DNA of 29,811 nt from a virus (IMGVR_UViG_3300049436_000085:1-29811); one strand, 5' to 3'; positions 1-29,811 are shown, counted from the first letter of the stretch. Notes: generated by a model not told the origin, from the letters alone. Made by a program: numbers and translations.

Positions 1-197
1 GGTCCGTTGCGCTCCCAGACCCAAGCGCGAACGGTGAGCCCGTCGCGGTAGGCGCGGCGGGCGGGGTGGTCGTGGTGGGCGCTCGCAAGCGCAACCGTCG
101 CGGCGGCCTGCGGTGTCGCGGCGGCGAGCGTGACCGCCGCGCCCGGGTCGATGGGCGCGGCGGCGTCGGTCGTCAGGATGGCGCGGTAAGTCTTCAC
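1..197 (-). CDS. Hypothetical early protein, partial (runs off left edge)
   Basis: GTG at 197 overlaps the TGA of the ATPase gene (GTGA); open frame MKTYRAILTTDAAAPIDPG... to the window edge. Not in the ORF track. Confidence 0.55.
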   Translation of the reverse strand, partial: MKTYRAILTTDAAAPIDPGAAVTLAAATPQAAATVALASAHHDHPARRAYRDGLTVRAWVWERNG

Positions 198-835
198 GCA
201 ACACCCCCGGCCTCTACGGCCTGGAACATCGCGCGGGCGTTGTTCTTGCACTTCTGGGCGAGCCGGATGTAGTGCTCGACGGGGAGCCCGTCAAGTCCTT
301 CGGCCTGGGCGCACGTGCGGACGCGCTCCGCGAAAGCCTTCGCGAGTCCCTGATTCGTCAGAGCGATCGGAAAGCACCGCGAAAGCAGCGGGGAAGCGTC
401 GATAGCATCGCCGAATAGCGCCTCCTGCCCGTCTTTGGTCGTGGTGAACACCCAAACGACGTGCGCTGGGATTCGCTCCAGCATCCCCAGAAGTTTGCGG
501 ATGGCGGAGTCGCGGAGCCCGTGGGCCTCGTTGACGATGTAGGCGCGGCCGCCGCGGCCTGGTCCAAACAGACCCATGGCGCGCTCGATGTCGGCCAGCT
601 CCGCGAGTGTGAGGGCGTCGGCGCTGTCGTATTCGGCCGTGACCCATTCCTCGGCGATCGTGCCGGCGATGATCTTGGCAAGTGTGGTCTTGCCTGTTCC
701 GCTTGCGCCGGACAGCCAAAACGCGCGGCCTCCGACACCCCGGGCGATGGCGGTGCGCACCTGGCCGACAGCCTTGTCCTGGCCGACTACTTCCTCCAGC
801 GATCGCGGGCGGTATTTCTCAAACAGCGGTTGCAT
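194..835 (-). CDS. Clamp-loader-family AAA+ ATPase (DnaX/RFC/RarA-like), short, 213 aa
   Basis: MQPLFEKYRPRSLEEVVGQ N-terminal box, Walker A GASGTGKTT, Walker B-like IVNEAH, SRC motif. ATG at 835 follows the CACAGGAGA RBS; the upstream extension to 1006 is unlikely. Confidence 0.85.
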   Translation of the reverse strand: MQPLFEKYRPRSLEEVVGQDKAVGQVRTAIARGVGGRAFWLSGASGTGKTTLAKIIAGTIAEEWVTAEYDSADALTLAELADIERAMGLFGPGRGGRAYIVNEAHGLRDSAIRKLLGMLERIPAHVVWVFTTTKDGQEALFGDAIDASPLLSRCFPIALTNQGLAKAFAERVRTCAQAEGLDGLPVEHYIRLAQKCKNNARAMFQAVEAGGVA

Positions 836-871
836 GGTGCGGTCTCCTGTGTGCCACCCCGAGCCCCTAAA

Positions 872-1004
872 CCCGCGCCGCGGCGTTTCCGCCGCGTGCG
901 GGCCCCGAGCGCCTAGACCCCGGCATGGGCGCGGCCTGAGCCGCGGATCCGTCGTGGGCGGCCTGTCTCGGAAAGCGGCCGCGCTGCCTCTCGGCGGCGC
1001 GGCC
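872..1004 (-). other. Two GC-rich intergenic hairpins with GNRA loops
   Basis: On the minus strand CGCGGCG-GAAA-CGCCGCG (879-896) and GGCCGCGCCGCC-GAGA-GGCAGCGCGGCC (977-1004); possible processing or termination signals. Confidence 0.45.
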
Positions 1005-1018
1005 ATGGTGAACCGGCC

Positions 1019-2083
1019 TCAAACCAGTGCCAAAGCGGCCTTGAACGCTTCCGCCTTGCGGGCGGAGTTCTGACCCCAGAGCGCCCCATAGATGCGGTTC
1101 TCGCGGCGGGCGGCGTCGTCGGCACCGCGCACCGTGCGCTGGTGGTCGTACCAGCGGGTGACGGCGTTGGCGGCCGTCCATGCGCTGGCGCTGGCTACCC
1201 CGGCGCTGATCTCCTGATCCCAGTTGCGGGACCATTTCGCGAGCACCTGGGCGGCGTCCTGCAGCTCCTCGCGCTCGTCCCGGTTGGTGGGCGTGGTGGG
1301 CAAGGCCTTGCCGTCGCGCTCGAGTTCGATGTAAACGCGGGTCCAAAACTCCTGGAGTTCCTCCCGCTTCATCGGGCGGGCGTCCAGCTTGCGGGCGGCG
1401 GCCTCAAACGCGGTTTGTCCCTTGGTGTATCGCTCAAGGGCGGCGCGGGCGTCGCGGATCTTCGCGGCGACGTCGCCAGAGTGCCGGAAGGTGAACGCAC
1501 CCCCGAGTCCGGCAAGGGCGGCGTCTGCCGTGTTCTTGCACACAACCCGAATCGTGGTCGGGCCCGTGGTGACGGCGGCGGTTCCGTCGTGGCCAGCGTG
1601 GGCGAGCATGTACCGGCGCACGATGTCGCGGTCGTTGTTGAGTCCGAACGCGCCCCCGTCCAGCAGAATGAACACCCGGCGTCCACCCTTCAGGCTGCCG
1701 ATGGTCTCCAGCTTCAGGGAACCGGCGGCGGCGTCGGTGAGTTGGGCGAGCATCTCGCCGAGTTCGGCATTCTGAACCGGCTTGTACGTGTCGGTGACGG
1801 CGGCGAACACTTCGCCCGTGTCCTCGCGGGCGAGCAGTCGGTAAGCGTCGGTCACAAGGCGGCGCTGGCCGTCGATGGTGCCTGAGCATCCGTCGGTAAG
1901 GACCACTCGCCATGGGAGGAACCGGCGGATTCCCTCGTCCATGGTCGTGCCGTCGGCCACCTTGCTGCCGAGCCCGTGCCAAGCCTTCTCCCCCGCGAAT
2001 CCGAATGAATCGGTCTGGGTCATGGCGTGGCATCGGTGGCCGCGTGCGAGTTCCTCCGTCGTGTGGATCTGTCCGAGTTGCAT
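1019..2083 (-). CDS. DUF932 family phage/plasmid protein (TIGR03299-like)
   Basis: AWHGLG, REDTG..AVTDTYKPVQN, ETIGSLKGGRRVF, HDGT, IRVVCKNT, RHSG and W..NAVT.W.DH motifs; start chosen from the RBS at 2089-2101. Confidence 0.9.
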   Translation of the reverse strand: MQLGQIHTTEELARGHRCHAMTQTDSFGFAGEKAWHGLGSKVADGTTMDEGIRRFLPWRVVLTDGCSGTIDGQRRLVTDAYRLLAREDTGEVFAAVTDTYKPVQNAELGEMLAQLTDAAAGSLKLETIGSLKGGRRVFILLDGGAFGLNNDRDIVRRYMLAHAGHDGTAAVTTGPTTIRVVCKNTADAALAGLGGAFTFRHSGDVAAKIRDARAALERYTKGQTAFEAAARKLDARPMKREELQEFWTRVYIELERDGKALPTTPTNRDEREELQDAAQVLAKWSRNWDQEISAGVASASAWTAANAVTRWYDHQRTVRGADDAARRENRIYGALWGQNSARKAEAFKAALALV

Positions 2084-2184
2084 GGGCTGTCTCCTGTGTG
2101 CGGGCGTCCGGCCTGGGCGAAGTGCTTGCGGTCCGGCGGCCTGCGATTCCGCGCCCCGTGGGGCGCGGTGTCGCGGGTCGTCGG

Positions 2185-2409
2185 TCATTCCCAGTAGGTC
2201 CCGCCGCGGCTGCCGCGAACCTGGCGGAGCCCCAGATCCCGCATGGCCTGGGCCATGGCGCGGCGGTTGGCGTTGCGGCGCTGGCGGCGGCGCTCGTCGC
2301 GCTGGGCGGGCGTCAGGTCGTCCAGCGAACCGGCGGCGTGGGCCTGCATGCGCCGGGCTACCGTGTCCAGTTCGTTTGTGGCCTCGATGCGTCGGGTGAC
2401 GTGGTCCAT
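2185..2409 (-). CDS. Small basic hypothetical protein, first gene of the early operon (74 aa)
   Basis: ATG at 2409 with the same CACAGGAGA RBS; ends ...MRDLGLRQVRGSRGGTYWE. Confidence 0.7.
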   Translation of the reverse strand: MDHVTRRIEATNELDTVARRMQAHAAGSLDDLTPAQRDERRRQRRNANRRAMAQAMRDLGLRQVRGSRGGTYWE

Positions 2410-2431
2410 GGGTCGCGTCTCCTGTGTGCGA

Positions 2432-2491
2432 TGTGGTAGAGAATCTACCACAATCTACCACAGAGTCGGCCGTGAGACAATATCTACCACA
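2432..2491 (-). promoter_or_regulatory. Sigma70-type early promoter overlapped by TGTGGTAGA operator repeats
   Basis: Minus strand TTGTCT(2480-2475)-17 bp-TAGATT(2457-2452) with extended TG; TCTACCACA at 2444, 2454 and 2483, inverted copy at 2432. Confidence 0.65.
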
Positions 2492-2937
2492 GCTTTTTCT
2501 GTGCTTTCCTTGAGGCTTCGGGCCGGTCTGTGCGGATATTCCCGATTGTGGGTGCCGAATCAGTCCATGGACGTTCCGGCATCAGTGCGCGAGCGTTCGC
2601 TAACCGATTTGACTCGCGGCCTGCAAGGGTGAACCGTGCCTATCAGTTCATGCGCGCGGTCTAGGGCGAAGGGATGCGCCATTAATCAAAAGGCGAAGTG
2701 GCGAAGTCGCAAGCGTGCGCAGTTGCGGGCCGGTGTCCAGTATCGCCGAGCAGTCTGCACCGATTCGGGCGCGGGCGCAAGCGGTCCGCTTCGCGGTGTG
2801 CATCGCCGGCGTCCCGCGCGTCCCTCGTCGGTCCCGGCGTCTCCGACGGGGACGCAAGCGGCGGCCTGCACCTGGGCGATTCTCGCGGCCTTCATCGCGG
2901 TTTCGGTCGCGTTTGCCGTCGGCCTGGGCGGCGGCAC

Positions 2938-2958
2938 GTGCTAACCGTTAGCACCTGA
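2938..2958. repeat. Palindrome GTGCTAAC-C-GTTAGCAC(CTGA), copy 1
   Basis: Matches 20191-20211 except at the central base; core also at 4709-4721. Confidence 0.85.
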
Positions 2959-3429
2959 GCCCGGTGGCGGTGGCGGTGGTGCGACACCTGATCTGGTGGG
3001 CGTGGGTGTGGCCTGAGCCGGGTGGCGTCGGTTCCCTCTCGCTCTGTGCGAACATTCGCGGCGGTTTCGAGGGCGTTTGAAAAGGGCTGGGCGTCAAACG
3101 GGTGCGGCGCCCGAGTTGCCTAGATCGGAGCCTAGAACGTGCGTAAGTGCTTGCGGCTGCTCGTGTTGACTGCGTTTCAGGAGAACGCTGGTCGTCGGCG
3201 TGGCCGCGGCCGCGGTGCCCTTGGGGGGGCGACGCGCGTGCCTTGACGGTCAACGATCCCCTCCTCAGTGGGGGCCTCAAAAATTCCGGAGGGAAGCACC
3301 GGGGCGTTGGGCTGCCGACGGTACTGGAGGCGATTTCGGCCGGAGTCGGCGAAGCGGAAGACAACCCGTAGGATCAAAATCTCGGATACGCGGTTTGACT
3401 CTTACCGGTCGCGGGGGGTAATTGTTCGG

Positions 3430-3458
3430 TTGACGAGAGCTTCACTCTAGAGTAAAGT
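3430..3458 (+). promoter_or_regulatory. Candidate TA promoter/operator
   Basis: TTGACG-17 bp-TAAAGT enclosing the imperfect palindrome CTTCACTCTAGAGTAAAG (3440-3457). The -10 lies very close to the ATG; an alternative TTGACT is at 3395. Confidence 0.4.
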
Positions 3459-3460
3459 TG

Positions 3461-3952
3461 ATGGAAACCGCGACCGATTACGATCCGAAGGAGTGGCGGG
3501 AGTACAACACGCGCCTCTGGATCGCCGACTGCGCGGCGAAGGACTTTGAGAAGTTGGTGGATCCCAGACTAGCAGCTCTACTGGAAAAGCAAGCTCGGAA
3601 GGGATTCCAGCAGTATCGCACCGGTTGGCTTCGAGAAGAGGGTCAAGGCATCGTGGCCTACGGGACTACCACTTGGACCACTCGGATCGCTGGGTTCTTC
3701 GGAGACGATGCTACTCGCACGCACTTAGTGATTGGCGGCATTTGGTATGGCAAGCCGGGTAGGGGTGGAAAACGGCCCCCGATGGGCGACACCGTTGTCG
3801 ATCGGGTAGCAGTCATGAAAAAGGCAGGAGTGCTCTGTGTCGGGGAATTCGCTAAAGGACCGGGTGAACGACCTGAAGTCGCGCAAGGACAGGTTGTATT
3901 ACCAGCTCAGCTTGCGCGAGGATCTCGCGACGCTCATTCACACCGGACTTGA
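3461..3952 (+). CDS. Putative RelE/HigB (Gp49-like) toxin
   Basis: Pattern LWIA-AAKDFEKL-helix-LREEGQGIVAY-RIAGFF-LVIGGIWYGK-helix fits the RelE fold; directly upstream of an XRE gene (higBA order). The last ~38 codons overlap the antitoxin gene. Confidence 0.6.
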   Translation: METATDYDPKEWREYNTRLWIADCAAKDFEKLVDPRLAALLEKQARKGFQQYRTGWLREEGQGIVAYGTTTWTTRIAGFFGDDATRTHLVIGGIWYGKPGRGGKRPPMGDTVVDRVAVMKKAGVLCVGEFAKGPGERPEVAQGQVVLPAQLARGSRDAHSHRT

Positions 3953-4421
3953 ACGCACCGGAATGTCGCAGGAGGAACTCGCCGAAGCGAGCGGCAAAAA
4001 GGAGTCCTACATCAGCCGTCTTGCAAATGCTGGCACCAACTGCAAACTCGCGGCTATTGCACAGGTTCTGATCCCCATCGGGATCGAACCGATAATCGTT
4101 GAGAAGGCAGAGTGGGATCGTCTAATGACGATCGCGGAAAAGAACGATCGCAAGTCCCACACCCACGAACAACAGATTGCCAACCATGGATTTACCCTCT
4201 CCAGCCTCGCAACAACCAACATCACTCACACCACCGCATTCGACGTCGGAGGGCGGCTCGGCGAACGACTCAAAACCATCGAAGATGGGGCTCGTGGTGC
4301 GTCCGGATCTTCCGACAGTCTGGGCGGACCATTTGCGTTTGTTGGTACGAAAGGATCGTGCCACCGATTTGCCGGTAGTCATCGTCTTGTCGTGCATTCA
4401 ACTGCTCACGGATGGGTTTGA
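3837..4421 (+). CDS. XRE-HTH (HigA-like) antitoxin with long C-terminal tail
   Basis: GMSQEELAEASGKKESYISRLANAGTNCKLAAIAQV HTH; AGGAG RBS before GTG 3837. Confidence 0.8.
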   Translation: MSGNSLKDRVNDLKSRKDRLYYQLSLREDLATLIHTGLERTGMSQEELAEASGKKESYISRLANAGTNCKLAAIAQVLIPIGIEPIIVEKAEWDRLMTIAEKNDRKSHTHEQQIANHGFTLSSLATTNITHTTAFDVGGRLGERLKTIEDGARGASGSSDSLGGPFAFVGTKGSCHRFAGSHRLVVHSTAHGWV

Positions 4422-4557
4422 TCCGAGCGAGGGTGACATTACGGGAAGCGAAAGCGCCCGGATTGCGTTCGCGCCGGCGACAGCAAGAAGCCTCGCGGAC
4501 ATCCTCTGCCGGTCACTCGATCACTACCCTACCAAAGCCAGCGAGGGCGCCGCATAG
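4186..4557 (+). CDS. DUF3467-like small protein (start 4186 or 4285)
   Basis: PTVWADHLRL...IVLSCIQ...ARIAFAPATARSLADIL...Y resembles the DUF3467 pattern as recalled; unverified. Confidence 0.5.
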   Translation: MDLPSPASQQPTSLTPPHSTSEGGSANDSKPSKMGLVVRPDLPTVWADHLRLLVRKDRATDLPVVIVLSCIQLLTDGFDPSEGDITGSESARIAFAPATARSLADILCRSLDHYPTKASEGAA

Positions 4558-4558
4558 C

Positions 4559-4648
4559 GACCTCGTCGTGAAAGTGGCAGACACGCCGCATTTAGAATGC
4601 GGTGGCAGGCGCAAGCTTGCCGTGCGGGTTCGATTCCCGTCGCGGGTG
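4559..4648 (+). tRNA. Degenerate tRNA-Leu(TAG)
   Basis: D arm GTG-AAAGTGGCAGA-CAC, anticodon arm CCGCA-TTTAGAA-TGCGG, variable arm GGCAGGC-GCAA-GCTTGCC, T arm GCGGG-TTCGATT-CCCGT. Acceptor stem has two mismatches, G73, no CCA. Confidence 0.75.
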
Positions 4649-4708
4649 CCGAATGAACAGCGCGTCTGGGCGAACGCTTGGACTGCCGCGGCCCGTGCCG
4701 GGGTCAAC

Positions 4709-4721
4709 TGCTAACGGTTAG
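4709..4721. repeat. Palindrome core TGCTAACGGTTAG, copy 2
   Basis: Same core as 2938 and 20187; immediately downstream of the terL stop. Confidence 0.65.
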
Positions 4722-4725
4722 GAGT

Positions 4726-6591
4726 TCACTGGCGACGGTGGATCCACGACGGCTGTGGGGTTGGGCGGTTGACGCCGTGGAGCAGGCGATCGGAGTCGCG
4801 GCGGAGGCGGTCGAAGTGGTCGCGTGCGGCTTTGGCCTCCCGGCCGGCGCGGAGCTTGTCAGGATCCTGGGCCACCGCGTATTGCCACTCCTTGATGCAG
4901 GAGGCGAAGGAGTCGAGCTTTCCGTCCTCGCGGAGGGCGCCGCGATCCTTGGTGAGGCGGGAGAGCTGGTAGGCGAGCGCGTCGATGTCGCGGTCGCCGG
5001 GCTCGGGGGTGAAGCAGGATCGGTCGAAGATGACCCGGTGCGAGGAGAGAACGGGCTCGAGGGCCGCGATGATGCGGAGTTCCTTCTGACCGGTGGAGCG
5101 ACGACGCTCGACGGAAGCTTTCCATCCGTCGGGGAAGGCGGGGTCTTCGCCGGGCTCGAGGAACAGCTTGCGGACCTCGACTTCGAGCAGCTCGACGTAG
5201 GTGTTGAAGACGTCGATGTTGTCTTCGACGAAGATCTCGCGGGCATTGGCAGCGCGGCAGGCGAGAGCGATCGCGGAGAGCTTCTCGACGCTGGCGCCGC
5301 CTTCCAGGCCTCGGATGGTCTTGACGAAGAACAGGCCGTGGAGACAGCCGACGGCGGTGACACCCGTTCGGTCGTCTCCGCGTCCGGCGGGGTCGATATA
5401 CGCCTTGGTGCCATGGAACGGCGCGTACTCCTTGCCGATGAACGCGGGGCGGAAGAGCCGGCCGCCGCTGAAGCCGTCGTGGGGGAGTTCGTCGGTGGGG
5501 ATCTCGGTGGTGCCATTGTGATCGCGCGTGCCGTAAACGACCTGGGTGGGGCCGATGTCGCGTGCGACGTCCATGACGATGCAGTCGGAGAGCCGTAGGG
5601 GGTAGCGGGAGCCCTCGCCAAGGTCGGCGATGAGCATGGACTCCATCGAGAAGTCGATGAGGCCTTCCGCCCGGCGCTCGATGATCTCCACCTGCCCGAA
5701 GCGGAGGGGAACTGTCGCCTCGCCCGGATTGGCCTTCCCGCGGGCCAGCTTGTCAGCGAGCAGCGGGGCGAGGTTGATGACCTTCTGATCGGGGCGCGGG
5801 TAGGCGATGGGATAGCCGCGAAAGTCGTATCCGATCTTGATGAGGTCGAGGAAGAGCGTCTCTTCGTGCTTGGGTGTGCCGTGGTGCACGATCTCGACGG
5901 GATCGATGGGTCCGCCGTCGGCGTACTCGCGGTGCGGATAGAGGATGTTCTTGCACTCGCGGATCATGCGGCGGAGCTCGTCGCGAGCCTCGATCGTGCG
6001 GGTGTTGGCCTTGGTCTCGACGTCGTCGGGGAAGATGGAGTGGGCGCGGTTGCCCTCGAGCTGGCCGTCGATGCCAACGACCGAGAGCGAAGGCTGACGG
6101 TCCTCCTTGGCGGGTCCGCAGTCGAAGTAGGTGGAGGCGTCGCGCTGGCCCTGGGTGGGGGCAAGGTGCTGCAGGAACCACACCTGGTCGTACCACTCGC
6201 GGACGAGCCCGCACGTCTTCTTGGCCTCTTTCTCGGCCTTGGAGATGATCAGGTTGCGGCGGTTGGGGTCGCGGCCGTGGCGGTAGCCGGTGAGCGCGGC
6301 GGGCCCGATGTGGGTCTTGCCGATGCCTCGGAAGGCGAGCACGCCGCGGCGCCGGGCGGCGGTGGTTTGGCCGGCGATGAACGCGGCGATGTCGAGCTCG
6401 ACTTCGGACAGCGGCGCGACGCGATCGAGCTTGCGATCGATCCAGAGCTCGTTGAGGTAGACGGTGAAGTCGGAGAAGACCGCGGTGATGACAGCCTGGG
6501 CCTGGTGGATCTGCGCTTGGGTGAGGTTCTCGCTCCCGCCGGCGAGGAGCTCGCGGGCGATGTCGCGGTCGAGGGGCGTGATCGGATTCAA
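4726..6591 (-). CDS. terL: Terminase large subunit (T7 gp19-like)
   Basis: AFRGIGKT Walker A, GNRAHSIFPDDVE Walker B, GTP coupling motif, YPLRLSD, IDPAGRGDDRTG nuclease motif, QKELRII..LEPV...HR. Confidence 0.95.
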   Translation of the reverse strand: MNPITPLDRDIARELLAGGSENLTQAQIHQAQAVITAVFSDFTVYLNELWIDRKLDRVAPLSEVELDIAAFIAGQTTAARRRGVLAFRGIGKTHIGPAALTGYRHGRDPNRRNLIISKAEKEAKKTCGLVREWYDQVWFLQHLAPTQGQRDASTYFDCGPAKEDRQPSLSVVGIDGQLEGNRAHSIFPDDVETKANTRTIEARDELRRMIRECKNILYPHREYADGGPIDPVEIVHHGTPKHEETLFLDLIKIGYDFRGYPIAYPRPDQKVINLAPLLADKLARGKANPGEATVPLRFGQVEIIERRAEGLIDFSMESMLIADLGEGSRYPLRLSDCIVMDVARDIGPTQVVYGTRDHNGTTEIPTDELPHDGFSGGRLFRPAFIGKEYAPFHGTKAYIDPAGRGDDRTGVTAVGCLHGLFFVKTIRGLEGGASVEKLSAIALACRAANAREIFVEDNIDVFNTYVELLEVEVRKLFLEPGEDPAFPDGWKASVERRRSTGQKELRIIAALEPVLSSHRVIFDRSCFTPEPGDRDIDALAYQLSRLTKDRGALREDGKLDSFASCIKEWQYAVAQDPDKLRAGREAKAARDHFDRLRRDSDRLLHGVNRPTPQPSWIHRRQ

Positions 6592-6851
6592 GCTGGTTCG
6601 TAGGACTGTGCGAAGATGTCGGGTTTGCAGGGGTACAACTCGCCGTGCTCGCCGCGGATGATCCAGTCGCCGGCATGGGCGATCATCACGCCCTCAATCG
6701 TGCGGATGTGCATGGTCGGCTCGGGGCCAAAGAAGACATGGCCCCGCTTGATCGCACGCACGATCCAGGTGGGGTCTTCCTTCTGATCCGTGCCGCCGGT
6801 CCAGCAGAACGCTTCGATCACGACGGGCTTCTTGCGGAACTTCAAAGGCAT
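6588..6851 (-). CDS. Conserved phage protein (KKPVVIEA...GDWII...YPCKPDIF; PGDYG-like)
   Basis: Recognisable widespread phage motif set; its stop overlaps the terL start (TTGA). Confidence 0.85.
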   Translation of the reverse strand: MPLKFRKKPVVIEAFCWTGGTDQKEDPTWIVRAIKRGHVFFGPEPTMHIRTIEGVMIAHAGDWIIRGEHGELYPCKPDIFAQSYEPA

Positions 6852-6857
6852 CTCCTT

Positions 6858-7166
6858 TCACGAGCCGGTGGCGGCGTCGTCAGCGTCGGTGTCGATGGGC
6901 GGAATCGGGCGGCCGTTGAACTTGATGCCCTTCTCGATGGCGGTCTTGATCAGGTCGCCGGCGGCGGATCCCCTGACGGGTTGGTTGTGGATGCCCAAGT
7001 CCTTGATACGGCCCCGGATAGCGTTGAGCATTGCGGCCGACGGGGTGAGTTTAACGATTTCGCCGGTATTGGGATCAATCGCCGTGACACCCTCCCTGAG
7101 AATGGTGTTCATGGTCTTGTCCAGGAGCTCGGCATTCTCCGACTGGACGGGGGTTGGGGTGTTCAT
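6858..7166 (-). CDS. terS: Terminase small subunit (T7 gp18-like)
   Basis: Size, position, and SAAMLNAIRGRIKDLGI resembling podoviral TerS. Confidence 0.65.
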   Translation of the reverse strand: MNTPTPVQSENAELLDKTMNTILREGVTAIDPNTGEIVKLTPSAAMLNAIRGRIKDLGIHNQPVRGSAAGDLIKTAIEKGIKFNGRPIPPIDTDADDAATGS

Positions 7167-7179
7167 TTATGCTCCGGGC

Positions 7180-7326
7180 ATGGAATGGGCTCTCGTCCTG
7201 ATCGCGGCGGGGCTGGCGGGCGGGATTGGCTACCTCTGCCTCTCGCCGGCGGCTCGGTCGGAGGTGCAGCGGGTGTGGCTGGATATGGAGTGCGAAACTC
7301 AGCATGAAGGAAGCCGCGAGTGGTAG
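7180..7326 (+). CDS. Possible small membrane peptide (48 aa)
   Basis: MEWALVLIAAGLAGGIGYL hydrophobic N-terminus; overlaps the Sel1 gene start; no clear RBS. Confidence 0.3.
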   Translation: MEWALVLIAAGLAGGIGYLCLSPAARSEVQRVWLDMECETQHEGSREW

Positions 7327-8051
7327 AAGCAAACAGCAGGTCGCCTAGTTCCATCGAGCCACCGTCCGAGGGGAGAGGCGGGGCTGTAGGTGCCAGTTCT
7401 CGGGGACGCAGGATCAAACGGGTGGCAGCGGTCGCATTGGTGGTCGGCATTGTCAGCGTTGTTGGAGTCCGTTTTGTTCTTGCAACTGGTTCAGCGCATC
7501 GAGACTATTTGATGGGTCGACGCTACCTAGTTGCGGATGGTGTGCCCAAAGACACTCAACGAGCGATCAAGCTGCTCACCCGCGCGGCCCAGGGACATGA
7601 CCCTGATGCATGCTTCGCCTTGGGAGAATTGTACTCACAGGGGCATGACGTGCCGAACGATATGTCCAAAGCTCTTGTTTGGTATTCGCTGGCGGACGAG
7701 TATGGACATCCAGTTGCCTTCGAGAGGGTGGCGTTTTATTACAGAAACGGATGGGGAACGGGAATGAACATTCCCAAGGCGGCTGAGGTCACGATACGTG
7801 CGGCACAACGAGGCCAATCAACTGCGTGGGTAACAACGGCGTACTTGTATTCTGGGGGCGTGGGCGTAAATAAAGACATGATTGCTGCCTACGCGTGGGC
7901 TAACATTGCCCTCGCAAACTCCGCCGATGCCCACAACCGGGAGTTGCGGTCAAAAATGTTGGAGGATCTAGCCGCCCGCATGTCTCCTGAACAGGTCGCT
8001 GAGGCCCAGCAGCTTTCGCAGAAACTCATATCAGAATTTCCGAAGCGATAA
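7320..8051 (+). CDS. Sel1-repeat protein with N-terminal membrane anchor
   Basis: TM segment VAAVALVVGIVSVVGV, repeated A...LG..Y..G.GV..D...A..W...AA..G units, terminal AYAW...MSPEQVAEAQ. Start uncertain. Confidence 0.9.
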   Translation: MVEANSRSPSSIEPPSEGRGGAVGASSRGRRIKRVAAVALVVGIVSVVGVRFVLATGSAHRDYLMGRRYLVADGVPKDTQRAIKLLTRAAQGHDPDACFALGELYSQGHDVPNDMSKALVWYSLADEYGHPVAFERVAFYYRNGWGTGMNIPKAAEVTIRAAQRGQSTAWVTTAYLYSGGVGVNKDMIAAYAWANIALANSADAHNRELRSKMLEDLAARMSPEQVAEAQQLSQKLISEFPKR

Positions 8052-8097
8052 GTATGGCTGGTGAGGACTCATTGCGGCGAACGTCGAAAAAGCGCTA

Positions 8098-11000
8098 CTA
8101 TGGTTGTTGCGTGACAAAGGCATCTATGACATTGCGGATGCCGATGACGTTGCGGAAGGGCATCAGGTTGAAGAGCTTTCGGGTTTCGCTCTGGGTGAGC
8201 GGCGTCGGTTCGAGTAGACCCACGGCCTCGCGTGCCTCGCGGCCGACGACCTGGCCTGCTTGAAGAGAACTGGTGATCGTCTGGGCGGATGGGTTGCCGA
8301 ACAGAGTGTTGGCGTCGATGTTGCTGTAGCGGGCGTGGGTGAACACCGGCGAACCGCCTGTGATTTGCTGGGCGAGGTCCACGCCGGCGGGCAGGAGCGC
8401 GGAGAAACCGCCGCGGCTGAACCCGGCGGCGGCGATGCGGTCGTTCGTGAGCATCTTGGCCCGGTAGTCCTTGGCATCGGCGCGGCCGACGGACGTCACG
8501 TACTGCTGGCCGATGTAGGTGAACGCGCCGAGCAGCGATCCGAGCATGGCGCTGTTCCACGCCGCCCAATCCGAAACGGCGAAGCGGTGAAGGAACTGCT
8601 TCTCCCACCCTGCGGCCGCGAAGGTGCGGAACTGGAGCAGGGTCTTGCCCATGTCGGTGGTCATGAACATGGCCATCTGGCCGATGTCGTTCCGCTGGAT
8701 GGCAGAGGAGGCCCATCCGTCGATCGCGTCGACGAGTGCGGCGGCGGCCTGCTGGTCCGTCCACCCGTCGACGTTGAGGCGACGGACGCGACGCCCGAAG
8801 GCTCCCTCGGTGAAGGCGGAATGGGCCTTGGCCTGCTCGCCGATGCGGCGCCACAGGTCCTCGGTCAAACCCAAGGCCTGCATCCGGTCGGGACTGAGGG
8901 CCTTCCCGGCGAGCGCGAGGTCGAGCAGCCGCTGACTGGCCGCGGCCCCGCTCATGAGCTGCAGGGTGCGGTTGATCGGGTTCATGAACGAGACGTCGCC
9001 TGCGAACTTGCCGGCGCGATCGAGTGCCCGGGCCGCCTTCGAACCGCCGAAGCGCGGCACACCCTCGATGTCGTCGAACCGGTCCACGACCTGGTGGATC
9101 ATGCGATCCATGCCAAGGCCGGCGAGGGTTTCCATCTCCTCGAGCAGCTCGTCGGTCATGCGGCCGTCGGCGGCGCGGCGGAAGATCGCTCCGAGCGCGG
9201 GGAGTTGCTTTGCCATGGCCCGAACGCCCACCTGGCCAACAAGATTCGCCAGTTCGGGCACCTGGGCGATGCCGAATGTTCCGGAGGACAGGACGTAGTT
9301 GAAACCCCGGAGCAGGCGAAGGCCTTCGCTCACCTCGACGCCAAGCTCGCCGCCGAGCCGCTGGCCCAGAATGTGACGATGGATCGTCTCCAGCCTCTTC
9401 AGGTCGCGAAGCCCCTTGCCGGTGGCGGGATCGACGCCGGCCTCCTCCATCTGCTTGACGATGTTGCGGCGGAGGTGATCCCACGTCTCGACCACGTCGT
9501 CGGGTGAGAGCTGGGCGGCCTTGTAGACCTGGGCCGCGGCCGAGTGGCCCACCATCTGCCGTGCGTAGACGTGCATGATCGCTTCGGCGTTGGAGTGGAT
9601 GAGATCGTCGATGCCGACGCTCATCTGGGTGCCGTCCTGAGCCGTCAGGACGTCGCGGAACGATTCGTCCAGATCAAGGCGGCGGCGAGCCCTGCCGGGC
9701 GTGCCCGTCTCCTTCTTGCGGGGCTGGACGGTGTACAGGATGTCCTCGACCTGTGCGTCGGTGATGTCGGGCACGGCGTCGCGGAGCGACTCGGCGAGGA
9801 TCTCGGAGCGTTCCGGATTGAACACCAGCCCGCGGTGGAGATCGGTCTTGTCGTCGAGCCGGCGGATGACGCGGAGCGTGGCCCGCCCGATCTTGGCCGC
9901 CTTGTCAGGGTCCAGTTCGTCGCTGAAGGGGATGAGAGCGCGGCCGATGAAATCGCCGACCGTCTCCTCGCCGAACTTCGCGACCAGCGCGTTCACGGTG
10001 GACTGGTTCCACACACGCATGAGGTACTGATCGCTGGCGGTGATCTTGTCGAAGCCCTTGACGCCGTGCCGCTTGGCCAACTCGAGCAACTCCCGGTTTT
10101 GGCGGCGAACCAGCTCCGCGGCCTTGCGGACTTGGGGATCGAGGATGATCGCGTCGAAGTGCTGTTTTGAAAGCCGAACGGCCTTGCCGACCTCTGTCGC
10201 GAACTTGGCCCGCGCGGTGTGCCGCTCCGCCATCGGAACGCGCTTCTCGCGGAGGAAGTCCTTCACCAAGGGCTCGTATTCCCGGTAGAAACGACCCATG
10301 AAGCTGCGGTAGGACCGCACGGTCCACGCGCTGGCCGCGGTCTGCGATGCGGCGCCGTCGGCGGTGGGGAGGGCGTCCTCAGCCATCAGCCGGGCGATCC
10401 TGCGCACGAAGGGCACATTGCTCGCGCCGAGCCGGCCGGCCATGCTGAATCGAACCGGGGTGAAGCGGCCGGGCGCGTCGCTCGCCTGACCGGGTCGAAA
10501 ATCGCCGGCCTTGGGTGGTGGCGGTGGAGGAGGTGGAGACGGGGGCGATGTGGTGGACTCGCCCCCGTCGCCGCTTGATGGACTCCCGGCATCGAGATCA
10601 TCCGGCGTCTCGGGCGGTGACTCGAACAAACCGGGTTCCGGGGAAGTGTCGTCGGGGAGTTTGAGGCGTCCGAGCTCCTCGTCCGGATCGGCGTCGCGGA
10701 GCGCGGCGATCTCGTCGGCGTCTGCATTCTCATCGAGGCCGATCTGATCGATCAGGTCGTCGGCGAAGGGATTGCCGTCGTCGGCGAAGTAGCGCTCACC
10801 CTTGGGCGTCAGCTCTCCGCCGCCCACCCGTTTCGCCGCCTTGATGGAGCCTTTGTCGATCGGGATCTCGCGGAGCGCCTCGACGGGGAGCGTCGGGTAC
10901 AGGTCACCGTCCCGCTGGCGAAGGACGCGCTGACCGTTCTCGTCAAGCTCGATGATGAACCGTCGGCCGCGGATCTTGAGCCGCGTTCCGTCCTGGAGCC

Positions 11001-12180
11001 GCGACGGGTCGATCACCTCGGCGTTTTTCAGCCCGCCCCTGGGGAGATCGTCGTGCAGCGCGGCGAGGAAGCGGATTTGTGGGTCCGTATTCTCGCTCTG
11101 GAAGAACGCTTTGGCCGCGGCCACACGCTGATTGCGGTTGTTGGCGGCCTGCTTCGCGGCCTGGATGAGCCGGTCGTATCCGATTTCGGCCGCGGCATCC
11201 TCGCCGCCGGCTTTGACGCCGGGCATCTCCTTGGCGAGCTGGAAGACGTCCTTCAGCCGCGGATCGTCCTCGATCGCGAGCCGGATCTCGCCTGGGAGCT
11301 TGTCGCCTCCAAAGGTGAAGTTGCCGGCTCCCTCCGCGGAGTCGAACACATCGTCGACCGTGACGCCGGGGTCGATGTCGCGGTGTGCTTCGACGAGCTT
11401 GCGCTCGATCGCCCGTGGCCTGAACTGGTCGGGCCGGCTGCGGGGCAGATCGGCCACCGTCTCAAACTCGCCGCGGGCGGCCGCGCCCATCGCGGCGGAC
11501 AGCTCGGTCCTCTCGATGCGCCGCATGAGGCGACGAGCCGCCAAGGCCTCGGCCGCGCCGCCGATGAGCCCGCCCAGTGCAAACGAGCCCAGAGCCCCGT
11601 AGATCACATCTTCGGGGCCGCGGGTGGGATCCTGGGTGGCGAGGTAAGTGTCCAGTGCAACGCTCGCTGAGGCGTTCGTGACGCCGGCGCGAACGATCCG
11701 CTGGATGCGGGCAGCCTTGGTCGCACCGGCGACCGGTCCGAGCACGCCCTCGCTGGCGACGGTCGCCGCGATGGCTCCGGGGTCGAAGATCGACGCGCCA
11801 ACCGCCAGCGCGGCACCTTTCCAGCCGAGTCGGCCCAGCCGTTGGCGGCGCTGCAGAACGCCGAGCTGCTGATCCCGGATGAGCGTGGCCTGATCGAAGC
11901 TGATCGCGTTGTCGAACGCGGCATATTGGTCGGGGTCGAGCCCTTCGAGCAGGGCCCGACGCCGGTCGTCGGCGAGGTTGTCGAAGCTGAAGGTGGGGTC
12001 GTAGGTGTACGACTGTCGCTGGAGTTGGCGGAACAGCCAGGACGTCGACCATTCGCTCCCCGCGGCGTCCACCACGCCCTGGAACAGGCTTGGGGTTTCA
12101 AGCCGTGCCCGCCGCTCGGCGAGCGCTTCAGTCGGCGCCTGCTGCGCAAACTCGGAAAGGCGGGTGTCGAGGGTGCTCAT
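8098..12180 (-). CDS. Large internal virion/ejection protein (T7 gp16-like)
   Basis: 1360 aa, last of three coupled genes after tail tube B; C-terminal GKTLLQFRTF motif; YLMRVWN. Confidence 0.75.
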   Translation of the reverse strand: MSTLDTRLSEFAQQAPTEALAERRARLETPSLFQGVVDAAGSEWSTSWLFRQLQRQSYTYDPTFSFDNLADDRRRALLEGLDPDQYAAFDNAISFDQATLIRDQQLGVLQRRQRLGRLGWKGAALAVGASIFDPGAIAATVASEGVLGPVAGATKAARIQRIVRAGVTNASASVALDTYLATQDPTRGPEDVIYGALGSFALGGLIGGAAEALAARRLMRRIERTELSAAMGAAARGEFETVADLPRSRPDQFRPRAIERKLVEAHRDIDPGVTVDDVFDSAEGAGNFTFGGDKLPGEIRLAIEDDPRLKDVFQLAKEMPGVKAGGEDAAAEIGYDRLIQAAKQAANNRNQRVAAAKAFFQSENTDPQIRFLAALHDDLPRGGLKNAEVIDPSRLQDGTRLKIRGRRFIIELDENGQRVLRQRDGDLYPTLPVEALREIPIDKGSIKAAKRVGGGELTPKGERYFADDGNPFADDLIDQIGLDENADADEIAALRDADPDEELGRLKLPDDTSPEPGLFESPPETPDDLDAGSPSSGDGGESTTSPPSPPPPPPPPKAGDFRPGQASDAPGRFTPVRFSMAGRLGASNVPFVRRIARLMAEDALPTADGAASQTAASAWTVRSYRSFMGRFYREYEPLVKDFLREKRVPMAERHTARAKFATEVGKAVRLSKQHFDAIILDPQVRKAAELVRRQNRELLELAKRHGVKGFDKITASDQYLMRVWNQSTVNALVAKFGEETVGDFIGRALIPFSDELDPDKAAKIGRATLRVIRRLDDKTDLHRGLVFNPERSEILAESLRDAVPDITDAQVEDILYTVQPRKKETGTPGRARRRLDLDESFRDVLTAQDGTQMSVGIDDLIHSNAEAIMHVYARQMVGHSAAAQVYKAAQLSPDDVVETWDHLRRNIVKQMEEAGVDPATGKGLRDLKRLETIHRHILGQRLGGELGVEVSEGLRLLRGFNYVLSSGTFGIAQVPELANLVGQVGVRAMAKQLPALGAIFRRAADGRMTDELLEEMETLAGLGMDRMIHQVVDRFDDIEGVPRFGGSKAARALDRAGKFAGDVSFMNPINRTLQLMSGAAASQRLLDLALAGKALSPDRMQALGLTEDLWRRIGEQAKAHSAFTEGAFGRRVRRLNVDGWTDQQAAAALVDAIDGWASSAIQRNDIGQMAMFMTTDMGKTLLQFRTFAAAGWEKQFLHRFAVSDWAAWNSAMLGSLLGAFTYIGQQYVTSVGRADAKDYRAKMLTNDRIAAAGFSRGGFSALLPAGVDLAQQITGGSPVFTHARYSNIDANTLFGNPSAQTITSSLQAGQVVGREAREAVGLLEPTPLTQSETRKLFNLMPFRNVIGIRNVIDAFVTQQP

Positions 12181-14447
12181 TCGCGAATCTCTCGGCTCGT
12201 CCGCGGGATGGTGATGGGGGGCTTGGGTAGCCGCGGATTGCGGATGAGCCGCTTGTTCAGGAGGTACGTCAGAGCCTCGCGCGTGCTCGCGGCCATCGGT
12301 GGTTCGGGCGTGCGGGCGGTGGGCGGAGCGGGATCCGGTTGGCTCGGACCCTGAACGTCGCGATTCCAGTACGCTTGGAGGTTCTCCAGATCACGACGGA
12401 AGATGGCTTGGCCGCCGCTGCCGACGCCCACGAAGTCGGTTTCCCTTTCGGGCTTGCGGGCGGCGATGAGGAGCCGATCCTCGGCATCCGTGGCATCCAT
12501 CGCGTTCCACCACTGGTTGAGGGCCATGATCTCGGCATCCGAGATCCGCGGCGTGCCGGGCGCAGGCACCGCAAGCCCCGCCTGGGCGATGTACCACGAC
12601 GTCGAATCGCGGTCGGGGATGAGCGTGTAGTTCGCGGGATCCTCGCCGGTTTTCTTCGCCCACGAGTTCACCACCGCCTCTCCCATGAGGTTGAGGTTGA
12701 CGGACTTCGCCACGGGCCGCTGAACCGTGTTGACGTAGTGACCATTCGCGAGGCTGTAATCTTCTTTGAACCGCTTGACGGATTCTTCGATCGCGGCCTG
12801 TTCGCTCGCGCCGTAGGCCAACACATACGCGCGTGCACGGCGTTCGATGATGCGGGAGGCGTCCGAGAGGTTCGACGCATCGCCATCAAGCTCGCTCGTC
12901 AGGGCCTTCTGCAGCCGATTGCCTGAAAGCTCGCGACTGATCGCATCCGAGAGCACCACGCCCTTGTTGGACGCCCGGACCGCCGAGATCAACGCCGACG
13001 CCGACGTGATGCCTGGGATGTTGTCCTGAATGAACGACGCGGCCCGGAGGACTTCGCGGTCTTCGTCCTTGATGTGGGCCGCCACCACGCCGGGGGCCTG
13101 CGGCTCGGCCTCGCGGAAGGTCTGGTAGGCCGCCACCATCGCCGGCGGCATAAGGGCATCGGTGGTGTCGGGCGTGATTCGCGAAGCGATGCCGGACCAC
13201 AGGTGCTCGAGGTTCGGATCCCGGGCGTCGGGAACGCGGCTGAGCCACCGGAGCTTGGCGCTGAGGTTCTGTTTTGCGGATGCGGGCTGATCGAGCGGGA
13301 ACTTCTGGTCGATCGCGGAGAAATCAGCCTCGCGGGCGGCGTCGATGATCTCGGCACGCTTGAAGGTGTGTTCCTTCCCGTCCGCCGTCGTGATCGTTTG
13401 GTCGTCGATGAGCTGGTTGCCGGCCGCAAGCACGGGGCGAGCGCGGGCGACGATCTCCCCCTTCTTGGCCTTCAACTCCTGGTCGAGCCCGAGTTTGAGC
13501 GCGTCGCGAAGTGATTCGGCTTGGCGGGATTCCAGACCCCGAATCTCCTGATCAAGCACGTCGTCAGGCACCTTCCCGCGGTACTTCATGATGCGGGAGC
13601 GGATCGACTCGAAGGGAACTCCGTCGATGTACCCGGCCGCGATGTTGTTGTGGAAGTCGCGAACCTGGTCGGCCCGCTGACCGTCGCGGGTGGAGTTGAA
13701 CGCGTTGATGGCCTGCTGACGCTCCACGTCGAATCCGGTTCCCAGGGCTGAAAGAGCAGCGCCGAAGCGGACGGAATCGCCGGAGTAGGCCGCCGATCGG
13801 AGGGCCGGAAGGACGATGGCGCCGCGGAGGTCGTTGTCCGAGAGATCCGCGAACTTGCCGCGGGCCTCGTCCAGCACGCTCCCGATCTCCTCGGGGGTCG
13901 TCGCCTCCGTCGCCGCGGAGCCATAGGCCTTCAGGGTGTCGGCGTCCGCAGCCGCTTGGAGAGCCTCCCGACGCTTCACAAACGACGCGACGATCGCTGG
14001 CTTGATCTGGGCGAACGCGGTGCGGTAGGCCTCGGACTGACCCTCTGTTCGCTGGGCGACGAACCGATCCGCGAAGGCCTCAAGATCGCCCGGATCGGTG
14101 ATCTTCCCTCGCTCGATGTCGGACTGGATCTGGGGGAGCAGCGTGCGGTAGTCGAGCGAGGCCGCCCCCGCCATGAGCCGGTCGGCTTCGTTGGCCTGCA
14201 CCTCGGCATCGCGGCGAGCGGACTCGATTTGAGCCTGCTCCTGGCGGGCCTGGTGGCCCAGAATGCCGAACGTGTTGCCGATGGCGTCGATCGCCGCAAA
14301 GAACTGCTGGGCCTCGCTGCTGATCACTGGAGGCGTGACCGCCAGCCCAGGGACTGCCAGACTCTCGGTGATACCGGTCCGCGGCGCGGCGGGAACCCCG
14401 CGGCGAGGGTAGCGGTCGGGGTAAAAGCCCTGCTCGATCTGACTCAT
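12177..14447 (-). CDS. Internal virion protein (T7 gp15 position)
   Basis: 756 aa, Ala-rich and helical, ATGA-coupled; assigned by synteny only. Confidence 0.65.
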   Translation of the reverse strand: MSQIEQGFYPDRYPRRGVPAAPRTGITESLAVPGLAVTPPVISSEAQQFFAAIDAIGNTFGILGHQARQEQAQIESARRDAEVQANEADRLMAGAASLDYRTLLPQIQSDIERGKITDPGDLEAFADRFVAQRTEGQSEAYRTAFAQIKPAIVASFVKRREALQAAADADTLKAYGSAATEATTPEEIGSVLDEARGKFADLSDNDLRGAIVLPALRSAAYSGDSVRFGAALSALGTGFDVERQQAINAFNSTRDGQRADQVRDFHNNIAAGYIDGVPFESIRSRIMKYRGKVPDDVLDQEIRGLESRQAESLRDALKLGLDQELKAKKGEIVARARPVLAAGNQLIDDQTITTADGKEHTFKRAEIIDAAREADFSAIDQKFPLDQPASAKQNLSAKLRWLSRVPDARDPNLEHLWSGIASRITPDTTDALMPPAMVAAYQTFREAEPQAPGVVAAHIKDEDREVLRAASFIQDNIPGITSASALISAVRASNKGVVLSDAISRELSGNRLQKALTSELDGDASNLSDASRIIERRARAYVLAYGASEQAAIEESVKRFKEDYSLANGHYVNTVQRPVAKSVNLNLMGEAVVNSWAKKTGEDPANYTLIPDRDSTSWYIAQAGLAVPAPGTPRISDAEIMALNQWWNAMDATDAEDRLLIAARKPERETDFVGVGSGGQAIFRRDLENLQAYWNRDVQGPSQPDPAPPTARTPEPPMAASTREALTYLLNKRLIRNPRLPKPPITIPRTSREIRE

Positions 14448-14989
14448 ATGGGTGGAATGCTCGTGATGTACGCGAGAGCGGTGTCCTCTTGGACCTTCCT
14501 TGCGGCATTGGCGGCATCGATGGCGCCGAGGTCCCCTTGGATTTGGAGTCCGGTGCCGGCGCCTTGGAGCACGCCCTGAACAACGGCCAGGGGGACATTG
14601 GTCTTCTGACTGAGGATGCGGGTTGCGTTCGCGACGTATTGGCTTGCGAGGAACTTCTGCTGGTTGACCCGGTTCGTTTCGTTGATGTTCTGATTGATGG
14701 CCGCGTCGATGGCCGCGCCAGTTTCCAGTGCCGCAAAGGAACCGCCGGCCGCTCCGCTATCCGCTTCCCGCACCCGGAGTCTGCCAAGTACCTGATCGTG
14801 CGTGCGAGAGAGTTTCGTCGCCTCCAGGGCCGCGGCGGAGTTGGTCTGTTCCTTTTCGGCGGTGTATGCGCGGCCGAGCGAGGAGTACGAGCTCTTCACG
14901 GCCCGGTTCTGCTGGAGGGCTCCGGCCGCGGAAAGGGCACCGCCGACGACTCCTCCACCGATCGGCAGGGCATCTGCTGTGTCACCCAT
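14444..14989 (-). CDS. Internal virion protein (T7 gp14 position)
   Basis: 181 aa, Gly/Ala-rich hydrophobic N-terminus, G.L.V..ADSG..G.S pattern; TGATG coupling at 14989. Confidence 0.7.
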   Translation of the reverse strand: MGDTADALPIGGGVVGGALSAAGALQQNRAVKSSYSSLGRAYTAEKEQTNSAAALEATKLSRTHDQVLGRLRVREADSGAAGGSFAALETGAAIDAAINQNINETNRVNQQKFLASQYVANATRILSQKTNVPLAVVQGVLQGAGTGLQIQGDLGAIDAANAARKVQEDTALAYITSIPPI

Positions 14990-15945
14990 CAGCGGGGAAC
15001 CTCTCCAATGTCGCATGTGCGTTGAATGCCCGTCACCACCAAAGGTGTGGGAGCCGTGGACTCGATTCGAACGGTGATGTTCTCGACGTCGCCGCACGGC
15101 CAAGCCTGGAAGGTGCCGGGCGTGGCTTTGAAGTCGCCGTCCGGCCGGAAGGGCTGGGCGGTCGTCGCTCGCGGCGGAGCGTCGAATGCGATCTCAAAGT
15201 CGCCCGACGGTCCATGCGCCACCGCGATCTTCCGCATGAGAAGCGATCGCCGGAGGTCGGCGTTGCCTTGGCTGTCTCGGGCGTAGGGTCGGGTCAGGGT
15301 GACCTTTGCCGGGACGCGACGCCCGATGTACGCGCGGCCCGCGGCGTAGTTGCCGGCGATGTAGACGCTCGTTCCCGAGACGTTCGTCGCGTTGAACCAC
15401 TGGCCGGCGGCAAACCCAAACTCGGAACCGAGCACCACGGTGTTGATGCTGCTGTCGACCATGCCGGTCGGGAGCGTCCACGTCGTCTTGGTGCCGTCGT
15501 AAACGCCCGTGAGGTAGTTCTCGCGATCGAGGTGGAGTGGGTAGGGCATCCCTGTCTCAGGGATGCGGTCGCCGATGGGAATGCTCTCCATCGCGTAGTT
15601 GTTCGAGCCGCGCTCGACCAGCATCCAGAGGTTGTCGCCGATGATGGCGATGTCGACGATGCGGTAGTTCGTCTCAAACGTCCACTTCGACCAGGCCGAT
15701 TGCTGGCGGCTGGCACCGACGAAGAAGCTCCGATAGACGAAGATCGTGTTGGTCGATCGCTCCAGCACAAACACCCGCTGGGTGGGCGCGTGCACAAGCA
15801 CCGTTTGAACGAGCGCCGGGATGTACTCCTGCAGCTCAGCCTTCTTCGTAGAGACCGTGGCGGCGATCTCGTTCTCAAACCGCTCGACTAGGTCGTTGGC
15901 GGCGTCGATGCTCACGGTGGTCTTGCCGTCATTGGCTTTGACCAT
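14989..15945 (-). pseudogene. N-truncated tail tubular protein B (T7 gp12-like) with a foreign N-terminus
   Basis: QEYIP...IFVYRSFFVGASRQQSAWSKWTF...HLDR matches the gp12 C-terminal part; only ~318 codons versus roughly 800 aa for the family. Confidence 0.8.
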
Positions 15946-15988
15946 CGGCGCAGGCACGGCGATAGGCGGGTCCGCGAATGAGCTGCAG

Positions 15989-16366
15989 TCAGGGCTTGTC
16001 CTTGGGCTCCTTCGGGAGTTTCTTGCGGAGCTCGGCGAGCTTCTTCTCGTAGATCTCGATCTGATCGCCGAGTGGAAGCGACTCTTCGACCTTCTGGGCC
16101 GGCGTCTTGGGCTTGGGAGCCTTCTTGGCGATCTCCGCGGCCTTGTCGCGAGCCTCCTCCGGGGTCGATGCGGTGGCCTTGGCGTACAACTCGCCCGTGG
16201 CTTCGTCGAACACCTCACAGGTCACGCTGGAGGGCTTCACAGGGACGAACTCACCGTCTTGCTTCTCGAGGGTGGGGCCGTGGGAGACGTACCGCCACTT
16301 GGCGCCGAGCTTGAGAAGGGTCTGAACCGCCGGGGGCACCGGCGGTTTGTTGGGATTGTTGCTCAT
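15989..16366 (-). CDS. Hypothetical late protein (125 aa)
   Basis: ATGA-coupled to the scaffold gene; Lys/Glu-rich; family unknown. Confidence 0.75.
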   Translation of the reverse strand: MSNNPNKPPVPPAVQTLLKLGAKWRYVSHGPTLEKQDGEFVPVKPSSVTCEVFDEATGELYAKATASTPEEARDKAAEIAKKAPKPKTPAQKVEESLPLGDQIEIYEKKLAELRKKLPKEPKDKP

Positions 16367-17196
16367 GATGACGCGTTCTTACTCCATGCAGCGATGGACT
16401 GGGGCGACGTTGCCGCGATGCGGGCGCGGGCATTCACATCGCCCGTTTGCATCGCCTGGAGCAGTTGCGAGTATTCCTCGGCAGAGCGTGCGCCCATGCC
16501 AGCTACCGGGAGTGACGTTCCGCCGATCAAGGGTTTGGCCTTGCCGGCGCCGACCTTTGCTGAGTGTTCGGCGGCGATAAGGCGGACCATGTCGGGGTAG
16601 AACGACGGGTCGGCCTTTACCATCTTGTTGAACCGGGCGAGTCGCCCGGGGTCGATGTTCTCAGCCGCCCACTGCCGAAGTGTGGTGAGTTGCGTCTCGC
16701 CCCCGACCAACTGAGTCGCTTCGGCGACGAAGCCTGCGACCTGCTGATCGCGGAGCGCCGCCTTGGCGTGGAGGCCTTCGGCGATGAAGTCGATGTCGGT
16801 GTTGCTCAGGCCCGGCCTTGCCTTGCGAATAGCGGCATACTGCTCGGGCGCGAGTTTGCCGGATTCGGCCCACACCGTTTCGAGATCATCCAGCTTCAGG
16901 CCAGCTCGTTCGATGAGCGTCGGGATGTCTGCTGAGTCGTCGATCGTGGGCGGCGCGATCGTCAGGTCGTTCTTGGGTTGCGGCCTGGTGGAGTGAAACT
17001 GCCTTTGAAGCTCGGTGTAGCCGCGCTCAAGCTCCTCGGCGGTCTTGAACTTGCCGGCGAAGAGCTTGGGCTCGCCGTCCGGCGGCGCTCCAGCCGCGGG
17101 CCCTGCTGGAGCGATCGGCGGGTTCGCCGGCTGCGTGGGCGCGGTGGAAGTGGGCGGAGCCGACTGGGGTGTGATCTGGGTCTGAATCTGGGACAT
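16363..17196 (-). CDS. Capsid scaffolding protein (T7 gp9-like)
   Basis: LFAGKFKTAEELERGYTELQ and VGGE....L.QWA.EN motifs; follows the portal; GAGAGG RBS. Confidence 0.85.
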   Translation of the reverse strand: MSQIQTQITPQSAPPTSTAPTQPANPPIAPAGPAAGAPPDGEPKLFAGKFKTAEELERGYTELQRQFHSTRPQPKNDLTIAPPTIDDSADIPTLIERAGLKLDDLETVWAESGKLAPEQYAAIRKARPGLSNTDIDFIAEGLHAKAALRDQQVAGFVAEATQLVGGETQLTTLRQWAAENIDPGRLARFNKMVKADPSFYPDMVRLIAAEHSAKVGAGKAKPLIGGTSLPVAGMGARSAEEYSQLLQAMQTGDVNARARIAATSPQSIAAWSKNASS

Positions 17197-17208
17197 GAAT
17201 CCTCTCTA

Positions 17209-18825
17209 TCAGGCCGCGGCCGAGCGTGATTGCTCGGTTGTCGCGCCTGTTTCGATGATGTTGCCGGCGACGTCGATGGCCTTCGAAGCCGCTTCCTGCT
17301 GAGCCTGGGCGGCCATTGCAGCGTGCTGCTCGGCCCGCAACTGTTCGTTGCTCTTGATCACGCCGGGCTCGTCAATGCCCTGCAGGCGGGCAAGGACGTC
17401 CATGGTGACGCCGACGTCGATCTTGGCGATGGCGGCGTCGCCGAACTCCTTCGCGACCTGAGCGAACGTGACCAGCTTCGCGGCCCTCTGGGCTCGTGCG
17501 ATGGCGGCTAGCCCCGTAAGGGCTTTGATTTCGACGGTGTGCTTTGGAAGCGGAAGGACAAGCTTGTCCTTCTCGAGCTGATGCATCATGCGGCGAATGA
17601 GCGGGACCTGTTGATCGTCTGCGATCGGGGCGTAGACACCTCCGAGAGCGCCATCGAGCTGATTCACGATCGTCTGCCACGCCACAGGCGACCGGCCTGA
17701 CTCTCCGGACGGCGCGACTTCCGATTCGATGAGCATCGCCAGCCCAAGGTCTTTGCGCTTGGTCTCGCGGGTGTCGTAAACGACTTGGAAGTCGGCGAGC
17801 TTGTCAACTTTGAGGAAGGCCGCATCCTGCACCTGGCCGTTGACGACCCGTGCACGGAACACTTTGCCGGTGGGCTTGAGGAAGTCGTCCTCCTGAAGCT
17901 GACTGGCGTAATCCAAGCAAGGGTGCATCCGCGAGGCAGCCGCGGCGAAGTCGAGCATCCGCTCATCGAGCGTGTCGAGGCTTTGGAAGTCGCCGAGATT
18001 CTGTTCGACGAACCCGCGGCCGTAATGCTCACCCGGAGAGAGTTCGAACGGCGTACAGAAGAACGGAGAGACGTCTTCCTCACTCGTGTTGATGACGAAG
18101 CCGTTGAGTTCCTGCTCGATGACCCACTTTCGGGAGAGCGGCTGATACTCGATACCGGTGTCGATGTCCATCAGGCGCGTTGAGACCGGCTTTGACTGGA
18201 GATCGGCCCACTTCAGCTTGGCCTCCTCCACGGTCTTCTGGGACAAGGAAAGCGGGTCGATTGACTCGCGAATCCCGTGACGAAGGACGTCGCCTGCGGA
18301 GTCGCGGACGGTCGTGTACTGATCCCGGCGGAACACCTTAAGGCGGTAGTCGTCGGTCAGTTGCTCGAGCGTGTCACCCGTAATGAGCAGTTGGGACAGG
18401 CTCATCCGTTTCTTGGAGCGGAAGCCCGCGCGGTGGCGGTAGGCGCCACCGTCCTTCTGGAGATTCGCTGCCTCAAGCTTGGAGACGATGATGAGCGACT
18501 GCAGAAACAGGATGTGCTCGGCCCGCTGGATCTCCGTGGGCGAAATGCTCGGGTCGTGCTTGATATTCGCCGCAGGTTCCAGAGAGAACCAGAGGAAGTC
18601 GGGCGGATAGAGCGCGAGGAGGGTTTTGCCCTCCAGATTCGTCATGCCGCGGGCACCGAGCGATTGAAACGACTGGGGGAGCTTCGCGTCCGCGGTCTGT
18701 CCCAGAGGAGGGAGCACCCACGGCTTGGTCAGGGCGGCGCAGTCCCGGGCGCGCTGAATAACAGCCTCTCGGGTGCCCGCTTCGGCGTCAAACGCGCGAC
18801 GGAGCCGGCTTGGGCCTCTTTTCAT
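17209..18825 (-). CDS. Portal / head-tail connector (T7 gp8-like)
   Basis: QSLGARGMTNL...LALYPP..WF, RDSAG, GEHYGRGFVE...GDFQSL, LGGVY, TGL.A..R. Confidence 0.95.
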   Translation of the reverse strand: MKRGPSRLRRAFDAEAGTREAVIQRARDCAALTKPWVLPPLGQTADAKLPQSFQSLGARGMTNLEGKTLLALYPPDFLWFSLEPAANIKHDPSISPTEIQRAEHILFLQSLIIVSKLEAANLQKDGGAYRHRAGFRSKKRMSLSQLLITGDTLEQLTDDYRLKVFRRDQYTTVRDSAGDVLRHGIRESIDPLSLSQKTVEEAKLKWADLQSKPVSTRLMDIDTGIEYQPLSRKWVIEQELNGFVINTSEEDVSPFFCTPFELSPGEHYGRGFVEQNLGDFQSLDTLDERMLDFAAAASRMHPCLDYASQLQEDDFLKPTGKVFRARVVNGQVQDAAFLKVDKLADFQVVYDTRETKRKDLGLAMLIESEVAPSGESGRSPVAWQTIVNQLDGALGGVYAPIADDQQVPLIRRMMHQLEKDKLVLPLPKHTVEIKALTGLAAIARAQRAAKLVTFAQVAKEFGDAAIAKIDVGVTMDVLARLQGIDEPGVIKSNEQLRAEQHAAMAAQAQQEAASKAIDVAGNIIETGATTEQSRSAAA

Positions 18826-19022
18826 TGGTTCGGTGGAACGATCATCACGCCGCTCGGCGTCTGGGGTGTGTGGACCGCGGGGTCGATGATCAGGTCGGAC
18901 TCGTCGATCCGCCGATTGCGTTTGTCCCGGGCCACCCTGGCGATGTCATTTGGGTCGACCGGCGCGGGTGCGACGGGCACAGCCGGGGAGTCGGGTGACG
19001 GAGAGGTGAAGATGTCAGCCAT
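18822..19022 (-). CDS. Small Pro-rich virion protein upstream of portal (gp6.7/7.3 position)
   Basis: Overlapping start/stop coupling on both sides; synteny. Confidence 0.65.
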   Translation of the reverse strand: MADIFTSPSPDSPAVPVAPAPVDPNDIARVARDKRNRRIDESDLIIDPAVHTPQTPSGVMIVPPNQ

Positions 19023-19227
19023 TCGGCTTGGTCTCCCTCACGATCTGAGCGATGGCGTTCTGGATGTCCTGAAGCACGGAGTTGCGGCCAGCGTCATACA
19101 TCAGCCGAAGCCTGGCCTCTTCGTCCGCGAGACTCAACGCAGTCTGGACAACCGCAGGCGGACACGACAGAGCGAGAGCCTCCTCCACCGCCTTGAGCAC
19201 GGGGAGCGGTACATCTCGCAAAGTCAT
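19015..19227 (-). CDS. Small conserved podoviral protein upstream of portal
   Basis: LMYDAGRNSVL resembles the AGQRSVV-type motif of small pre-portal genes; AAGGA RBS. Confidence 0.65.
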   Translation of the reverse strand: MTLRDVPLPVLKAVEEALALSCPPAVVQTALSLADEEARLRLMYDAGRNSVLQDIQNAIAQIVRETKPNG

Positions 19228-19666
19228 GGATGTGGTGTCCTTCCGAACGGAGCCAGTCGAAAAGCTGCTGGGGTGACGCCATCCGACCGGGCACTGCGAC
19301 GCCGCAGTGTCGGAGGCACTCGACGATCTCGGTGACGCAGTTGCGGGCCGGGAACAGCCCGCGTGTGGCCCACCGGAGGATGGTGGGGAGGGTTGGCGGG
19401 GGGCGGAGCCGCCTGGGAGATTCGTGCACCGACCAGCGAGGGGCGGTCGTCACGGGCACCTCCACGGCCCACAGGATCGGCCGGTCGCTGGTCACATACG
19501 GCGCGAACGGATGGAAACGATTGCCTTCGAGGGTGGGGTCGAGGACTACATCGGAGTCTCCAATCGTGACGTGGGAAAGCGGCGAGCGGGTTGCGGCCGC
19601 AATCAGCCGGCCTTGCCAGCTTCGGGGGCTGGCGAAGAACACCAGCGTTCGGGTACCGCTTCCCAT
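19094..19666 (-). CDS. Permuted papain-like NlpC/P60 (YaeF/YiiX-like) peptidase/amidase
   Basis: GRLIAAATRSPLSHV (His) precedes NCVTEIVECL...G...SP..L (Cys). Confidence 0.7.
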   Translation of the reverse strand: MGSGTRTLVFFASPRSWQGRLIAAATRSPLSHVTIGDSDVVLDPTLEGNRFHPFAPYVTSDRPILWAVEVPVTTAPRWSVHESPRRLRPPPTLPTILRWATRGLFPARNCVTEIVECLRHCGVAVPGRMASPQQLFDWLRSEGHHIHDFARCTAPRAQGGGGGSRSVVSACGCPDCVESRGRRGQASADV

Positions 19667-19685
19667 TCATGGTGTGGCCGATACA

Positions 19686-19717
19686 CGAACGATCCAGAGT
19701 CAGTCCAGAATCGTTCG
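19686..19717. promoter_or_regulatory. Late-operon upstream element
   Basis: ATCCAGAGTCAGTCCAGA (19692-19709) is identical to 25019-25036; flanked by the inverted repeat CGAACGAT/ATCGTTCG. Confidence 0.6.
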
Positions 19718-19839
19718 CATCCCCCATCCAGAGGGGGCGAAAGGTCTCCATTGAGAACTGTGATAGGCTTTGCAGCTCCCGAACTGAAGTCCGGTTGGGA
19801 GGTAGATTCAAACGCGAAGCTCGTCAAAGAGGGTTTTCA

Positions 19840-20049
19840 ATGAACGCCAAAGATCACGCCTTTCCGCTCTCCATCGATAGTCATGGTGCTCAGATTCGCG
19901 AGTTTGGTTTGACCCAGCGCGATTACGTTGCAATCGCAGCGATGCAGGCGCTGATTATCGCGGACAAAGCCACTGTTGATCTACCAAAGGTTGCGGAGAA
20001 GGCCTATGCCATGGCGGATACGATGTTGAGCATGTCATCGAAGAAGTAG
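19840..20049 (+). CDS. Conserved small phage protein (AFP...GLT.RDY.A..AMQ...AY.MAD.ML family)
   Basis: Recognisable widespread motif; AGAGGG RBS before ATG 19840. Confidence 0.85.
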   Translation: MNAKDHAFPLSIDSHGAQIREFGLTQRDYVAIAAMQALIIADKATVDLPKVAEKAYAMADTMLSMSSKK

Positions 20050-20186
20050 CTGCACGGTTGAAACCGCAATCCCGTGGTGAGGGCGCACCGACCCCGTGGC
20101 CGGTGGTCAATCCCGCGGAGCCGGTATGACCGCCCACGCATTTGGTTCCGGCTGCGCGGGTTTCACCCGGCCGGGAGCTTGGAGCA

Positions 20187-20211
20187 TCAGGTGCTAACGG
20201 TTAGCACCTGA
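20187..20211. repeat. 25-bp palindrome TCAGGTGCTAAC-G-GTTAGCACCTGA, copy 3
   Basis: Perfect 12-bp arms read directly from the sequence. Confidence 0.9.
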
Positions 20212-20411
20212 CGGACCCGGTTCAGTACGTCGGCACACCACTGGGTCTGGGCTCTACGGCACCGCGGCCAGAGCCGCCGCGGCCACCGGGCGCGGATGCC
20301 GCCGCGCCGTCGGTTGTCCCGCCTACGGAGCCGCGGGTCGATGCTGTCCGGGTGTCGCGCACGACTGATCCGCCCGGCCGGCGTGCCCAATGCGGGCGAT
20401 GTCGGAGGCGG

Positions 20412-20753
20412 TCAGATGTCGCTGATCTCCCACCCCTTCTCCTTCGTCCACCGCGCAAGCTTGAACGGATGCGGGTACATCTCGGCCGCGATCTTCAGCT
20501 TCAGGATGGCGTCCTCTCGCTCGAATCCGCCCTTGACCTCATGGAACTCGAGGACGTCGTCCAACCTGACGACGTGAAAGTCCGGCGTATACCGGGTGTC
20601 GTCGGCGAGGCGAAAGGTGTAGCGCTGGAAGCCGAATCCCTTGATGCGGCCAGCGCGGAAGTCCAGCTCCAGCCGATCCCAATACCGCTGCTCGGTCTTG
20701 TTGGGGGCGTGCTTCGGCTGTCGCCGCTGAGTCTTGAGCACGAGGCGGGTCAC
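20412..20753 (-). CDS. PD-(D/E)XK endonuclease (DUF1064 / endonuclease I-like)
   Basis: NKTEQRY...RYTPDF...EFHEVKG; GTG at 20753 overlaps the RNAP-remnant stop (GTGA). Confidence 0.85.
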   Translation of the reverse strand: MTRLVLKTQRRQPKHAPNKTEQRYWDRLELDFRAGRIKGFGFQRYTFRLADDTRYTPDFHVVRLDDVLEFHEVKGGFEREDAILKLKIAAEMYPHPFKLARWTKEKGWEISDI

Positions 20754-20848
20754 GAGAAGAAGTACCTCGCTTTGAGGACTTCGCGGATGTCGAAGTCGCC
20801 TTGTGGCGGCGGCTCGGGGAACTCGACGCCCGGGTAGCGGCGGCGCCA
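20750..20848 (-). pseudogene. C-terminal remnant of a T7-type single-subunit RNA polymerase
   Basis: Frame not in the ORF track reads WRRRYPGVEFPEPPPQGDFDIREVLKARYFFS*, the characteristic P..G.(F/L)D...VL.S.YFF(S/A/N) terminus of phage/mitochondrial RNAPs. Confidence 0.85.
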
Positions 20849-21356
20849 CGGAGTCGTAGATCTGGCCGAGAGCCTCCTCGTCCGCCCGGTCGGGCGTGGC
20901 GGTCACTCCGACGTGCTGACACTTGGGATTCTGGGCGAAGTAGTCGTAGATCCTGCGGTAGCTGCTCGCGGTTGCATGGTGGGCCTCGTCGGTGACGATG
21001 AGGGTGAAGTCCTCGGGTCGGAACTTATGGAGTCGCTTGTCGGACAACAGCGTCTGCACAGAGGCGACGACAACGCCGGCGCGGCGGAACATATGGACGT
21101 CCGCGTGACGGTCCGCCATCTCGATGTCGGGAACCTCACCCGTGACGGCTTGGATCTTGGCCGCGGCTTGATCGATGAGTTCCTCGCGGTGGGCGACGAC
21201 CAGGGCGCGGCCGCGGGAGCCGAATTGCTTGATGATGTGGGCGAAGACAACGGTCTTCCCGCAACCGGTCGGGAGCACGATGAGAGACGATCGCTTCATC
21301 TCCAGTTCGGCGAGGGTGGCGTCTACCGCCTTCTGCTGGTAATCGCGGAGGATCAC
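20846..21356 (-). pseudogene. SF2 DEAD/DEAH helicase, N-terminal domain only
   Basis: LRDYQ, PTGCGKT, AHREELIDQ, DEAHH and TATP present; motifs IV-VI absent after IYDSVA. Confidence 0.85.
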
Positions 21357-22177
21357 TCGCGTCCCCCCTTCTCGATGAAGGTGCGGGCGCGGGTCACCTT
21401 GGCCATGAGATCGTTCGATCCGCCCGTGTCGGGATGCGCACGACGGGCGGCGCGGCGATAGGTGAGCTCGGGATCGTCGACAACCGCTTCGATCATGCTG
21501 CTGCTGATCGAGGCCTCAGGCGCAGCGGTAGTGAGCAGGAACATCGCAGCCTCGTCGACAGTCGCGAACTCGGTGGCGGGAGGGAGCGCGGCGAATCCGC
21601 GATACTGCTCGCCGCTTCGAGTAGCGCCGTACTCGTCGATGAGACGGAGCCGCTGAAGCGTCAGTCCGATCGCCCGTAGGTTCTCCTCCATCGTGCGGAA
21701 GGTGGCGCAGGTGAAGGCCATGGGACCGTGCTTGCAGACGAATGAGAGGAACCCATCCCGCGGGTTGTTCCAGTCGTTGTCAAAGAACTTCTTGCAGACG
21801 TATTCCTGAGCGAGGACGTCGAACCCGCCGATCGCGTCGAGAATCACCGTCTTGCGGCCCTGCTGGTCGACGATGAGCGAGTCGAGCCACTCGAGCAGTT
21901 CGGGATGGCTGTTGATGTGGACGGCGGGAATGGCCGGCACCGTGCCGGCGGAGAGCAGCGTCTCGTACCCGTTTTCGCCGCGAGCCATGAGGATGACGGG
22001 ATCGGGGGCATTGACGGCGGTGCTGGTCTTTCCGAACTTCTCGCCGGCGTAGAACACGATGCGCGGGCACGGCGCCTTCGGCTTGGCGACGACCAGTTTG
22101 CGGGTGAGTGGTGGCGTGTCGTCGCTGGGCGGCGGTCCGCTGGCTGGTTTGGCGTTGATCGGTCGGGGTGGGGGCAT
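21353..22177 (-). CDS. In-frame chimera: Sak4-like AAA_24 ATPase N-half plus phage J-domain protein C-half
   Basis: YAGEKFGKTS and KTVILDAIG, then NLRAIGLTL..LR.ID.YG...GEQYRGFAALP and AHPDTGGS; junction near GFLSF (~21745). Confidence 0.75.
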   Translation of the reverse strand: MPPPRPINAKPASGPPPSDDTPPLTRKLVVAKPKAPCPRIVFYAGEKFGKTSTAVNAPDPVILMARGENGYETLLSAGTVPAIPAVHINSHPELLEWLDSLIVDQQGRKTVILDAIGGFDVLAQEYVCKKFFDNDWNNPRDGFLSFVCKHGPMAFTCATFRTMEENLRAIGLTLQRLRLIDEYGATRSGEQYRGFAALPPATEFATVDEAAMFLLTTAAPEASISSSMIEAVVDDPELTYRRAARRAHPDTGGSNDLMAKVTRARTFIEKGGRE

Positions 22178-22179
22178 GG

Positions 22180-23295
22180 TCAATCTCCGGAAGTGAGTTC
22201 GGGGTGGATGTCCTCGACGCGCGTGAAGCCGGCGGGCACCGTCTTGGAGGCGTCGACGCCATTGGTGCAAATGTCGAAGTAGGTGCACTTGCCGAACATC
22301 AGGCACGCCGCGGCGTTGCGGAAGTGGCGTCCGGTCTTCTGTGCTTCGCGGAGCTGCTGTTGGATCTGCCACAGCTCTTCGTCGAACTCCGCAAGGTCGG
22401 AATCGAGTCGCGGGATCTCCTGGCGTGCGAAGTAGAACGTCGGCCGTTCGGCGATGTCGGCGCGGAGCCGTTCGCCGAACTCCTCCGGCGTCTCCACGCG
22501 ACTCAATAGCGTCCAGCCCTTCGCCGAGTCGGCGGACTGGCGAGGCTTGCCGTTCTCGTTGTAGACCCGGTTGCCCTCGGGATCGACGACGACCTTGATG
22601 CCGTCCTTGTCCAGCAGCGGAACCTGTTTCGGCGCAATCTTGGGTTTGCGGAGGACGTCGTAGAGCACCGTCTCGACGGCGTGGCCGCGATGGCGGGCGG
22701 CCTTGACGTAGCCGGAGATCTGCGAGTCGATACGGAGCCGCTTCCAATAGTCGGAGTCGGCATCGATGTCATCGCCCGTGGTCTTGTGTTCCATCACCGC
22801 GAGGCGGCCGTCAGCGAGTGTCACGACCTTGTCGGTCTTGCCCGCGGCCTTGAACAGCGGGGTGACGGCACCCGTATCCGGATTGCGGATCGGCATGGTG
22901 TATCCCGATTCGCTTTCGATGATGACGTCGGGCGTGATCTCGGGAGCATGCTGACCCTCTTCCCAGTACCGGAAGTAGCCGCGGAGCAACTCCTGCACCG
23001 TGACGCGCTCGACAAGCCAGTCGGCGATCTGCTCTTCCGTCTTCGCCCAGCCGGGAACGACCTCGTAGCCGATGACGGCGTGCATGATCGCGTCGTCGAT
23101 GCGCTCGCCCTTGGCGCGAAGTTCGAGACCCAGGTGCACCGCGCCGCCCATGCGGAGGGGTTGGGCGTCGACTTCACGACGGATGCCGAGCTCGTAGGCG
23201 ATGTAGTGTTTGCGCGGGCAAGTGCGATAGGTGCTCAGCCGGGAGTGGGTGAGCAGCTCGCGGCCGGTGAGTTGGGGGAGAGGGATCGTGGTCAT
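22180..23295 (-). CDS. RecB/Cas4-like PD-(D/E)XK exonuclease
   Basis: S...Y..CPRK, G..VH..LE, GKTD...EHKT, Q...Y, and C....C.Y..IC Fe-S-type cysteines. Confidence 0.9.
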   Translation of the reverse strand: MTTIPLPQLTGRELLTHSRLSTYRTCPRKHYIAYELGIRREVDAQPLRMGGAVHLGLELRAKGERIDDAIMHAVIGYEVVPGWAKTEEQIADWLVERVTVQELLRGYFRYWEEGQHAPEITPDVIIESESGYTMPIRNPDTGAVTPLFKAAGKTDKVVTLADGRLAVMEHKTTGDDIDADSDYWKRLRIDSQISGYVKAARHRGHAVETVLYDVLRKPKIAPKQVPLLDKDGIKVVVDPEGNRVYNENGKPRQSADSAKGWTLLSRVETPEEFGERLRADIAERPTFYFARQEIPRLDSDLAEFDEELWQIQQQLREAQKTGRHFRNAAACLMFGKCTYFDICTNGVDASKTVPAGFTRVEDIHPELTSGD

Positions 23296-23468
23296 GGATG
23301 CATGGTCCTGTTGAGTCGAGCCTGTGCCGCGTCACGTCGCTTGCGGGCCTGACGCTGTTCGGCGGATTCGGTGCGGTCGGCGTTGAGCCGTTCGATGGCC
23401 TTCTCGCGGCACGATGCACACCGCTTGCCGTAGACCGCGAGGCCGTTCTTGCAGTCGGTGCATTTCAT
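23292..23468 (-). CDS. Small Cys4 zinc-finger-like protein (58 aa)
   Basis: CTDC...CASC; GGAGG RBS; ATGA coupling at both ends. Confidence 0.65.
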   Translation of the reverse strand: MKCTDCKNGLAVYGKRCASCREKAIERLNADRTESAEQRQARKRRDAAQARLNRTMHP

Positions 23469-23578
23469 TCCCGGTCCTCCCGATGGCGGTCGCACCACAT
23501 CGCCCAGACAAGGCGAGGTGGCGGGATGAGTGCGAGGAGATCGCGCAGCGCCTGTGCGGCGCGTTGAATCGCGTTCAT
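23465..23578 (-). CDS. Hypothetical 37-aa peptide
   Basis: MNAIQRAAQALRDLLALIPPPRLVWAMWCDRHREDRE; stop overlaps the next ATG. Confidence 0.5.
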   Translation of the reverse strand: MNAIQRAAQALRDLLALIPPPRLVWAMWCDRHREDRE

Positions 23579-23599
23579 GGTGGAACACCCCTGGTTGAA

Positions 23600-23674
23600 T
23601 AGCGGGGGAGGGATTTGAACCCTCGACCTCTCGGGTTATGAGCCCGATGCTCTACCGGACTGAGCTACCCCGCG
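23600..23674 (-). tRNA. tRNA-fMet(CAT), initiator type
   Basis: CGCGGGG-TA-GCTC...GAGC, anticodon arm TCGGG-CTCATAA-CCCGA with three G-C pairs, T arm GAGGG-TTCAAAT-CCCTC, unpaired C1:U72, A73; CCA not encoded. Confidence 0.93.
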
Positions 23675-23723
23675 ATGTAAACCCGACGACGGACGGTCCG
23701 TGTGTCCGCCGCGGTGGAAGCTC

Positions 23724-23951
23724 TCAGGCAGCGGATGCGGAACGGCGGCGGGACTTGGGCGTAGATTCGGGAAGCGGCTTCAGCGACGAAGTGCGTTGTG
23801 ACTCGCTCAGCAGCTCCCAGCCAGACACGAGCATGTCGATTGCTCGAGCAATCGAGACGTCGTAGGTTCTGGCGATGGTCGCTACTCTCTGGTATGCGGC
23901 GGGCCGGATCTTCACGCTCTCGCCGTACCGGTTTGTGGTCTGGGTTGGCAT
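23724..23951 (-). CDS. Cro-position regulator, ribbon-helix-helix-like (75 aa)
   Basis: SVKIRPAAYQRVATIARTYDVSIARAIDML is a strand-helix-helix pattern; divergent from the repressor. Confidence 0.65.
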   Translation of the reverse strand: MPTQTTNRYGESVKIRPAAYQRVATIARTYDVSIARAIDMLVSGWELLSESQRTSSLKPLPESTPKSRRRSASAA

Positions 23952-24104
23952 GGGCGGAAGATTACCATTCTCGGTGCACCTGGCAACCACAAAGAGCCAC
24001 AAAATGACAAAACGGGACAAGGCTTACCGCACAAGCCTCGTGTTGAAACGGACTTGTGGACTTTTCCACATCGAAAATGTGGTAGTTTGTGGTACTATTG
24101 TGGC
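23952..24104. promoter_or_regulatory. Divergent lysis/lysogeny switch
   Basis: Leftward TTGCCA-16-TAATCT (23986-23959); rightward extended -10 TGG-TACTAT (24093-24098); seven TGTGG/CCACA boxes, many 10 bp apart. Confidence 0.75.
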
Positions 24105-24782
24105 ATGACAGCCATCGGCGATGCCATCAAGCGATTGCGGGAGGAGCGTGGCTGGAATCAGCGGGACCTCGCGGAGCGAATGACGGCCGCCGGGTTCAAG
24201 CTCGATTACAGCAACTTGGCGAAGCGAGAGCGTGGTGAGATCAAGCGGATCCTCCCTCCCGAGCGACGGGTATACGCCCAGGTCTTTGGAATGAAACTCG
24301 AGGAGTTTGAGGCCACTTGGCGGGCGTCGAAGATCGAACAGACTAACGGCGGCGGAGCCGGGATCCCCGTGATCAATCGCGCGCCCGCCGGCACGATCGT
24401 CGATTACGAGGAGTACGGCATCGACTCTGGGCAGGGGCATGAGTACATCGAGCGTGGTGGAATCGACGATCCCCTCGCGTTTGCGGTGATTGTCGTCGGC
24501 GCCAGCATGGAACCGGCACTGTTCGAAGGCGACTACGTGATCTTCTCCCCGGTCGCGCGGGTGCCGAAGCCGCGGGCGGAGCTGAAGCCTGGTGCCGTGT
24601 GCTTCGTCCGCACTTCGCCAGAAGTGAAGGGATGCGGCTGCTGTATCGCGAGGTTTAAGGGCACGGACGGGAAGGCGCTCGACTTCACCAAGGACAACAA
24701 AAAGCACAAGGGATTCAGCGTCAGTCGCGAGCACATTGAGCAGCTCGCGGTGGCGGTGGAGCGAAGGACGAAGCGCCTGTGA
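24105..24782 (+). CDS. CI/LexA-like repressor (XRE HTH + S24 domain)
   Basis: IKRLREERGWNQRDLAE HTH, IPV...APAG cleavage-site region, V.GASMEP...EGD.V catalytic Ser motif. Confidence 0.92.
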   Translation: MTAIGDAIKRLREERGWNQRDLAERMTAAGFKLDYSNLAKRERGEIKRILPPERRVYAQVFGMKLEEFEATWRASKIEQTNGGGAGIPVINRAPAGTIVDYEEYGIDSGQGHEYIERGGIDDPLAFAVIVVGASMEPALFEGDYVIFSPVARVPKPRAELKPGAVCFVRTSPEVKGCGCCIARFKGTDGKALDFTKDNKKHKGFSVSREHIEQLAVAVERRTKRL

Positions 24783-24991
24783 AGCCTCCCGAAGACTGGA
24801 AGGAAGTTCATCACCGGGAATCGCGATCGCTCGCCTGGAAGTGGCTGGGCGGTGGGGTTGCGGCCTTCGTGCTGGCGGGCTTGGTCACCAGCGGCAGTCA
24901 TGGAGGCGCTGCCGGTCCCATGGCGGCGGGACTCGCGTTGGTTGTAGGCGGAATTTGGTGTTTGATCAAAGCTGGTTTGTCTCTAGGCTGA
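24779..24991 (+). CDS. Small two-TM membrane protein cotranscribed with the repressor
   Basis: GTGA coupling; two hydrophobic segments. Confidence 0.6.
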   Translation: MKPPEDWKEVHHRESRSLAWKWLGGGVAAFVLAGLVTSGSHGGAAGPMAAGLALVVGGIWCLIKAGLSLG

Positions 24992-25096
24992 AATCTAGGC
25001 AAACCCACTCCGGATCCAATCCAGAGTCAGTCCAGACCCGTTCCGGATCCTCGCTGGGGACTTCCAGAGACGTTCCGGAGACAATCCAGAATCGTT
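24982..25096. repeat. att-arm repeats of the prophage
   Basis: TCTAGGC at 24982 and 24994 (12-bp period); TCCAGA boxes at 25020, 25031, 25073 and 25085. Confidence 0.6.
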
Positions 25097-26566
25097 TGCG
25101 GAGTGAGGCGAATTTCCTAAACCGCAGGTCGTGGGTTCGAATCCCGCCGGCCGCGCTTCGAGAATCTTAGAGCTTTTCACGGTTTGGCCCCGAGAATCCG
25201 CGAGTTTCAGGGTTCCGCCCGAGCGTCCATCCGGGGCCACCGAAGTCCCCTCGGGACGACTAGTTTCCGCCGAGCTGGACGCCGAGACAGCATCGGCCGC
25301 TCTGCCGTGCGTGCCCGTGGCCCGCAACTCCGCCGACTCCGGTCCGGGCAGCCGCGGCAACTTCGCCAGCGCCGCCGTCTCGTCAGCCTTGAAAGCGTGG
25401 GTGTAGCGGTCGAGCGTCAGCGTGATGGTCGAGTGCCGCAAGATCCGCTGAATCAGCTTCGGGTGAACCCCCGCCGCAGCCAGCCACGAGCCGCAGGTGT
25501 GCCGCAGGGCGTGGAGGTCGGCAAACTGCCCGTCCTGCTGGTAGGGGATGCCCGCGGCCTCCAGATCGGCCTTGAGCATGTCGATCAGCGTGTCCGGGTG
25601 GGGCAACTTGAAGAACTTGGCCGCGGGGGTCAGCTTGGCCCCGTGGGCCGCCACCAAGGCCGCCGTCTCCGGCCTCAGGGGGAGCGTGTCCGACCGCCCG
25701 TTCTTCGCGTACGCGGCCGTCACGGTCACGGTGGGGGCTTCCCCAAGGTCAAAGCTGGCCCGTGTCAGGCTGCACATCTCCCGCCGCCTCAGTCCGCTCT
25801 CGATGGCCAGTCGATAAAACAGGGATCGGGTCGGGCCCGGCACTCCGAACCGATCTGGGCCGGTCTCGGTCGTGTTCAGCAGCTTCTGGGCTTCTTCCAC
25901 GGTCAGGGCACGCCGGTCGTGCCGTCGGTCGGTCCGCACGTTTAGGCCGCCCAGGTGGGCTACGGGGTTCTCATGGGCGCGGCGTTCGCGGATCATCCAG
26001 CCGAAGAACTGCTTGAGGGCGGCGATGTGGAAGTTGTTGGTCTGGGCCCCGATGCCCCGCTTGGTGACTTCTTCCTTGTCGTTCTTCTTGTCCTTCCGGA
26101 GGGTCTCCAGGAACGTCAGGACTTTGGCTCCACGGACATCGCCCAGGTGCTTGAAGCCGCACCCCTCGATGATGCGCCGGGCCCGACCCGTGACGAGCTT
26201 GGCGTGCTTGGTTGTCCCGCCCTTCGCCTTTAGCGCGGCCTCGAAATCGTCCAGATGGTCGGCCAGGGGCTTGGCGACGGCGTCACGCTCGGCGCTGAGC
26301 AGTCCGTGCTTGATAAGCCGCCGCCGAATACTCGGGGACAGGTCGGCAACCCATTGCCGCAGGCCGGGGTCGATCTGTCCGTGTGTCGCGGCGTGGTAGC
26401 TGGCCAGCCGGACCAGATTGCGGCCGAGTTCATCGGTCGCGTTCTTGCTCACATACGCCGCGAACCTCTTGGGCTTCCCCCGCTGGTCGGGAAACTCCAC
26501 GTACCACTTGGAGGTCTCGCGGGTCACTCCGTTCCGGTCTGTGAACGTGGCTTTAAAGATCCGCAT
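24995..26566 (-). CDS. int: Tyrosine integrase
   Basis: SGLRRREM (R), AKNGR (K), HALRHT (HxxR), LRHS.I..T.DRY (H, Y); the tail reads through the att core. Confidence 0.95.
   Translation of the reverse strand: MRIFKATFTDRNGVTRETSKWYVEFPDQRGKPKRFAAYVSKNATDELGRNLVRLASYHAATHGQIDPGLRQWVADLSPSIRRRLIKHGLLSAERDAVAKPLADHLDDFEAALKAKGGTTKHAKLVTGRARRIIEGCGFKHLGDVRGAKVLTFLETLRKDKKNDKEEVTKRGIGAQTNNFHIAALKQFFGWMIRERRAHENPVAHLGGLNVRTDRRHDRRALTVEEAQKLLNTTETGPDRFGVPGPTRSLFYRLAIESGLRRREMCSLTRASFDLGEAPTVTVTAAYAKNGRSDTLPLRPETAALVAAHGAKLTPAAKFFKLPHPDTLIDMLKADLEAAGIPYQQDGQFADLHALRHTCGSWLAAAGVHPKLIQRILRHSTITLTLDRYTHAFKADETAALAKLPRLPGPESAELRATGTHGRAADAVSASSSAETSRPEGTSVAPDGRSGGTLKLADSRGQTVKSSKILEARPAGFEPTTCGLGNSPHSANDSGLSPERLWKSPARIRNGSGLTLDWIRSGFA
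25113..25155 (+). other. att core: 3' half of tRNA-Arg(CCT)
   Basis: TTTCCTAA-ACCGC-AGGTC-GTGGG-TTCGAAT-CCCGC-CGGCCGC-G; no D arm or 5' acceptor strand upstream. Confidence 0.85.
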
Positions 26567-26569
26567 GGA

Positions 26570-26797
26570 TCAGTTCCCCTTGGCCTTGGTCCCGCGCTTG
26601 CCGCCGCCCTTGACGGGCCGCAGTGCTAGACCGAGATAGGCCGCCAGAATGTCCAGATTCTCCGACCGCAAGCCTGCACCGTTCATCACGAATCGGGATA
26701 GGACCGACGTGTTGATGCCGGTCGCTTTGCTCACGGCGTACATGCTCTCTCCGCTGGCTTTCAGAGCCTTTCGCAGTTGCTCGCTCACCGTGGGCAT
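26570..26797 (-). CDS. XRE-family HTH regulator (75 aa)
   Basis: SEQLRKAL..SGESMYAVSKATGINTSVLSRF. Confidence 0.85.
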   Translation of the reverse strand: MPTVSEQLRKALKASGESMYAVSKATGINTSVLSRFVMNGAGLRSENLDILAAYLGLALRPVKGGGKRGTKAKGN

Positions 26798-26803
26798 ACT
26801 CAG

Positions 26804-26831
26804 AGTATACCCCACCTCTGCACTAATGCAA
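26804..26831 (-). promoter_or_regulatory. Promoter of xre-int, probably leaderless, with operator
   Basis: TTGCAT-16-TATACT ending 6 nt before the ATG; TGCA-CTAA-TGCA palindrome overlaps the -35. Confidence 0.65.
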
Positions 26832-27995
26832 CTAGTCACCGCCGATCCAGCGGTATCGGCTCGCTTTCCTCGGGTTGTGCGCCTGCCCACCGCGCTCGAC
26901 GACTTGGAGCAGCCCGTCGGTGGTGAGCAGATACAACCAACGCCACGCCGTGGTGTGGTCTACGTCGAGCAACCGGCCCGCGGTCCGCGTGCCCAGGAAG
27001 AACGGCCGGTTTCCCGACGCCCGCTGCAACTCACGGCAAACGCAGGCCAGCAGTCGCACAGGCCCTTGGTCGTACCCGCGTGTCCCTGACGGCGGTTCGG
27101 CGGCCTTTGCCCGCTCAAGGATGCTGTTCATCGGTTCACTTCCCTTCGGCAGAATGACGTTCTTCCACCCCCGTGAAAAGTCAATCCACGTCTCTTCGAA
27201 CGCCTTGGTCGCTATGTTCGACAGGGCACGCCGATGCCACTCACGGACTATGGGCCGCAACGCCGACGCCGGCGCATCCGCCAGCGCCGCAATAGCCTTG
27301 AGAGCGCGGCAAAGCTCAAAAACGCATCGCCAGCGGGTGTGGAGTCGTGGCGGTAGTGTCGATTCGATGGCGGCGGCGACTGCGGGGGTGCGCAATACAT
27401 CCCCCTCTATTTCCTCGGTTATCTCTGGAGTCTGTGTAGTCTCTGAAGTCTCTGTGCTCTCTGTGTTCTCTGCGTTCTCTGTTGCAGAGATCAGCAACGC
27501 ATAGTCGGCGTCGCTCAAGGCCGGCAGGTCGCCATCCGGCAGGGGCACGACGTAGCGATAGACGAGGTTCGACGGGTGCAGGGACGGCGGGAGCAGGCTG
27601 TAGCCGCCCCCGCCGCGGACCTCGCCGCCGATGGTGTCACGCAATCGCTCGCCCAACCGCCGGAAGTACACGTGGTAGCCGCGGGCGGTCCGGACAGTGG
27701 GGAGGGTCCGAGCCAGATCCGGCGCGGCCGACTTCCACCGGACGTAGACAGTCTCATCGTCAAAGTCGCGGCACACCGTCCCGCCGCTTACATCGCCCAG
27801 GACGAGCGCCAGCCCCGTCACCCCTCGCGGACCCCTTGGCCCGAACCAACGCCGCAGCGTGTCAGCATCCGGCCGTGTGCGCTGATACTGCCCCCATCGG
27901 CAGGCTGCTTTCTTTCCACGGGTCGGAATGACGGACCACCCGTGCGTGTCGAGCAACCGCAGGGCTTCATCGCGGAGCTGGGGGAGGGCGCTCAT
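26832..27995 (-). CDS. Bifunctional DNA primase/polymerase (Prim-Pol) with C-terminal helical/wHTH region
   Basis: GWSVIP..GKK, G..SG..C.DFD, TVRTARGYHVYF, EVRGGGGY...PPSLHPS...Y; ATG 27995 coupled to the upstream gene; no helicase motif. Confidence 0.88.
   Translation of the reverse strand: MSALPQLRDEALRLLDTHGWSVIPTRGKKAACRWGQYQRTRPDADTLRRWFGPRGPRGVTGLALVLGDVSGGTVCRDFDDETVYVRWKSAAPDLARTLPTVRTARGYHVYFRRLGERLRDTIGGEVRGGGGYSLLPPSLHPSNLVYRYVVPLPDGDLPALSDADYALLISATENAENTESTETSETTQTPEITEEIEGDVLRTPAVAAAIESTLPPRLHTRWRCVFELCRALKAIAALADAPASALRPIVREWHRRALSNIATKAFEETWIDFSRGWKNVILPKGSEPMNSILERAKAAEPPSGTRGYDQGPVRLLACVCRELQRASGNRPFFLGTRTAGRLLDVDHTTAWRWLYLLTTDGLLQVVERGGQAHNPRKASRYRWIGGD
27422..27490. repeat. 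Seven tandem 9-bp TCTCTGnnn repeats inside primpol
   Basis: Units at 27422, 27431, 27440, 27449, 27458, 27467 and 27476, then inverted CAGAGA. Confidence 0.85.
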
Positions 27996-28444
27996 GGCGT
28001 CGGCTCCGGCAGTTGGATGACACGGACATCCGGTGCCGCCCGGACCATCTCCACCGGCACAAGCCGAATCAGAGACCGATGACCATCTCCGGCGCGTCGC
28101 TCGGGCCACTCGTGCCCGAAAACCAGGCCGCGGAGGGTCGCAGTCTTTACGACCATGGCTTCCTGCCCCACGACGATGGCCCAAAACGTGGCCGGACTGT
28201 TGACGATGCCGGAACCCTGTCCGCTGTACTGAATCTCGATGGCGACGTTTCCCGTCTCCGCGGCGCGTAGGTCGTGCTTGACCTCGGCAGTCGTTTGGAG
28301 GAGCAGGTCGTAGCTCGCCTGTCCGAGCGCCTTGAACGGTTCGTATCCGCGAGCGCGAAACCACTGTGCTACGGCCAACTCGGCATGGTCGCCCTCGGCC
28401 TTGGCGATGACCCATTGGGGAGAGTCTGGTCGATTCTCAGCCAC
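27992..28444 (-). CDS. PD-(D/E)XK-fold protein of phage type
   Basis: G..AE, YDL...EVKHD..A.ETGNVAIE...SGI...A.FW. Confidence 0.7.
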   Translation of the reverse strand: MAENRPDSPQWVIAKAEGDHAELAVAQWFRARGYEPFKALGQASYDLLLQTTAEVKHDLRAAETGNVAIEIQYSGQGSGIVNSPATFWAIVVGQEAMVVKTATLRGLVFGHEWPERRAGDGHRSLIRLVPVEMVRAAPDVRVIQLPEPTP

Positions 28445-28712
28445 GGCGCACCTCCCGATCAGTGGCCTTCAGACGGTCCCAGGTCTCGCGGTCCGGACAC
28501 CCGGCGGCCAGCCACGCCCGCAGCTCTGCGATAATCCACCGCGGAGCACGACTGCCCAGACGCACCGGGGCGGGCACGCGGCCCATCGAGTGCAACTTGA
28601 AGAACTGCGCCCGGCTAATGCCGCAGATGTGGGCCGAGTCCTTCGCGTTCGCCGCCTGCTGTTCGGGCGAACGACCGTCCATCCGATCCGGTCTTCCGTA
28701 GACCATGTCCAT
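28437..28712 (-). CDS. alpA: AlpA-family regulator/excisionase
   Basis: A.ICGISRAQFFKL...GRVPAPVRLG....RW...EL.AWL.AGCP.R..W. Confidence 0.88.
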   Translation of the reverse strand: MDMVYGRPDRMDGRSPEQQAANAKDSAHICGISRAQFFKLHSMGRVPAPVRLGSRAPRWIIAELRAWLAAGCPDRETWDRLKATDREVRRG

Positions 28713-28867
28713 GCAACGTCCTTCACGGGCAAGCCGTGTGAGTTCCGCCGTCGCGGAGGTCCAAGTTGTTGGATGATCCGTTGTGGATACTCGGCGAGAG
28801 TTGCCGAGCGGCCGGGTGGGGGCTACCTTGCCCGCCTATCGAGGAGTTCGGCCCATCCGTGCTCCGA

Positions 28868-28896
28868 GCCCCGCCACTGGCATGGCGGGGTTTTTT
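28868..28896 (+). terminator. Intrinsic terminator-like hairpin
   Basis: CCCCGCCA-CTGGCA-TGGCGGGG followed by TTTTTT. Confidence 0.7.
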
Positions 28897-29342
28897 CTGC
28901 GCGTCCGCAGATCTCGGGGAGAATATCGGGATCCATGAAATCGACAACCGCAAGTCGGTCCAAAACCGGGGTAATGGCTGACGAGAACGTGTCGGTTGTG
29001 CGCAAATCGCTGCTGTAGCGTTGGTTACAAAGCGTATTTTTCCTTGCAAATCGCGCCCGGCGCTCTCGGCGGCCATCTAGTGACGGGTGCGACTCAGGCG
29101 ACAGTTTGTCCACAACAGCCGACATCTCGGAGCGTTCGGCTCGCTCAAAAACACGCGTTTCGAAGCTCACCAATGTGCAAACGTGAGGAACGAACACGCG
29201 GACACCGATCGTCAGGAACTTGCCCCGACAGGCGGAATCTCTGGAGTTCGCGGCGAGGTGTTCGGGGACTATGTCGATGCATCGCAGTGACATGCACCCA
29301 TGATGCTGTCGAGACGGCCCGCGTCGAGCGCACAGTCCGCAT

Positions 29343-29380
29343 TGTCACGCTCTGTCACGGCTGTCACGGCTGGTCACGGC
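29343..29380. repeat. Four tandem GTCACG repeats
   Basis: TGTCACGCTC TGTCACGGC TGTCACGGC TGGTCACGGC, next to the stop of the flanking gene. Confidence 0.8.
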
Positions 29381-29382
29381 CC

Positions 29383-29811
29383 TCAGGCGAAATCTTCCGG
29401 CCATTGTGCGCGAACCTCGCGCTCGAAGTACCGCGTTTCGTTGAATACCTGAACCGACTGGATTCTCCCGCGACGTTTGGCCTGTCGGAGACGGTCAGCG
29501 GGGATGCCGTACTTGTCGCGGAAGTGCTCAGCCGGATACGCGCCTTCTGACGAGAACATCCGATCTATCACATCCAACACATAGGCGTGGACGATGTTGC
29601 TGATGTAGCTCGCGTCCTCACCGAGGTGACGACCCACCCAGCAAGCCGCATGGATGTTGTTCCGCAACTCCATGAATGCCTCGGTCTGTTCGAGCAGTGA
29701 GATACTTTTCCCCCACTTCACATCCGGGTACTTTCGTGCGAGTTCCTCGAAGCGTTGTCGTATCTCCAACTCCCTCCGTTTTTCGGCGAAGGCGAGGCCA
29801 TCCCGTACCTT
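29383..29811 (-). CDS. Protein with C-terminal Xis/MerR-like winged helix, probably 5'-partial
   Basis: Frame open to the window edge; YGIPADRLRQAKRRGRI......TRY...EV...WP. Confidence 0.65.
   Translation of the reverse strand, partial: KVRDGLAFAEKRRELEIRQRFEELARKYPDVKWGKSISLLEQTEAFMELRNNIHAACWVGRHLGEDASYISNIVHAYVLDVIDRMFSSEGAYPAEHFRDKYGIPADRLRQAKRRGRIQSVQVFNETRYFEREVRAQWPEDFA

Follow-up and report, generated by a model that had tools for sequence, protein, structure and literature searches.

A cassette of three overlapping genes and a tRNA gene, located in a phage genome, very probably contains a conserved unit consisting of a toxin–antitoxin (TA) pair and an accessory third gene. The window analysed here is the entire virus record IMGVR_UViG_3300049436_000085, with a length of 29,811 bases and an estimated completeness of 72%. 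The cassette is encoded on the + strand, between the DUF932 and terminase genes, both of which are on the − strand (Table 1). Its layout agrees with an initial annotation made from the sequence alone, which had described three overlapping ORFs running opposite to phage transcription, a palindrome in their promoter, and a tRNA-Leu-like gene starting 1 nt past the third stop codon. The cassette has a GC content of 54–60%, compared with 65–72% in most flanking windows. ORF1 and ORF2 overlap by 116 nt and ORF2 and ORF3 by 236 nt, both in the +1 phase, and the last 38 codons of ORF1 as well as the last 45 of ORF2 display the GC-by-codon-position pattern of the downstream gene. Since the contigs of all four runs agree with the window, with zero changed letters or indels across their cassette coverage, the long overlaps are considered real, and an assembly error as their cause was rejected. 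Contig X1 covers the whole cassette, yet is possibly the source of this very DNA.

Table 1. Coordinates of the cassette and of other features in the window.
Feature	Position	Strand	Basis or remark
Promoter-like site TTGACG-17-TAAAGT	3430..3458	+	ends 2 nt short of the gene 1 ATG
Palindromic likely operator	3440-3457		9-bp arms with 1 mismatch; family consensus TTNACT-N4-AGTNAA at 3441..3456
Gene 1, likely Gp49/HigB-type toxin	3461..3952	+	family alignment, weak Gp49 profile matches
Gene 2, likely XRE/HTH_3 antitoxin and autorepressor, 194 aa	3837..4421	+	Pfam HTH_3, E 1.3e-5
Gene 3, 123 aa	4186..4557	+	family alignment, structure model
tRNA gene, leucine-type long-arm body, anticodon UAG	4559..4650	+	ARAGORN, Rfam
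15-nt palindrome	2939-2953		upstream of the cassette
15-nt palindrome, second copy	4709-4723		between the cassette tRNA and the terminase stop
15-nt palindrome, third copy	20192-20206		between the portal region and the helicase
Likely att core	25113-25155		tRNA-Arg (CCU) 3' half at the 3' end of the integrase ORF region

The conservation of the trio was established by searches with genes 2 and 3. Gene 2 alone matches 6 of 351 class genomes, and gene 3 is found behind it in all six. Gene 3 alone matches 6 of 301 genomes at E 0.01, of which four were kept; the matches in G270 and G251 were dropped (E 0.006–0.01, long unrelated frames, absent from the profile matches). A nine-row gene 3 profile found members in 14 of the 401 class genomes and in 10 of 151 genomes related to G241, corresponding to 19 distinct Phycisphaerae genomes. 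An XRE gene of the gene 2 family is positioned directly upstream of gene 3 in all 19, preceded in 17 by the toxin family of gene 1 (weakly in G456), and by another ORF of similar size in G301 and G424. In the non-seed genomes (n = 11), the XRE gene is present upstream of gene 3 in all and the toxin family in ten. The trio, originally picked out from the window, is hence a recurrent neighbourhood, with or without the tRNA. The profile gave no match in 201 genomes across the phylum or in five single genomes of other groups, both being sets without a known positive. The cassette closest to that of the window, in G438 (L167), has the same operator and the same long toxin/antitoxin overlap. Most cassettes of the relatives form low-GC islands amid housekeeping, not defence, genes (five contexts examined).

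The palindrome noted in the promoter lies within the TTGACG-17-TAAAGT match and is likely the conserved operator of gene 2, as judged from its recurrence. Local shuffling equalled it in 33 of 2000 cases. With up to one mismatch and within 10 nt of the toxin start, the operator is found in 13 of the 17 cassettes examined, a count that leaves out three of the 19 genomes, and it is present in six of the eight cassettes discovered after the consensus had been set. Operator-like sites with up to two mismatches occurred in 2 of 1500 random 60-mers from the window. Gene 2 combines an HTH_3 domain with a palindrome in its own promoter, as expected of an autorepressor. As the promoter match ends so close to the ATG, the message may be leaderless or begin shortly within gene 1. 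In most cassettes a TTGAC box is found ~22–27 nt upstream of the toxin start, a spacing tighter than a standard promoter permits.

In the family alignment, gene 1 is conserved over approximately residues 1 to 121; its final 38 codons run on into gene 2. Searched alone, neither gene 1 nor gene 3 matches any family in Pfam, PHROGs, NCBIfam or PADLOC, and single-sequence searches revealed no relative of either in the protein collection, viral and metagenome contigs, phages, plasmids, or solved structures. At the level of the family, Pfam Gp49 is matched by two of eight gene 1 members (best E 0.027), and the gene 1 profile aligns to a Gp49-positive plasmid toxin with an hhalign E of 2.9e-4 and a probability of 40 over 81 columns. 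As both the profile alignment and the member matches are weak, membership of gene 1 in the RelE superfamily (Gp49/HigB-type) is graded as likely. The single-sequence structure model (pLDDT 38) is too low in confidence for use, and the fold search with it was empty. The description of the toxin as RelE-like therefore corresponds to weak family-level similarity, with no direct family match. Gp49 (PF05973)/HigB toxins with XRE antitoxins are alike in size, gene order, and weak profile similarity. They differ in that gene 1 is too divergent for a direct match and that gene 3 is always present in the sample.

Gene 2 is preceded by a Shine-Dalgarno-like pairing of −7.8 kcal/mol ahead of its GTG at 3837. 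The protein is conserved to about residue 88, followed by ~30 unshared residues and 78 codons that overlap gene 3. Beyond about residue 90, the family alignment of nine members is unalignable and unconserved. The initial annotation had assigned the antitoxin a ~90-aa tail of low structure. A tail does exist in all nine members, but it is not conserved and consists mostly of the gene 3 overlap; in the window, 78 of ~105 tail codons are DNA in common with gene 3. Therefore, only the ~30 unshared residues are a fair candidate for a chaperone-addiction segment (ChAD). The antitoxin frame enters gene 3 by 8–287 nt in the +1 phase in 18 of 19 relatives (starts hand-picked), and the overlap is absent in G128.

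A single-sequence search of the protein collection with gene 2 matched only gene 2 itself. Among plasmid sequences, the best match to gene 2 (E 0.04) is an antitoxin belonging to an unannotated trio of a Gp49, an HTH and a third gene. This trio is located on a Ralstonia megaplasmid (L001, 2023–3372) and occurs in two plasmid records; its third gene is unnamed by Pfam and, from its motif, presumably SecB-like. Gene 2 further matches PDC-M64C (E 5.1e-9) and PDC-M64B, models of the PADLOC candidate PDC-M64. Genes 1 and 3 match no PADLOC model, a PDC-M64 model also matches in 9 of 14 control genomes, and a definition of PDC-M64 was not found in the literature text searched.

The window tRNA scores 32.8 bits against Rfam RF00005, with a gathering score of 29, and is called as tRNA-Leu(UAG) by ARAGORN. 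Its D, anticodon, variable and T arms are intact. It departs from canonical host tRNA-Leu by two mismatches in the acceptor stem, by G73, and by a D stem of GUG/CAC, compared with GCG/CGC in the host leucine tRNAs seen. Because of this dissimilar D stem, the cassette tRNAs are regarded as extra genes. The window tRNA is likely weakened, as its acceptor stem is damaged; the anticodon is cognate for the leucine body, and G73 could shift it towards serine. It may thus be either decaying or shifted in identity.

Four of the 19 genomes have a long-arm tRNA gene behind gene 3. It starts 3, 26 and 13 nt after the gene 3 stop in G241, G301 and G456, respectively, and on the last base of that stop in G128. 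With an assumed base rate of 1.5%, four tRNAs within 26 nt of the stop correspond to a binomial p of 1.6e-4. The tRNAs of G241, G301 and G456 share the leucine-type body of the window tRNA, but carry the anticodon UGG (proline). All three possess 7/7 acceptor pairs, 5/5 anticodon-stem pairs with differing sequences and a paired T stem; like host leucine tRNAs, they show A73, a long arm and a D arm of the leucine type. The tRNA of G128 has G73 and the anticodon GAA (phenylalanine), and its body reads as serine-type. In many bacteria, the anticodon plays no part in tRNA recognition by LeuRS and SerRS. Under these identity rules, the mismatched tRNAs of the relatives would be missense tRNAs. The suggestion of an RNA component is supported by the recurrence of the tRNA at the same place; its absence after gene 3 in 15 of 19 genomes shows that it is dispensable.

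Pattern searches were performed for further tRNAs of this kind. The D-arm pattern was found in four genes among 301 genomes, and both UGG ones lie in cassettes. In viral contigs, the Leu-type D-arm pattern with non-Leu anticodons returned 66 loci (L171–L236), none with cassette genes; the anticodon is GUU in 41, ochre UUA in five, ACC in four and UGG in one (L183). An 18-nt anticodon-arm pattern gave four metagenome loci, none with a tRNA, and a pattern match located in G128 (L163) was discarded as not being a tRNA. A tRNA-Ala called in G367 at a relaxed threshold was dropped, since it lies on the opposite strand ~250 nt behind gene 3.

Irregular tRNAs close to TA genes were described in the main text of Mukai et al. 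(PMC5389517), where Ser-for-Leu misincorporation by comparable tRNAs arrested the growth of E. coli. The terms "Planctomyc" and "LeuRS" do not occur in that main text. As presented there, these allo-tRNAs resemble the cassette tRNAs in having a long variable arm, a mismatched anticodon, and a location near TA and transposon genes. A long arm, a non-matching anticodon and proximity to TA genes are shared by all four tRNAs of the relatives. The window tRNA deviates from this pattern in that its anticodon is cognate for its leucine body, though it carries G73. In contrast to the 8/4 or 9/3 allo-tRNAs of that text, the four Leu-type cassette tRNAs are ordinary 7/5 cloverleaves, with a 7-bp acceptor and a 5-bp T stem. 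The cassette tRNAs also differ in being leucine-type in four of five cases, in occurring in Phycisphaerae, and in abutting a fixed third gene.

Whether the tRNA belongs to the system or merely travels with it can be weighed from its surroundings. The trio and the tRNA could be passengers on the same IS1595 transposon, with the copy in the phage now decaying. An IS1595-family transposase is present within ~1.5 kb flanks at 4 of 19 loci, among them all three UGG-tRNA loci, and this makes hitchhiking a serious rival, if an unlikely one. The window tRNA, with its damaged acceptor stem, shares 82% identity across 96 nt with the UGG tRNA found in G241, and in the closest cassette (G438, L167, from 1759) at most a short tRNA-like remnant is seen by eye after gene 3, where ARAGORN calls none. 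The geometry argues against this explanation, as the cassette tRNA invariably lies 0–26 nt past gene 3 and in its orientation, irrespective of whether the transposase is upstream (G241 and G456) or downstream (G301). In addition, G396 has the transposase without the tRNA. G128 has no IS1595 transposase in 16 kb, yet an unrelated Ser-type tRNA occupies this position, which points to a tRNA recruited independently a second time. No such transposase was found near the window tRNA either. The tRNA as a working part of the system is accordingly a tentative reading, and the alternatives considered here and below are not mutually exclusive.

A further possibility, similarly unlikely, is that the UGG and GAA tRNAs do not mistranslate and are instead charged according to their anticodons, or serve as uncharged decoys or nuclease-resistant spares. 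For certain ProRS types the anticodon is the main determinant, which would favour cognate charging. The UGG copies, however, retain the three features of host leucine tRNAs named above (A73, long arm, Leu-type D arm) and carry G1 instead of the C1:G72 pair of bacterial tRNA-Pro. Inactivity has a precedent, since several TA-associated allo-tRNAs are inactive in translation according to the main text of Mukai et al. (PMC5389517).

The start of gene 3 at 4186 was derived from the lengths of its relatives, with an alternative ATG at 4285. The structure model comprises a disordered N-terminus of 40 residues, followed by three strands and one helix. Its mean pLDDT is 77.5, with values of 80–96 across residues 41 to 120, and the confident domain spans ~70 residues. 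The top five fold matches are COMM domains (Z 5.0–5.5, rmsd 3.8–4.5, ~60 aligned; best match Z 5.5, rmsd 4.4, 61 aligned), directly followed by PC4 and Pur-alpha chains with Z 3.7–4.3, all of these scores being under the trust level of the tool (Z 8) and within the range of common arrangements. The COMM chains matched at Z 5.0–5.5 include a bacterial octamer (9q6a). COMM domains and the PC4/Pur-alpha fold consist of three strands and a C-terminal helix, as does the model of gene 3. The initial annotation had termed the third protein DUF3467-like. This label finds weak family-level matches to DUF3467 (PF11950) in two of nine members (best E 0.037), which do not reach the curated cut-off, and the protein of the window has no Pfam match. 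No member of the gene 3 alignment matches a Pfam family convincingly, and no role in TA systems turned up in the literature searched for COMM, PC4 or DUF3467 proteins.

The proposal that the third component is not SecB was corroborated. A 20-row gene 3 profile aligned to the SecB-like third gene of the plasmid trio with an hhalign probability of 0.35 over 8 columns, and the model depicts a different, smaller domain, the SecB fold being larger than a three-strand/one-helix domain of this type. SecB is also absent among the best 50 fold matches listed for gene 3, which alone excludes nothing.

Gene 3 could alternatively be a PC4/Pur-like nucleic-acid binder acting on the tRNA, phage ssDNA or the operator, and thus a sensor or co-regulator and not a chaperone. 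The position of PC4 and Pur-alpha right below the COMM domains, the Lys/Arg-rich N-termini of most relatives, and the near-invariant residues W46, D48, R55, E89 and R92 are in line with nucleic-acid binding. The highest-ranking matches are nonetheless COMM domains, which are protein-assembly modules, and the N-terminus of the window protein, from ATG 4186, is not basic. Binding of the tRNA in particular is at odds with the retention of gene 3 in the 15 genomes without it. Overall, nucleic-acid binding seems a little less probable than the two explanations discussed for the tRNA.

HigBAC and CmdTAC are toxin-antitoxin-chaperone (TAC) systems, in which, as outlined in 10.1101/2024.02.24.581848, a SecB-like chaperone grips the ChAD of the antitoxin. 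Systems of this class are marked by aromatic motifs in the disordered ChAD tail, by an antitoxin that depends on the third protein, and by release upon a phage protein trigger. The cassette resembles these systems, as far as they are outlined there, in its toxin-first order, an HTH antitoxin extended at its C-terminus by a presumably disordered tail, the conservation of a third gene, and a prophage location. The best plasmid match of gene 2 is itself the antitoxin of such a trio, and a toxin, an antitoxin and a conserved third gene do occur together. In contrast to HigBAC and CmdTAC, the third gene of the cassette encodes a ~70-residue domain of three strands and one helix without a SecB-like profile match, the tail is mostly DNA in common with gene 3, and a tRNA gene can follow. 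For lack of a SecB-like component, the cassette is not classed as TAC, despite being TAC-like. The proposed TAC-like system is thus upheld with respect to the conserved trio, the palindrome and the non-SecB third gene, but not with respect to the tail as originally envisaged. No prior description of the trio or the cassette was found in the literature outside subscription journals and supplements.

A mobile TA-like trio with a tRNA, in which gene 3 steadies the antitoxin until a phage signal releases both the toxin and a mistranslating tRNA, is put forward as a working model with some reservation. In this model, gene 1 would be a Gp49/HigB-type ribosome-dependent mRNase kept in check by the conserved N-terminal region of gene 2, and gene 2 would repress the whole unit, including the tRNA, via the palindrome in the lysogen. 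Gene 3 would oligomerise and grip the ~30 tail residues outside the overlap, in the way that the ChAD is bound by SecB-like chaperones in HigBAC. Such control of the antitoxin through its tail is conceived by analogy and is quite possible, somewhat more so than the model in its entirety. A phage product could then displace gene 3, freeing the toxin and halting translation, and derepression would also raise the co-transcribed, predicted mistranslating tRNA. Once derepressed, the tRNAs of the relatives would insert leucine at CCA/CCG (G241, G301, G456) or serine at UUC/UUU (G128). The prophage would use the cassette to abort superinfection; the opposite-strand site in a phage with an integrase and an att core fits lysogenic conversion. 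An anti-phage role as such is rather probable. In its boldest form, the model describes an anti-phage TA operon in which a COMM/PC4-fold sensor replaces SecB and the antitoxin silences a mistranslating tRNA, so that infection would lead to both mRNA cleavage and corruption of the code, with the tRNA as a swappable second warhead recruited at least twice. This full version is improbable. If true, the code would be corrupted from proline to leucine, from phenylalanine to serine or, in the phage of the window, from leucine to serine.

The cassette could also serve addiction alone, stabilising its carrier phage or transposon without any anti-phage role. It has been found in several mobile settings, comprising the phage, the IS1595 neighbourhoods, and a putative interrupted gene in G105 (L133), which reads as radC-type and has an HNHPSGDP segment on both sides of the cassette. 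No defence genes were present among 34 flanking proteins scanned. On the other hand, a third conserved gene is unneeded for simple addiction, and the known prophage tripartite systems of similar layout are anti-phage, as outlined in 10.1101/2024.02.24.581848. Pure addiction is considered improbable, slightly more so than the boldest form of the model. Least likely by far is a programmed frameshift at the +1 overlap yielding an antitoxin–gene 3 fusion. In its favour, the overlap phase is the same in 18 of 19 relatives and the window, ATG 4186 lacks Shine-Dalgarno-like pairing (−2.4 kcal/mol) and the N-terminal part of gene 3 in G241 has no ATG. Against it, most relatives have a gene 3 ATG preceded by purine-rich sequence, G128 is without the overlap, and a shared slippery motif is not apparent by eye.

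As an anti-phage unit, the cassette would be a candidate defence system for the Phycisphaerae, a lineage with few characterised defence systems. In the chaperone-dependent TA systems treated in 10.1101/2024.02.24.581848, the third protein is SecB-like throughout; if another small fold serves in a conserved trio, phage sensing or antitoxin control would have been solved in a second way. What natural mistranslating tRNAs close to TA genes are for has been a standing question since the work of Mukai et al. (PMC5389517, main text). Here, mismatched tRNAs hold a fixed place behind a defined operon with a predictable operator, which renders regulated mistranslation testable on a 1.3-kb scale.

The window is a T7-like temperate phage, encoding a T7-type terminase, portal, scaffold, nozzle and internal virion proteins in addition to an integrase. 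A 43-nt stretch matches the 3' half of a tRNA with the anticodon CCU in 7 of 121 genome loci returned, and the titles of five of the six genomes concerned name Phycisphaerales or Phycisphaeraceae. This stretch is likely the att core of a temperate Phycisphaerales phage, and the host is probably a member of this order. With the att core assigned to the tRNA-Arg half, the cassette tRNA was ruled out as the attachment site, which is also contradicted by the cassette sitting 5' of its tRNA. A search for a close relative of the phage found none. Between scaffold and nozzle (14989–17196), neither a major capsid gene nor a first tail-tube gene was recognised; of the 794 positions of the nozzle profile, only 492 to 781 are matched, and the scaffold and nozzle ORFs are ~144 nt apart. 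The phage may have a deletion or misassembly around this span. An intact tRNA-Met is located at 23599–23675 on the − strand, next to a + strand HTH ORF (~24106–24782) that we take to be a cI-type repressor. A second low-GC opposite-strand gene, at 7320–8051 between internal virion and packaging genes, encodes a Sel1-repeat protein with a likely membrane anchor. The 15-nt palindrome occurs at three sites in the window, compared with 0.07 expected by chance, and these are possibly phage regulator sites. Upstream of the leftward early genes, a 9-nt inverted motif is present in three to four copies at 2432–2491, likely forming an operator array.
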